In this document: piece after piece, positions 1 to 26,274 of the stretch
How the letters are laid out: the number at the start of each line of letters is the position of its first letter
How positions within the stretch are numbered: the stretch's first letter is position 1
Virus genome (UHGV): UHGV-0174150
Source of the DNA: a virus
Reading direction: 5' to 3' (one strand)
DNA length: 26,274 nucleotides
Notes under the pieces: generated by a model
What the model was told of the DNA's origin: nothing
Databases searched by the model: none
The model's input: the letters and a program-made list of their open reading frames with translations, nothing else
Translations under genes and position numbers: made by a program

Positions 1-396
1 TTTCCTGAGAAAAGCGAAACAATTGAGCAGTATCTTGTAAAGGAACTTCATGGTGTTGATTTTGGATGGACGCCAATACAGTCCATACAAGAGTCTGTAT
101 ATCAGACATGTGTTGAGCCACTGATCTCTAATGGATTTATGGTTTCACGTATACATAAGATGAATGGTCAGCTAGGTTTTCCGCCAGATATGATTCCTAA
201 TGGTTTACTGCCGCTGCCGAGATTTAGTAATACAGAACATCGTATGCACGCAATAATTGATACAGATCATTATGTTGAAGGCAACATGTCAACTGATTTG
301 CAGTTAATTGAAAAACAGATTCTTTCGTTGCATAGTAAAGTTAAAGAAGCATTTGAAGGCATGGTTTCAGATTTTGCGCGTGCTATTTGGTACTGA
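1..396 (+). CDS. hypothetical protein, C-terminal part; 5' end outside window
   Basis: Frame 1 is open from nt 1 to TGA at 394-396; the ORF track reports only the 139-396 part from an internal ATG. AT-rich like the two downstream ORFs. No motif recognised. Confidence 0.45.
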   Translation, partial: FPEKSETIEQYLVKELHGVDFGWTPIQSIQESVYQTCVEPLISNGFMVSRIHKMNGQLGFPPDMIPNGLLPLPRFSNTEHRMHAIIDTDHYVEGNMSTDLQLIEKQILSLHSKVKEAFEGMVSDFARAIWY

Positions 397-415
397 AACT
401 ACGGGGGTGACTAAA

Positions 416-1078
416 ATGTATGCAATTCCTACTGGAAGCATAGGCTCTGTAGATCGGTATACTCCAGATTCGCAGTCAAGCTCATGTGTATCAGGTGTTG
501 TTGCTGTCGCCGCATCTTTACTATTAGTTGGTACGGGGGCTTCATACCCTGTAAATGCTTATAAGCAATGGCGTCAGTATGTTCAGCCAAGGGTTCAGTT
601 TGCATTTGATTCCATAGAGTCAACGTACACGCCTGCAATTTCTCCTGAGGTTGATGTCAGGAATGTTGCCCAACATTTGGCTAATATTCGAGAAGTGCTG
701 TCTCCATCAATGTCAGAACTGGCTAAGGATTTGGGGATAACTCGGCAGGCTCTCTATAAATGGTTGTCAGGGGAGAACCAGCCTGATGATGCTTCAAAAG
801 TCCAATTCATTACCAACCTCAGTAATGTTGCTGACTCTTTTTCCAAAGCTGGACTCAATGATGCGAAGCTATTGGTGAAAATGAAAGCATTCAATGGTAG
901 GTCATTGATGGACTTAATAAAAGAAGGTGAGGATTGGAACAAGCCAGTTCAGGTACTGATTGATGAAGCTAAAGCGATGAATGCAGCTGCTGAATCGACC
1001 AATTACTTAGCAAGCAAGGCGAAACCGACAGATGATTGGAAGTCATCTATTTCAATTCCTAGAACAGTAGAGGAATAA
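416..1078 (+). CDS. hypothetical protein with XRE/Cro-type helix-turn-helix motif
   Basis: ATG at 416 with GGGGGTGA Shine-Dalgarno at 403-410, 20 nt after the upstream stop. Segment SMSELAKDLGITRQALYKWLSGENQP looks like an HTH_3 motif. Gly/Ala-rich hydrophobic stretch near the N-terminus. AT-rich. Confidence 0.55.
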   Translation: MYAIPTGSIGSVDRYTPDSQSSSCVSGVVAVAASLLLVGTGASYPVNAYKQWRQYVQPRVQFAFDSIESTYTPAISPEVDVRNVAQHLANIREVLSPSMSELAKDLGITRQALYKWLSGENQPDDASKVQFITNLSNVADSFSKAGLNDAKLLVKMKAFNGRSLMDLIKEGEDWNKPVQVLIDEAKAMNAAAESTNYLASKAKPTDDWKSSISIPRTVEE

Positions 1079-1087
1079 ATCACATTT

Positions 1088-1936
1088 ATGTTGGTACGAG
1101 GAACATCATGGCGTCAGGGGCATGTTCTTAAACATGATGATGCCGTTTCACTTGGACTTCTGAAGCCTGATGAAACGAACCATAAAGTTGTAGTTATAAC
1201 GCATGATTGTGATTTACAGAGTAATTCTGAAAAAAACGTGGAACTGATGTTTGGCCCCTTGAAAAAGGGGTCAAGCAAGATGAAAAGAGCTAAGCATCCG
1301 AGAATCCTCGATCTATGCTTTGAAAACCCAGAAAGTGCTAAGAAGAACGCAGTAGAGCTTCGGCATGAAAGAAAAGTCATCATTTCTAAAGAAGCTTTCC
1401 GTTGTGAGGAAAACGATCCGGCATTCTCCATTAGCACAGAAGAGAAACAAGCTCTTAAGCAATGGTTAGCAGCTAAGTATGGTCGTCCAGCGTTTCCTAA
1501 CTCGTTTGAAGAGCGCTTGCGGGCTTACGACGAGGATAAAAAGTTTATTTTCGAAAAAGAAGTTGCGGACATTATCGCCACAAACGCAGAGCATTTGATC
1601 GGAGTTTTTTTCGATTTGGGCGAAGAAAGATTTAACGATCTTGAGGAAGGCATACCATATGAGCTTTCTATCAATGTTGTTTATGATGCAACTGAAGGTG
1701 GCCCCGATGCCAGAGGGGCGGCTGAACAAACCTGTTCTGATCTAAAGGCATTGTTTTATAAGTTTTATGGTGATCCAATCTTGGGACATTCAGAGCTTAT
1801 AGAATTGAATACGTGCATTGCTGTTGCCGATACTCATTTCTCCCTGTATGCATTGAGGCGGATGGATCAATGGAGGGTGGAATACATCAGCCTTGAAGAA
1901 GATTCATATGGCGATTTCATTGGTGCCGGTGTTTAA
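1088..1936 (+). CDS. hypothetical protein (282 aa), possible effector partner of the HTH protein
   Basis: ATG at 1088 with GAGGAA about 12 nt upstream, 9 nt after the previous stop (operon-like spacing). AT-rich. No Walker A, HEPN or PD-(D/E)xK motif recognisable by eye. Stop codon lies inside the 1930-1965 palindrome. Confidence 0.6.
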   Translation: MLVRGTSWRQGHVLKHDDAVSLGLLKPDETNHKVVVITHDCDLQSNSEKNVELMFGPLKKGSSKMKRAKHPRILDLCFENPESAKKNAVELRHERKVIISKEAFRCEENDPAFSISTEEKQALKQWLAAKYGRPAFPNSFEERLRAYDEDKKFIFEKEVADIIATNAEHLIGVFFDLGEERFNDLEEGIPYELSINVVYDATEGGPDARGAAEQTCSDLKALFYKFYGDPILGHSELIELNTCIAVADTHFSLYALRRMDQWRVEYISLEEDSYGDFIGAGV

Positions 1937-1965
1937 ACTGGCTGTTTCGACAGCCAGTTTAAACA
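1930..1965. terminator. perfect 16-bp-stem hairpin with TTCG loop between convergent cargo ORF and Q; putative bidirectional terminator or boundary element
   Basis: GTTTAAACTGGCTGT-TTCG-ACAGCCAGTTTAAAC read directly; sits between the stop of the 1088-1936 ORF and the stop of Q at 1974-1976. No U-tract on either side, so terminator function is inferred only from position. Confidence 0.4.
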
Positions 1966-1973
1966 GGCTTTAA

Positions 1974-3008
1974 TCAAGCATCGCCTAATTTATATTCGTC
2001 AAAACGAATAATTTCGTCATTAAGCCATTCATTTAATTCCATTAATCTTTTTTGAAGTGGAATCAATTCATTACGAACGAATACTCGACTAGCTTTTTCC
2101 ACGTCTCCAAACCCACCAACGTTGCTCGGCATAATTCCCATCATCTGCGGTGGCACGCGGTGCGCTGCCATCATGTCATCGCGGCTAACGTTCTTGATGT
2201 TAAGAAACTCGTCTTTCGCCGCAACCTCTGATAACGGGATGATCTGGATGCCGTCCTTTTTGCCGTTGGGCGAATACATAAACAGGTTGCGGAAGTTACC
2301 CGGTCCTTTGGCGCTTTTCATTGCCTGACGGATATTGTTCACATCCTCCTGGTTCTGTGCTGCGTCGGTCATGTACATAATGAAACCTGCGTGGCTGCCG
2401 TTGATGTAATACTTCCGGCGAAACAGCGTTGCGGACTCGTTGAGCAGGGTTGACGGGATGGCGGAGAGATAGCCTGGCAGCCCGTAAATCTCCTGGTTAA
2501 TATCCGGCTCCAGCAGATGAAAGATGCTGCCCTGCGTAAATTCATAGGGCTGCGTGGTCATGCCATACTGCACAAACCAGTAGGTATCCAGGTCTAATCC
2601 ACGTCGGGTGTATTTTGCCAGGGCAGGCTCAAGGGCGATAACTTCACCGAATCGGTTCGTGCGTTTCTCCAGGTAGGCGTTACCAAATACCAGATAGTCC
2701 TGCACAAAACGCGAAAAAGCCTGCTGGCTGAGCAGCGGATGAGGGATATAGGTACTGGTCAGAATGTTGCACTTTACTGCAATCGGGGAACTGTGATGCA
2801 CGGCGGCGCGGAAGGTGCGCGCCAGTCCGTCAAAGCTGACGGGCGGCTCATACCAACGGTCCATCTGTACGCATTCCACATAGTCCAGCAGTTCACGGCG
2901 GTCCAGAACAGGAACGGGATCGCCGAAGCTGAATGCTTCGGCTGTAGTTTGACTTTTAAGCTGGATCTGTTTCGTCGCCGCAGCTCGGTTCTTCTTACTC
3001 TTTCCCAT
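1974..3008 (-). CDS. Q: portal protein (P2 Q-like)
   Basis: 344-aa ORF whose position and length match P2 gpQ. Start ATG overlaps the P stop (ATGA coupling); the ORF track extends 1 codon further to a TTG. Confidence 0.9.
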   Translation of the reverse strand: MGKSKKNRAAATKQIQLKSQTTAEAFSFGDPVPVLDRRELLDYVECVQMDRWYEPPVSFDGLARTFRAAVHHSSPIAVKCNILTSTYIPHPLLSQQAFSRFVQDYLVFGNAYLEKRTNRFGEVIALEPALAKYTRRGLDLDTYWFVQYGMTTQPYEFTQGSIFHLLEPDINQEIYGLPGYLSAIPSTLLNESATLFRRKYYINGSHAGFIMYMTDAAQNQEDVNNIRQAMKSAKGPGNFRNLFMYSPNGKKDGIQIIPLSEVAAKDEFLNIKNVSRDDMMAAHRVPPQMMGIMPSNVGGFGDVEKASRVFVRNELIPLQKRLMELNEWLNDEIIRFDEYKLGDA

Positions 3009-4774
3009 CAAAAAATCTCCACAATATTGCTGGTATTGGCGGATTCGCCCTGCAGCGGTTCGTTAAACAGTGCGTGCATCGTTGCCCATGCCAGATCGGC
3101 GTGGCTGGCTTCTTCGCTGCGGCTGGCTTCATAGGTCGGGCGGTTGCCACTGGCGGTGGTGGTGCGACGGATTGCCATAAATGACTGCGCAATGTCGGTA
3201 TGTCCGGCGTCAAACTCCAGACGGCGGTGGCTGATAATGTCGTAGGCCTTGAGTACCAGGGCGTTTTTAACGTTGGGGTTGTAGACAAACTCCCGGACGG
3301 CAGGAAAGAACGCTTTCACGTTCTCGTAAACCCCGTGACCAACGCCGGTTGAGTCGATGCCGATGTAGGTCACGTTGTACTGCTCGGTCAGTTTTTTGAT
3401 TGCGTCAGCCTGGGCGCGGAAGTCCATCCCGCGCCACTGGTGACGCTCAAGAATGCGAAACTTACCGCCCGGCACGGCTGGCGGTGCCACCACCACGCAT
3501 CCGGCGCTGTCGCCGTTCTGCGTACCTTTTGCCGGGTCATAACCGATCCACACTTCGCGCCAGCCAAACGGGCGCAGGGCCAGAGCATGAAAGTCGGTCC
3601 AGACTTCCCAGCTGTCCACCATGCACGCCTGCAGCTCGCTGAGCGGGAACACGGACGCGAGATCGTCCACGAACTCGCACATCAGCAGGTTCTGGTATTC
3701 GTCCGGGCTGTACTCCATGCGCAACTGGTCAAGGTCGAACAGGTTACAGCCGCCGCGCACCGCATCTTCCACGGTGACTATCTGGCGGTATTGCCCGTCT
3801 GCGCACAGCAGGCCGGGGGCCAGATTGCTATGGGACAGGTCGATGTCCACCTTGTCGGCTTTGTTGCGTCCACGGTTGAACAGTGCACCGGACCAGAACG
3901 GATAAGCACTGTGGGTCAGGCTGGATGGCGTGGAAAAATAGGTTTGTCGCCATTTTTTGTGAATAGCCATACCGGAAGCCACTTTGCGCAGCTCCTGGAA
4001 TTTCGGTATCCAGAAATATTCATCCAGATACAGGTTGCCGTGGTAACTCTGGGTCGTGCCGCCAATGGTCTCGAGGAAGTATAGAGTGGCCCCCTAGGGA
4101 AGCTACATCGGTGCGCCTTTCAGCTCCACCTCCACTTCTTTGGCGAAGTCGATGATGTACTGTTTAAAGACGTGGGCCTGTGCCTTACTGGCGGAAAGGA
4201 AAATCTGGTTACGTCCGGTAAGCAGGGCGTCAATCAGGGCTTCACGGGCAAAGTAAAAGGTCGCGCCGATCTGGCGTGACTTCAGCAGGTTGCGGATGCG
4301 GTTGGCTTTTCCGGCTTCCCTCCAGTGGCGCTGGTAGTTGAACATGGAGGAATGGAAGATTTCTTCCAGCTTCTCAATCTGCTCATCGGTGAAAACATTC
4401 TTTTCCGGCTGACGGCGCGGGCCTTTGTTGCGGTTGGCGACGTTAGGGTTTAAGTCGGCTTCGTTGCCGCCATTGTTAAACTTGCTGATCCGCGCGTGGC
4501 GCTCCGACTGGCGCGCCAGCAGGTCAATCTCTTTGAAATCTTTCCCTTCTTTGTGCTCCTTCATAATGAGCTGGCAGTAGCGTGCGGCGGTGGTGAGCTG
4601 CATCTGATCCAGCGGCCCATAGTCACCCCACTTGTCGCGTTTTTTCCAGCTGTGAACGGTTGCAACTTTCTCGCCCAGCATTTCAGCAATGCGGGCTACG
4701 CGGTATCCCTGAAAGTACAGCAGCATGGCCTGCCGACGGGGATCGAGATCTGCGGGTGTCAGTGTGGTGTTCAT
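3008..4774 (-). pseudogene. P: terminase large subunit (P2 P-like), single frame interrupted by two in-frame TAG codons at 4103-4105 and 4094-4096
   Basis: ORFs 4103-4774 (N-terminal part) and 3008-3982 (C-terminal part) are in the same frame. Reading through gives ...KGAPM*LP*GATLYFLETIGG... with no other stop; total 589 codons, about P2 gpP size. Neighbouring residues align to P2 P as recalled from memory. Confidence 0.85.
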
Positions 4775-4820
4775 GGCACAAACCTACAGCCTTGAATGAA
4801 GGCTTTCCCCGCCTGCGGTT

Positions 4821-4838
4821 TGTGTGGTTGTCGGTACA
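4821..4838. promoter_or_regulatory. TGT-N12-ACA dyad; putative Ogr-dependent late promoter element in the P/O divergent intergenic region
   Basis: TGTgtggttgtcggtACA read directly. Centre is about 87 bp upstream of the O start, compatible with a -55 activator site plus about 30-nt leader. P2 late promoters are known to carry TGT-N12-ACA near -55. Confidence 0.45.
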
Positions 4839-4916
4839 AATACCGCGCATTGTTTCACTGCCCCCATCACCGCAACCATAAGGATCCAGTAAGTTTTTTC
4901 TAATGGAGCACGGCTC

Positions 4917-5750
4917 ATGACAGTGAAAGCAAAGCGTTTTCGCATCGGGGTGGAAGGTGCCACCACCGACGGACGCGAAATCCAGCGTGAATGGCTGGAA
5001 CAGATGGCAGCCAGCTACAACCCGGCGGTGTATACCGCGCTGATTAACCTTGAGCACATCAAGTCTTATCTACCGGACAGCACCTTTAACCGCTACGGCA
5101 AGGTGACGGCGCTGTTTGCTGAAGAAATCACGGAAGGTCCGCTGGCAGGCAAGATGGCGCTGTATGCCGACGTTGAGCCAACGGAGTCCCTGGTGGAACT
5201 GGTGAAAAAAGGCCAGAAATTATTCACCTCTATGGAAGTCAGCCCGAAGTTCGCTGATACGGGCAAAGCCTACCTGGTCGGCCTGGCTGCCACTGATGAC
5301 CCTGCCAGTCTGGGTACGGAAATGCTGACATTCAGCGCCAGTGCAGCCCATAACCCGCTGGCAAACCGCAAGCAGAATCCTGCCAATCTCTTTACCGCTG
5401 CAGAGGAAACGGTGATCGAACTGGAAGAAATCCAGGACGACAAACCGTCCCTGTTTGCCCGCGTCACGGCGCTGTTTACCAAAAAAGAGCAGTCCGATGA
5501 CGCCCGGTTCTCTGATGTGCATAAGGCCGTGGAGCTGGTCGCCACTGAGCAGCAGAACCTGAACGCACGCACCGAAAAATCCCTGTCTGAGCAGGAAGAA
5601 CGCCTGTCTGAGCTGGAGACTGCCCTGCAGGCACAGCAAACCGCCTTTAACGAACTGGTGGACAAGCTGAGTCATGAAGACAGCCGCCAGGACTACCGCC
5701 AGCGTGCAACAGGCGGTAACGCCCCCGCTGACACTCTGACCAATTGCTGA
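4917..5750 (+). CDS. O: capsid scaffolding protein (P2 O-like)
   Basis: 277 aa; synteny; similar to P2 gpO, including motifs FRIGVEG and YLVGLAATDDPASLGTE (from memory). Confidence 0.9.
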   Translation: MTVKAKRFRIGVEGATTDGREIQREWLEQMAASYNPAVYTALINLEHIKSYLPDSTFNRYGKVTALFAEEITEGPLAGKMALYADVEPTESLVELVKKGQKLFTSMEVSPKFADTGKAYLVGLAATDDPASLGTEMLTFSASAAHNPLANRKQNPANLFTAAEETVIELEEIQDDKPSLFARVTALFTKKEQSDDARFSDVHKAVELVATEQQNLNARTEKSLSEQEERLSELETALQAQQTAFNELVDKLSHEDSRQDYRQRATGGNAPADTLTNC

Positions 5751-5766
5751 TGGAGCACAAAACCCG

Positions 5767-6825
5767 ATGAAAAAGAATACCCGCTTTGCTTTTAACGCTT
5801 ACCTGCAGCAACTGGCGCGTCTGAACGGTGTGGCAGTTGAAGAACTGTCCAGCAAATTCACTGTGGAGCCGTCTGTGCAGCAGACGCTGGAAGACCAGAT
5901 CCAGCAGTCCGCCGCTTTCCTGACGCTGATTAACGTCACGCCAGTGACTGAGCAGTCCGGTCAGCTGCTGGGGCTGGGTGTTGGCAGCACCATTGCCGGA
6001 ACCACTGATACCACCGCGAAAGAGCGTGAACCTGTCGATCCGACGCTGATGGTCGATGTGGAATATAAATGCGAGCAGACCAACTTTGACACGGTGCTGA
6101 CCTACGCGAAGCTGGACCTGTGGGCGAAGTTTCAGGATTTCCAGGGGCGGATCCGTGACGCCATCGTGAAACGTCAGGCACTGGACCGCATCATGATCGG
6201 CTTATACGGCCGGACGCTTTCGAAAACCTCCAACCGTAGTGAAAACCCGCTGCTGCAGGATGTGAACAAAGGCTGGCTGCAGAAAATCCGTGAGGATGCA
6301 CCGGATCACGTCATGGGCAGCACCACCACGGGCGGCGAAACCACACCGGGTGCGGTGAAAGTCGGGAAAGGTGGCGAATATGCCAACCTGGACGCTGTGG
6401 TGATGGATGCGGTCAATGAGCTTATCGACGTGGTCTACCAGGACGATGACGATCTGGTGGTGATTTGCGGGCGTGAACTGCTGTCTGACAAGTATTTCCC
6501 GCTGGTCAACAAAGAGCAGGAAAACAGTGAAAAACTGGCTGCCGATATGATCATCAGTCAGAAACGCATGGGTGGCCTGCAGGCGGTGCGTGCGCCGTTC
6601 TTCCCGCCGAATGCGCTGCTGATCACCCGTCTGGATAACCTGTCCATCTACTGGCAGGAAGATACCCGCCGCCGTTCAGTTATCGACAACCCGAAACGTG
6701 ACCGGATTGAAAATTTTGAATCCGTTAACGAAGCCTATGTGGTTGAGGACTATCGCTGCGCTGCACTGGTGGAAAACATCCAGATTGGTGATTTCAGCGC
6801 CGCCGCAGCCGAAACCGGAGCGTAA
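5767..6825 (+). CDS. N: major capsid protein (P2 N-like)
   Basis: 352 aa, immediately after O; size and position match P2 gpN. Confidence 0.9.
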   Translation: MKKNTRFAFNAYLQQLARLNGVAVEELSSKFTVEPSVQQTLEDQIQQSAAFLTLINVTPVTEQSGQLLGLGVGSTIAGTTDTTAKEREPVDPTLMVDVEYKCEQTNFDTVLTYAKLDLWAKFQDFQGRIRDAIVKRQALDRIMIGLYGRTLSKTSNRSENPLLQDVNKGWLQKIREDAPDHVMGSTTTGGETTPGAVKVGKGGEYANLDAVVMDAVNELIDVVYQDDDDLVVICGRELLSDKYFPLVNKEQENSEKLAADMIISQKRMGGLQAVRAPFFPPNALLITRLDNLSIYWQEDTRRRSVIDNPKRDRIENFESVNEAYVVEDYRCAALVENIQIGDFSAAAAETGA

Positions 6826-6828
6826 TCC

Positions 6829-7479
6829 ATGAGCCTGAGTCCCGCACGGCAGCATCGCCTGCGCGTTCAGGCTGAACAGGCCGCCCGCGAGGGCGGCAGT
6901 GTTCGCCACGCATCGGGCTATGACCTGATGCTGCTGCAACTGGCGGAAGACCGCCGCCGTCTCAAGGGCGTTCAGTCCACGGTCAAAAAAGCGGAAATCA
7001 AGGTGGAGCTGCTGCCGAAGTACGCCGCCTGGGCAGAGGGTGTCCTGGCTGCCGGAGGCGCTCAACAGGATGACGTGCTGATGTACGTGATGCTGTGGCG
7101 CATTGATGCCGGAGATTATGCCGGGGCGCTGGAGATCGGGCGTCATGCCCTGCGTCATGGCTGGGTGATGCCACTGGGTAACCGCAATGTGCAGACCGTG
7201 CTGGCAGAGGAAATGGCAGACGCCGCGCAGAGCGCAATGCTTGCCGCCACCGGCTTTGATGCCGATCTGTTGTTGCAGACGCTGGAGCTGACAGACGGTC
7301 TGGATATGCCGGACCAGTCACGGGCGCGTCTGCATAAAGCGATTGGCGCTGTCCTGAGTGAAAGCAATCCGGCTTCCGCCCTTAATCATCTCAACCATGC
7401 GTTGCAGCTCGATCCCCGCTGTGGCGTGAAAAAAGACAAACAGCAGCTGGAGCGCAGACTGCGCAATGACAGCCGCTGA
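6829..7479 (+). CDS. M: terminase small (endonuclease) subunit (P2 M-like)
   Basis: 216 aa; starts 4 nt after the N stop; similar to P2 gpM (from memory); synteny. Confidence 0.85.
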   Translation: MSLSPARQHRLRVQAEQAAREGGSVRHASGYDLMLLQLAEDRRRLKGVQSTVKKAEIKVELLPKYAAWAEGVLAAGGAQQDDVLMYVMLWRIDAGDYAGALEIGRHALRHGWVMPLGNRNVQTVLAEEMADAAQSAMLAATGFDADLLLQTLELTDGLDMPDQSRARLHKAIGAVLSESNPASALNHLNHALQLDPRCGVKKDKQQLERRLRNDSR

Positions 7480-7574
7480 CAGAACGTGCCCCCGCGCACG
7501 GGCGGCACGGGGTGGCGAAAGGCACTGCCACATCAAAACCCCGTCCACCGCCCTCTATTTCAGGAGAAAGCAGC

Positions 7575-8039
7575 ATGAAGTTTGTTGCGCCAGAACAGGC
7601 ACCGGAACAGGCGGAAATCATCAGGAATACGCCGTTCTGGCCTGATGTGGACCTGTCGGAGTTTCGCAGCGTGATGCGCACTGACGGCACGGTGACGCAG
7701 CCGCGTTTAAAGCAGGTTGCGCTGTCGGCAATTTCGGAGGTCAACGCAGAGCTGTATGAGTTTCGCAGACGCCAGCAGATGCTGGGGTATGCCTCGCTGG
7801 CAGAGGTTCCGGCGGAGCAGTTGGACGGCAAAAGTGAGCGCATTCAGCACTATTTCAACGCGGTTTACTGCTGGGCACGCGCCATGCTCAACGAACGTTA
7901 CCAGGACTATGACGCCACGGCGTCCGGTGTGAAGCGGGGCGAGGAACTGGCGGAAGCAAGCGGTGATTTGTGGCGTGACGCCCGCTGGGCCATCAGCCGG
8001 GTGCAGGATGCGCCGCACTGCACAGTGGAGCTTATCTGA
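7575..8039 (+). CDS. L: head completion/stabilisation protein (P2 L-like)
   Basis: ATG at 7575 preceded by AGGAG; the ORF track's earlier start at 7512 is less likely. C-terminal ELWRDARWAISRVQ matches the P2 gpL pattern. Confidence 0.85.
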   Translation: MKFVAPEQAPEQAEIIRNTPFWPDVDLSEFRSVMRTDGTVTQPRLKQVALSAISEVNAELYEFRRRQQMLGYASLAEVPAEQLDGKSERIQHYFNAVYCWARAMLNERYQDYDATASGVKRGEELAEASGDLWRDARWAISRVQDAPHCTVELI

Positions 8040-8242
8040 TGAAAGTGCGTGCGCATCAGTATGACACGGTGGACGCGCTTTGCTGGCGTCATTACGGGCG
8101 CACGCAGGGTGTCACGGAGCAGGTACTGAAGGCAAATCCGGGGCTTGCCGAATACGGCCCCTTTTTACCTCACGGGCTGCAGGTGGAGCTGCCGGACATT
8201 CCGACCACCACCACCGTGCAGACCGTCCAGCTATGGGACTGA
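8039..8242 (+). CDS. X: tail protein X (LysM-like, P2 X-like)
   Basis: 67 aa, same length as P2 gpX; overlaps L stop (TGATG); motif ANPGLAE...LPHG..VELPD. Confidence 0.8.
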   Translation: MKVRAHQYDTVDALCWRHYGRTQGVTEQVLKANPGLAEYGPFLPHGLQVELPDIPTTTTVQTVQLWD

Positions 8243-8245
8243 ATT

Positions 8246-8461
8246 ATGACGCTTGAGCGAATCAGCGCCTTTATCACGTATTGCATCGCCGTCGTGCTGG
8301 CCTGGCTGGGCGATTTGTCCATCAAGGATGCCTCAACGCTGGGCGGCCTGATGATTGGTGTGCTGATGCTGGCTATCAACTGGTACTACAAACACAAAGC
8401 CTACCAGCTTCTGCGCGACGGGCAGATCTCGCGGGAGGACTATGAATCCATCAATCGTTAA
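8246..8461 (+). CDS. holin, two-TMD pinholin-like (occupies P2 Y position)
   Basis: 71 aa with two hydrophobic segments and a charged C-terminus; size and topology resemble phage 21 S21 pinholin rather than the 93-aa P2 Y. Confidence 0.65.
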   Translation: MTLERISAFITYCIAVVLAWLGDLSIKDASTLGGLMIGVLMLAINWYYKHKAYQLLRDGQISREDYESINR

Positions 8462-8954
8462 ACGCTGCCTTGTCGGGACCGTGCTGGCTATTGCTGCCAC
8501 GCTGCCGGGTTTTCAGCAGCTTCACACCTCCGTGGAGGGGCTGAAACTGATTGCCGATTACGAAGGCTGTCGTCTGCAGCCGTATCAGTGCAGCGCGGGT
8601 GTCTGGACCGACGGCATTGGTAATACATCTGGCGTCATTCCCGGCAAAACCATTACGGAACGACAGGCAGCAGAAGGGCTTATCTCCAACGTGCTGCGTG
8701 TGGAGCGGTCACTGGAAAGGTGTGTGAAGCAACAGCCACCGCAGAAAGTGTATGACGCGGTGGTGTCGTTTGCCTTCAACGTGGGGACAGGCAATGCCTG
8801 CAGCTCCACGCTGGTGAAATTGCTCAATCAGCGGCGCTGGGCGGATGCGTGCCGACAGTTGCCGCGCTGGGTTTATGTAAAAGGTGTGTTTAATCAGGGG
8901 CTGGATAACCGCCGTGCGCGGGAGATGGCCTGGTGTTTACAGGGAGCAAACTGA
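8442..8954 (+). CDS. endolysin, T4-lysozyme-like glycosidase with N-terminal signal-arrest-release (SAR) type segment (occupies P2 K position)
   Basis: 170 aa; weakly hydrophobic Gly/Ala/Thr-rich N-terminus CLVGTVLAIAATLPG followed by EG..LQPY...GVWTDGIGNT, as in P1 Lyz / R21 SAR lysozymes. Confidence 0.8.
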   Translation: MNPSIVKRCLVGTVLAIAATLPGFQQLHTSVEGLKLIADYEGCRLQPYQCSAGVWTDGIGNTSGVIPGKTITERQAAEGLISNVLRVERSLERCVKQQPPQKVYDAVVSFAFNVGTGNACSSTLVKLLNQRRWADACRQLPRWVYVKGVFNQGLDNRRAREMAWCLQGAN

Positions 8955-8955
8955 A

Positions 8956-9333
8956 ATGAAAAAGAAATTAATCAGCGGACTGTTTCTGATGTTATGGATG
9001 GCGCTGTTAATCGCAGCAATGGTGTATCCGCAGGGGATCTTTCCGGTACTGGCAGCGTCCGGCGTTTGGGTAGCCTGTTTGCTGACATGGGCGGTAATTC
9101 CGGTAGCACTGGCTGCGTTAATTCAGAATGGCCCGCTCTGGCCCGAGTTCAGGGCATCTTTGCTCAAGACAATTCCCCGAAATCACAACGTATTTATCAG
9201 TTGGCTCCTGCGATTGCTGATTGTTGTAAGTCTCGCATGGACGGGGTGGGCTATTACCCTGGTCTTTTATCTACTGACCGTTATTGCCTTCTGGATCACC
9301 CGTAATCAGATGGCGCAACAGGTAGCAGCATGA
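8956..9333 (+). CDS. lysA: LysA-like lysis-timing membrane protein
   Basis: ATG at 8956 right after the endolysin stop; about 125 aa with multiple TMDs; P2 lysA position. Confidence 0.65.
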   Translation: MKKKLISGLFLMLWMALLIAAMVYPQGIFPVLAASGVWVACLLTWAVIPVALAALIQNGPLWPEFRASLLKTIPRNHNVFISWLLRLLIVVSLAWTGWAITLVFYLLTVIAFWITRNQMAQQVAA

Positions 9334-9758
9334 ACCGGTTGCTGCTGGTTGTGCTGGCGTTATTACTGGCGGCGCTGGGCTGGCAGACGTGGCGGCTGGC
9401 TGATGCCAGCCAGACCATCAGCACGCAGGCAAACGAGCTGCAGAGCAAAAGCCAGGCACTGGCAAAGAGCAACAGCCAGCTTATCAGCCTGTCCATTCTG
9501 ACTGAAACCAATAACCGGGAGCAGGCGCGGCTCTATGCCGAAGCAGAACAGACCAGCGCACAGCTGAGACAACGACAACGCCGGATCGAGGAACTGAAAC
9601 GTGAGAACGAGGATTTACGCCACTGGGCTGATACTCCTTTGCCTGCTGACATTATCCGGCTGCGGGAACGTCCGGCACTCACCGGAGGTGCAGCTTACCG
9701 TCAGTGGTTGTCCGCGAGTGACGCCGTGTCGGCTGGAGCAGGCAGCACCGCGCACTAA
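9330..9758 (+). CDS. lysB: LysB, Rz-like inner-membrane spanin
   Basis: 142 aa; N-terminal TMD then coiled-coil-like Gln/Arg/Glu-rich region; overlaps lysA stop (ATGA). Confidence 0.7.
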   Translation: MNRLLLVVLALLLAALGWQTWRLADASQTISTQANELQSKSQALAKSNSQLISLSILTETNNREQARLYAEAEQTSAQLRQRQRRIEELKRENEDLRHWADTPLPADIIRLRERPALTGGAAYRQWLSASDAVSAGAGSTAH

Positions 9759-9891
9759 CGGTGATCTGAATGCGTTGCTGGATGAAACGGAGGCCGCCTG
9801 GGCGGTCTGTGCAGACAAAGTGGACATGATTATTGCGTGTCAGGAGCGAAACAGTGAACAAACCACAATCCCTGCGCCACGCCCTCAATAA
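9601..9891 (+). CDS. lysC: LysC, Rz1-like outer-membrane lipoprotein spanin in an alternative frame overlapping lysB
   Basis: Lipobox LTLSGC after a signal-like N-terminus; Pro-rich; starts inside lysB in another frame and runs past its stop. Confidence 0.6.
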   Translation: MRTRIYATGLILLCLLTLSGCGNVRHSPEVQLTVSGCPRVTPCRLEQAAPRTNGDLNALLDETEAAWAVCADKVDMIIACQERNSEQTTIPAPRPQ

Positions 9892-10285
9892 AGCGGTGCC
9901 TTATGTCCGCAATAACCCGGACAAACTGCATCTGTTTGTGGATAACGGTTCGCTGGTTGCCACGGGGGCCAGCTCCATGTCATGGGAGTACCGCTACACC
10001 CTGAACGTGGTGATTGAGGATTTCAGCGGCGACCAGAATCTGCTGATGGCCCCGGTTTTGCTGTGGCTGCGTGATAACCAGCCCGATGCCATCAATAACC
10101 CGGCGTTACGGGAAAAGCTATTCACCTTTGAGGTGGATATTCTGCGCAACGATGTCTGTGATATCAGCCTCAACCTGCAACTGACGGAGCGTGTGCTGGT
10201 CAGCACTGACGGCAGTGTGTCGAGCGTTGAAGCTATAGCGGAACCTGATGAACCTGAAGAAATGTGGACGGTGAAACGTGGCTGA
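9833..10285 (+). CDS. R: tail completion protein (P2 R-like)
   Basis: Synteny and similarity to P2 gpR (from memory). True start may be the GTG at 9853. Confidence 0.8.
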   Translation: MRVRSETVNKPQSLRHALNKAVPYVRNNPDKLHLFVDNGSLVATGASSMSWEYRYTLNVVIEDFSGDQNLLMAPVLLWLRDNQPDAINNPALREKLFTFEVDILRNDVCDISLNLQLTERVLVSTDGSVSSVEAIAEPDEPEEMWTVKRG

Positions 10286-10724
10286 ACTGCAGAAGGTGGA
10301 CGACTGGCTGAGTGCCTTGCTGGCGAATCTGGAACCAGCCTCGAGAAGCCGCATGATGCGCCAGCTGGCGCAGGAACTTCGCCGGACACAGCAGCAGAAT
10401 ATCAGGATGCAGCGCAACCCTGACGGCAGCAGCTATGAACCGCGACGGGTAACAGCACGCAGTAAAAAAGGCCGTATCAAACGTCAGATGTTTGCAAAGC
10501 TGCGCACCACAAAATACCTGAAAACTGCCGCCAGCACCGACTCTGCCAGCGTGCAGTTTGAAGGCAAGGTGCAGCGCATTGCCCGCGTTCACCATTACGG
10601 CCTGCGAGATCGCGTCAGTCGTAAGGGACCGGAGGTGCGTTACGCAGAGCGTCGCCTTCTGGGTGTAAATGATGATGTTGAGGCAATGACCCGCGACATG
10701 ATTCTGCAATGGCTGGCGGGGTGA
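10278..10724 (+). CDS. S: tail completion protein (P2 S-like)
   Basis: 148 aa; overlaps R end; synteny. Confidence 0.8.
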   Translation: MAELQKVDDWLSALLANLEPASRSRMMRQLAQELRRTQQQNIRMQRNPDGSSYEPRRVTARSKKGRIKRQMFAKLRTTKYLKTAASTDSASVQFEGKVQRIARVHHYGLRDRVSRKGPEVRYAERRLLGVNDDVEAMTRDMILQWLAG

Positions 10725-10728
10725 TCTT

Positions 10729-10746
10729 TGTATCAGCACTGATACA
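10729..10746. promoter_or_regulatory. TGT-N12-ACA perfect dyad upstream of V; putative Ogr-dependent late promoter element, or a small hairpin
   Basis: TGTATCAgcacTGATACA read directly, 5 nt after the S stop. Centre is only about 55 bp upstream of the V ATG, so spacing to the coding start is tighter than at O and FI. Confidence 0.4.
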
Positions 10747-10792
10747 AGTTGCAGCACTGCCGCCTTTCTTCCCCTGATGGCAACCTTTCCCT

Positions 10793-11371
10793 ATGAACGC
10801 ACAATTAACCGAAATCATGCGCCTTATCACCAACCTGATCCGCACAGGGGTAGTCACCGAAGTGGACAGGGAAAACTGGCTTTGCCGGGTGAAAACGGGC
10901 GAGCTTGAAACCAACTGGATCAGCTGGCTGACGCTGCGTGCCGGGAATGCCCGTACATGGTGGCGACCATCGGAAGGTGAGCAGGTGGTGCTGCTGAGTC
11001 TGGGCGGCAATCTGGAAACCGCCTTTGCGCTGCCCGCTGTCTATTCGAATCAGTTCGCACCACCGTCGACGTCGGCGGACGCCTGCGTGACAGAACATCC
11101 TGACGGTGGCTGGTTTGAATACGAACCCGCCACCGGGCGCTGGTATGTCAGGGGCATCAAATCAATGGTCATTGAGGCTGCTGACAACATCACCATGAAA
11201 ACCAGTGAGTTTGTACTGGAGGCTGACCGCACGCGCATTAACAGCGAAGTGGTGATCAATGGTGGCGTTACCCAGGGCGGCGGAGCGATGAGTTCTAACG
11301 GGATCGTGGTTGATGCGCATCAGCATACTGGCGTCCTGAAAGGCGGCGATACAACCGGAGGCCCGGTATGA
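10793..11371 (+). CDS. V: baseplate spike protein (P2 V-like)
   Basis: 192 aa; N-terminus aligns to P2 gpV (from memory); synteny. Confidence 0.85.
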   Translation: MNAQLTEIMRLITNLIRTGVVTEVDRENWLCRVKTGELETNWISWLTLRAGNARTWWRPSEGEQVVLLSLGGNLETAFALPAVYSNQFAPPSTSADACVTEHPDGGWFEYEPATGRWYVRGIKSMVIEAADNITMKTSEFVLEADRTRINSEVVINGGVTQGGGAMSSNGIVVDAHQHTGVLKGGDTTGGPV

Positions 11372-11727
11372 CGCTTTATAGCGGGATGAACAATACCAGC
11401 GGCAAAGTCATTACTGATATTGATCATCTGCGCCAGTCGGTGCGGGACATTCTGCTGACACCGCAGGGTAGCCGTATTGCCCGCCGGGAATATGGTTCCC
11501 TGCTGTCGGCACTGATAGATCAGCCACAAAATCCGGCATTACGCCTGCAGGTCATGTCGGCAGTGTATGTGGCGCTGAGTCGCTGGGAGCCACGGTTGAC
11601 GCTGGATTCCATCACCATCAACAGCAATTTTGACGGTTCAATGGTGGTGGAGCTGACCGGGCGGCGGAATAACGGTGTGCCTGTGTCCCTTTCCGTATCA
11701 ACAGGAGCAGAGAATGGCAGTGATTGA
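11368..11727 (+). CDS. W: baseplate wedge protein (P2 W-like, gp25 family)
   Basis: 119 aa; overlaps V stop (ATGA); synteny. Confidence 0.85.
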   Translation: MTLYSGMNNTSGKVITDIDHLRQSVRDILLTPQGSRIARREYGSLLSALIDQPQNPALRLQVMSAVYVALSRWEPRLTLDSITINSNFDGSMVVELTGRRNNGVPVSLSVSTGAENGSD

Positions 11728-12622
11728 CCTTTCGCAGTTGCCTGCACCGCAGATTGTGGATGTGCCGGACTTTGAGACGCTGCTTGCCGAACGCAAGGCA
11801 GAATTTGTGGCGCTTCATCCGAAAGATGAGCAGGAAGCAGTGATCCGCACGCTGGAACTGGAATCTGAACCCGCCACTAAATTGTTGCAGGAGAACGCTT
11901 ACCGTGAGTTGCTTCTGCGCCAGCGCATTAACGAAGCCGCGCAGGCGGTGATGGTGGCTTACGCGATGGGCGGCGATCTTGACCAGCTCGCTGCCAACTA
12001 CAACGTGACACGCCTGACGGTGACGCCTGCTGATAATGATGCTGTGCCGCCCGTTGCAGCTGTGATGGAAAGCGATGAAGCGTTACGCCTGCGTGTGCCT
12101 GCAGCCTTTGAGGGGCTTTCAGTTGCGGGGCCAACTGCAGCTTATGAATTTCATGCCCGAAGCGCCGACGGTCGGGTGGCGGATGCCAGTGCAACCAGTC
12201 CGGCACCTGCAGAGGTGGTGCTGACAGTCCTTAGCCGCGAAGGCGACGGAACAGCAGAAAAAGACCTGCTGGATGTGGTGGAAAAAGCCCTGAACAGTGA
12301 GAACGTCCGCCCGGTGGCTGACCGTCTGACGGTTCGCAGTGCAGAAATCATCCCGTACCGTGTGGAAGCCACCATTTTTCTCTATCCGGGACCGGAAGCG
12401 GAGCCGGTAATGGCAGCGGCAAAAGCCAGCCTGCAGAAGTACATCGCCAGTCAGACGCGGCTTGGTCGGGATATTCGCCGTAGTGCCATTTTTGCCGCGC
12501 TGCATGTTGAGGGGGTTCAACGTGTGGAGCTGGCTTCACCGCTGGCGGATGTGGTCCTGAACAAAACACAGGCCGCATCATGTACGCAGTGGAGCGTAAC
12601 CAACGGAGGAACGGATGAATAG
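11714..12622 (+). CDS. J: baseplate protein (P2 J-like)
   Basis: ATG at 11714 after GGAG; about 302 aa; terminates with TAG at 12620-12622, overlapping the I start. Confidence 0.85.
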   Translation: MAVIDLSQLPAPQIVDVPDFETLLAERKAEFVALHPKDEQEAVIRTLELESEPATKLLQENAYRELLLRQRINEAAQAVMVAYAMGGDLDQLAANYNVTRLTVTPADNDAVPPVAAVMESDEALRLRVPAAFEGLSVAGPTAAYEFHARSADGRVADASATSPAPAEVVLTVLSREGDGTAEKDLLDVVEKALNSENVRPVADRLTVRSAEIIPYRVEATIFLYPGPEAEPVMAAAKASLQKYIASQTRLGRDIRRSAIFAALHVEGVQRVELASPLADVVLNKTQAASCTQWSVTNGGTDE

Positions 12623-13220
12623 TCTGCTGCCACCGGGTTCAACTTCACTGGAGCGCCGACTGGCGCAAACCTGCAGCGGGATTTCTGATCTGCAGGTGCC
12701 GCTTCGTGACTTGTGGAATCCGGCAACCTGTCCGGTCAGTTTCCTGCCTTATCTCGCCTGGGCGTTCTCTGTGGATCGCTGGGACGAGGGCTGGACAGAA
12801 AGCGTCAAACGCCAGGTAGTGAAGGATGCTTTTTATATTCATCAGCACAAAGGAACCACCAGTGCCGTACGGCGGGTGGTGGAGCCGTTCGGCTTCCTGA
12901 TCCGCATTATTGAGTGGTGGCAGACCGGAGAAACACCGGGCACGTTTCGCCTGGATATCGGCGTGCAGGACCAGGGCATCACTGAAGATACCTATCTGGA
13001 ACTTGAGCGGCTGATAAGCGATGCCAAACCATGTAGCCGTCACATGATCGGCATGTCCATCAATCTGCAGACCAGCGGTCCGCATTGGGTGGGGGCCGCC
13101 AGCTATCTTGGCGAAGAAATCACGATCTATCCGTATATCAACGAAACAATTATTTCCGGCGGCACCGCGCATGAAGGCGGGGCGGTCCATGTTATTGACA
13201 CAATGAGAGTGAATCCATGA
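12615..13220 (+). CDS. I: baseplate protein (P2 I-like)
   Basis: 201 aa; synteny between J and H. Confidence 0.8.
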   Translation: MNSLLPPGSTSLERRLAQTCSGISDLQVPLRDLWNPATCPVSFLPYLAWAFSVDRWDEGWTESVKRQVVKDAFYIHQHKGTTSAVRRVVEPFGFLIRIIEWWQTGETPGTFRLDIGVQDQGITEDTYLELERLISDAKPCSRHMIGMSINLQTSGPHWVGAASYLGEEITIYPYINETIISGGTAHEGGAVHVIDTMRVNP

Positions 13221-15580
13221 GCACAAAATTTTATACCCTGCTGACGGATATTGGCGCGGCGAAACTTGCCAGCGCCGCCGCGATCGGTGTGCCGCTAAAA
13301 ATTACCCATATGGCGGTGGGCGATGGCGGCGGAGCATTGCCGACGCCGGACGCAAAGCAGACGGCACTGGTAAATGAGAAACGCCGGGCTGCGCTGAATA
13401 TGCTCTATATCGACCCGCAGAACAGCAGCCAGATTATTGCTGAACAGGTGATCCCTGAAAATGAGGGTGGTTGGTGGATACGTGAAGTGGGTCTGTTTGA
13501 TGAGTCCGGGGCATTGATTGCCGTGGGCAACTGCCCGGAAAGCTATAAGCCGCAACTGGCTGAAGGCAGCGGGCGTACCCAGACCGTGCGCATGGTGCTG
13601 ATTACCAGCAGCACGGACAATATCACCCTGAAAATCGACCCTGCTGTAGTGCTGGCAACCCGCAAGTATGTGGATGACAAGGCACTGGAGCTGAAGGTGT
13701 ACGTGGATGACCTGATGGCAAAACATCTTGCCGCGCCGGACCCGCATTCACAGTATGCACCCAAAGAAAGTCCAACGTTTACCGGAACCCCCAAAGCGCC
13801 AACGCCAGCGGCGGGGAATAATACCACGCAGCTTGCGACCACCGCGTTTGTACAGGCGGCACTGACGGCCCTTATTAATGGTGCGCCAGCCACGCTGGAC
13901 ACGCTGAAAGAAATAGCCGCAGCCATTAACAATGATCCGAATTTCAGTACCACCATTAACAATGTGCTGGCACTAAAAGCACCGTTGTCGAGTCCGGCAC
14001 TCACCGGAACGCCAACAGCCCCCACGGCGGCACAGTCGGTCAACAATACACAGATTGCCACTACGGCTTTTGTGAAATCGGCGATTGCGGCAATGGTGGG
14101 TTCTGCACCTGCGGCACTGGATACACTGAACGAACTGGCGGCGGCGCTGGGGAATGACCCGAACTTTGCCACGACAATGCTTAATGCACTGGCAGGTAAA
14201 CAACCGCTGGACAATACGCTGACTAATTTGAGTGGAAAGGATGTAGCTGGTCTTCTCGCATACCTTGGTATTTCAGCGCCAGGCGGCGCAGGGTCAGTTG
14301 GATATAAATTAAATGCAGAGAATACAGTCTCACGAACTGCATACGATAATTTTTCTGACCGAATTAATGCCGGAGACTTTGGTATTAAGGGTGATGGGAT
14401 AGCTGATAATGCTGCTGCGATAACCAAGGCATGTGCTGCATTGCAGAAACTGTACGAAATTGATGGAATCCGTCGCACATTGGTATTTACAGATGGGTCA
14501 TATCGCACATCGGCCACAATTGTTGTTCATGCAAATATGCTTATTCATTGCGAGGGGGGGGTTGTATTCCAGAATATCGGGGCAGTAAAAACCTTTGCAG
14601 CGGTGGAGCTTCAGGGCGGATCCAAGAAAAGCGTACTCGGCACTATGGACGGGTACGGTAGCGCCATCCTCATCAGGGGTAGCACTCATACTGTCGAATT
14701 TCAGACAATCAGTAACTGCGTAGATGGGGTGATTTTCAGGGCTGACAACAACTGGGCATCCACGAAAAGCAGCCTGGATAATGTGGTTCGTGGTGTTCAA
14801 ATTGGCAAATGTACTAACGCTATCGTGTTTGAGCAGAACGCTAATAATCTTGTGCAACAGGGCAATGAAGTTCGTGTCAACTTTGTGTCTGAAACCCCTA
14901 ACACACTGCTTTTCAGAAACTTCGATGGATTTGTCCACACAGAGGAATCTAACTGGGATAGTAACTTCGTAGAGCTGATAGCGAGTGACCCAATAACGCT
15001 GCCAGATTCATCTATGGCTAGGAACTCTACCCCCCATAGCGTATCAAACCTGACAATGGCGGTTAAATCATGGTGCGGAGGTTGGGTGCCCGATGCAGGC
15101 TCCATGTGCCTGATTAGAGGTGCGTTCAGTACCAGTACGTTCGAGTTCAATCTGGCCCAACGAGTAGGCTTAAACGAGGTTGTGGATGCCGTCGGCGTTA
15201 ATTCATTTGGTTCGTGTATTTTACGAAATACTCGTTATGAGAATTTAGGTAATTCAATATCTTATATCGGCGTTACTACTGGCGCTGAGTTCAATAGTGG
15301 TTTAGCCCTTTTCCGTAGTAAGTTCCGAGTCAGATTTACCGTGGTACCTCTGGCCGCAGGCCAAACGTACGGACTGTCTTTTAAGCATGTGCTGAGCCAG
15401 CGCTCAAATACAGGCAGGATGCGGATCGTACAATACTCGGATACAGCCAGGGGCAAGCTCTTGATTGAGGTTCGTGATGCGGGTACTGAGACGCAGGGCC
15501 TGGTGCGGGTGTGGTTCACAAATTTAACTCAGACAACTACGTCCACAATGGACGTAGAAATTATTTTTGAAGCTGAATAA
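13217..15580 (+). CDS. H: tail fibre / tailspike, mosaic: P2 H-like N-terminal half joined to an AT-rich C-terminal module with a pectate-lyase-superfamily-like motif
   Basis: N-terminal roughly 335 aa match P2 gpH including the NSPALTGTP...NDPNFATTM...AGKQP repeat region. After about nt 14220 composition turns AT-rich and the protein carries DFGIKGDGIADNAAAI, like the start of beta-helix depolymerase tailspikes. Confidence 0.85.
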   Translation: MSTKFYTLLTDIGAAKLASAAAIGVPLKITHMAVGDGGGALPTPDAKQTALVNEKRRAALNMLYIDPQNSSQIIAEQVIPENEGGWWIREVGLFDESGALIAVGNCPESYKPQLAEGSGRTQTVRMVLITSSTDNITLKIDPAVVLATRKYVDDKALELKVYVDDLMAKHLAAPDPHSQYAPKESPTFTGTPKAPTPAAGNNTTQLATTAFVQAALTALINGAPATLDTLKEIAAAINNDPNFSTTINNVLALKAPLSSPALTGTPTAPTAAQSVNNTQIATTAFVKSAIAAMVGSAPAALDTLNELAAALGNDPNFATTMLNALAGKQPLDNTLTNLSGKDVAGLLAYLGISAPGGAGSVGYKLNAENTVSRTAYDNFSDRINAGDFGIKGDGIADNAAAITKACAALQKLYEIDGIRRTLVFTDGSYRTSATIVVHANMLIHCEGGVVFQNIGAVKTFAAVELQGGSKKSVLGTMDGYGSAILIRGSTHTVEFQTISNCVDGVIFRADNNWASTKSSLDNVVRGVQIGKCTNAIVFEQNANNLVQQGNEVRVNFVSETPNTLLFRNFDGFVHTEESNWDSNFVELIASDPITLPDSSMARNSTPHSVSNLTMAVKSWCGGWVPDAGSMCLIRGAFSTSTFEFNLAQRVGLNEVVDAVGVNSFGSCILRNTRYENLGNSISYIGVTTGAEFNSGLALFRSKFRVRFTVVPLAAGQTYGLSFKHVLSQRSNTGRMRIVQYSDTARGKLLIEVRDAGTETQGLVRVWFTNLTQTTTSTMDVEIIFEAE
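13769..14215 (+). repeat. two tandem ~74-codon tail-fibre repeat units inside H
   Basis: SPTFTGTPKAPT...NDPNFSTTINNVLALKAPL directly followed by SPALTGTPTAPT...NDPNFATTMLNALAGKQPL; unit boundaries approximate. Confidence 0.55.
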
Positions 15581-15589
15581 GGGTCACCA

Positions 15590-15817
15590 ATGACACTGGA
15601 AGAATTAAAAGCCGACAAAGCTGAAACACTGGCAAAAGCGAATGCATTGACATCATACATTCAGTCAGATGATTTTCATCTGGCTGGGCATAGCCCAGCT
15701 GAGCAGCATTACATGAAAAAGCGGGAGGCGGCATTGCTGGAATATCATATGCAACTGACCCACCAAATCGCAGTGATTGAAAACCCATCCGGCGTGCCAC
15801 TCACTCTCACTGAATAA
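15590..15817 (+). CDS. hypothetical small protein (75 aa) at the position of the P2 tail-fibre assembly gene G; possibly a chaperone remnant
   Basis: Starts 9 nt after the H stop; AT-rich; much shorter than P2 G (about 175 aa); only vague resemblance to Tfa C-termini. Confidence 0.4.
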   Translation: MTLEELKADKAETLAKANALTSYIQSDDFHLAGHSPAEQHYMKKREAALLEYHMQLTHQIAVIENPSGVPLTLTE

Positions 15818-15863
15818 TGTGCGAACATTCGACCATTAATGGAACCTAACGGAGAAGTTTAAC

Positions 15864-16163
15864 GTGGATATATCCCCATTTCTTCATACTTGTGCCGCTG
15901 TACTTATCCAAGCGTTTTTTGGTTACTTTTTTGGTAGGTGGGGGTATGGCGGCATTATTGGCTGCGTGTGGTTTATTGCTCGTGAACAAACGCAGGCTGA
16001 ATATCGATGGATAGCCGAGTTCGGCCACGGAAAGCGGATCAACATGCCGTGGTGGGGAGGTTTCGATATCAGGGTGTGGAATGTTGGAAGCATGCTTGAT
16101 TTCCTGGTGCCGGTAATAGTCTGTTCCCTGGTGTATGCCTGCGTGGTGTATCGGCAGGCATAG
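15864..16163 (+). CDS. hypothetical Trp/Gly-rich small membrane protein (99 aa)
   Basis: GTG start with GGAGAAG 6 nt upstream; hydrophobic N- and C-terminal segments. A 126-codon antisense ORF (15846-16226) overlaps it fully and I judge that one less likely. Confidence 0.4.
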   Translation: MDISPFLHTCAAVLIQAFFGYFFGRWGYGGIIGCVWFIAREQTQAEYRWIAEFGHGKRINMPWWGGFDIRVWNVGSMLDFLVPVIVCSLVYACVVYRQA

Positions 16164-16247
16164 CGTCATGATAATCACCAATCGAACGTTTAAGAAAATG
16201 AAGAGATAACGGCTAACTGGCATCATTTCCGGTTTCTATTCAGGGGG

Positions 16248-16820
16248 ATGATCATGCTTATTGGATATGTACGCGTGTCAACAAATGACCAGAACACCGA
16301 TTTGCAACGCAATGCGCTGAACTGCGCGGGATGTGAGCGGATTTTTGAGGATAAAATCAGTGGCACTAAGTCCGACAGACCGGGGCTGAAAAAACTGCTC
16401 AGGACACTATCGGCAGGAGACACGCTGGTTGTCTGGAAGCTGGACAGGTTGGGGCGCAGTATGCGGCATCTTGTTACGCTGATAGAGGAGTTGCGCCAGC
16501 GTGGTGTGAATTTCCGAAGCCTGACTGACAGTATTGATACCAGTACCCCAATGGGCCGTTTCTTTTTTCATGTCATGGGTGCCCTGGCTGAAATGGAACG
16601 CGAACTGATAGTTGAACGTACCAGGGCAGGGCTGGCTGCAGCTCGTGCCAAAGGCAGAGTAGGTGGACGCCGTCCTAAGTTGACCACCGAACAGTGGGCA
16701 CAGATTGGGCGTTTACTCGAGGCCGGAGAATCAAGACAGCGTATTGCACTGATTTTTGATGTGGGTGTTTCCACAATTTATAGAAAATTTCCGGCAAATA
16801 AGAGTAATGAATCCCCCTGA
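16248..16820 (+). CDS. serine recombinase, Hin/Gin/Pin/Cin-family DNA invertase
   Basis: N-terminal LIGYVRVSTNDQ..DLQ catalytic motif, VVWKLDRLGRS, MGRFFFHVMGALAEMERELIVERT, and C-terminal HTH (GVSTIYRKF). Probable true start is the ATG at 16254 (MLIGY). Confidence 0.9.
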   Translation: MIMLIGYVRVSTNDQNTDLQRNALNCAGCERIFEDKISGTKSDRPGLKKLLRTLSAGDTLVVWKLDRLGRSMRHLVTLIEELRQRGVNFRSLTDSIDTSTPMGRFFFHVMGALAEMERELIVERTRAGLAAARAKGRVGGRRPKLTTEQWAQIGRLLEAGESRQRIALIFDVGVSTIYRKFPANKSNESP

Positions 16821-16868
16821 ATCAGCATTATTTTGATTATCCCTGCAAGCAGACAAATACCGTCATTT

Positions 16869-16886
16869 TGTGTGAATAACGGTACA
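16869..16886. promoter_or_regulatory. TGT-N12-ACA dyad upstream of FI; putative Ogr-dependent late promoter element
   Basis: TGTgtgaataacggtACA read directly, very similar to the P/O-region site (TGTGTG...CGGTACA). Centre about 85 bp upstream of the FI ATG, followed by a CAGGAGG Shine-Dalgarno. Confidence 0.45.
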
Positions 16887-16962
16887 ACTGCGCTTAGCTG
16901 TTTGTCAGGCACAATCACTTCAACATAGGGCGAAGCCTAATCCAATCAGGAGGTTCGCCACT

Positions 16963-18135
16963 ATGGCTCAGGATTACCACCACGGGGTGCGCGTTGTTGA
17001 AGTCAACGAAGGCACCCGATCCATTACCACGGTGAGCACCGCCATCGTGGGCATGGTCTGCACGGGCGATGATGCCGATGCAAAAATGTTTCCTCTTAAC
17101 AAACCTGTGCTGATCACTGATGTGCTGACTGCCAGCGGTAAAGCGGGTGAGTCCGGCACGCTGGCCCGTTCGCTGGATGCCATCGCTGACCAGGCAAAAC
17201 CCGTGACCGTTGTTGTGCGTGTGCCGCAGGGTGAAACGGAAGAAGAAACCACGACCAATATCATCGGCGCAGTGACTGCTGAAGGTAAAAAAACAGGCAT
17301 GAAAGCTCTGTTATCTGCCCAGTCACAGCTCGGCGTTAAACCGCGCATTCTCGGCGTGCCAGGTCACGATAACAAAGCCGTTGCGACTGAGTTGCTGAGC
17401 GTGGCGCAAAGCCTGCGTGGGTTTGCTTACCTGTCAGCGTATGGCTGCAAGACGGTACAGGAGGCGATCACTTACCGTGAAAACTTCAGCCAGCGCGAAG
17501 GAATGCTGATCTGGCCCGACTTTACTGGCTGGGACACGGTGCTGAATGCCGAAGCAACGGCATATGCCACCGCCCGTGCACTTGGTCTGCGTGCCAAAAT
17601 TGATGAGCAGACCGGGTGGCACAAAAGCCTGTCCAACGTGGGCGTGAACGGTGTCACCGGAATTTCTGCAGATGTGTTCTGGGATCTGCAGGACCCGGCA
17701 ACCGATGCAGGTCTGCTGAACCAGAACGACGTCACCACGCTTGTGCGTAAAGACGGTTTCCGCTTCTGGGGTTCCCGCTGTCTGAGCGATGATCCGCTTT
17801 TTGCCTTCGAAAACTACACCCGCACGGCGCAGGTGCTGACGGACACAATGGCAGAAGCACACATGTGGGCGGTGGATAAACCGCTTAACCCGTCGCTGGC
17901 CCGCGACATTATCGAAGGTATCCGCGCCAAAATACGCAGCCTGGTCAGTCAGGGCTATCTCATTGGTGGTGATTGCTGGCTGGATGAGTCGGTGAACGAC
18001 AAAGACACGCTGAAAGCCGGAAAACTCACCATCGACTATGACTACACGCCAGTGCCGCCACTTGAAAATCTGATGCTGCGCCAGCGCATCACCGATCAGT
18101 ACCTGGTGAATTTTGCCAGCCAGGTCAGCGCGTAA
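16963..18135 (+). CDS. FI: contractile tail sheath protein (P2 FI-like)
   Basis: 390 aa; strong similarity to P2 gpFI along its length (DYHHGV...EGTR...[10 protein letters not shown]...[12 protein letters not shown]), from memory. Confidence 0.92.
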
Positions 18136-18144
18136 GGGGACAAC

Positions 18145-18660
18145 ATGGCTTTACCACGCAAATTAAAACATCTGAACCTGTTTAACGACGGGAACAACTG
18201 GCAGGGGATCGTAGAGTCGCTGACGCTGCCGAAATTCACCCGCAAATATGAGAAGTATCGCGGCGGCGGAATGCCGGGTGCAGTAGATGTGGATCTGGGG
18301 CTTGATGACAGTGCGCTGGACACAGAATTTTCCATTGGTGGTACTGAACTGCTGCTGTTTAAGCAGATGGGCAAAGCCACTGTGGATGGCATCCAGCTGC
18401 GCTTTACCGGCTCTATCCAGCGTGACGATACCGGGGAAGTGCAGGCTGTGGAGCTTGTGGTGCGTGGACGTCACAAAGAAGTGGATTCCGGCGAGTGGAA
18501 GACGGGCGAAAGCAACACCACCAAAGTGACCAGTACCAACAGCTACGCGAAGCTGACCATCAATGGTGAGGTGCTCTATGAAGTGGACCTTATCAACATG
18601 GTGGAAATTGTGGATGGTGTGGACCTGATGGAAGCACACCGCAACGCACTCGGCCTCTGA
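18145..18660 (+). CDS. FII: tail tube protein (P2 FII-like)
   Basis: 171 aa immediately after FI; size and position match P2 gpFII. Confidence 0.9.
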   Translation: MALPRKLKHLNLFNDGNNWQGIVESLTLPKFTRKYEKYRGGGMPGAVDVDLGLDDSALDTEFSIGGTELLLFKQMGKATVDGIQLRFTGSIQRDDTGEVQAVELVVRGRHKEVDSGEWKTGESNTTKVTSTNSYAKLTINGEVLYEVDLINMVEIVDGVDLMEAHRNALGL

Positions 18661-18714
18661 TCTATCTGAACGGCGCGGGATACCGCGCCAGACCCCAATT
18701 TAAAGGACAGCAAA

Positions 18715-19017
18715 ATGAGCGATAAGCAGACTGAAAAGACCATTCAACTGGATACCCCCATCAAGCGCGGTAAAACGGAAATCACCGAAATTGTGCTGCG
18801 TAAACCGCAGTCCGGTGCGCTGCGCGGTACACGCCTGCAGGCCATTATGGATATGGATGTAAACGCGATGATGACCGTGATCCCCCGCATCTCCAGTCCG
18901 GCACTGACTGCACAGGAAATTGCAGAGATGGACCCGGCAGATCTCACTGCCATGTCGGTTGAGGTTGTCACTTTTTTGTTGAAGAAGTCGGTGCTTGCCG
19001 GTTTACCGACAGCCTGA
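18715..19017 (+). CDS. E: tail assembly chaperone E (P2 E-like)
   Basis: 100 aa between tube and tape-measure genes; contains the TTTTTTG slippery heptamer near its 3' end. Confidence 0.8.
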   Translation: MSDKQTEKTIQLDTPIKRGKTEITEIVLRKPQSGALRGTRLQAIMDMDVNAMMTVIPRISSPALTAQEIAEMDPADLTAMSVEVVTFLLKKSVLAGLPTA

Positions 19018-19151
19018 CGGTTGACGATCTGGTGGCAGATATCGCCACCATTTTTCACTGGCCGCCATCCGTTACTGACGTTATGCCGCTGACCGAAGTG
19101 CTGGAATGGCGGTATAAAGCGATTCAGAGAAGCGGGGCCAACGATGAGTGA
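18715..19151 (+). CDS. E+E': E+E' fusion produced by programmed -1 frameshift at TTTTTTG (18972-18978)
   Basis: The -1 frame after the slippery site is open to TGA at 19149-19151, encoding ...VDDLVADIATIFHWPPS...SGANDE and overlapping the T start. Same arrangement as P2 E/E' and lambda G/GT. Confidence 0.6.
18972..18978 (+). other. slippery heptanucleotide T_TTT_TTG, -1 ribosomal frameshift site for E+E'
   Basis: Read directly in the E frame as ACT TTT TTG. Confidence 0.6.
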
Positions 19152-22100
19152 TAACAACCTGCGTCTGCAGGTCATTCTTAATGCGGTTGACAAGCTCACC
19201 CGCCCATTTCGATCTGCGCAGGCCAGTTCAAGAGAACTGGCTGCTGCTGTCAAAAAATCCCGCGATGCAATAAAGCAGCTTGATCAGGCCGGGAGCAGTC
19301 TGGACAGCTTCCGAAAGCTGCAGGCAGAAAATCAGAAATTAGGCGACAGGCTGAACTATGCCCGCCAGCGTGCAAATTTGCTCAGTCAGGAACTGGGAGC
19401 GATGGGGCCGCCTTCGCAACGTCAGGTTGTTGCTCTGGGCCGTCAACGGCTGGCTGTTCAGCGCCTGGAAGAACGCCAGAAAAAGCTGCAGCAGCAGACG
19501 GCGCTTGTGCGTGCTGAACTGTACCGGGCGGGAATTTCTGCGAAAGACGATGCGGGAGCAACTGCCCGTTTAGCCCGTGAAACATCACGTTATAACCAGG
19601 AACTTTCGAAACAGGAGGCGCGGCTGAAGCGACTGGGGGAAGCTCAGCGCAGGATGAATGCAGCGCGTGTCAGTTATGCCCGTTCGCTGGAGGTGCGTGA
19701 TCGTATTGCAGGTGCCGGAGCCACCACCACGGCTGCAGGGCTGGCAATGGGCGCACCAGTGATGGCGGCAGTAAAAAGCTATACCAGCATGGAAGATGCC
19801 ATGAAAGGTGTGGCAAAGCAGGTCAATGGTCTGCGTGACGATAATGGCAACCGCACTGCACGTTTTTATGAAATGCAGGATGCCATCAAGGCTGCCAGCG
19901 AACAGTTGCCGATGGAAAACGGTGCGGTGGATTTCGCTGCACTGGTTGAAGGTGGTGCGCGCATGAACGTCGCAAACCCTGACGACAGTTGGGAAGATCA
20001 GAAACGTGACCTGCTGGCCTTCGCCAGTACGGCAGCAAAGGCGGCAACAGCCTTTGAGCTGCCAGCGGATGAACTGTCAGAAAGTCTGGGGAAAATCGCC
20101 CAGCTCTACAAAATCCCCACCCGCAATATTGAACAGCTCGGTGATGCGCTGAACTATCTGGATGATAACGCCATGTCGAAAGGGGCAGACATCATTGATG
20201 TGATGCAACGTCTGGGCGGTGTGGCTGACCGTCTGGATTATCGTAAAGCGGCGGCGCTGGGTTCCACCTTCCTGACACTGGGCGCTGCGCCAGAGGTTGC
20301 AGCCAGTGCAGCAAACGCGATGGTGCGTGAATTGTCCATTGCCACCATGCAAAGCAAAAGTTTCTTTGAAGGGATGAATCTGCTGAAACTCAATCCTGAA
20401 GTGATTGAAAAGCAGATGACGAAGGATGCGATGGGAACCATCCAGCGCGTGCTGGAGAAGGTAAACGCGCTGCCGCAGGACAAGCGCCTGTCTGCCATGA
20501 CTATGTTGTTTGGTAAAGAGTTTGGCGATGACGCGGCGAAACTGGCAAACAACCTGCCGGAACTGCAGCGTCAGTTAAAACTGACAGCGGGCAATGATGC
20601 GCTCGGCTCCATGCAGAAAGAATCCGACATTAACAAGGATTCACTTTCTGCGCAGTGGTTGCTGGTCAAAACCGGAGCGCAGAACACCTTCAGCAGCCTG
20701 GGCGAAACGCTGCGCCAGCCGCTGATGGATATTCTGTACACGGTGAAAAGCGTCACGGGGGCGTTGCGTCGCTGGGTGGAAGCTAACCCGGAACTGACAG
20801 GCACACTGATGAAAGCATCGGCTGTTGTGGCTGCGGTTACCGTCGGCCTCGGCACCTTAGCGGTGGCGCTGGCTGCAGTGCTGGGGCCGCTGGCAGTGAT
20901 CCGTCTGGGATTCTCTGTGTTGGGTATCAAAACGTTATCTTCCGTTACGGCAGCAGTAACTCGAACCAGCAGCGCGTTGTCCTGGCTGGCTGGCGCGCCA
21001 CTGGCACTGCTGCGACGCGGGCTTGCTTCATCGGGCAACGCCGCAGGTTTACTTACTGCGCCGTTGTCGTCATAGCGCCGCACGGCATCACTCACGGGAA
21101 ATGTCCTGAAAACTCTAGCAGGAGCGCCGGTTGCACTTTTGCGGTCTGGATTATCCGGTTTACGTGCTGTTGCTGTGATGTTTATGAATCCTCTGGCGAT
21201 GCTGCGCGTTGCCCTGTATGCCATATCTGGTCTGTTAGGTGCTCTGCTCAGTCCGATAGGTCTTGTGGTTACTGCACTGGCGGGCGTGGCGCTGGTTGTC
21301 TGGAAATACTGGCAACCCATCACCGCATTTCTCGGTGGCGTGGTGGAAGGATTCAAAGCGGCGGCAGGTCCCATCAGTGCAGCGTTCGAACCGCTTAAGC
21401 CCGTGTTCCAGTGGATTGGCGACAAAGTGCAGGCGCTGTGGGGCTGGTTTACTGATCTGCTGACGCCCGTTAAGTCGACCTCTGCCGAACTGCAGAGCGC
21501 AGCGGCCATGGGGCGACGATTCGGGGAGGCACTGGCAGAAGGGCTGAATATGGTCATGCATCCGCTGGACTCCCTGAAATCCGGCGTTTCCTGGTTGCTG
21601 GAGAAACTCGGCATTGTCAGTAAAGAGGCTGCAAAGGCGAAACTGCCGGAAAGCGTGACGCGTCAGCAACCTGCGACGGTGAATGCAGACGGTAAAGTGA
21701 TGATGCCATCGGGTGGTTTTCCGTCATGGGGATATGGCTTTGCGGGGATGTATGACAGCGGCGGCTATATCCCGCGCGGGCAGTTCGGCATTGTCGGTGA
21801 AAACGGGCCGGAAATTGTCAACGGTCCGGCAAACGTGACCAGCCGGAGAAATACCGCTGCACTGGCTGCGGTTGTCGCCGGAATGATGGGAGTTGCTGCC
21901 GCGCCAGCAGAGCTTCCACCGTTGCATCCTTTGGCGCTTCCCGCGAAAGGCGGTGAAGCGATGGTGAGTCGCGTAGCTGCTGTGCCGCCCGTTCACCGGA
22001 TTGAGGCACCGACGCAGATCATCATCCAGACGCAGCCAGGACAAAGTGCGCAGGATATTGCGCGGGAGGTGGCACGCCAGCTTGATGAACGTGAACGCAG

Positions 22101-22155
22101 GCTGAAGGCAAAAGCCAGGAGTAACTACAGCGATCAGGGGGGATACGACGCATGA
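19144..22155 (+). pseudogene. T: tail tape-measure protein (P2 T-like), single frame interrupted by one in-frame TAG at 21073-21075
   Basis: ORFs 19144-21075 and 21139-22155 are in the same frame; the 63 nt between them are open, so the only interruption is the TAG. Read-through gives ...LLTAPLSS*RRTASLTGNVLKTLAGAPVALL..., continuous Ala/Leu-rich tape-measure sequence. Confidence 0.85.
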
Positions 22156-22637
22156 TGATGGTGCTGGGATTGTACGTGTTTATGCTGCGCACCGTTCCGT
22201 ATCAGGAACTGCAGTATCAACGCAGCTGGCGACATGCGGCAAACAGTCGGGTAAACCGACGTCCGTCCACGCAGTTTCTGGGACCGGAAAACGACATGCT
22301 GACGCTTTCCGGTGTTCTTATGCCGGAAATAACAGGCGGCAGGCTGTCGTTGCTGGCACTGGAGCAGATGGCAGAACAGGGGAAAGCATGGCCCCTGATT
22401 GAAGGCAGCGGCACGATTTACGGCATGTATGTGATTGAGGGACTGAATCAGACTAAAACGGAGTTTTTCCGCGACGGTATGCCGCGCCGGATTGAGTTCA
22501 CCCTGTCGCTAAAACGCGTGGATGAATCCCTGCCCGATATGTTCGGTGATCTCAGTGCGCAACTGAATAATCTGCAGGGAACGGCAACATCTGCCTTAAG
22601 CGATATCAGTAAAACGGTGGGAGGGCTGCTGTCGTGA
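22152..22637 (+). CDS. U: tail protein (P2 U-like)
   Basis: 161 aa; overlaps T stop (ATGA); synteny. Confidence 0.85.
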   Translation: MMMVLGLYVFMLRTVPYQELQYQRSWRHAANSRVNRRPSTQFLGPENDMLTLSGVLMPEITGGRLSLLALEQMAEQGKAWPLIEGSGTIYGMYVIEGLNQTKTEFFRDGMPRRIEFTLSLKRVDESLPDMFGDLSAQLNNLQGTATSALSDISKTVGGLLS

Positions 22638-23734
22638 ATTTCAGCTCTGAACTGCTTAACAAAGGCAACAAAACTCCGGCATTCAGCATCAGTATTGAAG
22701 GCAGGGATATCACCACTGTGCTGGACAACCGCCTGATGGGGCTGACGCTGACGGATAACCGGGGCTTTGAAGCGGACCAGCTTGATCTGGAGCTGGACGA
22801 CGCCGATGGAAAAATCGTGCTGCCGCGCCGTGGTGCGGTCATTACGCTGGCGCTGGGCTGGAAGGGGCAGCCGCTTTTCCCGAAAGGGGCATTCACGGTG
22901 GACGAGATTGAACACACTGGCGCACCGGACCGCCTGACTATCCGGGCGCGAAGTGCTGATTTTCGTGAAACGCTGAATACCCGTCGTGAAAAGACGTGGC
23001 ACAAGACCACCGTTGGGGAAGTGGTGAAGGAAATAGCTGCGCGGCACAAACTGAAGATGGCACTGGGTAAAGACCTGTCAGATAAACCCGTGGAACATAT
23101 AGACCAGACCAATGAGAGTGACGGCAGTTTTCTGATGCGGCTGGCGCGACAGTACGGTGCCATCGCGTCGGTGAAAAATGGCAATCTGTTATTCATCCGG
23201 CAGGGACAGGGCAAAAGCGCCAGCGGTAAACCTCTGCCGGTGATCACTATCACACGCAAGGACGGCGACAGTCACCGCTTTACCCTGGCAGATCGCGGAG
23301 CCTATACGGGCGTAATTGCCAGCTGGTTGCATACCCGCGAACCCGCGAAGAAAGAAAGCACTACGGTGAAGCGTAAGCGCAGGACTAAGAAGCAGAAGAA
23401 AGAGCCGGAAGCGAAGCAGGGCGATTACCTGGTGGGGACGGATGAAAACGTGCTGGTACTTAATCGCACTTATGCCAACCGGAGCAACGCCGAACGAGCG
23501 GCAAAAATGCAGTGGGAACGCCTGCAACGCGGCGTTGCGTCATTCTCGCTACAACTGGCGGAAGGGCGGGCAGATCTCTACACGGAAATGCCTGTGAAGG
23601 TCAGTGGTTTTAAACAGCCGATAGATGATGCGGAATGGACCATTACGACTCTGACACATACCGTCAGCCCGGATAACGGTTTTACGACCAGTCTGGAGCT
23701 TGAAGTGAAGATTGATGATTTCGAAATGGAATGA
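22634..23734 (+). CDS. D: tail protein / late control protein (P2 D-like)
   Basis: 366 aa; GTG start overlapping U stop; motifs LDDADGK, TWHKTT, HIDQTNESD match P2 gpD (from memory). Confidence 0.85.
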   Translation: MNFSSELLNKGNKTPAFSISIEGRDITTVLDNRLMGLTLTDNRGFEADQLDLELDDADGKIVLPRRGAVITLALGWKGQPLFPKGAFTVDEIEHTGAPDRLTIRARSADFRETLNTRREKTWHKTTVGEVVKEIAARHKLKMALGKDLSDKPVEHIDQTNESDGSFLMRLARQYGAIASVKNGNLLFIRQGQGKSASGKPLPVITITRKDGDSHRFTLADRGAYTGVIASWLHTREPAKKESTTVKRKRRTKKQKKEPEAKQGDYLVGTDENVLVLNRTYANRSNAERAAKMQWERLQRGVASFSLQLAEGRADLYTEMPVKVSGFKQPIDDAEWTITTLTHTVSPDNGFTTSLELEVKIDDFEME

Positions 23735-23824
23735 TTCTTCGCAATGGAGAACTTTTAAGTTTTCAAAATGGAATAATGAGGTATCATTATTGTGAATTTA
23801 GCAAAAATGGGGAGAACTCGAAAA

Positions 23825-24043
23825 ATGATGATTTGCCCACTGTGTGGAAGTGCCGCCCATACTCGCAGCAGTTTTCAGGTATCTTCATTGACCAAAGAGC
23901 GTTACAACCAGTGCCAGAACATTAACTGCAGCCATACTTTTGTTACCCATGAAACTTTTGTTCGTTCGATTGCAACGCCAAAAGAGTCAAATCCGGTTCA
24001 GCCGCATCCAATGAAATCAGGACAGGTGGCGCTCTCTCTTTGA
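23825..24043 (+). CDS. ogr: Ogr-type zinc-finger late transcription activator
   Basis: 72 aa from ATG 23825 (GGGGAGA Shine-Dalgarno upstream); CPLCG...C..C zinc-finger and KERYNQCQNINCSHTF closely parallel P2 Ogr. Confidence 0.85.
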   Translation: MMICPLCGSAAHTRSSFQVSSLTKERYNQCQNINCSHTFVTHETFVRSIATPKESNPVQPHPMKSGQVALSL

Positions 24044-24120
24044 CGCTGCCGCCAATTTGTCGCCATCGTTAAAAAACAGCGCTTCTAACATCATGATTTT
24101 AAAAGGCATAAATTTCAGGC

Positions 24121-24166
24121 AACAAAAAACCCATCAACCTTGAACCGAAATGGCGGGGTTGATGGG
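24121..24166 (-). terminator. rho-independent terminator-like hairpin for the minus-strand host gene
   Basis: On the minus strand CCCATCAACC-(17-nt loop)-GGTTGATGGG followed by TTTTTTGTT, about 110 nt downstream of the ybjL stop. The loop is unusually long. Confidence 0.45.
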
Positions 24167-24278
24167 CTCCACAAAATGGGGACATCAAAGAAAAGCAGTG
24201 GCACTAATTAAGACTGATGCCCTGCGGAAAAGTTCTGCGGTTGTGCAAAAAAATTTCATTTTCAGGGCAACTTCAGTT

Positions 24279-25964
24279 TTATCCTAATCCTGGCCATACC
24301 ATGACGATGATTGTCCCTGCCAGCGTCAGCAGGACGTTGGCGATTGCATAGGTGCCCGCATAGCCCAGCGCCGGGATGTTACTGCGAGCTGTATCACTGA
24401 TGATCTCCATTGCCGGCGCGCAGGTACGTGCGCCCATCATTGCGCCGAACAACAGCGCGCGGTTCATTCGCAATACATAAGCACCGAACAAGAAACAGAT
24501 AACCACGGGCACCAGACTGACAATCAATCCGGCAATCAACATCTGACCGCCAATCGCGCCCAGGCCGTTATTAATACCGCTACCGGCGCTCAGACCAACG
24601 CCTGCCATAAACACCATCAAGCCGAACTCTTTCACCATGCTTAATGCACCCTGCGGAATGTAACCGAAGGTCGGGTGGTTAGCACGCATAAAGCCCAGCA
24701 TAATTCCGGCGAATAACAACCCGGCAGCGTTCCCCATGCCGAAACTGAATGTGCTGAACTGGAAGGTGATCATCCCGATCATCAGCCCAATAACAAAGAA
24801 GGCGCAGAATGCCAGCAGGTCAGTGACCTGGCTGTGAATCGAGATAAAGCCGATGCGATCGGCGATGGTTTTTACGCGGCGGGCATCGCCGCTGACTTGT
24901 AAAACGTCACCTTTGTTAAGCACGACGTTGTCATCTATCGGCATCTCAATCTGGCTACGAATGACGCGGTTAAGGAAGCAACCGTGATCGGTCAACTTCA
25001 GTTGTGCGAGACGTTTACCTACAGCGTTATGGTTTTTAACGACCACTTCTTCAGTGACGATACGCATGTCGAGAAGGTCACGATCGAAAACTTCTTTACC
25101 GTTACGGAAGCTGGGATCGAGTCGGGCATGGGCGTCGGGATAGCCTACCAACGCTATTTCATCGCCCATTTGTAGCACGGCATCACCGTCTGGATTTGCC
25201 AGAATCCCGTTACGTCGAATACGTTCAATGTAGCAGCCGGTTTGTCGATAAATACCCAGTTCACGCAGATTTTTGCCGTCGGTCCAGGCCACCAGTTCCG
25301 GGCCGACGCGATAGGCGCGGATCACCGGTAAATAAACCTTACGGTTGGCATCAGTGTCCAGGCCACGTTCGCGGGCGATTTGCTGGGCGCTGGTCTGTAA
25401 GTCCTGATGCTGCAATTTCGGCAAGTAACGCGCACCAACAATCAAACTCACCAGACCGATTAAATAGGTTAAGGCATACCCGAGGCTCAGATTATCCAGT
25501 GCCAGTGAGAGCTGCCTGCTTTCCATGCCGGAATGACGCAGTGTATCGCCAGCACCGACCAGAACCGGTGTCGACGTCATAGAGCCTGCTAACATACCGG
25601 CCGTCAGGCCAATATCCCAGCCAAACAGCTTACCTAACCCTAAGGCGATCACCAGCGCACTGCTAACCATCACCAGTGCTAGCATTAGGTAATTTTTCCC
25701 ATCGCGAAAAAAAATGGAAAAAAAGTTCGGTCCGGCTTCGACCCCGACGCAGAAAATAAACAGCATAAAGCCAAGATTAAGCGCATCGGTGTTAATGCTG
25801 AAATCTTGTTGGCCTAATAACAGCGATACGACTAAAACGCCAATGGAATTACCCAGTTGGATCGAACCAAGTCGTAACTTTCCGAGACATAGCCCAAGCG
25901 CGAGGACCACAAATAATAACAGAATGTAATTCCCATTTAACAATTCGGCGACGTTTATATTCAC
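24279..25964 (-). CDS. ybjL: AAE-family putative transporter (YbjL/YidE-like), host chromosomal gene
   Basis: 561-aa multi-TMD protein with a central soluble region; I recognise it as enterobacterial YbjL from memory, not from a search. GC and codon usage host-like. Confidence 0.85.
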
Positions 25965-26233
25965 GGAGGCTAACTTCTTGTTTACTAGTAAGCTGTTGAA
26001 AGAAATGGTAATTTACGATAATGTTTTTTACCAGAATTCAGGGCGCAGATTCATTCAGCGCACCTAAACGATAGTAAAGTAACAATATATTTTACTAGTG
26101 TAATCACATTAGGTATCAACGGCTATATGAATTGCGTTGGCCTATATTAGCATGGAATGCGAAGCGGCTTTATCTTACTGAACGCCACACTGGCGAAAAA
26201 TGTGTGCGATAGACGCAGTGTCAGGAGGAACGA

Positions 26234-26274
26234 GTGAAACATAACCAACGTTGGGCGGGGGCAATCTGGTGGTT
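26234..26274 (+). CDS. ybjM: start of a host gene, probably ybjM (inner membrane protein); 3' end outside window
   Basis: GTG at 26234 with AGGAGG 5 nt upstream; encodes VKHNQRWAGAIWW..., resembling the YbjM N-terminus as I recall it; divergent from ybjL. Confidence 0.4.
   Translation, partial: MKHNQRWAGAIWW

Follow-up and report, generated by a model that had tools for sequence, protein, structure and literature searches.

The gpA-gpQ hotspot of P2 is known from experiments to be rich in anti-phage systems (PMC9122126, PMC9519451). It was defined by Rousset et al. 2022, who validated several systems from it, and it holds non-defence cargo too, including partition systems and a cytolethal distending toxin (PMC9122126). 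Among the validated systems is Rst_3HP, listed as 'hp + hp + hp' (pFR109, from E. coli E1114), which acts against P1 (PMC9122126). Further systems at the P2 hotspot, all of them in PADLOC-DB, were reported by Vassallo et al. 2022, and PD-lambda-2 of the same study combines a HigB-like toxin, an Xre-HTH-peptidase and a P4-antitoxin-like protein (PMC9519451). Table S5B of Rousset et al. 2022 also lists, as P2-hotspot system #59, a gene trio with the Pfam label 'HTH_31', 69 occurrences and the remark '1 TM in protein 2' (PMC9122126). This is the trio described here.

The window analysed in this study is the whole stretch of 26,274 nucleotides from virus genome UHGV-0174150, and the trio occupies its first positions. 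The features are as follows.

1..396, + strand: ORF1 (partial), frame 1; C-terminal 131 codons and stop of a 269-aa TIGR04255-family protein
416..1078, + strand: ORF2; 220-aa Cro/C1 (XRE)-type helix-turn-helix protein, presumed regulator/antitoxin
1088..1936, + strand: ORF3; 282-aa protein of an unnamed family, presumed effector
1930..1965, no strand assigned: perfect inverted repeat with 16-nt arms and a 4-nt loop, between the convergent ORF3 and portal gene Q
1974..3011, - strand: portal gene Q

A sequence-only reading of this DNA had described three co-directional, tightly spaced ORFs that are richer in AT than the prophage body, and both points are borne out. The coordinates are exact, the intergenic gaps measure 19 nt (ORF1/ORF2) and 9 nt (ORF2/ORF3), and GC content is 0.38-0.43 over positions 1-2000 compared with 0.52-0.63 from about position 2200 onward, in the structural genes and prophage body. 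The window edge cuts ORF1, leaving its 5' part outside. The full gene is present in the E. coli copy (269 aa, L001:8587-9396), the window fragment being 97% identical to the C-terminal 131 aa of that orthologue, and the complete cassette is about 2.8 kb long. Homologue searches gave hundreds of matches for each of the three proteins (lowest E-value 1e-187), and comparison with the E. coli copy gives dN/dS values of 0.11 (ORF1), 0.24 (ORF2) and 0.10 (ORF3), indicating that purifying selection acts on all three genes. With these homologues and dN/dS values, ORF1-ORF3 are real genes and not chance ORFs. An Rfam scan of positions 1-2000 found no RNA family, and no convincing conserved operator palindrome was found 5' of ORF1 when lineages were compared.

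The cassette was also said to converge on Q across a perfect palindrome, and the palindrome proves even longer than was implied. Its arms (1930-1945 and 1950-1965) are 100% complementary and overlap the ORF3 stop codon, and its RNA folds at -27.9 kcal/mol (z = -6.7), a value equalled by none of 200 shuffled sequences. The hairpin is likely a bidirectional transcription terminator. A consensus scan of positions 1-2100 for promoters and terminators returned nothing exceeding shuffle expectation, the hairpin being missed by this simple terminator scan because its T-tract is short. It is kept, with one loop change, in the closest E. coli copy (L001) and was not found 3' of ORF3 in three more distant cassette copies (L007, L003 and L009); it therefore belongs to the insertion junction and not to the trio.

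The linkage of the three genes was assessed across related loci from several phyla. Wherever enough sequence was available, in 113 of 113 loci, the genes lie side by side on one strand, in an unchanged order. The first 71 of these loci comprise 8 targeted ones and 63 from a scan of one genome per species; their six-frame ORFs were searched with profiles, and all 71 show the intact order. The 63 species loci are mostly from Proteobacteria, together with MAGs labelled Nitrospirae, Chloroflexi, Acidothermus, Omnitrophota, Holophagae, Chlamydiae, Methylacidiphilaceae and Sorangium. With ORF1 as bait, 45 viral contigs were matched in IMG/VR, and the full trio is present in 42/42 that are not cut by a contig end. 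In a divergent E. coli prophage, as in Methylococcus, Shewanella and Komagataeibacter, the ORF3 homologue follows genes for proteins of about 265 and 210 aa, and the order is kept even in three loci of a subfamily whose ORF3 is only about 30% identical. As comparative evidence that the products act jointly, such absolute linkage, kept from phylum to phylum, is unusually clean. Trio loci are found in prophages, on plasmid-like contigs and in defence-island-like surroundings, and from these comparisons ORF1-ORF2-ORF3 is one self-contained, horizontally mobile unit.

Split or truncated genes were also observed among the 63 species loci, many of which are MAGs. ORF3 is affected in about 4-5 of them (L061, L063, L071, L069 and L067), ORF1 in two (L022 and L069) and ORF2 in none. 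A costly ORF3 and a protective ORF2 would produce such a skew, although the small numbers and the many MAGs make it weak evidence.

ORF3 belongs to a large superfamily, for which an exhaustive profile search returned 1,955 clusters at 50% identity, nearly all of them 260-290 aa long. No family was matched in Pfam (including PemK_toxin, at E <= 1), NCBIfam or PADLOC, and the only PHROG match is a family of unknown function. The sequence-only reading had held that none of the three products shows a motif assignable to a known defence family. At the level of sequence this stands: no HEPN Rx4-6H, Walker A or canonical NTase motif is evident in the family alignments of ORF1, ORF2 or ORF3, and sequence and profile searches of all three against PDB chains found nothing. 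It does not hold for the predicted structure of ORF3, in which two independent methods recognize a MazF/Kid/CcdB-like SH3-like barrel in the N-terminal domain of about 110 aa. The resemblance to MazF is at the level of the fold only (11-18% identity), and ORF3 is 2.5 times as large as a MazF. The model has a pTM of 0.56, with the C-terminal 20 residues, including the tail DQWRVEYISL, unmodelled.

Within the N-terminal domain of ORF3, the alignment invariants are W8, Q10 and H39-D40-C41-D42 (HDCD), polar residues that, judged from conservation, would be typical of an active site. In the C-terminal alpha/beta domain KQWLAxxYGRPAFP is invariant, and the C-terminal tail of the protein is conserved; in the model this domain bears a weak likeness to pol-beta-type nucleotidyltransferases, without their canonical G[GS]...[DE]x[DE] motif. 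The subfamily of about 30% identity retains the HDCD and WLxxRY motifs and likewise has no Pfam or PADLOC match.

For ORF2, the helix-turn-helix that had been noticed from the letters is real. Pfam HTH_3 matches aa 98-124 (E 5.5e-5, 23.6 bits against a cut-off of 23) and is detected in 58 of 64 homologues, with a best E of 9e-10. In addition, the protein matches the phrog_8 transcriptional regulators (E 1.8e-14), and its RefSeq annotation is XRE family regulator. Conserved features of the family are a GTGS motif, the HTH, a 'KMKAFxGRSLxDL' helical region and a C-terminal tail, SKxKPxxDWxxxxSIPG. The helical region after the HTH was considered as a DUF2384/ParS-MbcA-type toxin-binding domain, and this was rejected for want of sequence support: the DUF2384 (Xre_MbcA_ParS_C) Pfam model matches 0 of 64 homologues at E <= 0.1, and the ORF2 profile found no MbcA, ParS or Xre-RES antitoxin among PDB sequences. 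The N-terminal segment is moderately hydrophobic. Its hydropathy is TM-like (KD19 >= 1.6) in only 26 of the 64 homologues and below 1.0 in 17, so that membrane anchoring is uncertain and the catalogued '1 TM in protein 2' is not a firm feature of the family.

By profile, ORF1 is a member of TIGR04255, a family that has a name but no known function. The E. coli orthologue matches the NCBIfam HMM over model positions 1-252 of 252, with 180.7 bits (E 4.3e-53) against a cut-off of 30 bits. It matched no Pfam, PADLOC or PHROG family, and neither TIGR04255 nor the RefSeq accessions of the three proteins were found in the searchable literature. The model of a close homologue (pLDDT 91, pTM 0.88) shows a nine-stranded antiparallel sheet backed by helices, which resembles those of guanidino kinases, glutamate-cysteine ligase and AdoMetDC and is also called TBP-like. 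Many invariant charged residues of the family alignment lie on its strands (R40, R129, R133, E169, H221, D225, D227 and H228), and in the model they may form a ligand-binding or catalytic face.

On this evidence the trio may be a tripartite toxin-antitoxin-like module for abortive infection or exclusion, a reading that we hold tentatively and place slightly short of an even chance. We infer its toxicity, neutralization, sensing and anti-phage activity, the anti-phage function from context. ORF3 would be the effector, an RNA-targeting or otherwise growth-arresting toxin acting through its MazF-like N-terminal domain. It is probably a toxin because this domain carries the invariant His-Asp-Cys-Asp cluster, and the role of effector is favoured by the toxin fold, the polar cluster and the more frequent inactivation. 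ORF2 would be a DNA-binding autoregulator that restrains ORF3, possibly via its conserved C-terminal tail. It lies directly 5' of ORF3, 9 nt away, as in type II TA operons, and is the likely neutralizer because type II antitoxins typically occupy this position and because its tail is conserved. The pairing of an HTH regulator with an effector had been proposed earlier; the regulator is now recognized by profile, and ORF3 is a plausible effector on the strength of its modelled domain. ORF1 would be an obligatory third partner with a sensing or activating step, and its Arg/His/Asp-rich face may bind or modify a phage- or stress-derived ligand. A bolder version, possible though doubtful, is that the trio represents a widespread tripartite immune family, in which a TIGR04255 enzymatic or ligand-binding sensor frees or activates a MazF-like plus nucleotidyltransferase-like effector from an XRE-HTH inhibitor.

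A MazF-fold protein combined with an HTH protein would follow the same logic in an addiction or stabilization module, which maintains prophages, plasmids and islands by post-segregational killing and has no dedicated anti-phage role. The surroundings of some copies are consistent with this. On plasmid-like Komagataeibacter contigs the trio lies beside Rep/ParA/resolvase genes and HTH-PIN, and a Ralstonia element carries it beside ParB/RepB, recombinases and RelB/ParE. In the window, two in-frame stops interrupt the terminase gene of the prophage, whereas the cassette remains intact and shows purifying selection. However, a simple addiction module needs no third, equally conserved partner of 269 aa, and dedicated defence genes are among the neighbours of the trio. 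Outside prophages these neighbours include AbiEi/AbiEii, Vsr, MazE, DUF1156+DUF499, HTH-PIN, RelB/ParE, Fic, resolvases and integrases, and the 150 nearest flanking ORFs give PADLOC matches to type I MTases, BrxA, Hhe, SoFic, a type IV REase, PDC-S37 and PDC-M68B, as a raw list without a genomic baseline. We consider pure addiction unlikely. Many TA modules at the P2 hotspot defend against phages, so the two roles are not exclusive.

The trio could instead be a 'moron' of lysogenic conversion, a regulated pair of accessory enzymes (ORF1 and ORF3, with a small molecule or host macromolecule as their target and ORF2 as their transcriptional regulator) that has no role in conflict. The invariant charged residues on the guanidino-kinase/glutamate-cysteine ligase/AdoMetDC-like sheet of ORF1 and the weakly nucleotidyltransferase-like C-terminal domain of ORF3 speak for such a pair, and virulence and partition cargo is also present in the P2 hotspot (PMC9122126). 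However, no metabolic genes are consistently adjacent: the neighbours are a mixed set in which mobile-element, TA and defence genes predominate. Proteins with the MazF fold are overwhelmingly toxins, and a patchy occurrence in many phyla, the architecture hardly changing, is what conflict systems typically show. An enzyme pair is thereby rendered quite improbable.

The position of the cassette had been read as hotspot cargo, expected to vary among related prophages, and its placement, foreign composition and distribution all agree with this. It is cargo of the gpA-gpQ (cos-proximal) hotspot of a P2/186-like prophage, with the replication genes on one side and Q on the other. E. coli 07-4299 (NZ_CP027462.1, 1006860-1009300) carries it in a 186-like prophage, where it follows a replication endonuclease gene and a DinI-like gene and precedes the portal gene. 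Wherever a cos-like 19-mer, GGCGTGGCGGGGATACGAG, was found at a P2-type prophage locus, it lies some 150 bp 5' of ORF1; a few viral contigs gave no match. The cargo slot in this lineage therefore lies between cos and Q. L110, a viral contig whose cos is of the P2 type, has the trio on the opposite side of this site. The slot is variable. Among 5,426 complete E. coli genomes, 1,253 contain the window's portal/terminase segment and only 18 the cassette, which is also missing from 56/56 phage records with the same structural module. In sister prophages the same slot holds a cytosine methyltransferase with a NotI-family endonuclease (type II RM) in one case and, in others, a HIRAN-domain protein with a hypothetical protein or two other hypothetical proteins. 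Trio alleles that are 45-100% identical adjoin P2-type portals that are 62-96% identical to Q, which suggests repeated capture or long residence at the hotspot. That the trio are phage core genes for replication, packaging or regulation, as its position between cos and the portal gene and its HTH protein might suggest, is effectively refuted by these distribution data and left with next to no probability, since unrelated genes replace the cassette in sister prophages, it occurs in non-phage chromosomal and plasmid contexts, and its base composition is foreign to the prophage.

If the tripartite module is indeed an anti-phage or exclusion system, this would be the first function for the TIGR04255 family and for the unnamed ORF3 superfamily, which has about 2,000 clusters and no Pfam model. 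It would also add a three-component architecture, a MazF-fold effector with an XRE regulator and an enzyme-like partner, to the defences carried by prophages.

A match to known defence systems was sought with PADLOC-DB v2.0.0, including its PD-T4, PD-T7, PD-lambda, PDC and HEC families. No system is matched by the trio. ORF1 and ORF3 give nothing even at E 1-10, ORF2 gives weak matches at the level of the HTH only, and 41 distant relatives of ORF3 give nothing meaningful. The suggestion that none of the three proteins falls into a known defence family thus agrees with this check against the PADLOC-DB v2 models. The further suggestion that the system is undescribed holds in part, since the trio is catalogued by Rousset et al. 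2022 but does not figure among the systems listed there as tested. A look for its conserved peptide strings in the tables of validated and of additionally tested systems gave no match (PMC9122126); system #59 was therefore catalogued but not tested there. A later characterization of the trio was not found in the searchable literature, where only the 2022 hotspot papers surfaced.

How, then, does the cassette compare with the systems that it most resembles? Two of these share its location. The old and tin exclusion genes of P2 occupy the same variable, cos-adjacent locus of P2-like phages, but they encode unrelated proteins, and the order in P2 is Q-cos-old (from cloned sequence) whereas the cargo here lies between cos and Q. 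Rst_3HP is likewise a three-gene cassette without recognizable domains from the same hotspot. Its proteins are of different sizes (333/359/227 aa compared with 269/220/282 aa), and identity with the trio was rejected, the best BLASTP E being 0.04 in a three-sequence database and profile E-values at least 0.09.

Two others share its helix-turn-helix protein. RosmerTA (RmrA) accounts for the weak PADLOC matches of ORF2 (E 6e-4 to 3e-2, HTH region only), but these span only some 60 residues, the profile having about 390 positions, and the trio has neither an M78 peptidase domain nor a homologue of RmrT. PD-lambda-2 is a tripartite TA-like operon of E. coli mobile elements with a central Xre-type HTH protein, as the trio is; it differs in the fold of its toxin, ORF2 has no peptidase domain, and the PADLOC models of PD-lambda-2 are unmatched by the trio.

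MazEF, PemIK and Kid-Kis share with the trio the MazF/Kid/CcdB fold of the ORF3 N-terminal domain and a DNA-binding protein encoded immediately upstream in the same operon. In contrast to their toxins, ORF3 has no PemK/MazF Pfam match, is 282 aa long, and has an extra C-terminal domain and the HDCD and KQWLAxxYGRPAFP motifs. Its partner is a 220-aa XRE-HTH protein instead of a MazE/AbrB or RHH antitoxin, and a third, obligatory gene (TIGR04255) is present.

System #59 consists of the same three proteins, near-identical in sequence and at the same gpA-gpQ hotspot, and differs in being a catalogue entry alone, without a name, test or mechanism. The cassette is thus genuine hotspot cargo that matches no defence family in PADLOC-DB v2, although it was already catalogued, and it is a putative member of the TA-like, prophage-borne conflict modules. 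The sequence-only interpretation is partly supported.

Three features lie at the right end of the prophage:

24121-24199, minus strand, full-length RybB sRNA (Rfam RF00110, 105 bits)
~23826-24044, ogr/Delta-like zinc-finger ORF
24279-25964, minus strand, 561-aa ORF, the counterpart of ybjL in a sister E. coli locus

RybB is flanked by the zinc-finger ORF on one side and by the ybjL-corresponding ORF on the other, and this region marks the prophage right end and the chromosomal junction.

One further gene of the window stands out:

3008-4774, minus strand, terminase ATPase (gpP)

Its reading frame is interrupted by two in-frame stop codons ('...KGAPM*LP*GATLYF...', window ~4054-4113), which sit within a cluster of substitutions (~13 changes in 60 nt). 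Over this stretch the prophages of L001 (the E. coli copy of the trio) and L007 show no difference from each other. The window prophage is probably packaging-defective; alternatively, the gpP patch represents recombination or a sequence artefact.

The cassette also occurs in other genomes. Two places in E. coli NZ_CP025840.1 match it, and it is possibly carried there by two prophages. Several unrelated genomes (L033, L034, L040 and L048, from Hydrogenophaga, Dyella, Arenimonas and a proteobacterial MAG) have two neighbouring ORFs in common upstream of the trio, one of ~1,200-1,240 aa on the opposite strand and the other of ~310-370 aa. This recurrence suggests that the genomes share a larger mobile element or island. 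DUF1156 and DUF499, genes for a methylase/ATPase pair that is characteristic of defence islands, adjoin the trio in two distant lineages (L073 and L002), and in L002 AbiEi/AbiEii and Vsr adjoin it as well.

Within prophages, the cassette lies near the packaging site. A cos-like 19-mer, GGCGTGGCGGGGATACGAG, lies ~150 bp upstream of ORF1, just beyond the window edge (L001:8428-8446), and also precedes the cargo in L007, L010, L124-L126 and the majority of viral contigs L080-L109. In the 186-like lineage of the window, the variable slot is bounded by cos and the portal gene Q. In viral contig L110, which has a P2-type cos, the trio lies on the side of cos towards the replication genes. P2 itself differs from the window's 186-like lineage, since its gene order is Q-cos-old, whereas in the latter the slot lies between cos and Q.

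What the first reader, a model, noticed from the sequence alone, without database searches (positions are those of the whole stretch)
1088..1936. 282-aa acidic protein of unknown function, putative effector of the cassette
Translationally coupled spacing to the HTH gene, AT-rich, and no family-level motif visible. In two-gene hotspot systems the larger non-HTH partner is usually the effector. Its stop codon is embedded in the 1930-1965 palindrome.
Basis: inference. Interest (0 to 1): 0.5.

Follow-up and report, generated by a model that had tools for sequence, protein, structure and literature searches.

The report
MazF-fold protein of uncharacterised three-gene cassette
The 282-aa gene is real and is the last gene of a widespread, always-linked three-gene cassette of unknown function sitting in the anti-phage hotspot of a P2-like prophage; its predicted front half is folded like MazF/CcdB toxins, making it a plausible but untested toxic effector.

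Summary
ORF 1088-1936 encodes 282 aa (pI 5.17), starts 9 nt after an XRE/HTH gene, is AT-rich (42.5% vs 54% GC), and its stop codon lies in a perfect 16-bp palindrome (1930-1965).

The cassette has three genes, not two: a TIGR04255-family protein (cut by the window start), the HTH protein, then the 282-aa protein. All three were adjacent and in this order in 83 of 85 genome-derived loci and in 47 of 47 complete viral loci, across many phyla and with unrelated neighbours.

The protein has no Pfam, NCBIfam or PADLOC match, yet belongs to a large family (1,957 clusters at 50% identity) under strong purifying selection.

Rousset et al. 2022 list this cassette as an untested P2-hotspot system. It is not their validated 3HP system.

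"Effector" is plausible but unproven; the first gene also looks enzymatic.

The parts
1..396 (+). 3' part (131 codons) of gene T, a TIGR04255-family protein and the first gene of the cassette; cut by the window start (full length about 269 aa in related loci)
416..1078 (+). Gene H, a 220-aa XRE-type helix-turn-helix protein. It has an N-terminal hydrophobic segment with a conserved GTGS motif, an HTH at about residues 85-125, and a conserved C-terminal tail (SKAKPTxDWxSSISIPGS)
   Evidence: Pfam HTH_3 and phrog_8 'transcriptional regulator'. Alignment A5. Hydropathy of the N-terminal segment exceeds the threshold in only 44 of 85 homologues. Rousset Table S5B notes '1 TM in protein 2'.
1070..1074 (+). 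GAGGA Shine-Dalgarno-like element, 13 nt before the ATG of the 282-aa gene and inside the end of gene H
   Evidence: Read from the sequence. H-to-E gaps are 3-20 nt in 77 of 83 measured loci.
1088..1936 (+). Gene E, the 282-aa protein of the finding
1088..1480 (+). Residues 1-131 of E: the predicted MazF/Kid/CcdB-like module (beta strands plus helix 117-131). It carries all universally conserved polar residues of the protein's first half
1202..1213 (+). Codons CAT GAT TGT GAT = H39-D40-C41-D42, the family's signature motif
   Evidence: Conserved in 245-246 of 246 family members, along with Q10, E52 and R72.
1535..1867 (+). Residues about 150-260 of E: an acidic alpha/beta C-terminal domain with weak minimal-nucleotidyltransferase-like topology
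1865..1933 (+). Conserved C-terminal tail of E (D260-Q-W-R-x-E-Y-I-S268 and onward), modelled with pLDDT below 50; a candidate partner-binding segment
1930..1965 (.). Perfect 16-bp palindrome with a 4-nt loop between convergent genes E and Q; it contains E's stop codon
   Evidence: No U-tract on either strand, so it is not a canonical intrinsic terminator. It occurs only in the enterobacterial P2-borne version. Other lineages carry different hairpins after the stop: 57 of 83 loci fold below -20 kcal/mol.
1974..3011 (-). P2-type portal gene (gpQ), the right-hand border of the hotspot (context)
   Evidence: Pfam Phage_portal. RefSeq annotation in L001.

Best explanation
Gene E is the terminal gene of an obligate three-gene operon (T = TIGR04255 protein, H = XRE-type HTH protein, E) that moves as one unit between prophages, plasmids and genomic islands. 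It most likely acts as a toxin-antitoxin-like or abortive-infection defence module. In this model E is the growth-arresting effector. Its N-terminal MazF/CcdB-fold module, with the invariant Q10, H39-D40-C41-D42, E52 and R72 cluster, would attack an essential target, most likely RNA, as MazF/Kid/ToxN do. H would repress the operon and possibly hold E in check through its conserved termini. T, whose predicted fold is a beta-sheet cradle like that of guanidino kinases and GS-type ligases, would be a third, enzymatic or sensing component. Shown: the gene, its conservation, the strict three-gene linkage, its mobility, the hotspot location and the predicted folds. Inferred: toxicity, RNA as target, the antitoxin role of H, the role of T, and any anti-phage activity.
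Confidence: 0.42

Rival explanations
1. The cassette is a defence or TA-like module, but T (TIGR04255) is the effector enzyme. E would then be a sensor, adaptor or regulator, for example a MazF-fold nucleic-acid- or peptide-binding module that gates T.
For: T is the best conserved of the three proteins in most pairwise comparisons. Its confident model (pLDDT 89.5, pTM 0.87) has a curved beta-sheet cradle like arginine kinase, McsB and GS-type ligases. Invariant charged residues on its strands (R129, R133, E144, E169, H221, D225, D227, H228) look like an active site. MazF-fold proteins can be non-toxic, as with the MafI2 immunity protein.
Confidence: 0.25
2. The trio is a selfish addiction (post-segregational killing) module that stabilises the prophage, plasmid or island that carries it, with no direct anti-phage role.
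For: It sits among many TA pairs on a Komagataeibacter plasmid and next to integrases, resolvases and transposases. It has an HTH-then-toxin layout and a MazF-like fold.
Against: It occupies the P2 hotspot, which is enriched for defence systems, and about 10% of nearest neighbours are known defence genes. The two roles are not exclusive.
Confidence: 0.15
3. The trio is not a conflict system at all but a regulated accessory function (metabolic, stress-related or a phage lysogeny accessory). In that case E would be a non-toxic enzyme or binding protein.
For: No match to any known defence model. About a quarter of P2 hotspots carry non-defence cargo such as partition systems. A majority of tested P2 candidates showed no defence.
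Against: Extreme horizontal mobility across phyla as a self-contained three-gene unit with unrelated neighbours. AT-rich foreign composition. Defence and TA-rich neighbourhoods.
Confidence: 0.15
4. E is a phage structural, morphogenetic or replication protein.
For: It lies next to the portal gene, and 47 IMG/VR viral contigs carry it.
Against: No match to any PHROG with a structural or replication category; the only match is phrog_34320, of unknown function. The same trio occurs on a plasmid and in non-phage chromosomal islands of Methylococcus, Shewanella and many other phyla. Only 18 of 5,426 complete E. coli genomes carry it, so it is not P2 core.
Confidence: 0.02

Closest known systems
MazF/PemK(Kid)/CcdB toxin superfamily, and the structurally similar type III toxins ToxN/CptN/AbiQ
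   Same: The predicted fold of residues about 8-131. The gene sits directly downstream of a DNA-binding-protein gene in a mobile operon. It is carried by a prophage in a defence hotspot.
   Different: No sequence-level relationship. E is 282 aa with an extra acidic alpha/beta domain and a conserved tail. Its signature H-D-C-D/E/R residues are not, to my knowledge, those of MazF (Arg/Thr) or Kid. The upstream partner is an XRE HTH protein rather than an AbrB-type MazE, and no antitoxin RNA repeats are present. An obligatory third gene (T) is present.
Xre-antitoxin type II TA systems (HigA-like; Xre/MbcA/ParS with RES or ParT toxins)
   Same: An XRE-type HTH protein is encoded immediately upstream of the putative toxin. 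H gives faint matches to 'addiction module antidote protein' (TIGR02684 E 6.7e-5, below cut-off), to MbcA (PDB 6fkg, E 0.078) and to Xre-like-HTH (1 of 21 members).
   Different: All these matches are below curated cut-offs. H is about 210 aa with an extra N-terminal hydrophobic/GTGS segment. E is unrelated to RES, ParT or HigB toxins. The system has three genes.
Rst_3HP (hp+hp+hp), the validated three-gene P2-hotspot system of Rousset et al. 2022
   Same: Three genes without recognised domains, in the same P2 hotspot.
   Different: Unrelated proteins with different sequences. No PADLOC hit for T or E.
HEPN-MNT and other minimal-nucleotidyltransferase TA modules
   Different: The G[GS]...DxD signature is absent, and the acidic residues of this domain are only 68-87% conserved. 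No HEPN partner is present.
Guanidino (phosphagen / protein-arginine McsB) kinases and GS-type ligases (for gene T)
   Different: 8-10% identity; T lacks the N-terminal domain of phosphagen kinases; no substrate or ATP motif was verified.

Membership tests
MazF/PemK/CcdB toxin superfamily | Characteristic SH3-like barrel plus C-terminal helix fold | tested here: met
MazF/PemK/CcdB toxin superfamily | Sequence match to the family profiles (Pfam PemK_toxin / CcdB) | tested here: not met
   No Pfam family at E <= 1. hhalign of A1 against a MazF/Kid/EndoA alignment gave probability 0.1%. No PDB sequence hit.
MazF/PemK/CcdB toxin superfamily | Small (about 100-120 aa) single-domain protein | tested here: not met
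   282 aa in two domains; the whole family is about 260-300 aa.
MazF/PemK/CcdB toxin superfamily | Growth inhibition (RNA cleavage or gyrase poisoning) neutralised by the cognate antitoxin | not testable with these tools
   Needs expression and biochemical assays.
Type II toxin-antitoxin module | Adjacent, co-oriented, tightly spaced antitoxin (DNA-binding) and toxin genes | tested here: inconclusive
   The HTH gene ends 9 nt before E, and gaps are 3-20 nt in 77 of 83 measured loci. However, a third gene (T) is always present, and an antitoxin role for H is unproven.
Known anti-phage systems (PADLOC-DB v2.0.0, including the PDC candidate models) | Profile match of the component proteins | tested here: not met
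   No hit for E or T from the window, E. coli or Methylococcus. H gives only weak HTH-level hits to RmrA and mad1.
Rst_3HP (Rousset 2022) | Homology to the three hp proteins of E. coli E1114 | tested here: not met
   The sequences in Table S2A are unrelated on inspection (no alignment was run). The present cassette is listed separately in Table S5B as system 59.
Minimal nucleotidyltransferase (MNT / Pol-beta-like NTase) fold | hG[GS] ... [DE]h[DE]h ... third carboxylate catalytic signature | tested here: not met
TIGR04255 family (gene T, neighbour) | Score above NCBIfam's curated cut-off | tested here: met
   41.5 bits against a cut-off of 30, on the 85-aa C-terminal ORF product alone. RefSeq names the full-length protein a TIGR04255 family protein.
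Phage morphogenetic / replication proteins | Match to a PHROG or Pfam family of that category; restriction to phage genomes | tested here: not met
   Only phrog_34320, of unknown function. The trio is present on a plasmid and in non-phage islands.

The most novel reading that the evidence does not exclude
T-H-E is a new, very widespread tripartite immune or TA-like system. In it, a guanidino-kinase/GS-like enzyme (TIGR04255) controls, by covalent modification or nucleotide or ligand turnover, a new class of two-domain MazF-fold effector. That effector's H-D-C-D/E/R (plus C243) site would be a previously undescribed catalytic or metal centre, and a possibly membrane-anchored XRE protein would act as the switch.
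Probability: 0.12. Interest if true: 0.8.

Novelty: new variant of a known kind. Interest (0 to 1): 0.55.

Why it matters
The protein belongs to a family of about 2,000 clusters at 50% identity that has no Pfam domain, no name and no published function. It always travels with a TIGR04255 protein, itself a named but uncharacterised family, and an XRE regulator. It sits in one of the best-validated anti-phage hotspots (P2 gpA-gpQ), where untested cargo has often turned out to be defensive. If the MazF-fold reading is right, it would extend that toxin superfamily to a two-domain, three-component architecture and give TIGR04255 its first functional context. The invariant H39-D40-C41-D42/E52/R72 cluster gives direct mutagenesis targets.

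Tried and rejected
1. Pfam, NCBIfam and PADLOC scans of E gave nothing. PHROGs gave only a family of unknown function.
2. A PDB sequence-profile search with A1 gave only noise, E >= 0.1.
The MazF link is therefore fold-only.
4. Identity with Rousset's validated 3HP system is rejected; the proteins are unrelated.
5. Searching the partial T fragment in the word-indexed protein database returned only 4 partial hits. I repeated the search with the full-length gene from L006.
6. The afdb50 fold library was unavailable.
7. I looked for loci where T or E pairs with different partners, which would identify the effector slot. None exist: all complete loci carry the full trio.
8. Literature: there are no hits for TIGR04255, the RefSeq accessions or the PHROG ids. 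The 2026 P2/P4 hotspot paper's new systems (Crouga, Bandua, Aernus, Toga, Reve, Hailong) have different architectures. The DefensePredictor supplements mention TIGR04255 only in a table whose column headers I did not see. Brenes & Laub 2025 is not held.
9. A type III TA reading (ToxN-like fold) is rejected: there are no tandem RNA repeats before E and no Rfam match.
10. The palindrome as a canonical intrinsic terminator is rejected: there is no U-tract.
11. The palindrome as part of the mobile cassette is rejected: the exact sequence is found only in the enterobacterial P2 version.

Full report
OBSERVATION

The protein has pI 5.17 (50 D+E against 36 K+R). The gene is 42.5% GC, against 54.4% for the rest of the window. 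The acidity is uneven: the N-terminal half has pI 8.83 and the C-terminal half pI 4.43, net charge -17.

The upstream gene (416..1078, 220 aa) is an XRE-type helix-turn-helix protein (Pfam HTH_3 23.6 bits, cut-off 23; phrog_8 'transcriptional regulator', E 1.8e-14). Its TAA stop is at 1076-1078, which leaves 9 nt before the ATG. A GAGGA lies at 1070-1074.

The palindrome is real. Its arms are 1930-1945 and 1950-1965: 16 nt, perfectly complementary, with a 4-nt loop. As RNA it folds at -29.2 kcal/mol, z = -5.25 against shuffles. The stop codon (1934-1936) lies in the 5' arm. There is no U-tract on either strand, so it is not a textbook intrinsic terminator.

CONTEXT

The window is a P2-like prophage. 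Its genes include portal gpQ (1974-3011, minus strand), terminase, scaffold, capsid, tail fibre and gpD. The cassette lies in the interval between the replication gene A/DinI-like gene and gpQ. Rousset et al. 2022 described this interval as a hotspot of anti-phage systems (PMC9122126).

The same DNA, at 96-97% identity, occurs in 18 of 5,426 complete E. coli genomes. It is always chromosomal and always next to a phage portal gene.

THREE GENES, NOT TWO

The window starts inside a third, co-oriented gene (1..396). Its product is a TIGR04255-family protein (41.5 bits, cut-off 30) and is 269 aa long in the complete E. coli locus. I call the genes T (TIGR04255), H (HTH) and E (the 282-aa protein).

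I tested how tightly the three are linked in two ways.

- A scan of one genome per species seeded on E returned 80 loci. With five loci fetched earlier, all 85 carry T, H and E. In 83 they are adjacent in that order. In two Chlamydiae MAGs, E lies 2.3-4.3 kb downstream of T-H.
- A scan of IMG/VR seeded on T returned 51 loci. All 47 that are not cut by a contig end carry the full trio.

A member with only about 28-32% protein identity to the reference E proteins still has the same three genes.

The hosts include Alpha-, Beta- and Gammaproteobacteria, Nitrospirae, Chloroflexota, Verrucomicrobia, Chlamydiae, Acidobacteria, Gemmatimonas, Omnitrophota and an actinobacterium.

The flanks are unrelated between loci: the 144 nearest neighbours fall into 105 Pfam families. 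Contexts include a Komagataeibacter plasmid crowded with TA pairs, a Methylococcus island with AbiE, and a Shewanella chromosomal site. At least 14 of the 144 nearest neighbours match known defence models: type I methyltransferases x5, MADS mad2 x3, WYL x2, Hhe, PDC-S37, BrxA and a type IV restriction enzyme. Integrases, resolvases, transposases and P2 portals also recur.

The unit is therefore a self-contained, horizontally mobile three-gene module that often lands in defence or mobile-element neighbourhoods.

THE PROTEIN ITSELF

E has no Pfam, NCBIfam or PADLOC match. Its only match is phrog_34320, of unknown function. Even so, the family is large:

- 293 cluster representatives (90% identity) in the word-indexed search.
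- 1,957 representatives at 50% identity with a profile search; 326 of these have E <= 1e-30, and most of those listed are 260-300 aa.

dN/dS against orthologues is 0.05-0.10.

In an alignment of 246 members, the positions conserved in at least 93% of members (most at 97-100%) are Q10, G11, H39-D40-C41-D42, E52, R72, W126, L127, Y131, R133, P137, C243, W262 and S268.

An AlphaFold2 model built on a 33-sequence alignment has mean pLDDT 80.5 and pTM 0.55. Confidence is high across residues about 10-125, moderate in the C-terminal domain, and below 50 for the conserved tail 262-282.

Residues about 8-131 therefore have the MazF/CcdB toxin fold, C-terminal helix included, and that module holds the whole invariant polar cluster of the protein's first half.

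The similarity is fold-only. hhalign against a small MazF/Kid/EndoA alignment gave probability 0.1%.

THE PARTNERS

H has four conserved parts: a variable N-terminus ending in a hydrophobic stretch with a conserved G-T-G-S motif, the HTH, a helical region (LLKMKAFxGxSLxDLxKxG), and a strikingly conserved C-terminal tail (SKAKPTxDWxSSISIPGS).

Rousset et al. flagged the hydrophobic stretch as one TM helix. Only 44 of 85 homologues pass a Kyte-Doolittle threshold, so membrane anchoring is uncertain. Matches to 'addiction module antidote protein', MbcA and Xre-like-HTH are all faint.

WHAT IS KNOWN

It was not among the systems they tested.

It is not their validated three-hypothetical-protein system; those proteins are unrelated.

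I found no paper mentioning TIGR04255, the RefSeq accessions or the PHROG ids. The 2026 survey of P2/P4 hotspots validated other architectures. It reports that 6 of 8 randomly chosen unknown P4 loci were protective, and that machine-learning methods predict 15-32% of unknown P2 proteins to be antiviral.

MECHANISM

The best-supported reading is a TA-like or abortive-infection module. E would be the effector through its MazF-fold module, H the repressor and possibly the antitoxin, and T a third, enzymatic or sensing component.

Four lines of evidence support it: the hotspot and defence/TA-rich neighbourhoods, the strict operon, the HTH-then-toxin order, and the location of the invariant residues in the toxin-fold module.

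Four points weaken it: there is no experiment; there is no sequence-level homology to MazF; E has an atypical size and charge; and T is equally conserved and enzyme-like, so it could be the effector instead.

Because the three genes never occur apart, comparative genomics cannot assign roles. Confidences: E is the effector of a conflict module, about 0.4. T is the effector with E regulatory, about 0.25. Pure addiction module, about 0.15. Not a conflict system, about 0.15. Phage structural or replication protein, about 0.02.

THE PALINDROME

The exact sequence occurs only in the enterobacterial P2-borne version (L001, L006). Other lineages have different hairpins after the stop codon: 57 of 83 loci fold below -20 kcal/mol, and some have U-tracts. 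It is best read as the operon's 3' hairpin, acting as a terminator or transcript stabiliser between the convergent E and gpQ genes. It is not a functional part of the protein story.

VERDICT

The finding is a real, widespread, uncharacterised three-gene module whose last protein combines a MazF/CcdB-like fold with a new invariant H-D-C-D motif. It is a good experimental candidate rather than an established novelty.

Noticed in passing
window 1-396 (gene continues left of the window; full gene at L001 5587-6396 and L006 3500-4309): The cassette's first gene encodes a TIGR04255-family protein, a named but functionally uncharacterised family. Its confident AlphaFold model resembles the catalytic cradle of arginine/taurocyamine kinases, McsB and GS-type ligases. 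Invariant Arg, Asp, His and Glu residues lie on its strands.
   Followed up: partly
window 416-1078: The HTH protein has a conserved G-T-G-S motif at the end of a hydrophobic N-terminal stretch, called a TM helix by Rousset et al. but hydrophobic enough in only 44 of 85 homologues. It also has a very conserved C-terminal tail (SKAKPTxDWxSSISIPGS) that looks like a partner-binding peptide.
   Followed up: partly
L006 3420-3476 (Serratia sp. L9, upstream of gene T; outside the window): A perfect tandem array of 7.1 copies of the 8-bp unit TAGTGAGA lies about 25 bp upstream of the cassette's first start codon. It is absent from the E. coli locus L001. It could be a phase-variable or operator-like element.
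   Followed up: partly
L058 and L085 (Chlamydiae MAGs): These are the only two of 85 loci where gene E is separated from T-H, by 2.3-4.3 kb of inserted DNA. The insert content was not examined.
   Followed up: no
window 13217-16820: A tail-fibre gene (13217-15580, Phage_tail_fib N-terminus) is followed by a 126-aa ORF on the opposite strand (15846-16226) and a serine resolvase/invertase (16248-16820; Resolvase + HTH_7), in a lower-GC stretch (47-50%). This layout is typical of an invertible host-range switch of the Gin/Cin/Hin type.
   Followed up: partly
window 23734-25964: After the gpD-like gene (22634-23734) comes a 561-aa Asp-Al_Ex/TrkA_C permease on the minus strand (24279-25964). It looks like a host gene, so the prophage end or attachment site probably lies around 23.7-24.3 kb.
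   Followed up: no
L006 3290-3330 (outside the window): A sequence that I recognise from memory as similar to the P2-type cos site (GGCGTGGCGGGGATACGAGCGCGCGC) lies upstream of gene T. If so, in these phages the cassette sits between cos and gpQ.
   Followed up: no

Follow-up and report, generated by a model that had tools for sequence, protein, structure and literature searches.

The terminase gene and its prophage setting

The window (the whole stretch of DNA that was analysed, 26,274 nucleotides) carries a terminase large subunit gene that is full length and contains two amber codons close to each other.

3008-4774, minus strand: gene of the terminase large subunit, homologous to P2 gpP; at 1767 nt it has its full length and is interrupted by two TAG codons
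4103-4105, minus strand: amber codon 1, TAG in place of GTG/ATG (Val/Met), two base changes
4094-4096, minus strand: amber codon 2, TAG in place of AAC (Asn), two base changes

Read on the minus strand, 3008-4774 translates as a single frame of 589 codons, in which internal stops occur at two positions only, codons 224 and 227 (...ELKGAPM*LP*GATLYF..., asterisks marking the stops), and the uninterrupted frame of gpP is lacking. A first-pass annotation of this DNA had described a single terminase frame broken only by these two TAG codons, on which translation, the list of open reading frames and direct reading of the sequence agree. Gene callers split the gene into two parts (4103-4774, 223 aa, and 3008-3982, 324 aa), and the Pfam families Terminase_5, Terminase_6N and Terminase_6C match the two fragments. 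The plus strand over the ambers reads CCCTAGGGAAGCTA, with CTA at 4103-4105 and 4094-4096 and CTAG at 4094-4097. It contains the CCTAGG palindrome that had been noticed there before, and the change at amber codon 2 gives rise to the CCCTAGGG palindrome.

Homology to the gpP family extends over the full length of the gene. Its DNA is 97.1% identical to that of Escherichia phage Cartapus over 1767 nt and 96.5% identical to that of Klebsiella phage 4LV2017 at equal length (1767 nt), in both cases ungapped, and in a MAFFT protein alignment the terminase also aligned with those of P2, phiCTX and HP1. Both sides of the interruption took part in the latter alignment, which bears out the terminase identity and the flanking similarity to P2 gpP that had been claimed before. 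The strings KSRQIGAT and LYLDE, which we take to be the Walker A and Walker B ATPase motifs, respectively, are present and aligned. Because the gene has the same length as the intact homologues and aligns with them without gaps, the stops are substitutions at sense positions, as had been supposed; the equal-length, ungapped alignment to Cartapus and 4LV2017 rules out an insertion or frameshift. Alignment to intact P2-like terminases, a check that had been proposed, identified the ancestral codons as GTG/ATG and AAC. The first site is occupied by Ile/Val in P2, phiCTX and HP1, and the Asn at the second is invariant out to the same three phages.

The window represents a P2-like (Peduoviridae) prophage integrated beside ybjL/ybjM of Escherichia coli, with a host flank of ordinary E. 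coli sequence. The prophage gene order is canonical: Q and P are divergent from O-N-M-L-X-holin-lysozyme-lysA-lysB/C-R-S-V-W-J-I-H, followed by FI-FII-E-T-U-D-ogr. When 32 reference genes were compared, 29 matched the window, and 27 of these 29 were intact, many with a protein 100% identical to that of relatives. According to the gene index, the source contig is ENA ERZ1304577, NODE_2056_length_26274_cov_5.301118. This name is SPAdes-style and gives a k-mer coverage of 5.3; the window is thus a short-read metagenome contig of very low depth. A literature search with the assembly accession found no paper.

Clusters of private substitutions

We compared the window with six relatives and defined as private each substitution that differs from all six. 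The two ambers turned out to lie in a cluster where private differences are packed more densely than anywhere else in the window, and several further clusters of the same kind were found beyond the two ambers described earlier.

4054-4113: terminase patch, 60 bp, 14-15 private substitutions, of which 12-13 are transversions (against six relatives)
6204-6220: capsid patch, in gpN (major capsid gene); its 17 bp contain 7 private differences, all transversions
9143-9208: lysA patch, 11 private transversions in 66 bp
21072-21123: tape-measure patch, within gene T (19144-22152); the 5 private differences are transversions, each either T>A or G>C
26206-26272: contig-end cluster, in chromosomal DNA of E. 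coli (ybjL-ybjM region); the final 70 bp contain 4 private transversions

The terminase patch is located between the presumed Walker A and Walker B motifs. With a background rate of private differences of 0.72%, 0.43 private substitutions would be expected in 60 bp, compared to 14 observed (Poisson P = 6e-17). The patch turns GDPMVLPNGATLYFLGTNARTAQ into GAPM*LP*GATLYFLETIGGTTQ, that is, it introduces two stops and alters six other conserved residues (D>A, V/M>stop, N>stop, G>E, N>I, A>G, R>G, A>T). The earlier description of the ambers is accurate, but it left out that the stops are only two of about eight amino acid changes in a 60-bp cluster. The same patch generates an AvrII (CCTAGG) and an XhoI (CTCGAG) site.

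In the major capsid protein, FNGVKRA is turned into LYGRTLS without a stop (P = 7e-11 against the background). Ten of the 11 changes in the lysA patch are to C on the plus strand, corresponding to G on the minus strand (P = 4e-12 against the background). The tape-measure patch changes TTG (Leu) into a third in-frame TAG (21073-21075). Its density alone is not significant once all positions are allowed for; the case for this patch is made by the uniformity of its spectrum and by the fact that no relative shares it. In the contig-end cluster, three of the four transversions are to G, in a sequence that is otherwise identical across many diverse strains, K-12 included. The patches disregard gene boundaries, affecting terL, gpN, lysA, T and the host chromosome, and they are length-preserving, consist of substitutions only and are each shorter than a short read.

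Private differences within the four internal patches differ in character from those in the remainder of the window. Transitions and transversions amounted to 2:35 inside, compared to 113:48 outside (Fisher P = 1e-13), and 28 of 37 changes inside were non-synonymous, compared to 25 of 150 outside (Fisher P = 1.5e-11). Third codon positions accounted for 15/37 changes inside and for 123/150 outside; the patch changes are evenly distributed among codon positions, whereas those outside are mostly synonymous transitions. Purifying selection acts normally on the sequence between the patches, and neither in spectrum nor in distribution do the patches resemble natural variation. Such a contrast between inside and outside is not what prophage decay, a natural mutator or recombination with a divergent phage would produce.

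We also searched for the patch alleles elsewhere. With short, patch-centred queries against E. coli complete genomes, the best match to the terminase patch reached 96.8% over 401 bp, and the patch is therefore missing from all 1192 E. coli records. The best matches to the other internal patches were 95.0% over 161 bp among 975 records (capsid), 93.6% over 171 bp among 683 records (lysA) and 96.9% over 161 bp among 924 records (tape measure), the last corresponding to exactly the five patch mismatches. In all four cases, the shortfall from 100% is about the number of patch mismatches, and patch alleles are absent from all 683-1192 E. coli prophage copies. The private alleles at the contig end were found in none of 5420 E. 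coli genomes (best match 99.6%).

Beyond E. coli, the best record in a phage collection matched 85.4% over 96 bp around the terminase patch, a 63-mer from this patch was not found in GTDB representative genomes, and a 23-mer spanning both ambers was not found in IMG/VR or JGI metagenome contigs. More than 1000 homologue copies in E. coli records were without TAG at the amber sites. The gene index lists the capsid protein in its altered form, as well as both terminase fragments, for a single contig. The independent recurrence that would mark a genuine amber or pseudogene was not found.

Origin of the amber codons

From these data we conclude that the two terminase ambers are very probably base-calling errors that were kept in a low-coverage metagenome contig, and not mutations of the prophage. 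The window shows what is expected of sequencing-error patches: low depth, private and substitution-only clusters on the scale of a read, indifference to gene boundaries and a cluster at the contig end. The checks proposed in the first-pass annotation (suppressor tRNA, induction defect) had implied genuine nonsense mutations. This part of the interpretation is not supported: the contig, with its 5.3x coverage, has at least five such patches, and the transversion-dominated one that contains the ambers is absent from all other sequences searched and has a spectrum unlike that of natural variation. The indirect evidence points to assembly error, which the annotation itself had named as the outcome that speaks against its reading.

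We propose the following course of events. A rough Poisson argument suggests that, at 5.3x, a few stretches of a 26-kb contig would be spanned by a single read. The true sequence may thus have been without a good read at a few places, where the assembler would have retained the path of one poor-quality read, because the assembly graph held no competing path. Patches of 17-66 bp with about 10-40% of positions substituted and no indels would result. One of them would have fallen in the terminase gene and produced two TAG codons by chance, and another a TAG in the tape-measure gene; at the contig end, the tail of a single read may define the sequence. What the data show is the patches, their spectrum, their absence elsewhere and the low coverage value in the contig name; the single-read origin of the patches is our inference.

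The spectrum of the changes is consistent with a particular chemistry. In two-colour sequencing by synthesis, C and T are marked by one label each (a different one), A by both, and G stays unlabelled (PMC11140927). One wrong channel can therefore lead only to the exchanges A<>T, C<>G, A<>C and G<>T, and two wrong channels are required for a transition, so that single-channel miscalls account for 35 of the 37 patch changes. The almost purely transversional spectrum thus fits single-channel miscalls of two-colour chemistry, with the type of instrument deduced from the spectrum itself. All five changes in the tape-measure patch share the same channel and direction, 10 of the 11 in the lysA patch are signal losses if the read lay on the minus strand, and all four in the contig-end cluster are signal losses on the plus strand. 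In the terminase and capsid patches, the channel directions are mixed. The verdict of an artefact is independent of the two-colour inference.

Some observations speak against an artefact. All three in-frame stops are TAG, and the terminase and capsid patches are without one uniform channel direction. Two stops in one patch are also fairly unlikely under random error: when we simulated 14 random transversions in the 60 bp of ancestral sequence, one or more in-frame stops were obtained in 25% of cases and two or more in 2.3%. The two stops are therefore unusual, yet unremarkable, because the finding was picked for having stops. Over all patches, new TAG/CTA trinucleotides were not significantly enriched (P = 0.05). 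We rejected the creation of TAG/CTAG as a hint of design or recoding on the same value, chance stops being plausible. CTAG is rare in the window (9 sites, compared to 50 expected), and three of the nine sites arise from private changes (4094, 21115 and 25679); the appearance of such sites in DNA that avoids CTAG is the behaviour of unselected errors. Further, the gene index entry for the contig reads 'samples_with_this_contig: 2', which would favour a real sequence if it meant two independent assemblies. It is more likely that one analysis was linked to two sample records.

Real mutations, by which localized hypermutation (error-prone patch synthesis in repair or recombination, or a host or phage mutator) hit several tracts of 20-60 bp and disabled terminase and tape measure, are improbable. 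The changes are present in the deposited sequence, the patches are discrete and length-preserving, and three stops, all TAG, are somewhat more than expected from random transversions. However, to our knowledge no bacterial process replaces 10-40% of the bases in a tract of tens of nucleotides, about 95% of them by transversion, and the same signature recurs in host chromosomal DNA exactly at the end of a contig of 5.3x coverage. No other genome or contig searched has even part of a patch, normal purifying selection prevails between the patches, and neither a local donor nor a palindrome-perfecting pattern was found. If the patches were real after all, they would point to a localized mutator, against strong contrary evidence. 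We consider it very improbable that a process not yet recognised writes dense, near-purely transversional, length-preserving tracts of 17-66 bp into a P2-like prophage and the adjoining chromosome, thereby inactivates packaging and tail genes, and spares the rest.

An assembly chimera, in which coverage gaps were bridged by reads of a divergent P2-like phage from the same metagenome, is extremely improbable. Several related Peduoviridae often share a metagenome, an E. coli genome can hold up to 3 copies of the terminase gene, and low coverage favours bridging. A working donor gene would, however, have neither in-frame stops nor changes at residues invariant to P2, phiCTX and HP1, and natural divergence would bring many transitions and third-position changes, in contrast to what the patches show. 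The patch strings are also in no phage, E. coli genome, GTDB representative, IMG/VR or JGI contig searched. For gene conversion from a divergent homologue, which we likewise rejected, no carrier was found in GTDB representatives, IMG/VR, JGI metagenomes, the phage collection or E. coli genomes.

Two other local mechanisms were considered and rejected. In the case of a diversity-generating retroelement, the changed ancestral bases include all four nucleotides and are not adenine-specific, an 11-mer search of the window revealed no repeat copy of the patches, and there is no reverse transcriptase among the 29 reference genes matching the window. For a quasi-palindrome template switch or a local donor, no derived 11-mer occurs elsewhere in the window. 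The folding energies changed from ancestral to patch sequence from -21.6 to -25.3 (terminase), -6.8 to -7.1 (capsid), -22.6 to -20.4 (lysA) and -22.3 to -20.2 (tape measure); these changes are inconsistent in direction and therefore do not indicate a template switch.

The chance that the ambers are read through by a host suppressor tRNA or a reassigned TAG, with terminase still being made, is practically negligible, even though all three in-frame stops are TAG. The three TAGs stand for different amino acids (Val/Met, Asn and Leu), and no single suppressor would therefore restore the protein, of which the terminase patch destroys six other conserved residues as well. Neither one consistent amino acid nor a matching tRNA was found, the ARAGORN scan for tRNA genes covering the window, where there are none. 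The homologue copies without TAG at these sites and the ordinary E. coli flank also argue against readthrough. That a laboratory strain in the sample carried a deliberate knockout, with stops and AvrII and XhoI markers set by oligonucleotide recombineering, is scarcely conceivable: the terminase patch does create both sites and its 60-bp span would suit a 90-nt oligonucleotide, but the capsid, lysA, tape-measure and contig-end patches are without design logic, most patches make no stop and contain scattered missense changes, and the sequence derives from a metagenome.

The double-amber terminase is thus in all likelihood a sequencing or assembly artefact and not a real feature, and no suppressor, recoding or genuine terminase knockout is needed to account for the ambers. 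Where a low-coverage metagenome contig shows nonsense codons, a "split" terminase or an odd cluster of missense changes, caution is called for, as read errors can be the cause. Such errors would spread to protein databases; the capsid protein in its altered form and the terminase fragments of 223 aa and 324 aa already have index entries as unique proteins. Artefacts of this kind can be tested for without reads, by comparing private substitutions inside and outside clusters in their transition/transversion ratio, codon position and presence in relatives.

Comparison with known systems

In length (1767 nt) and ungapped DNA identity (96.5-97.1%), the gene resembles gpP of the P2-like phages (Cartapus, 4LV2017, P2), with which it also shares the divergent orientation of Q (portal) and P relative to O-N-M-L and the Walker A (KSRQIGAT) and Walker B (LYLDE) strings. 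What sets it apart from other gpP copies is a pair of in-frame TAGs together with six missense changes, all within codons 219-241. The TAGs at codons 224 and 227 are most likely artefacts.

An in-frame TAG in an essential morphogenesis gene is reminiscent of the classical phage amber mutants. A classical phage amber results from one change, as a rule a transition (CAG or TGG to TAG, for example), whereas each terminase TAG needs two transversion-type changes and lies amid at least 10 further private changes. Decaying prophages accumulate scattered mutations and indels; the remainder of this prophage, in contrast, is intact.

Compared to read errors as they are usually retained, the error density is high for survival in a consensus, and the terminase and capsid patches mix channel directions. 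In the other respects compared, the patches are like uncorrected read errors in low-coverage contigs of the metaSPAdes type, with 5.3x coverage, substitutions only, patches shorter than a read and a cluster at the contig end. They also resemble a two-colour error spectrum, with many contig-end changes to G (dark-channel calls) and almost no transitions.

Private substitutions beyond the terminase amber codons

The tape-measure gene carries a third in-frame TAG, and further clusters of substitutions private to this contig, i.e., present in none of the compared relatives, lie in two other phage genes and at the chromosomal end.

21073-21075, plus strand: third in-frame TAG, within tape-measure gene T (19144-22152)
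6204-6220: private transversion-only patch in the capsid gene (gpN)
9143-9208: private transversion-only patch in lysA
26206-26272: four transversions within the contig's final 70 bp (ybjL-ybjM, conserved E. coli chromosomal DNA)

The TAG splits gene T, where it replaces a TTG (Leu) codon, and stems from a patch of five changes (21072-21123; T>A and G>C only). This patch has the same signature of base-calling error in a low-coverage metagenome contig as the two amber codons of the terminase gene. The capsid patch converts FNGVKRA to LYGRTLS, while the lysA patch introduces eight missense changes into LysA, with 10 of its 11 base changes being to C on the plus strand; neither patch was found in any E. 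coli genome. Three of the four contig-end transversions are to G, and a further G>C change was observed at 25805, likewise in conserved chromosomal DNA of the ybjL-ybjM region. The E. coli genomes that match best share one sequence here and have none of these changes.

A lone private A>T transversion was additionally observed in the terminase gene at codon 152 (position 4321), replacing Trp with Arg (HWWEAG to HWREAG). This change may be genuine variation or one more isolated miscall in a read.

CTAG avoidance

The tetranucleotide CTAG occurs nine times in the whole window vs. about 50 expected from dinucleotide-preserving shuffles. This scarcity is the known enterobacterial avoidance of CTAG. 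Of these sites, the three at 4094, 21115 and 25679 arise from private changes.

Cargo genes and tail-fibre region

Three cargo genes (1-1936, plus strand) adjoin the portal gene, at the variable spot of P2-like prophages.

Gene 1, plus strand: 3' part only; TIGR04255 family by annotation in relatives
Gene 2, 416-1078, plus strand: HTH/XRE-type regulator (Pfam HTH_3)
Gene 3, 1088-1936, plus strand: 282-aa protein, no match in Pfam or PADLOC

The regulator gave weak RmrA-like matches in PADLOC, confined to its HTH region. Together these genes may form a defence or accessory module that is as yet uncharacterised. At this position, other relatives have either HNH and PIN genes or a reverse transcriptase.

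The tail-fibre C-terminal and assembly region (14270-16177) is colinear with none of the close relatives compared and adjoins a recombinase (invertase) gene (16254-16817). It appears to be the exchangeable or invertible host-range cassette typical of P2-like phages.

Follow-up and report, generated by a model that had tools for sequence, protein, structure and literature searches.

The window analysed here, a 26,274-nt stretch of viral DNA that represents a P2-like (Cartapus-like) Escherichia coli prophage adjoining ybjL, encodes a chimeric tail-fibre protein H: its first 349 residues belong to the phage backbone, and the remainder lies on a three-gene cassette that is found nearly unchanged in unrelated phages and whose two ends fall exactly on the central dinucleotides of crossover sites for a DNA invertase. 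We propose that this cassette was swapped in by the invertase and furnishes the fibre with a polysaccharide-specific tailspike, an explanation that, taken as a whole, we consider likely.

Anatomy of the Chimeric Tail-Fibre Protein

The constant part of H (13217..14264, plus strand; aa 1-349) comprises a P2-type collar domain (PF12571 on aa 1-150, E 2.3e-64) and two fibre repeats of ~80 aa (aa 181-345) that are 62% identical to one another. Residues 1-350 share 98% amino acid identity with H of phage Cartapus, and at the nucleotide level Cartapus matches the window at 96.8% identity up to 14269; over residues 181-340, H matches the phage P1 fibre at 81% identity. These relationships bear out the initial annotation, which had taken H to be P2-type through its repeats. 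At the fusion point (…GLLAYL|GISAPGG…), GC content drops from 55.4% (13217-14264) to 47.0% (14265-15580) and GC3 from 58.5% to 45.7% across the same border, so that the uniform composition named in advance as contrary evidence is not seen. The abrupt shift described in that annotation is hence real, but since it is modest, the term "AT-rich" overstates it; further, the break lies at 14265 rather than at 14220, and the low-GC tract continues past H to 16186.

The remaining 437 residues of H (aa 350/351-787; 14264..15580, plus strand) form a tailspike module with a linker and helical cap, a right-handed beta-helix and a C-terminal beta-sandwich. The strand-rich character of this part, which contains DFGIKGDGIADNAAAITKA, had been pointed out at the outset, and its AF2 (monomer) model is indeed a right-handed parallel beta-helix; no alignment to P2-type fibre tips, the outcome that would have spoken for an ordinary fibre end, was obtained. 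Its top Foldseek matches are the O-antigen endoglycosidase tailspikes of Sf6, HK620 and Det7 along with capsule depolymerases, with sequence identities to any solved structure of 8-15%. A PF12708 match on aa 383-523 (19.4 bits, E 0.001) falls under the gathering threshold of 27 bits, and a precomputed match to the same family is present in many homologues. Similarity to other tailspikes starts just after residue 350, at the junction, the usual starting point of such modules. The family is small (42 homologue clusters found; a tblastn search of the module against 50,697 phage records returned only weak similarity, in the first ~120 aa), and its members are joined to at least five N-terminal virion anchors, namely the P2 collar (PF12571), TSP1/gp66 N (PF18668), the P22 head-binding domain (PF09008), the T7 fibre N-terminal domain (PF03906) and PF27114. 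This diversity of anchors, together with the presence of identical DNA in unrelated phages (see below), indicates that the module is mobile, in line with the earlier proposal of a horizontally acquired module.

The module probably binds, and might well cleave, a surface polysaccharide of E. coli, either O antigen or capsule. Conservation of five acidic residues (E539, E551, D581, E586 and D591) is complete or at least 90% in 37 sequences reaching down to 34% identity, and several of these carboxylates would sit on successive rungs of the predicted beta-helix. Further, a Pseudomonas homologue adjoins a gene of the Acyl_transf_3 family, which we take to include O-antigen acetylases. Some beta-helix proteins bind only, a fact that counts against the depolymerase reading, and the domain might accordingly be a non-catalytic receptor-binding domain (an adhesin); we consider this unlikely, given the enzymatic nature of the best structural matches, the near-invariance of the carboxylates and the acyltransferase gene beside the Pseudomonas tailspike.

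Small Genes Accompanying the Tailspike

The gene following H (15590..15817, plus strand) encodes a 75-aa helical-hairpin protein (AF2 pLDDT 88.7; helices 3-24, 27-31 and 36-64) that travels with the tailspike family: its 71-aa homologues, 42-43% identical (E 7e-18 and 2e-17), are located directly 3' of tailspikes that are 61-68% identical to that of the window, in an HP1-like phage and in a large myovirus. An exhaustive HMMER search recovered 2 clusters among 1.84 billion representatives; a word-indexed search found only the protein itself, and a BFVD fold search, in which no E-value lay below 0.08, yielded only generic helical hairpins. The initial annotation had noted that this gene of 75 codons is not a P2 G-like chaperone, and in agreement with this no tail-fibre-assembly family matched in Pfam, PHROGs or NCBIfam. 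Its lack of a Tfa family, its shortness relative to the ~130-200 aa of P2 G/Tfa chaperones and its helical hairpin led us to reject such an identity; a Pfam match to crAss001_48 (E 0.044) was likewise set aside as below threshold. The 75-aa partner is absent beside two homologous tailspikes, and therefore the gene is not essential for the fold. It may instead assist the tailspike in its assembly or use, as a candidate assembly or accessory factor.

The third gene (15864..16163, plus strand) encodes a 99-aa putative membrane protein (phrog_1443, E 1.9e-41) with hydrophobic segments at ~aa 5-24 and 74-97. It is ~64% identical to a "putative membrane protein" whose gene comes after that of the side tail fibre in phage 21 and in lambda-like phages, and represents an independently mobile cargo gene. 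The side tail fibre of phage 21 and its 92-aa neighbour were also compared with H and the 75-aa ORF, and are unrelated to them. Neither the 75-aa nor the 99-aa protein matched PADLOC defence models, and a promoter/terminator scan of 15400-17000 yielded counts at chance level.

A Near-Identical Cassette in Unrelated Phage Contexts

The tailspike module and the two small genes together constitute a cassette of 1,922 bp (14265..16186, plus strand) that extends from a central TT to a central AA and recurs nearly unchanged in at least seven phage contexts, both P2-like and Mu-like, all reached solely via exact-protein look-ups. In a full-length comparison of six copies, there are 0-5 mismatches over the 1,922 bp; the 400-bp flanks of these six contexts show 50-75% identity in all pairs, the sole exception being the right flanks of L004 and L010 (95.5%). 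An identity profile of the window against L004 rises from 42-76% to ~100% at 14265 and drops again at ~16190, and the Mu-like locus L002 is 99.9% identical to the window across the cassette and has nothing else in common with it. In each of the six contexts compared over their full length, the left junction coincides with the crossover TT and the right one with the AA; in the seventh, L024, which was compared at the right junction only, the same junction is followed by yet another outer half-site. The cassette has a GC content of 47.2%, compared with 53.9% in the remainder of the window, and GC stays under the backbone level until about 16900, i.e., past the cassette end. Assembly chimeras were ruled out as the source of the junctions, since three of the contexts (L002, L008 and L009/L014) come from NCBI isolate assemblies and assemblers cannot join contigs on an overlap of 2-5 bp.

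The cassette is rare. When 5,426 complete E. coli genomes were queried with it by megablast, only its junction ends (70-80 bp) were hit. An exact search for its right end had no match in IMG/VR, GTDB genomes or JGI metagenomes, and a pattern-based scan that applied the tailspike alignment to GTDB genomes was likewise without a match. Among the assemblies that do contain it are GCA_034324245.1, GCA_030391515.1 and GCA_028615015.1, and relatives of it occur at 57-68% identity.

The Invertase and Its Crossover Sites

An apparently intact Gin-type serine DNA invertase gene (16254..16820, plus strand; the ORF prediction starts at 16248) begins 67 bp past the cassette end, ~0.7 kb downstream of the H module. 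Its product combines a Resolvase domain (E 2.3e-53) with HTH_7 (E 1.5e-15), belongs to phrog_125 (DNA invertase), and matches PDB 3uj3, "DNA-invertase", over residues 1-184 (E 7.9e-93); the serine in its N-terminal sequence, MLIGYVRVSTNDQ, is at what we presume to be the catalytic position in Gin. Neither this gene nor the crossover sites bounding the module had been mentioned in the initial annotation.

Invertases of this kind act on 26-bp sites with a central dinucleotide, for which a consensus is available, and are active in trans (PMC4134206). The left site of the window (14253..14278, plus strand) reads TTCTCGCATACC TT GGTATTTCAGCG: its outer half (14253-14264) is backbone, the central TT occupies 14265-14266, and its degenerate inner half (14267-14278) belongs to the cassette. 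Cartapus has TTCTCGCATACC TT GGTTTGGGAGAA at this position, and the identity of L002 to the window begins at 14265. The right site (16173..16198, minus strand) reads AATCACCAATCG AA CGTTTAAGAAAA on the top strand, with a degenerate inner half from the cassette (16173-16184), the central AA at 16185-16186 and an outer half from the backbone (16187-16198); the Cartapus counterpart is TTCTCCCAAACC AA CGTTTATGAAAA. Here, L002 identity stops at ~16187-16191 and Cartapus identity begins at 16178-16185. Relative to each other, the two sites are inverted; their central dinucleotides match and their outer half-sites are good. The motif TTYTCNNAWACSTT, a pattern picked post hoc, occurs only at the left site and, on the minus strand, at the right site, the match being confined to the outer half and the dinucleotide. 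The inner half-sites fit the consensus poorly and have 2 of their 12 positions in common, and a search for inverted repeats found none connecting the two sites.

The flanks of Cartapus are 97-99% identical to those of the window, and between the same two sites this phage has a classical invertible segment. In Cartapus, 500465-1 and Klebsiella KP12, the genes located between these sites are those for a tail fibre, an alternative fibre tip, two Tfa proteins and the invertase.

A Proposed Route of Acquisition

Briefly, we advance the following mechanism. An ancestor of the prophage would have carried, like its close relatives, a classical invertible segment with two alternative fibre tips and two chaperones, which the cassette would have replaced through strand exchange by the serine invertase at the central dinucleotides. 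H now reads into the cassette from the central TT, the cassette ends at the central AA of the inverted second site, and each site is a hybrid of a good outer half-site and a poor inner half-site borne by the cassette. The same route may have moved the cassette repeatedly between P2-like and Mu-like phages. The resulting six trimeric fibres, each an H::tailspike fusion on a contractile tail, would bind and probably cleave a surface polysaccharide, and the outcome would be one fixed host specificity in place of a switchable one. Such a tailspike might dispense with a Tfa/G-type chaperone, and the 75-aa protein may contribute to its assembly or use. Exchange by the invertase is a conjecture in this scheme, because wild-type Gin and Hin enzymes strongly prefer intramolecular inversion; the weakness of the inner half-sites also speaks against it.

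The cassette might alternatively have spread by homologous or illegitimate (microhomology) recombination, with the position of the junctions at crossover sites being incidental. Microhomology could be provided by the outer half-sites, which are short and conserved, and phage mosaicism stems in large part from relaxed homologous recombination (PMC3945230). However, the flanks are mostly 50-60% identical, the level of unrelated sequences, and yet the same dinucleotides are hit in six of six contexts. At the left junction, L002 has AAATA to the left of the TT, where the other contexts have ATACC or AAACC, which leaves only ~2-5 nt of common sequence. Moreover, the very source that documents relaxed recombination treats tail-fibre exchange apart, as probably invertase-driven (PMC3945230). 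We therefore hold this alternative to be improbable and retain exchange by the invertase as the preferred route.

The Cassette Appears Fixed in One Orientation

Since no inverted copy was found, the cassette looks fixed in one orientation: the order H, 75-aa gene, 99-aa gene, invertase holds in 9 of 9 distinct places (24 contigs read out of 89 index blocks). When the hypothetical inverted C-terminus was searched against 5.8 billion protein clusters, the only match was one 125-aa ORF in native orientation, without an H fusion. On inversion, H would enter a minus-strand frame that runs antisense to the 99-aa gene and stays open over 112 codons; the product of this frame has no family in Pfam or PHROGs and no homologue besides its own copies. 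A true alternative fibre tip was thus ruled out, the plus-strand ORF at this place being phrog_1443, with no H fusion.

There is only a slim chance, in our estimate, that the cassette is still an invertible ON/OFF switch, whose inversion would leave H with the 112 antisense codons and the fibre without a receptor-binding domain. The intact invertase, the inverted sites with their matching dinucleotides and good outer half-sites, and the open minus-strand frame would all be compatible with it; so would the repeated spread of the cassette, which implies that the hybrid sites are used at least rarely, and the known use of imperfect secondary crossover sites by Cin (PMC4270481, PMC4134206). Against it stand the single gene order, the lack of inverted H fusions, an antisense peptide that belongs to no family and lies opposite a phrog_1443 gene, inner half-sites alike at only 2/12 positions with no longer inverted repeat, and L008, in which the invertase is cut to 80 aa and the cassette is unaltered. 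A cassette locked in its present orientation hence remains our preferred reading.

Comparison with Known Systems

The locus resembles the Gin/Cin/Pin/Min systems (the Mu G, P1 C and e14 P segments; PMC4134206) in having a Gin-family invertase directly downstream and two inverted sites of the 26-bp type, of which the left lies within the fibre gene, where its constant part meets the variable one. It differs from them in that: (i) a fibre end is encoded in one reading direction only, the opposite strand carrying neither an alternative tip nor a chaperone; (ii) the inner half-sites are degenerate, there is no extended inverted repeat and no inverted copies were found; (iii) the cargo is a beta-helix tailspike with two unrelated small genes.

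With the beta-helix tailspikes (P22, Sf6, HK620, Det7, the CBA120 TSPs and Klebsiella Depo32), the module shares, as modelled, the beta-helix and C-terminal beta-sandwich, as well as a swappable N-terminal anchor and the lack of a Tfa-type chaperone. It stands apart from them in its low identity to solved structures, in its small family and in its anchor, a 349-aa fibre shaft of the P2 H/P1 S type on a contractile tail. That such an arrangement can work is suggested by the R-type pyocin fusions AvR2-V10 and AvR2-O104, in which tailspikes attached to an N-terminal fibre segment from a P2-like R-pyocin gave functional O-antigen-specific particles (PMC3303846); those fusions were engineered and retain 164 aa of fibre, whereas the one in the window is natural and retains 349 aa, including the repeats. 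In its genomic position, the cassette coincides with the P2 Z/fun hotspot between the fibre genes and FI, described as a place of receptor-binding protein swapping with frequent DNA invertases (bioRxiv 10.1101/2024.10.15.618418); the available portion of that survey does not tie the borders of the swapped units to crossover dinucleotides.

Implications for the Evolution of Host Range

That tail fibres are mosaic across unrelated phages was recognised in 1992-94, and the classical examples are old, diverged mosaics. As relayed in later accounts (PMC3945230, PMC4134206), Sandmeier (1994) held that host-range determinants pass between unrelated phages through the action of DNA invertases, and the segments then considered, like the present one, are receptor-specificity segments bounded by invertase sites and common to Mu-, P1- and P2-type phages. 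Unlike those examples, the segment of the window is near-identical (0-5 differences in 1,922 bp, six contexts) and is not a fibre tip, and it is this near-identity that allows the junctions to be placed with single-base precision on both sides. Thus, a proposal of invertase causation that previously drew on old, diverged junctions can now be set against ones legible in several phage contexts, and the cassette provides a clear-cut natural example for the idea of 1994, which becomes directly testable with defined substrates.

A broader view is that Gin-family invertases and their sites act as a horizontal cassette-exchange system, an "integron for receptor-binding modules", that has operated recently and is still active; we put this forward tentatively, with somewhat less than even confidence. 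The invertases beside the cassette belong to one family and are only 50% identical between P2-like and Mu-like hosts. Another Gin-family invertase locus with a single-orientation cassette and hybrid sites is present in E. coli BE311 (L022). If the view is correct, any DNA gaining TT/AA quasi-sites could be captured between outer half-sites and shuttled among co-resident P2-like and Mu-like prophages; such capture would extend to a tailspike together with its helper gene, as well as to an unrelated gene for a membrane protein, and would work across invertases as divergent as these. In-frame stops in the terminase and tape-measure genes (gpP and gpT) suggest that the prophage of the window itself may no longer make particles; gpT is full-length in other copies.

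Finally, recognition of the acquired unit as a three-gene cassette between crossover sites indicates its probable route of acquisition. The locus draws attention to a small tailspike family with a conserved 75-aa companion and a putative surface glycan of E. coli as its target, and it offers a natural design for placing a polysaccharide-specific tailspike on a P2-type contractile tail, which may be of use in retargeting tailocins and phages.

The prophage and its composite tail-fibre gene

The window takes in the late region of a P2-like prophage, whose gene order between the portal gene and gpD follows that of Escherichia phage Cartapus (Peduoviridae, Elveevirus), with 92-99% identity. The 2.2 kb past the prophage are 99.7% identical to the ybjL-ybjM region of E. 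coli, which identifies the host; since similarity to Cartapus stops at ~23955 and the sequence at 24100 is already that of the E. coli ybjL region, attR (the prophage/host junction) lies within 23955-24100. Relative to Cartapus, the terminase large-subunit gene (3008-4774, minus strand) has two in-frame stops within four codons at ~4080-4100 (…GAPM*LP*GATLYF… against …GDPMVLPNGATLYF…), and the tape-measure gene (19144-22155, plus strand) is interrupted by an in-frame TAG at 21073-21075, a TTG codon in Cartapus. The alignment is gap-free there, so these stops are substitutions; this copy of the prophage may be defective, or the sequence may be in error at the stops, the tape-measure gene being full-length in other copies of the same phage. 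Before the portal gene, a low-GC block (~42%, 1-2000), at the position of a DUF4145 gene in Cartapus, encodes a 256-aa HTH protein (308-1078) and a 282-aa protein without family (1088-1936), and PADLOC returned only weak RmrA-like HTH matches for it (E ~1e-3). This position is a known P2 cargo or defence hotspot.

Gene H (13217-15580, plus strand; 787 aa) follows the P2-type fibre as far as the repeats, as the initial annotation had it: residues 1-150 match the fibre collar (PF12571, E 2.3e-64), and residues 181-345 comprise two ~80-aa repeats with 62% identity between them. Over this stretch H is 81% identical to the phage P1 fibre, and over residues 1-350 it shares 98% identity with Cartapus H. 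The shift in composition claimed to follow is real and abrupt, GC falling from 55.4% (13217-14264) to 47.0% (14265-15580) and GC3 from 58.5% to 45.7% across 14264/14265; however, "AT-rich" overstates it, and the lower-GC tract does not end with H, extending through 16186 at 47.2% GC as against 53.9% in the rest of the window.

A modular tailspike family

The AlphaFold2 model of the C-terminal domain, built with 36 homologues aligned with residues 336-787 (pLDDT 89.5, pTM 0.86), opens with a short helical cap, continues through many short strands in succession and closes with a C-terminal sandwich, bearing out the strand-rich region suspected earlier. PF12708 matches H below threshold (19.4 bits; cut-off 27), and the module is 8-15% identical to any solved structure. 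In the homologue alignment the carboxylates E539, E551, D581, E586 and D591 are invariant or nearly so down to 34% identity, a pattern that fits, but does not prove, a glycosidase or lyase. The family (42 clusters at E ≤ 1e-3 among 5.8 billion) is clearly modular: its N-terminal partners are the P2 collar, the TSP1/gp66 N-domain, the P22 head-binding domain, the T7 fibre N-domain or PF27114, and similarity begins just past H residue 350, the usual start point of such modules. With the same module behind at least five different N-terminal domain types, and its cassette common to differing phages, the view of it as exchangeable and horizontally acquired holds.

In one E. coli isolate (GCA_030391515.1; loci L014 and L016) the cassette lies in a P2-like prophage, and a second prophage has a 57% identical tailspike (P0020, 607 aa) next to lysis genes; the two may share a surface glycan target. 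At 4928-5962 of locus L019 (Pseudomonas aeruginosa, GCA_001451505.1), a 40% identical homologue is followed by an Acyl_transf_3 gene on the opposite strand. Members of this family include the O-antigen acetylases of lysogenic conversion, a hint that the receptor of this homologue may be an O antigen.

Two small genes accompany the module. The first (15590-15817, plus strand) encodes a 75-aa protein that, as initially annotated, belongs to no G-like chaperone family, with no tail-fibre-assembly match in Pfam, PHROGs or NCBIfam. It is predicted to form a helical hairpin (pLDDT 88.7) with no significant fold match in BFVD, and a search of 1.84 billion representatives turned up just one further cluster. 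Directly after the related tailspikes of L005, an HP1-like phage, and L018, a large myovirus, come 71-aa homologues (42-43% identical); hence, the gene travels with the tailspike across three phage kinds. It is absent beside two more distant tailspike homologues. A role in spike assembly or use is plausible for this candidate. The second gene (15864-16163, plus strand) encodes a 99-aa membrane protein (phrog_1443, E 1.9e-41) with a hydrophobic segment close to either end. It is ~64% identical to a product named "putative membrane protein", whose gene comes after the side-tail-fibre genes in phage 21 and in lambda-like phages. The fibre and small neighbour there proved unrelated to H and the 75-aa gene; thus, the 99-aa gene is an independently mobile cargo gene.

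A cassette in the slot of an invertible segment

The initial account of the module was incomplete in lacking an invertase and crossover sites, both of which are present. An intact serine DNA invertase (Resolvase and HTH_7; E 7.9e-93 to PDB 3uj3) lies downstream at 16254-16820 on the plus strand. Cartapus, phage 500465-1 and Klebsiella KP12 match the window only from 13217 to ~14269 and from ~16178 on, at 95-97% identity; between these points they carry a classical invertible segment, comprising a fibre tip, two tail-fibre-assembly genes and an opposite-strand alternative fibre tip. The left site reads TTCTCGCATACC TT GGTTTGGGAGAA in Cartapus and TTCTCGCATACC TT GGTATTTCAGCG in the window (14253-14278), and the right site TTCTCCCAAACC AA CGTTTATGAAAA in Cartapus and AATCACCAATCG AA CGTTTAAGAAAA in the window (16173-16198). 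Judged by sequence, both are 26-bp Gin/Cin/Pin-type crossover sites, each made up of a central dinucleotide flanked by 12-bp half-sites (PMC4134206 gives the consensus and examples from E. coli prophages). The outer half-sites and central dinucleotides are kept between window and Cartapus, and everything between the dinucleotides differs. Across the window the motif TTYTCNNAWACSTT has just two matches, one at each site, in inverted orientation (chance expectation 0.01), a count that is no independent test because the pattern was composed after the sites were seen. A perfect 12-bp inverted repeat (ATTCAGGGGGAT / ATCCCCCTGAAT; 16238-16249 and 16811-16822) brackets the invertase ORF at its ribosome-binding region and stop codon; it may be a coincidence, at a rough chance estimate of ~0.4 per 3.8 kb.

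Movement among differing phages

Wherever exact-protein look-ups located the module elsewhere, it was accompanied by the 75-aa and 99-aa genes and an invertase. Its surroundings vary: the E. coli prophage L002 is Mu-like (homologues of Mu gp37/45/46/48) and is flanked by sequence 100% identical to eptB-yhjX-yhjY; L004, L010 and L008 share a P2-like gene set, combined in L004 and L010 with a CHAP endolysin and with gpU and tape-measure genes that lie inverted past the invertase, and in L008 with a truncated invertase; L015 has another fibre type and adjoins dinI and an integrase gene. Cut from TT to AA, each copy is 1,922 bp, and the six contexts, the window included, differ by 0-5 nucleotides, whereas the 400-bp flanks on each side share 50-75% identity, close to what unrelated sequence scores under this scheme, except for the right flanks of L004 and L010 (95.5%). 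By blastn the whole window shares with L002 a single stretch, 14265-16191 at 99.9% identity, and nothing else; against L004, identity is 42-76% to 14249, ~100% over 14300-16149 and 40-85% beyond 16200. The outer half-sites likewise vary by context (left/right): TTCTCGCATACC/CGTTTAAGAAAA in the window, TTCTACAAAACC/CGTTTTTGAAAA in L004, TTCTCAAAAACC/CGTTTTGGAAAA in L010, TTCTTAAAAACC/CCTTTTAGAAAA in L008, CTCTCGAAAACC/CCTTTCAAATAT in L015 and TCCTAGCAAATA/CCTTTTATGGAT in L002. The invertases beside the cassette in the window and L002 are only 50% identical.

A seventh type of outer half-site, CGTTTTCGATAA, stands at the one junction seen, the right one, in L024 (ENA ERZ28614764 scaffold_43719), a 1,952-bp contig with the cassette's right end; its left ~70 bases are unlike the corresponding part of the window's tailspike gene, so the N-terminal part of its module may have recombined or diverged. 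In L008 (GCA_014462855.1, 5664-5906) the invertase is cut to 80 aa, H (640 aa) is complete and the cassette is identical to that of the window.

Cleavage by serine invertases falls on the central dinucleotide (PMC4134206), and borders lying exactly on both dinucleotides in several differing phages are the trace expected of their strand exchange, by which the cassette was probably acquired. Sandmeier (1994) proposed that invertases exchange host-range determinants, a proposal repeated in PMC3945230, and Arber's group found Cin able to use secondary, imperfect sites (PMC4270481, PMC4134206). The degenerate inner half-sites suggest that first capture would have occurred through quasi-sites at the natural start of the tailspike module; in L005 and L018 the related tailspike and small gene stand together with no invertase nearby. 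The exchange itself might have taken two intermolecular crossovers, or two successive inversions between prophages of one chromosome. The main weakness of this account is that wild-type Gin and Hin disfavour intermolecular reactions. Spread by homologous recombination is unlikely, given that the flanks are mostly unrelated and that in L002 even the bases directly left of TT differ. Assembly chimeras were rejected as the source of the junctions: three of the contexts are isolate assemblies, and the overlap is only 2-5 bp, too short to yield a chimera.

An effectively fixed orientation

Were the cassette inverted, H would continue in frame for 112 codons on the strand opposite the 99-aa gene, where a minus-strand ORF of 126 codons (15846-16226) crosses the right crossover site. 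A search of 5.8 billion protein clusters with the antisense peptide found no inverted H fusion, its sole match being a 125-aa ORF in native orientation in yet another context. The peptide matches no family, the plus-strand ORF there having the strong match to phrog_1443; with no homologues but its own copies, the minus-strand ORF is probably a shadow ORF. In 9/9 distinct places shown (24 contigs read) H is followed by the 75-aa gene, then the 99-aa gene and the invertase, and no inverted repeat was found linking the two crossover sites beyond their outer halves. On these sequences we conclude that the cassette, though it may invert rarely, is effectively fixed.

Another E. coli locus, L022 (BE311, complete genome; NZ_CP097213.1 3061736-3066002), matches the window at 99.3% at both cassette junctions and has a single-orientation cassette before the invertase, with a 557-aa H, a 137-aa hypothetical protein and no alternative tip; the same search found this feature set in four further complete genomes. 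Fixed cassettes beside invertases are therefore not unique to the tailspike.

Implications for host range

Tailspike-module swapping and invertible fibre segments are already known, as is, from bioRxiv 10.1101/2024.10.15.618418, the P2 Z/fun hotspot with invertases; the cassette proteins themselves already have NCBI entries from E. coli, named "phage tail protein" and "hypothetical protein". Two points are new: the combination, in which a tailspike cassette of three genes and a single orientation takes the place of an invertible segment, and the evidence, from base-exact junctions at the crossover dinucleotides, pointing to its recent movement among P2-like and Mu-like phages. Tailspikes placed behind 164 N-terminal residues from the fibre of a P2-like R-pyocin gave functional, O-antigen-specific particles (PMC3303846), a man-made joint of the same kind as that in H. 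In our proposal, the backbone part of H would attach to the P2 baseplate and make the shaft, and the cassette part, a predicted trimeric beta-helix spike, would bind and probably cut E. coli O antigen or capsule, thereby giving the phage one fixed, polysaccharide-defined host range.

Follow-up and report, generated by a model that had tools for sequence, protein, structure and literature searches.

Two questions are raised by the DNA between the tail-fibre gene H and the downstream serine invertase at positions 15590-16247 of the virus genome UHGV-0174150: which of its small ORFs are genes, and whether a segment lying next to an invertase can be read in both orientations. The stretch analysed, called the window throughout, is 26,274 nt long. 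The features of the locus are as follows.

13217-15580, plus strand: tail-fibre gene H, 787 aa, with a Phage_tail_fib N-terminal domain (E=2e-64)
15590-15817, plus strand: orf75, ATG start, with AAGGG 6 nt upstream of the ATG
15864-16163, plus strand: orf99, GTG start, with GGAG 9 nt upstream
15846-16226, minus strand: antisense ORF of 126 codons, from the ORF list
16248-16820, plus strand: serine DNA invertase of the Gin/Cin/Hin type (Resolvase, E=2e-53; HTH_7, E=1.5e-15; phrog_125, E=1e-101)
16963-18135: sheath gene FI

The ORF list and the sequence itself confirmed the coordinates of orf75, orf99 and the antisense ORF given in a first-pass annotation of this DNA. The gene order is H - orf75 - orf99 - invertase - FI, and orf75 and orf99 are co-oriented and tightly linked with H. 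No promoter-like site was predicted on the plus strand within 15400-17000, orf99 having no predicted promoter of its own, and a hairpin at 15537-15557 that resembles a terminator might reduce transcription continuing past H.

Sequence comparison assigns the backbone of the window to an Elveevirus-type P2-like prophage. The DNA of phage Cartapus (Elveevirus, Peduoviridae) is colinear with the window at 97-99% identity up to position 14269 and again from 16178, and the invertase DNA is 98.5% identical to that of Cartapus and of many E. coli prophages. In megablast searches the match to Cartapus and to ~1,250 complete E. coli genomes starts abruptly at 16178, ~70 bp upstream of the invertase, and the cassette-side DNA to the left of this position was present in none of the complete E. 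coli genomes and in none of the phage records. The fibre protein is divided in a similar manner, with residues 1-352 of H forming the constant part of the backbone, 98% identical to Cartapus H, where the similarity ends, and residues ~351-787 coming from the cassette. In Cartapus the interval from H to the invertase is a classical invertible segment that holds H and G, followed on the opposite strand by G' and a second version of the H tip. These comparisons show that the 1.5-kb segment which inverts in phages of the Cartapus type has here given way to a one-way cassette, from central dinucleotide to central dinucleotide, and that the interval 15590-16247 is the 3' end of this cassette. Its extent and the two sites at which it is joined to the backbone are the following.

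14267-16184, plus strand: one-way cassette of 1918 bp (fibre tip, orf75 and orf99), delimited by colinearity with Cartapus and by the copies in other backbones
14253-14278, plus strand: left hybrid crossover site, TTCTCGCATACC TT GGTATTTCAGCG, with outer half and core from the backbone and a degenerate inner half from the cassette
16173-16198, plus strand: right hybrid crossover site, AATCACCAATCG AA CGTTTAAGAAAA, with a degenerate inner half from the cassette and core and outer half from the backbone

The fibre tip supplied by the cassette is a beta-helix tailspike-like domain. Residues 383-523 of H give a weak pectate-lyase-like match; a close relative of the distal part of H was absent among 50,697 phage records, and a PDB sequence search with the tip returned no meaningful match.

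Crossover sites of this kind, as described for the prophages of E. coli EC958, are 26 bp long, exchange strands at the central dinucleotide and are acted on by invertases in trans (PMC4134206). The sites of Cartapus at the equivalent places, TTCTCGCATACC TT GGTTTGGGAGAA on the left and TTCTCCCAAACC AA CGTTTATGAAAA on the right, are canonical 26-bp sites that sit inside a 75-nt inverted repeat, and both were found at 0 mismatches with the consensus pattern. With the same pattern the left site of the window was recovered only at 3 mismatches, the right site was unmatched at up to 3 mismatches, and no further crossover site was detected in the window. The cores TT and AA are in inverted orientation and the outer half-sites are good, and no inverted repeat in the window links the left and right sites.

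Of the two passenger genes, orf99 is the better defined. It is a real gene encoding a conserved three-helix inner-membrane protein, for which AlphaFold2 places helices at residues 4-23, 26-53 and 74-98 with a pLDDT of 92. The earlier description of the product as Trp/Gly-rich and membrane-like agrees with its composition (6 Trp and 11 Gly in 99 residues) and with its two hydrophobic ends. Residues 1-94 align with profile positions 1-94 of 97 of phrog_1443 (E=1.9e-41), a full-length match to a family that has no assigned function, so that membership gives no role. None of the 303 homologues is named or has a Pfam domain, and a profile search of 1.84 billion representatives gave 397 clusters at 50% identity, with a Pfam domain in 0 of 10 distant members. 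Across 20 aligned members 32 residues are invariant, clustering in the motifs AREhTQAEYRWI and MPWWGG, and the polar residues invariant in the family are D2, H8, Q16, R40, E41, E46, Y47, R48, R58 and D79. Searches of Pfam, NCBIfam, PHROGs and PADLOC gave phrog_1443 as the only family, the fold search no informative match and the PDB profile search no meaningful match. A holin or a signal-peptide protein was also considered and rejected, there being no family support for either and no charged n-region at the N-terminus.

In P2-like, lambdoid and epsilon15-like phages the phrog_1443 gene comes immediately behind the last gene for a tail fibre. In lambdoid phages, phage 21 among them, relatives of orf99 come after stf; in P2-like prophages the gene before them is H or G, and in the Uetakevirus phiv142-3 it is the tailspike gene, the orf99 relative there lying just upstream of the lysis cassette. 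Two P2-like prophages without an invertase have the orders H-G-orf98-FI (Pantoea L020), in which the start of orf98 overlaps the stop of G, and H-orf101-FI (L023). The first-pass annotation had regarded the interval between the fibre genes and FI as an accessory slot, a view upheld by these two prophages, in which the orf99 relatives lie exactly there, and by the GenBank record of P2, which puts fun(Z), a gene blocking T5, in the same slot; the Z/fun locus is also named in PMC13586616. The likeness to P2 is confined to this shared position and does not extend to homology with Fun(Z), which has 528 aa and no sequence similarity (BLASTP gave E=29 with orf99 and E=1.5 with orf75). The fun(Z) gene lies past the terminator of the V operon on the other strand, whereas orf99 has the orientation of the fibre genes and is coupled to them. 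The fibre tips that orf99 relatives accompany are mutually unrelated, and orf99 therefore cannot be tuned to one receptor. Members occur outside prophage fibre modules as well, with a stand-alone relative of 70% identity in an Aeromonas chromosome and matches to part of the protein in lytic jumbo phages of Aeromonas.

Exclusion genes are known beside the genes of receptor-binding proteins, such as llp of T5, cor of phi80 and N15 and gp15 of HK97, all of which encode small envelope proteins; of these, Llp and Cor are lipoproteins that each target a single receptor. orf99 resembles these in being a small envelope protein encoded in or beside tail and fibre modules, and differs from them in having no sequence or fold similarity to any of them and in accompanying fibre tips that are unrelated to each other. 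orf99 might be made together with the fibre genes, act in the inner membrane and exclude additional phage from the cell during infection or lysogeny. We put this role forward tentatively, as the least secure part of our reading, and the stand-alone Aeromonas copy and the partial relatives in lytic jumbo phages fit a purely prophage-exclusion role poorly. The negative PADLOC and fold searches and the missing promoter speak against it as well. About equally open is an alternative that is possible but doubtful, in which orf99 would be an envelope-modifying or lysis-timing factor, acting for example by receptor masking or holin modulation, and not a block to DNA entry. The family adjoins receptor-binding genes in five phage types, its position in phiv142-3 is next to lysis functions, and the many invariant polar residues suggest a specific binding or catalytic site; these observations are consistent with such a factor. 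However, the protein shows no likeness to known holins, to modification proteins of the Gtr/Oac type or to any Pfam family, and the unrelatedness of the accompanied tips weighs against envelope modification as well.

The second passenger, orf75, is predicted to be a small soluble two-helix protein specific to the cassette lineage of the window. The AlphaFold2 model is a hairpin of helices 3-26 and 36-64 (pLDDT 83), for which no specific fold match was found and the PDB profile search gave no meaningful match. Searches of Pfam, NCBIfam, PHROGs and PADLOC found no family, the homologue search returned only its own cluster, and tblastn against phages gave no match. Kinship with the ORFs of 92-93 aa found after stf in lambdoid phages was considered and dropped, as BLAST found no match between them. 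A 71-aa ORF at the same position in the P2-like prophage L017 of Enterobacter asburiae is 44% identical to orf75 over 66 residues in a gap-free alignment, which shows that orf75 is protein-coding. This prophage is a mosaic, with cassette ends nearly identical to those of the window, a fibre tip that is 65% identical and an orf75 relative that is 44% identical. Because orf75 thus varies together with the fibre tip, it would more likely be a helper of the particular tip in the window than an independent accessory gene.

In another reading orf75 and orf99 would both be morphogenetic helpers in the folding or attachment of a tailspike-type fibre, in place of the missing gpG/Tfa chaperone, and neither would be an accessory or exclusion gene. 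The window indeed contains no Caudo_TAP chaperone gene, and both ORFs are closely linked to H and share its orientation; in addition to the covariation of orf75 with the tip, relatives of orf99 directly follow fibre genes and in L020 the relative is translationally coupled to G. The evidence from the orf99 family makes this reading unlikely, since its members are integral membrane proteins, accompany unrelated fibre tips, are found in L020 together with a normal Tfa chaperone and in the Aeromonas chromosome stand alone. Neither orf75 nor orf99 matched the chaperone profiles of Pfam, NCBIfam or PHROG at E values up to 1, and an identity with a known tail-fibre chaperone, which the first-pass annotation had named as the result that would overturn its view of the locus, was thus not found. 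We retain the reading in which orf75 alone would serve the tip and orf99 travels with the fibre module.

How far the cassette has travelled is apparent from an exact-protein look-up of orf99, which returned 24 contigs. In all contigs that are not cut short, the fibre tip, orf75 and orf99 occur at identical spacing and are directly followed by a resolvase-family invertase, with all genes co-oriented; one contig (L014) is cut off within the stretch. An Elveevirus-type backbone like that of the window is found in L005, L007, L008, L013 and L014, other P2-like backbones carry the cassette in L006, L009 and L012, and it is also present in a cryptic tail cluster beside priC and mscK (L010) and in a Mu-like phage (L011), so that it occupies at least six unrelated phage backbones, core to core. 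Across L005-L012 the cassette has 0-5 mismatches in 1917 bp, and the flanks are only 17-34% identical in ungapped alignment, which is to say random. The stretch common to the six backbones is exactly TT-GGTATTT...CCAATCG-AA. On the left the closest point of divergence is at -1 (L011), and on the right the sequences diverge at +1 in L010 and at +2 in L006. The outer half-sites are backbone-specific on both sides, the right outer half changing directly after AA, and resemble each other between backbones at 7-10 of 12 positions. The invertase is intact in the window, the gene callers for L005 placing its start two codons later to give 188 aa; it is truncated to 80 aa in L006 and to 112 aa in L014, and in the Enterobacter prophage L017 it is absent, with a site remnant, AATCACCAATCG AA CGATTAAGAGAA, still in place.

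Serine invertases make a staggered cut at the central dinucleotide and strongly prefer intramolecular inversion. On balance we favour the view that the cassette reached the backbone of the window and at least five others through invertase-catalysed exchange at the 2-bp cores. One speculative route would consist of two successive long-range inversions between co-resident prophages, which would swap the segments by means of the inversion reaction alone. This type of transfer is made harder to explain by the same degenerate inner half-sites that argue for locking of the cassette, and the intramolecular preference of the enzymes also counts against it. Poor inner half-sites should indeed disfavour binding of the invertase, and this speaks for a different origin, in which the cassette would have been spread by ordinary homologous or microhomology-mediated recombination and the 26-bp sites would be mere short patches of similarity. 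The resemblance between outer half-sites of different backbones is compatible with such an origin, and relaxed recombination between phages and prophages is documented (PMC3945230). On the right side, however, only the AA core beside the junction is common to all backbones, and it is very unlikely that illegitimate recombination would repeatedly have hit the same 2 bp, on the left as on the right, in six backbones. Hybrids consisting of half-site, core and half-site are, in contrast, what a staggered cut at the central dinucleotide is expected to leave (site structure in PMC4134206). Spread by homology alone is for these reasons improbable, and exchange at the cores remains the preferred explanation of the transfer.

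Once in place, the cassette appears to be locked and the invertase to be left with no usable target in the window, because the hybrid sites have degenerate inner halves, there is no alternative tip and a single orientation is found. Of four features that characterize Din-type segments the window shows one, the adjacent invertase, and lacks the other three, which are consensus sites in inverted orientation, two alternative C-termini and the occurrence of both orientations. No second fibre tip and no alternative pair of tip and chaperone was found in the window, the minus strand holding only the antisense ORF. Orientation was judged from the junctions, which in the forward arrangement of the window read ...CATACCTTGGTATTTCAGCG and ...CCAATCGAACGTTTAAG and after inversion of the cassette would read ...CATACCTTCGATTGGTGATT and ...GCTGAAATACCAACGTTTAAG. 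The forward junction was present in all eight of the left-junction loci, and gene order and orientation were identical in the 10 listed places, which stand for 13 further similar contigs. A scan of genome contigs with one protein returned only two loci. A 24-mer specific for the cassette was absent from the contigs of IMG/VR and of the JGI metagenomes, and orientation data came from neither collection. The orientation check, for which long reads had originally been proposed, was run on assembled contigs instead and gave a single orientation only. Rare inversion at the hybrid sites may nevertheless occur.

The antisense ORF at 15846-16226 does not code for a protein; it consists of a shadow of orf99 and, ahead of it, the in-frame leader left from a lost alternative fibre cassette. 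Its codons share the register of orf99, and because of this few antisense stops are possible, arising only from the sense codons TTA, CTA and TCA; the frame stays open because orf99 happens to contain none of these. Given the amino acids of orf99 (5 Leu and 3 Ser) and the codon usage of the window, the probability of finding no stop is 0.48. orf75 and orf99, for both of which homologues exist, exceed chance, and with this probability the antisense ORF does not. Of 13 genuine genes in the window, 12 have an antisense frame in codon register that stays open for 100 codons or more, and the ORF list for the window contains many antisense ORFs of at least 100 aa, with one opposite H reaching 324 aa. 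The same antisense frame is free of stops in 4 of 7 family members, and three of these four (phiv142-3, PhiR49_1 and Enterobacter L017) have no invertase nearby. Substitutions relative to five relatives fall at ~2:1 on the third codon positions of the plus strand, and for the four of these that are more distant, amino acid identity drops from 63-67% when the sense frame is read to 35-40% in the antisense reading. No match for the antisense protein was obtained in Pfam, NCBIfam, PHROGs or PADLOC, and among 5.8 billion protein clusters it has a single homologue cluster, a 125-aa gene call on a 1952-bp contig. An overprinted gene was accordingly rejected, the frame being open in relatives without an invertase, its openness having a chance of 0.48 and coding constraint being absent.

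The remainder of the antisense ORF can be traced to the ancestral arrangement. Its second ATG, at 16223, corresponds to the annotated start of the minus-strand fibre fragment of Cartapus, and its first 14 codons are a conserved leader, in frame, that enters the crossover site from the side of the invertase and crosses it in the reading frame of the alternative tips. When the segment is inverted in silico from core to core, residues 1-350 of H become joined in frame to the last 112 antisense codons, giving a fusion of 462 aa, and the antisense frame is therefore regarded as inherited from the ancestral switch. The first-pass annotation had suggested that with an invertase next door both orientations could be expressed. 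That the segment still inverts, with both strands expressed and the antisense ORF encoding, after inversion, either another C-terminus for H or a product of its own, is highly improbable even with an intact invertase adjoining, inverted TT and AA cores flanked by good outer halves and an antisense frame exactly where inversion would fuse it to H, since the inner half-sites are degenerate and neither canonical inverted sites nor an inverted repeat is present, all contigs examined have one orientation, a fusion of H with the antisense product is absent from the 5.8 billion protein clusters, and the frame is compositional, equally open in relatives without an invertase and lacking both coding constraint and a family match.

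When the locus is compared with the segments of the Din family (G/Gin of Mu, C/Cin of P1, P/Pin of e14 and, among P2-like phages, those of E. coli EC958 Phi2 and Cartapus), its organization points to descent from a Din-type fibre inversion system. The window shares with them the downstream serine invertase, a 26-bp site in the fibre gene at the junction of constant and variable parts, a second site beside the invertase, and inverted TT and AA cores (PMC4134206). In contrast to these segments it has one fibre tip with no alternative pair of tip and chaperone, its inner half-sites are degenerate, and two non-fibre passenger genes take the place of the inverted alternative genes. Iida and Hiestand-Nauer, whose work is cited in PMC4134206, are said to have described, in 1986 and 1987, that recombination by Cin between cix and quasi-cix sites gives rise to hybrid sites. 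The sites of the window are similar in that they combine a consensus half-site and a core with a poorly matching half-site, as would be expected after exchange with a secondary site. They differ in that both ends of a 1.9-kb segment are hybrid and the same segment is present in six backbones, and in being known here from sequence alone.

Taken as a whole, the explanation by a one-way cassette, comprising the replacement, the locked state, the shadow ORF, the transfer and the roles of orf75 and orf99, is one that we consider quite probable. The notion of crossover sites as a means of acquiring fibre segments is old (Sandmeier 1994, cited in PMC4134206), and literature searches found nothing on core-to-core exchange of cassettes or on the phrog_1443 protein family. 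What is new here is a concrete cassette, locked and carrying passenger genes, which has identical core-to-core bounds in six backbones and some of whose neighbouring invertases are in decay. A wider proposal, for and against which we see the case as evenly balanced, is that Din crossover sites serve as docking points at which a whole one-way fibre cassette with its passengers was moved core to core among unrelated contractile-tail backbones, namely at least three P2-like lineages, a Mu-like phage and a cryptic tail cluster, that the resulting hybrid sites lock the cassette and strand the invertase, and that the phrog_1443 protein is a hitch-hiker of the fibre module with a new exclusion function at the level of the envelope.

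Inversion of tail fibres is the textbook case of programmed host-range switching. The present locus offers a clean natural example for the acquisition of fibre segments at crossover sites, its own sites resembling the products of exchange with secondary sites, and the invertase genes in some of the backbones that carry the cassette represent visible stages of decay. For annotation, the locus teaches that long antisense ORFs beside invertases need evidence before they are read as alternative products. The phrog_1443 family, as a widespread and unnamed group of membrane proteins encoded after fibre genes in three phage types, presents a target for functional work. If the proposed transfer is confirmed, host-range modules and their passengers would be able to cross between phage families without sequence homology, and a reversible switch would in the process become fixed.

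The membrane protein encoded by orf99 also has relatives in Aeromonas and in Aeromonas phages. A relative of 102 aa with 70% identity is encoded on the chromosome of Aeromonas rivipollensis (L019 5001-5309), where its neighbours are housekeeping genes (pirin, RIO1 kinase, and lipid A acyltransferases) and the gene stands alone, with no phage genes in the surrounding locus. Partial relatives are also encoded by the Aeromonas jumbo phages AVP1, PS2, pAEv1810, and ACP1 (hits H100-H102 and H105), the match spanning residues 36-92, roughly two-thirds of orf99 at its C-terminal side, at about 40% identity. These jumbo phages are lytic, with genomes of about 235 kb, and the orf99 family therefore extends beyond temperate phages.

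The cassette itself is mosaic in the P2-like prophage of Enterobacter asburiae (L017), and the invertase gene is shortened or lost in this and two other contigs carrying the cassette.

L017 2802-5303, mosaic Enterobacter cassette
L017 5300-5340, crossover-site remnant kept, invertase missing
L006 6390-6632, truncated invertase, 80 aa
L014 889-1227, truncated invertase, 112 aa

Compared with the window, L017 has an almost identical stretch at either end of the cassette. The initial ~100 residues of its fibre tip contain two substitutions, and none were seen in the last ~65 residues of its membrane protein. Divergence is found in the fibre head domain, in the orf75 relative, and at the N-terminal end of the membrane protein. 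Near-identical ends enclosing a diverged center suggest that the central part of the cassette was replaced via homologous recombination. The state of the invertase in the three contigs fits with gradual loss of an enzyme deprived of its target.

Two further sequence features lie in or close to the cassette in the window, and a third concerns phage Cartapus, which has a canonical invertible fibre segment.

Window 15537-15557, terminator-like hairpin, 9-bp stem followed by AAATTATTTT, in the final codons of H
Window 16238-16249 and 16811-16822, perfect 12-nt inverted repeat, arms ATTCAGGGGGAT / ATCCCCCTGAAT
Cartapus (L001) 5642-6046, minus strand, annotated "tail fiber protein"

The hairpin is positioned just 5' of orf75 and might attenuate read-through from H to orf75 and orf99. 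The repeat brackets the invertase ORF almost exactly, and the likely Shine-Dalgarno sequence of the gene falls within the 5' arm. By our rough estimate about 0.6 such repeats are expected by chance in 4.5 kb, and the repeat could be a coincidence or could restrict invertase translation through long-range pairing. The Cartapus fragment is annotated from an ATG beyond the invertible segment, and the antisense ORF of the window has the same ATG. The choice of this ATG as the start was probably made for convenience in annotation, as the fragment is normally expressed only once fused to H.

Further genes of note are found toward both ends of the window.

308-1936, plus strand, two ORFs, one of 256 aa carrying an HTH_3 motif and one of 282 aa without a family
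1974-3011, minus strand, portal gene
24279-25964, minus strand, 561-aa Asp-Al_Ex/TrkA_C transporter

The ORF pair, directly upstream of the portal gene, occupies the cos-proximal position known as a defence hotspot in P2-like phages (PMC9122126). PADLOC gave no convincing match for either ORF, and the pair may thus represent uncharacterised cargo. The transporter looks like a host gene, in which case the prophage would have its right end upstream of the transporter, past the D gene (end 23734).

Follow-up and report, generated by a model that had tools for sequence, protein, structure and literature searches.

The window analysed here, a stretch of 26,274 nucleotides from a virus genome, carries a serine invertase gene beside a tail fibre gene. 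It is best explained as a Din-type tail-fibre inversion locus whose content was exchanged by recombinase at the cores of the crossover sites, leaving a tailspike locked ON and the invertase effectively orphaned; we would give this reading a probability of about two in three. Sequence comparison indicates that the segment was replaced base-exactly at both cores, and that an identical cassette occupies nine contexts. The invertase is intact but dispensable, and the ON orientation alone has been seen. Din-type invertases are the presumed catalysts of the exchange.

The window is the late region of an E. coli P2-like (Peduoviridae) prophage. A megablast search gave the Escherichia phages Cartapus and 500465-1 and several Klebsiella Peduoviridae as the nearest sequenced phages, and NCBI records list both the H protein and the small protein orf99 under E. 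coli. The Peduoviridae tail-module order V-W-J-I-H ... FI-FII-E-T-U-D was observed, with Pfam matches for I, H and FI. The annotation of a near-identical contig, L003, names GpR, S, V, W, J, I, fibre, sheath, tube, tail assembly chaperone (Phage_TAC_7) and tape measure. Gene I lies at 12615-13220 next to H (13217-15580, + strand), and FI, encoding the sheath, lies at 16963-18135, 3' of the invertase gene. The first-pass annotation had described H as a single complete gene, and this was confirmed: its 787 residues combine a P2-type N-terminus with a pectate-lyase-like C-terminus.

The invertase gene (16248..16820, + strand) encodes a Gin/Pin-type serine DNA invertase of 190 residues. The probable start is at 16254, and most relatives are annotated from the ATG at this position (188 aa). 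Its product is a small serine recombinase with Pfam matches to Resolvase (E=2.3e-53) and HTH_7 (E=1.5e-15), and is matched by PHROG 125, 'DNA invertase', at E=1.4e-101. The Mu Gin structures 3UJ3/4M6F align with it over residues 1-184 (E=8e-93), the catalytic serine is kept in the motif VRVSTNDQ, and Met114 is the wild type residue and not the hyperactive V. By these alignments the protein is assigned to the Gin/Cin/Pin/Hin family. The end-to-end alignment with Gin and the catalytic serine also uphold the earlier claim of an intact enzyme, as the protein is not a fragment. The region 16178-17300, which includes the invertase gene, has 99.0% nucleotide identity with Cartapus and 96.8-99.0% across Cartapus and 500465-1, and the first 240 nt of the gene, in the 5' part of which Din-family invertase genes have a Fis-dependent recombinational enhancer, have 98.3% identity with Cartapus.

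Cartapus, a prophage of E. coli LF82, and 500465-1 provide the locus as it would have been before the exchange. Their flanks are 96-99% identical to those of the window, up to 14269 and from 16178, and the sequences between are unrelated. The constant N-terminal part of H (aa 1-350, 13217..14266, + strand; Pfam Phage_tail_fib, E=2.3e-64) lies outside the cassette and keeps 96-97% identity with both phages until position 14269. At the position where the window has a 1918-bp one-way tailspike cassette, both phages have the canonical two-way cassette H-Cterm/tfa/tfa'/Cterm' (about 1.5-1.8 kb for Cterm-tfa-tfa'-Cterm'), followed by the invertase. E. coli genomes contain the canonical Cartapus cassette in either orientation, whereas the cassette of the window has been found ON only. 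At each of the two crossover sites, homology ends at the centre. Thus the first of the alternatives proposed earlier, that a tailspike module took the place of the invertible segment, is borne out by relatives which hold the canonical cassette at that place. Two corrections are needed: hybrid sites persist, and the replacement was not random, as it ends on the cleavage dinucleotides in nine contexts. The proposal also described the recombinase as an intact orphan. Replacement and intactness both stand, while the orphan status is deduced from the absence of inversion in 14 contigs, the absence of inverted-state proteins and the presence of two decayed invertases.

The first-pass annotation had found no convincing pair of crossover sites. 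This proved to be wrong, as a pair in inverted orientation could be placed by alignment with relatives that have a working cassette. The left hybrid site (14253-14278) lies inside H and consists of the outer half TTCTCGCATACC, the core TT (14265-14266) and a foreign inner half, GGTATTTCAGCG. It is homologous to the functional site of the relatives, TTCTCGCATACC TT GGTTTGGGAGAA; in Cartapus and 500465-1 the site inside H reads TTCTC(G/A)CATACC TT GGTTTGGGAGAA. The right hybrid site (16173-16198), read on the top strand, consists of a foreign inner half, AATCACCAATCG, the core AA (16185-16186) and the outer half CGTTTAAGAAAA. It holds the same position as the Cartapus/500465-1 site beside the invertase, TTCTCCCAAACC AA CGTTTA(A/T)GAAAA. 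Compared with the relatives, the hybrid sites have retained the outer halves and the 2-bp core and have had their inner halves swapped for foreign sequence. The outer half-sites of Cartapus and 500465-1 are the same as those of the window or one base off, and the TT core is the same.

The sites were scored with a position matrix built from 20 half-sites, for which canonical halves give 13-18 bits. The outer and inner halves scored 14.1 and 1.0 bits for the left site and 13.1 and -3.1 bits for the right site, and these were the best and second-best full-site scores in the 26-kb window. The distal TTCTC motif is absent from both inner halves. The matrix scan gave no further candidate site in the window, a full canonical 26-bp site is absent from all of it even with up to 3 mismatches, and a generic inverted-repeat search of 13000-17000 returned short chance pairs only. 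The pair was thus detected only through comparison with relatives. The two motifs suggested earlier were rejected because they are not at positions homologous to the crossover sites of the relatives: GGTTTCTATTCA (16231-16242) lies in the invertase leader, 33 nt past the true right site, and GTAAAC near 14190 lies about 65 nt 5' of the true left site.

The cassette (14267..16184, + strand) comprises the 1918 bp between the cores and contains the H C-terminus, orf75 and orf99, all on the + strand. Its GC content is 43-50% against 55-59% for the flanks. The segment has no tfa (tail-fibre assembly) homologue, no long inverted repeat and no opposed second fibre tip; the earlier statement that the locus lacks an inverted duplicate fibre/chaperone cassette therefore holds. 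Promoter and terminator scans near the cassette end were at chance level.

The C-terminal part of H (aa 351-787, 14267..15580, + strand) has a weak Pfam Pect-lyase match and PHROG tailspike matches. Its homologues, of 37-68% identity, are attached to P22-type head-binding, T7-tail, TSP1/Gp66 and P2-type N-termini. One of them is recorded as 'phage tailspike protein [E. coli]'. The homology to these relatives begins at H aa 346-388, that is, at the crossover site. A sequence search of the PDB with this part gave no match and only the fold search was informative. The AlphaFold model (pLDDT 89.6) is an all-beta, repetitive beta-helix, for which the best PDB folds found by Foldseek were the Sf6, HK620 and Dettilon tailspikes, with probability 1.0 and a TM score of only about 0.3. 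All three are O-antigen tailspikes. The predicted fold and the homologues on other anchor domains mark the H C-terminus as a beta-helix tailspike receptor-binding domain.

The first of the small genes, orf75 (15590..15817, + strand), is called as a gene in every context in which the cassette occurs and has no match in Pfam, PHROGs, NCBIfam or PADLOC. It was considered as a counterpart of the phage 21 gene at the same position, with which it has no similarity. The second, orf99 (15864..16163, + strand), encodes a small membrane-like protein which belongs to phrog_1443 (E=1.9e-41) and has no Pfam, NCBIfam or PADLOC match. Phage 21, the Uetakevirus phiv142-3 and an Enterobacter P2-like prophage that lacks an invertase, L027, each have an orf99 homologue directly 3' of a receptor-binding gene. 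Family members lie at L014:4001-4294, L015:3986-4285 and L027:5001-5303, and the phage 21 protein is annotated with 2 TM segments. In every case the family member comes right after the receptor-binding gene, which encodes the side tail fibre in phage 21, the tail fibre/tailspike in the Uetakevirus and a fibre with a Peptidase_S74 domain in the P2-like prophage. From its neighbours the orf99 family looks like a travelling companion of receptor-binding modules, and a role in lysogenic conversion or exclusion would be a guess from gene position.

The L027 prophage has a strong outer half-site and core in its H gene (L027:3007-3032), TTCTCCAAAACC TT GGTCTTTCAGAG. The inner half there matches the left inner half of the window at 10 of 12 positions despite a different fibre tip, and nothing site-like was found downstream of the orf99 homologue in L027. 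One-way cassettes may have a common GGTnTTTCAG left end.

Exact-protein look-ups of orf99, orf75 and fibre variants gave 14 distinct contigs, which represent nine site contexts. Two are the window type and its 97% variant, and three are other P2-like lineages (L004, L007 and L010). Of the remaining four, L008 is a myovirus-type prophage beside the host genes priC-mscK, L009 is a Mu-like baseplate locus and L016 is a contig of 1952 nt; in L017 the prophage has a fibre N-terminus of 96 aa, with dinI and an integrase gene after it. The cassette is exactly 1918 bp long in every complete locus. In the seven loci that were fully compared it is 99.7-100% identical and ungapped over 1918 bp, with left flanks that are 1-63% identical and invertase genes that are 60-75% identical or unalignable. 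L009 and the window have only 14265-16191 in common, at 99.9% identity.

The cassette ends have the same form in all contexts, namely a context-specific outer half followed by TT-GGTATTTCAGCG at the left, and AATCACCAATCG-AA followed by a context-specific outer half at the right. The outer halves vary right to the base adjoining the core. Left ends are ...ACC|TT in most contexts and ...ATA|TT in L009, and right ends are AA|CG, AA|CC or AA|GG; the L009 junctions are TCCTAGCAAATA|TT and AA|CCTTTTATGGAT. Since the outer bases differ up to the core, both breakpoints map to the core dinucleotide.

Of the collections searched, draft E. coli assemblies and Logan/ENA contigs alone contained the cassette. 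It was not found in complete E. coli genomes, GTDB species representatives, IMG/VR, JGI metagenomes or PLSDB plasmids, and these cassette-free collections gave neither a donor nor host-range information. GenBank phages contained nothing of the cassette beyond the orf99 family. No donor with non-site flanks and no reciprocal product were seen in the collections searched.

A non-coding right end and a coding left end which fall on the same nucleotides in nine backgrounds point to the 2-bp staggered cut of a serine invertase. The proposed mechanism is a natural recombinase-mediated cassette exchange, in which serine-invertase strand exchange would occur at the 2-bp cores of both sites. The canonical site of the recipient would pair with a hybrid or quasi site of the donor, once per end; recipient and donor might be, for example, two prophages of one cell, or a prophage and an incoming phage. 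Only the in-frame ON insertions would then survive phage selection. After such an exchange each site would have one good outer half and one poor inner half, and the hybrid x hybrid pairing needed for local inversion would be much rarer than hybrid x canonical pairing. Inversion between two weak sites would be very rare, so the tailspike would be effectively locked ON and the neighbouring invertase would have no local job.

It is established that Cin uses secondary crossover sites on rare occasions (PMC4270481). According to Iida and Hiestand-Nauer (1987), as cited in PMC4134206, two partner sites need matching central dinucleotides. The core is TT in 9/9 contexts, which is consistent with this rule. 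Intermolecular reactions are strongly disfavoured by wild-type invertases, and this counts against the exchange model. There is also a tension within it: hybrid sites must be able to recombine if at least eight precise transfers took place recently, yet inversion has not been seen; strong selection for rare events has to be assumed. A broader reading, on which we are evenly divided, is that invertase sites form a natural docking system by which a host-range cassette is passed base-exactly between unrelated prophages with different invertases. If this were true, the weak inner halves brought in by the cassette would make each insertion quasi-irreversible, and invertases would drive the horizontal evolution of host range besides switching it.

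Two of the 14 cassette-bearing contigs have lost the invertase. The L004 gene (L004:6390-6632) is cut off after about 67 residues, and the L012 gene (L012:889-1227) is frameshifted by a 1-nt insertion at the equivalent of window position 16560. The cassette is intact and ON in both, and the invertase is therefore dispensable. In the window, the enzyme is probably still intact because the event was recent, possibly also because it can act in trans on other prophages. The latter idea, that the gene is kept by action on canonical segments of other prophages in the same cell, is compatible with the exchange model and in line with the second alternative proposed earlier, action in trans on other loci; we rate it as less likely than not. 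Trans action is documented, as EC958 Phi4 inverts though its own invertase is truncated (PMC4134206). Also in its favour, the invertase cluster has 2365 near-identical members in E. coli, Klebsiella, Salmonella and Cronobacter, and about 1,700 of the 5,426 complete E. coli genomes contain canonical junction fragments of the Cartapus fibre type. The two losses argue against maintenance by this route, as does the lack of an evident benefit to the phage.

The alternative of a still-working switch, in which the invertase flips 14267-16184 appreciably and gives ON/OFF phase variation of the tailspike, appears distinctly improbable. The OFF state would be H(1-350) followed by 112 nonsense residues, and expression of orf75 and orf99 might change. 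In its favour, the sites are inverted relative to each other, their TT cores match, their outer halves are good, and the invertase is intact and 98-99% identical to one with a flipping cassette. Sites with one weak half can function (PMC4134206, Table 3), the 3' site of EC958 Phi2, GAGAGATAAACG, being a functional site with one poor half from the same source; thus the weak inner halves are no proof of inactivity. The lack of the distal TTCTC from both inner halves nevertheless counts against this alternative.

The orientation counts also speak against a working switch. All 14 contigs, and all nine contexts, were ON and none was inverted, and in at least ten distinct contigs the assembly is unbroken across both junctions. 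As a positive control, native and in-silico inverted left junctions of the Cartapus cassette were compared with complete E. coli genomes, giving 22 native and 29 inverted genomes (29/51 inverted), each with examples at 100% identity. The counts for the window cassette come from assemblies, many of them clonally related. Fisher's exact test of 22:29 gave p=1e-4 against 14:0 contigs, which are partly clonal, and p=2e-3 against 9:0 contexts. In the canonical system, strains N17 and N24 of one series differ in orientation at nearly identical chromosomal coordinates, which points to active flipping.

Inversion of the segment would join H aa 1-350 in frame to an antisense open frame (15846..16184, - strand), which stays open for 112 codons in phase with H. 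This would fit a switch, but the frame is antisense to, and codon-aligned with, the real gene orf99. Codon alignment antisense to a real gene is the usual origin of shadow ORFs, and the frame is probably one of these, without fibre character. A minus-strand ORF of 126 codons (15846-16226) crosses the right site and is occasionally called as a gene, as in L016 (P0001, 125 aa).

The inverted state was also sought directly. The predicted inverted junctions are ...GCATACCTT|CGATTGGTGATT... and ...CGCTGAAATACC|AACGTTTAAGAAAA, and the corresponding k-mers are GCATACCTTCGATTGGTGATTATC and GCGCTGAAATACCAACGTTTAAGAAAA. The 112-aa inverted-state tail had a single match among 5.8 billion protein clusters, a native-orientation ORF, and no fusion to a fibre N-terminus was returned. 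None of seven predicted inverted-state proteins was found by exact look-up, whereas H, orf99 and the invertase were; no H' fusion protein was found. Two proteins were considered as inverted products and rejected. P0001, from the 1952-nt contig, is a native-orientation shadow ORF in another context, and P0050 (444 aa, in the H cluster) is an N-terminal fragment in the native state. Recall of the protein index was imperfect, as the tailspike query missed both the 787-aa H cluster and the 600-aa L008 fibre, each of which is in the collection, and its negatives therefore carry limited weight.

Ordinary homologous or illegitimate recombination, in which the coincidence with the sites would reflect a fibre domain boundary and the invertase would be a decaying relic, is very hard to credit: the tailspike module does begin near H aa 346-388 on many unrelated anchors, as at a natural domain boundary, tailspike receptor-binding domains do move horizontally at such boundaries (PMC10408124) and some of the invertases are decayed, but the right end, which lies in non-coding sequence 21 nt beyond the stop of orf99, is equally exact, the same nucleotide is used at both ends in nine contexts, and some contexts, e.g. 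L009, have just the 2-bp core in common with others. Ends on the same nucleotide with sharing of the core only are explained neither by selection on protein function nor by microhomology. On the sequences compared, homologous recombination, microhomology and protein selection cannot explain base-exact ends in nine backgrounds.

The locus is close to several known systems. It resembles the Mu G segment with Gin, the P1 C segment with Cin and the e14 P segment with Pin in that a Gin-like invertase gene adjoins the segment, a 26-bp site lies in the fibre gene at the constant/variable boundary with a second, inverted site beside the invertase, and the reading frame is phased across a 2-bp core. 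Unlike these segments, the window has one fibre tip, the tailspike, with no chaperones and no opposed alternative set, its inner half-sites are non-canonical, and no inverted form was observed. Because it has neither an opposed alternative set nor a second orientation, the locus, as judged from its sequence, does not belong to the class of invertible host-range switches.

A further parallel is the quasi-site recombination of Cin described by Iida, Hiestand-Nauer and Arber, which is rare and joins a canonical site to a poor one with a common central dinucleotide. As described in PMC4270481 and in PMC4134206 (its references 50 and 51), such recombination creates new gene fusions. The window differs in that both ends were exchanged, giving a clean cassette swap, and, unlike a laboratory inversion or deletion, the product has spread to at least nine prophage contexts on a natural population scale. 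Swapping of the C-terminal receptor-binding domain of tailspikes across phage genera, with conservation of the N-terminal anchor, has been reported (PMC10408124). The P2 fibre/Z-fun locus has likewise been described as a hotspot for swapping of receptor-binding proteins, often with invertases (bioRxiv 10.1101/2024.10.15.618418). Those reports make no tie to the cleavage dinucleotide, whereas the breakpoints here fall base-exactly on the cores. That fibre genes are mosaic at crossover sites is already known from the work of Sandmeier and of Iida and Arber (cited in PMC4134206 and PMC4270481). In the papers that could be searched, no report was found of a one-way tailspike cassette that ends base-exactly on the cores and circulates nearly unchanged among P2-like, Mu-like and other prophages.

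Tail-fibre invertases are textbook flip-flop switches. The present evidence points to a second, evolutionary role, in which the crossover sites appear to be exact seams for the swapping of whole receptor-binding cassettes between unrelated prophages. Such a role would account mechanistically for the mosaicism long noted in fibre genes at these sites and would explain the presence of a podovirus-style tailspike on P2-like and Mu-like tails. It predicts that a given cassette can be accepted by prophages with matching core dinucleotides, and suggests a natural template for engineering the host range of phages or tailocins. For annotation, finding an intact invertase beside a fibre gene is not enough to conclude that the switch works.

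One further feature of the window lies outside the cassette. The tape-measure gene T (19144-22155) contains an in-frame TAG at 21073-21075, which splits its 1003 codons into ORFs of 643 and 338 codons and indicates either a defective prophage or a local sequence error. The TAG is one of five substitutions within 52 nt (21072-21123) relative to L003, which is otherwise 99.95% identical, and the codon at this position is TTG in five related loci (L003, L005, L006, L011 and L013).

Follow-up and report, generated by a model that had tools for sequence, protein, structure and literature searches.

Does the amber codon that interrupts the tail tape-measure gene of this P2-like prophage belong to the phage, or did it arise when its DNA was sequenced and assembled? 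The gene, T, lies on the forward strand at positions 19144-22155 of the window, by which we mean the whole stretch of 26,274 nt analysed here. Taken at face value, the stop would point to a tape measure dependent on suppression or read-through, or else to a freshly killed prophage. Phages with an amber codon in an essential tail gene, such as the amber mutants of P2 and lambda, are viable only in a suppressor host. We argue for a more prosaic answer. The metagenome contig is thinly covered and has four short patches that look like error; because the codon falls within one of them, the TAG at 21073-21075 is probably an artefact and not biology: read errors that were fixed into a low-coverage assembly and are absent from the phage DNA.

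A tape-measure gene of the P2 type

The window holds the late operon of a P2-like prophage adjoining the E. coli chromosomal gene ybjL, and judging from this flank the host is E. coli, which uses the standard genetic code. The operon comprises genes for portal, terminase, scaffold, capsid, lysis, baseplate, tail fibre, sheath and tube, followed by E/E', T, U, D and ogr. Here, as in annotated relatives, T is placed between the E/E' tail-assembly chaperone genes and those of gpU and gpD. The T region is 98.4% identical in nucleotide sequence to Escherichia phage 500465-1 (Peduoviridae, Wadgaonvirus), with a set of Klebsiella phages following at 94%, and we describe the prophage as Wadgaonvirus-like within the Peduoviridae. 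The same order of sheath, tube, E/E' chaperone, T, U and D accompanies the P2 gpT-type genes represented by gp40 of phage 500465-1 and by E. coli WP_089606945.1, the latter also matching the 3012-nt length of T in the window. The deposited sequence differs from these relatives in carrying TAG in place of Leu644, together with the replacement V658L.

The upstream ORF (19144-21075) opens with ATG and encodes 643 aa up to the TAG at 21073-21075; the downstream ORF (21139-22155) opens with TTG in the identical frame, and the 63 nt between them (21076-21138) contain no stop codon. Both ORF coordinates and translation bear out the preliminary description, which had placed the two T ORFs in one frame, parted by that codon and joined by an open 63-nt stretch. 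Read as one frame, 19144-22155 amounts to 1003 sense codons and one internal stop, in agreement with the read-through product of about 1000 aa, longer than the 815-aa P2 T, that had been proposed.

The N-terminal part of the protein is recognized by the tape-measure models TIGR01760 tape_meas_TP901 (E=4e-93, 312 bits against a cut-off of 28.8) and PF10145 (E=8e-19, 68.8 bits against a cut-off of 33.2), both over residues 200-567. In an alignment with P2 gpT, two segments of the 1003-aa protein match, residues 4-178 and 693-845, one on either side of the stop, and the conserved part downstream of the stop shows homology to P2 T residues 586-736. The 188 aa by which the protein exceeds its P2 counterpart belong to a repeat-rich hydrophobic middle region that P2 does not have. 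Tape measures of Burkholderia P2-like phages range from 842 to 1075 aa, their length tracking that of the tail (PMC3091744). Given these documented lengths and the presence of T as a single gene in relatives, there is nothing unusual in a product of about 1000 aa. Length also varies naturally within T through a 66-nt (22-aa) repeat unit at 21190-21200 on the forward strand: among the fetched loci 55 carry an additional 66 nt and one carries 132 nt, while the short form of the window is shared by E. coli MFDS1016424 only.

All relatives examined possess T as one uninterrupted gene of 1003, 1025 or 1047 aa, and the 90%-identity protein cluster to which it belongs, named "phage tail tape measure protein", has 9661 members that are typically 1025 aa long. 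This contig, with its TAG at codon 644, is the exception to the single ORF that every relative of the P2 gpT type retains. That two separate genes might be normal at this locus, a possibility left open at the outset, is ruled out by the annotations and alignments of relatives, and the stop is therefore taken to be an error or a lesion rather than an alternative gene organization. The underlying gene is most likely an ordinary P2-type tape measure, intact and 1003 aa long if the stop is an artefact.

Private substitutions around the amber codon

An intact T allele of 3012 nt, the same length as the gene in the window, is available from E. coli MFDS1016424 (NZ_CP106924.1). Comparison with MFDS1016424 reveals 45 differences, all of them substitutions, so that the absence of any frameshift or deletion, as first reported, holds. 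Of these, 40 resemble the usual differences between alleles and are for the most part third-position transitions. The remaining five fall within 52 nt (21072-21123, forward strand) and are private to the contig: T>A at 21072 (Ser, silent), T>A at 21074 (Leu644 TTG>TAG), G>C at 21093 (silent), G>C at 21115 (V658L) and T>A at 21123 (silent). Three of the five are thus synonymous, and each one swaps a base for its complement, A/T or G/C. Outside this patch, positions 20700-21500 hold a single difference from the best relative. The alignment with related tape measures that had been suggested as a way to find the replaced residue identifies it as Leu644: all 15 sequences with a residue in the amber column have leucine (P2 T has a gap across the region), and on both sides of the stop the flanking residues agree with the relatives residue for residue.

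How widespread is this allele? With a 141-nt query centred on the patch, the best identity is 96.5%, or five mismatches, both among 917 E. coli records and among the phage records, of which there are 32; the best matches thus differ from the window at all five sites, and not one of the variants occurs in any of them. A search with the 26-mer that covers variants one and two gave no match in IMG/VR, the metagenome contig collection or the GTDB species representatives. When the two variant sites are relaxed to W, the same 26-mer retrieves 56 metagenome contigs, which are all wild type at the five sites (TTGGT vs AACCA in the window); the wild-type T at the amber position is present in 56 of 56 and likewise in loci L005 and L006. 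The other three variants, each queried in its local context, are absent from IMG/VR, where three 17-mer matches proved unrelated. An exact look-up of the 643-aa product returns ENA ERZ1304577 NODE_2056 as its sole source, and among about 15 billion proteins this product, the 325-aa C-terminal fragment and a 223-aa terminase fragment (see below) are each encoded by exactly one contig. An inherited pseudogene would be expected to show the same lesion in more than one genome of its lineage; this lesion is found in one contig only.

Alternatively, a second P2-like phage in the sample, with a divergent and as yet unsampled T allele, might have contributed the patch as a short tract, through gene conversion or chimeric assembly. 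P2-like prophages are mosaic, metagenome assembly graphs can switch between strains, and four of the five changes in T are silent or conservative. However, a functional donor would carry no stop, nor the stops and radical changes that we describe below for terminase and capsid; none of the variants is found in its T context in IMG/VR, and they are absent from Klebsiella, Salmonella and Escherichia phage alleles at 91-96% identity. Natural divergence is moreover rich in transitions, as opposed to none in the T patch. We regard such a tract as highly improbable.

Could the amber codon be functional? Read-through by a suppressor tRNA, by reassignment of the codon or by a leaky context would yield the 1003-aa product and might perhaps serve late-gene regulation. 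The frame is open on either side of the stop, conservation extends over the part downstream, and in E. coli an amber codon with C as the next base terminates relatively weakly. Each of the three in-frame stops of the contig is a TAG in a late gene, which resembles programmed read-through or stop reassignment in phages. The resemblance ends there. No relative conserves the stop, leucine being found in all of them; ARAGORN detects no tRNA gene, and hence no suppressor tRNA, in the 26-kb contig; and the E. coli host uses the standard code. Folding of the RNA 3' of the stop predicts a structure that does not exceed chance in stability (minimum free energy -27.5 vs a shuffle mean of -28.7 kcal/mol, z = +0.38), so a stimulatory element is lacking, and the wild-type sequence folds at -32.9 kcal/mol, that is, the T-patch substitutions weaken the structure. 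In their patches the stops also accompany radical missense changes, for which recoding would offer no explanation. A full-text search brought up no earlier case of read-through in tape-measure genes, and no recoding apart from the E/E' chaperone frameshift. A functional amber codon is accordingly extremely improbable. Were the TAG nevertheless real, it would leave a 643-aa fragment without the conserved C-terminal third, with which tail assembly should fail.

Sister patches in other late genes

Comparison of the whole window with three related prophages located three further patches of the same kind. The first lies in the terminase ATPase gene (gpP; 3008-4774, reverse strand), where 14 private substitutions without an indel are concentrated at 4054-4113. 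They convert GDPMVLPNGATLYFLGTNARTAQ to GAPM*LP*GATLYFLETIGGTTQ, both stops being TAG: one at codon 224 (4103-4105, GTG>TAG) and one at codon 227 (4094-4096, AAC>TAG), with two changes in each codon. The best identity of a 141-nt query here is 90.8% (13 mismatches) over 1148 E. coli records. The second patch comprises seven substitutions at 6204-6220 in the major capsid gene (5767-6825, forward strand) and causes six radical replacements, F146L, N147Y, V149R, K150T, R151L and A152S; among 975 E. coli records none matches its 141 nt at better than 94.3%. The third, at 9143-9208 in a lysA-like gene (8956-9333, forward strand), has 11 substitutions, ten of which are to C (G on the opposite strand), and matches at most 92.2% over 141 nt among 276 E. 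coli records. In terminase and capsid, the substitutions alter residues and bases that are invariant in about 1000 genomes.

The four patches are dense, 17-66 nt each, and consist of substitutions only. Other concentrations of private variants, in the portal, tail fibre, sheath and D genes, are made up of third-position transitions and represent ordinary divergence. Relative to the three related prophages, the prophage outside the four patches looks fully intact, with purifying selection and third-position, transition-rich variation. If the patches were real, the terminase would be dead and packaging prevented, so that no particle could form and the element would be defective whatever the state of T.

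Spectrum of the patch substitutions

The 32 substitutions of the four patches divide into two transitions, 20 complement transversions and ten other transversions, with no indels. The natural singletons of 58 related sequences across the sheath-to-D region comprise 374 transitions (62%), 90 complement transversions and 136 other transversions, along with 31 indels. Compared with this background, the patches are deficient in transitions (Fisher p = 1e-10) and enriched in complement transversions (p = 5e-9), and the probability of drawing five complement transversions out of five, as in the T patch, is about 8e-5. Among the patch substitutions, first, second and third codon positions are represented 11:10:11, whereas natural variant clusters are almost all third-position transitions. 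Together with the three stops and the radical replacements at invariant residues, this spread indicates that the private variants are blind to coding constraint, as would be expected of an artefact. Nor do the patches follow the pattern of neutral decay, which is scattered, transition-rich and accompanied by indels.

What kind of process could generate such a spectrum? The spectrum agrees with the error signature published for Illumina two-colour chemistry. In that chemistry, A is read as red plus green, C as red, T as green and G as dark, and NextSeq runs contain very few A/G and C/T errors owing to this colour code (AfterQC, PMC5374548). Under the code each transversion amounts to a flip of one channel and each transition to a flip of both. 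By this measure 30 of the 32 substitutions in the patches need a flip of one channel only, and all five changes of the T patch are the identical red-channel flip in one direction. If its reads came from the opposite strand, the lysA-like patch would mostly reflect signal loss towards G. The likeness to NextSeq- or NovaSeq-type errors extends to the scarcity of A/G and C/T changes, the lack of indels, the low coverage, the singleton status and the dominance in one patch of calls to G on one strand. It is incomplete in one respect, as complement transversions, i.e. red-channel flips, are in greater excess than the generic profile requires.

A few small transversion-only clusters are also present among the 56 other metagenome contigs (L016, L055 and L039), although they are too few, and the coverage data too sparse, to link them with coverage.

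Origin of the patches

The window corresponds in full to a metagenome contig assembled by SPAdes, ENA ERZ1304577 NODE_2056_length_26274_cov_5.301118, with a k-mer coverage of 5.3; a literature look-up found no paper mentioning ERZ1304577. At 5.3x a Poisson model places about 3% of k-mers at a coverage of one or less. Given a virtually transition-free and indel-free spectrum combined with low coverage, miscalled bridging reads provide the simplest account. A few positions of the assembly graph would have been bridged solely by reads with runs of miscalls, and the de Bruijn-graph assembler would have kept the miscalled path where no better-supported alternative existed. The miscalls themselves may be Illumina two-colour errors, as the fit of the spectrum suggests.

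Several observations sit uneasily with this account. Mean base coverage, perhaps 8-12x, is not so low that four bridges made up of errors alone would be expected in 26 kb unless by some bad luck or through poor read tails. That each of the three stops is TAG, and that two of the codons had to change twice to become one, is mildly odd for random errors. The T patch alone, with three of five changes synonymous and V>L conservative, could pass as natural variation. The contig record furthermore lists "samples_with_this_contig 2", whereas the protein look-up counts one contig. The two samples are probably the same assembly recorded twice; if two independent sequencing runs did stand behind the contig, the error explanation could not hold.

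Could the patches instead be real lesions of a recently damaged, defective prophage, in which a localized multi-site mutational process hit T, terminase, capsid and the lysA-like gene and left T a pseudogene? The stops stand in the public record, T pseudogenes do occur, fragments of the T protein being encoded in other genomes, and the joint damage to several late genes is what one expects once selection is gone. The situation also resembles amber mutants and the nonsense pseudogenes of decaying prophages, in that a single nonsense codon interrupts an otherwise complete essential late gene. Yet nonsense alleles, whether from the laboratory or from nature, are single changes, usually transitions, and are inherited within a lineage, while the codon here has been seen once and is accompanied by four transversions close by and by three sister patches. 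Decay is normally scattered and transition-rich, with indels or deletions, and here everything outside the four patches is intact. Spontaneous G>C and T>A mutations are rare in E. coli. The window has no repeat, inverted or direct, from which the changes could have been copied; none of the collections searched contains the haplotype a second time, and the coverage of the contig is low. Real damage would call for a process, so far unknown, that leaves dense patches of transversions alone in an otherwise undecayed prophage, and we consider it unlikely, if still worth bearing in mind.

A variant of this idea holds that the patches are the genuine output of an undescribed localized process that rewrites stretches of some 20-60 nt in prophage late genes by transversions alone, mostly A/T and G/C swaps, and thereby creates amber codons in T and the terminase gene; it could be, for example, a mechanism by which the host or a rival element disables a resident prophage without deletion. 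We judge this very improbable.

Known mutational mechanisms were considered as well. Templated mutation, through a quasi-palindrome with template switching or through conversion by an internal repeat, was rejected: no variant-containing k-mer longer than 8-10 nt recurs elsewhere on either strand, and there is no relevant repeat. Inspection of the alignment likewise dismissed a small inversion, the ancestral 52-mer not being palindromic and the variant positions being asymmetric. Adenine mutagenesis of the kind produced by diversity-generating retroelements (DGR) does not apply, as the ancestral bases are T and G and the sites are invariant in relatives.

We return to sequencing error, the reading favoured by the conjunction of a singleton allele, a transversion-only patch, low coverage and three sister patches. 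The preliminary description of a tape-measure gene interrupted by an amber codon is accurate for the deposited sequence; the biological interest it implied, be it read-through or a meaningful pseudogene, is not sustained, the evidence favouring an error. The five clustered substitutions, the three further patches and the 5.3x metagenome coverage had not been covered there.

Implications

On the artefact reading, one 26-kb contig contains three false stops in two essential genes. Low-coverage metagenome contigs can, then, hold short, dense, transition-free patches that create false pseudogenes. Such cases may be flagged even where reads are not consulted, by the singleton status of the allele, by the ratio of transitions to transversions and by the spread of private variants over codon positions.

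Variable regions of the prophage

The tape-measure gene T varies in length among the compared loci by whole repeat units of 66 nt (22 aa) each, at a site near positions 21190-21200 of the window. One extra unit relative to the window is present in 55 fetched loci (1025 aa), and two in the fetched locus L062, whose product would be 1047 aa; among the fetched loci, the short 1003-aa form is shared only by the window contig and Escherichia coli MFDS1016424. We regard this variation as natural tail-length polymorphism or, in the window contig, possibly as the outcome of a collapsed repeat.

The tail-fibre gene H (13217-15580) encodes a product of 787 aa, with an N-terminus of the usual P2 collar type and a different C-terminal part, for which the pectate-lyase-like match is weak and below threshold. 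No counterpart of segment 14270-16177 was found in three close relatives, which carry in its place invertible tail-fibre and assembly cassettes adjoining the recombinase gene (16254-16820). Cargo genes at 308-1936, upstream of the portal gene, specify products of 256 aa, containing a helix-turn-helix, and 282 aa, for which Pfam gave no match. These genes are also present in E. coli JML285; the equivalent position in MFDS1016424 is occupied by a reverse-transcriptase gene.

Clustered private substitutions

Dense patches of substitutions found in no relative affect several conserved genes. Within the capsid gene (5767-6825), seven such substitutions in 17 nt (6204-6220) alter six consecutive residues that are invariant elsewhere, replacing FN-VKRA by LY-RTLS. 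A further capsid change, V127G (6146), is located a short way upstream of this patch. The patch at 9143-9208 in the lysA-like gene (8956-9333) comprises 11 private substitutions, of which 10 introduce C (equivalent to G on the opposite strand), and resembles signal-dropout calls in two-colour Illumina chemistry. In a few other metagenome-assembled contigs (L016, L055 and L039), the sheath and T genes likewise contain small clusters of singleton variants consisting of transversions only (3-4 changes within 30-40 nt), which suggests that such patches are a recurrent assembly artefact.

The terminase ATPase gene (gpP; 3008-4774, minus strand) is broken by in-frame TAG stops in place of codons 224 and 227, both of which lie inside a 60-nt patch (4054-4113) with 14 private substitutions and no indels, through which the frame is unchanged. 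All three in-frame stops of the contig (4094-4096, 4103-4105 and 21073-21075) are TAG, and two of them required two substitutions within one codon. This uniformity is probably due to chance, because the substitution spectrum is complement-rich, with an excess of A/T and G/C swaps. In the output of a gene caller, this terminase would appear as two separate pieces, 223 and 324 aa long.
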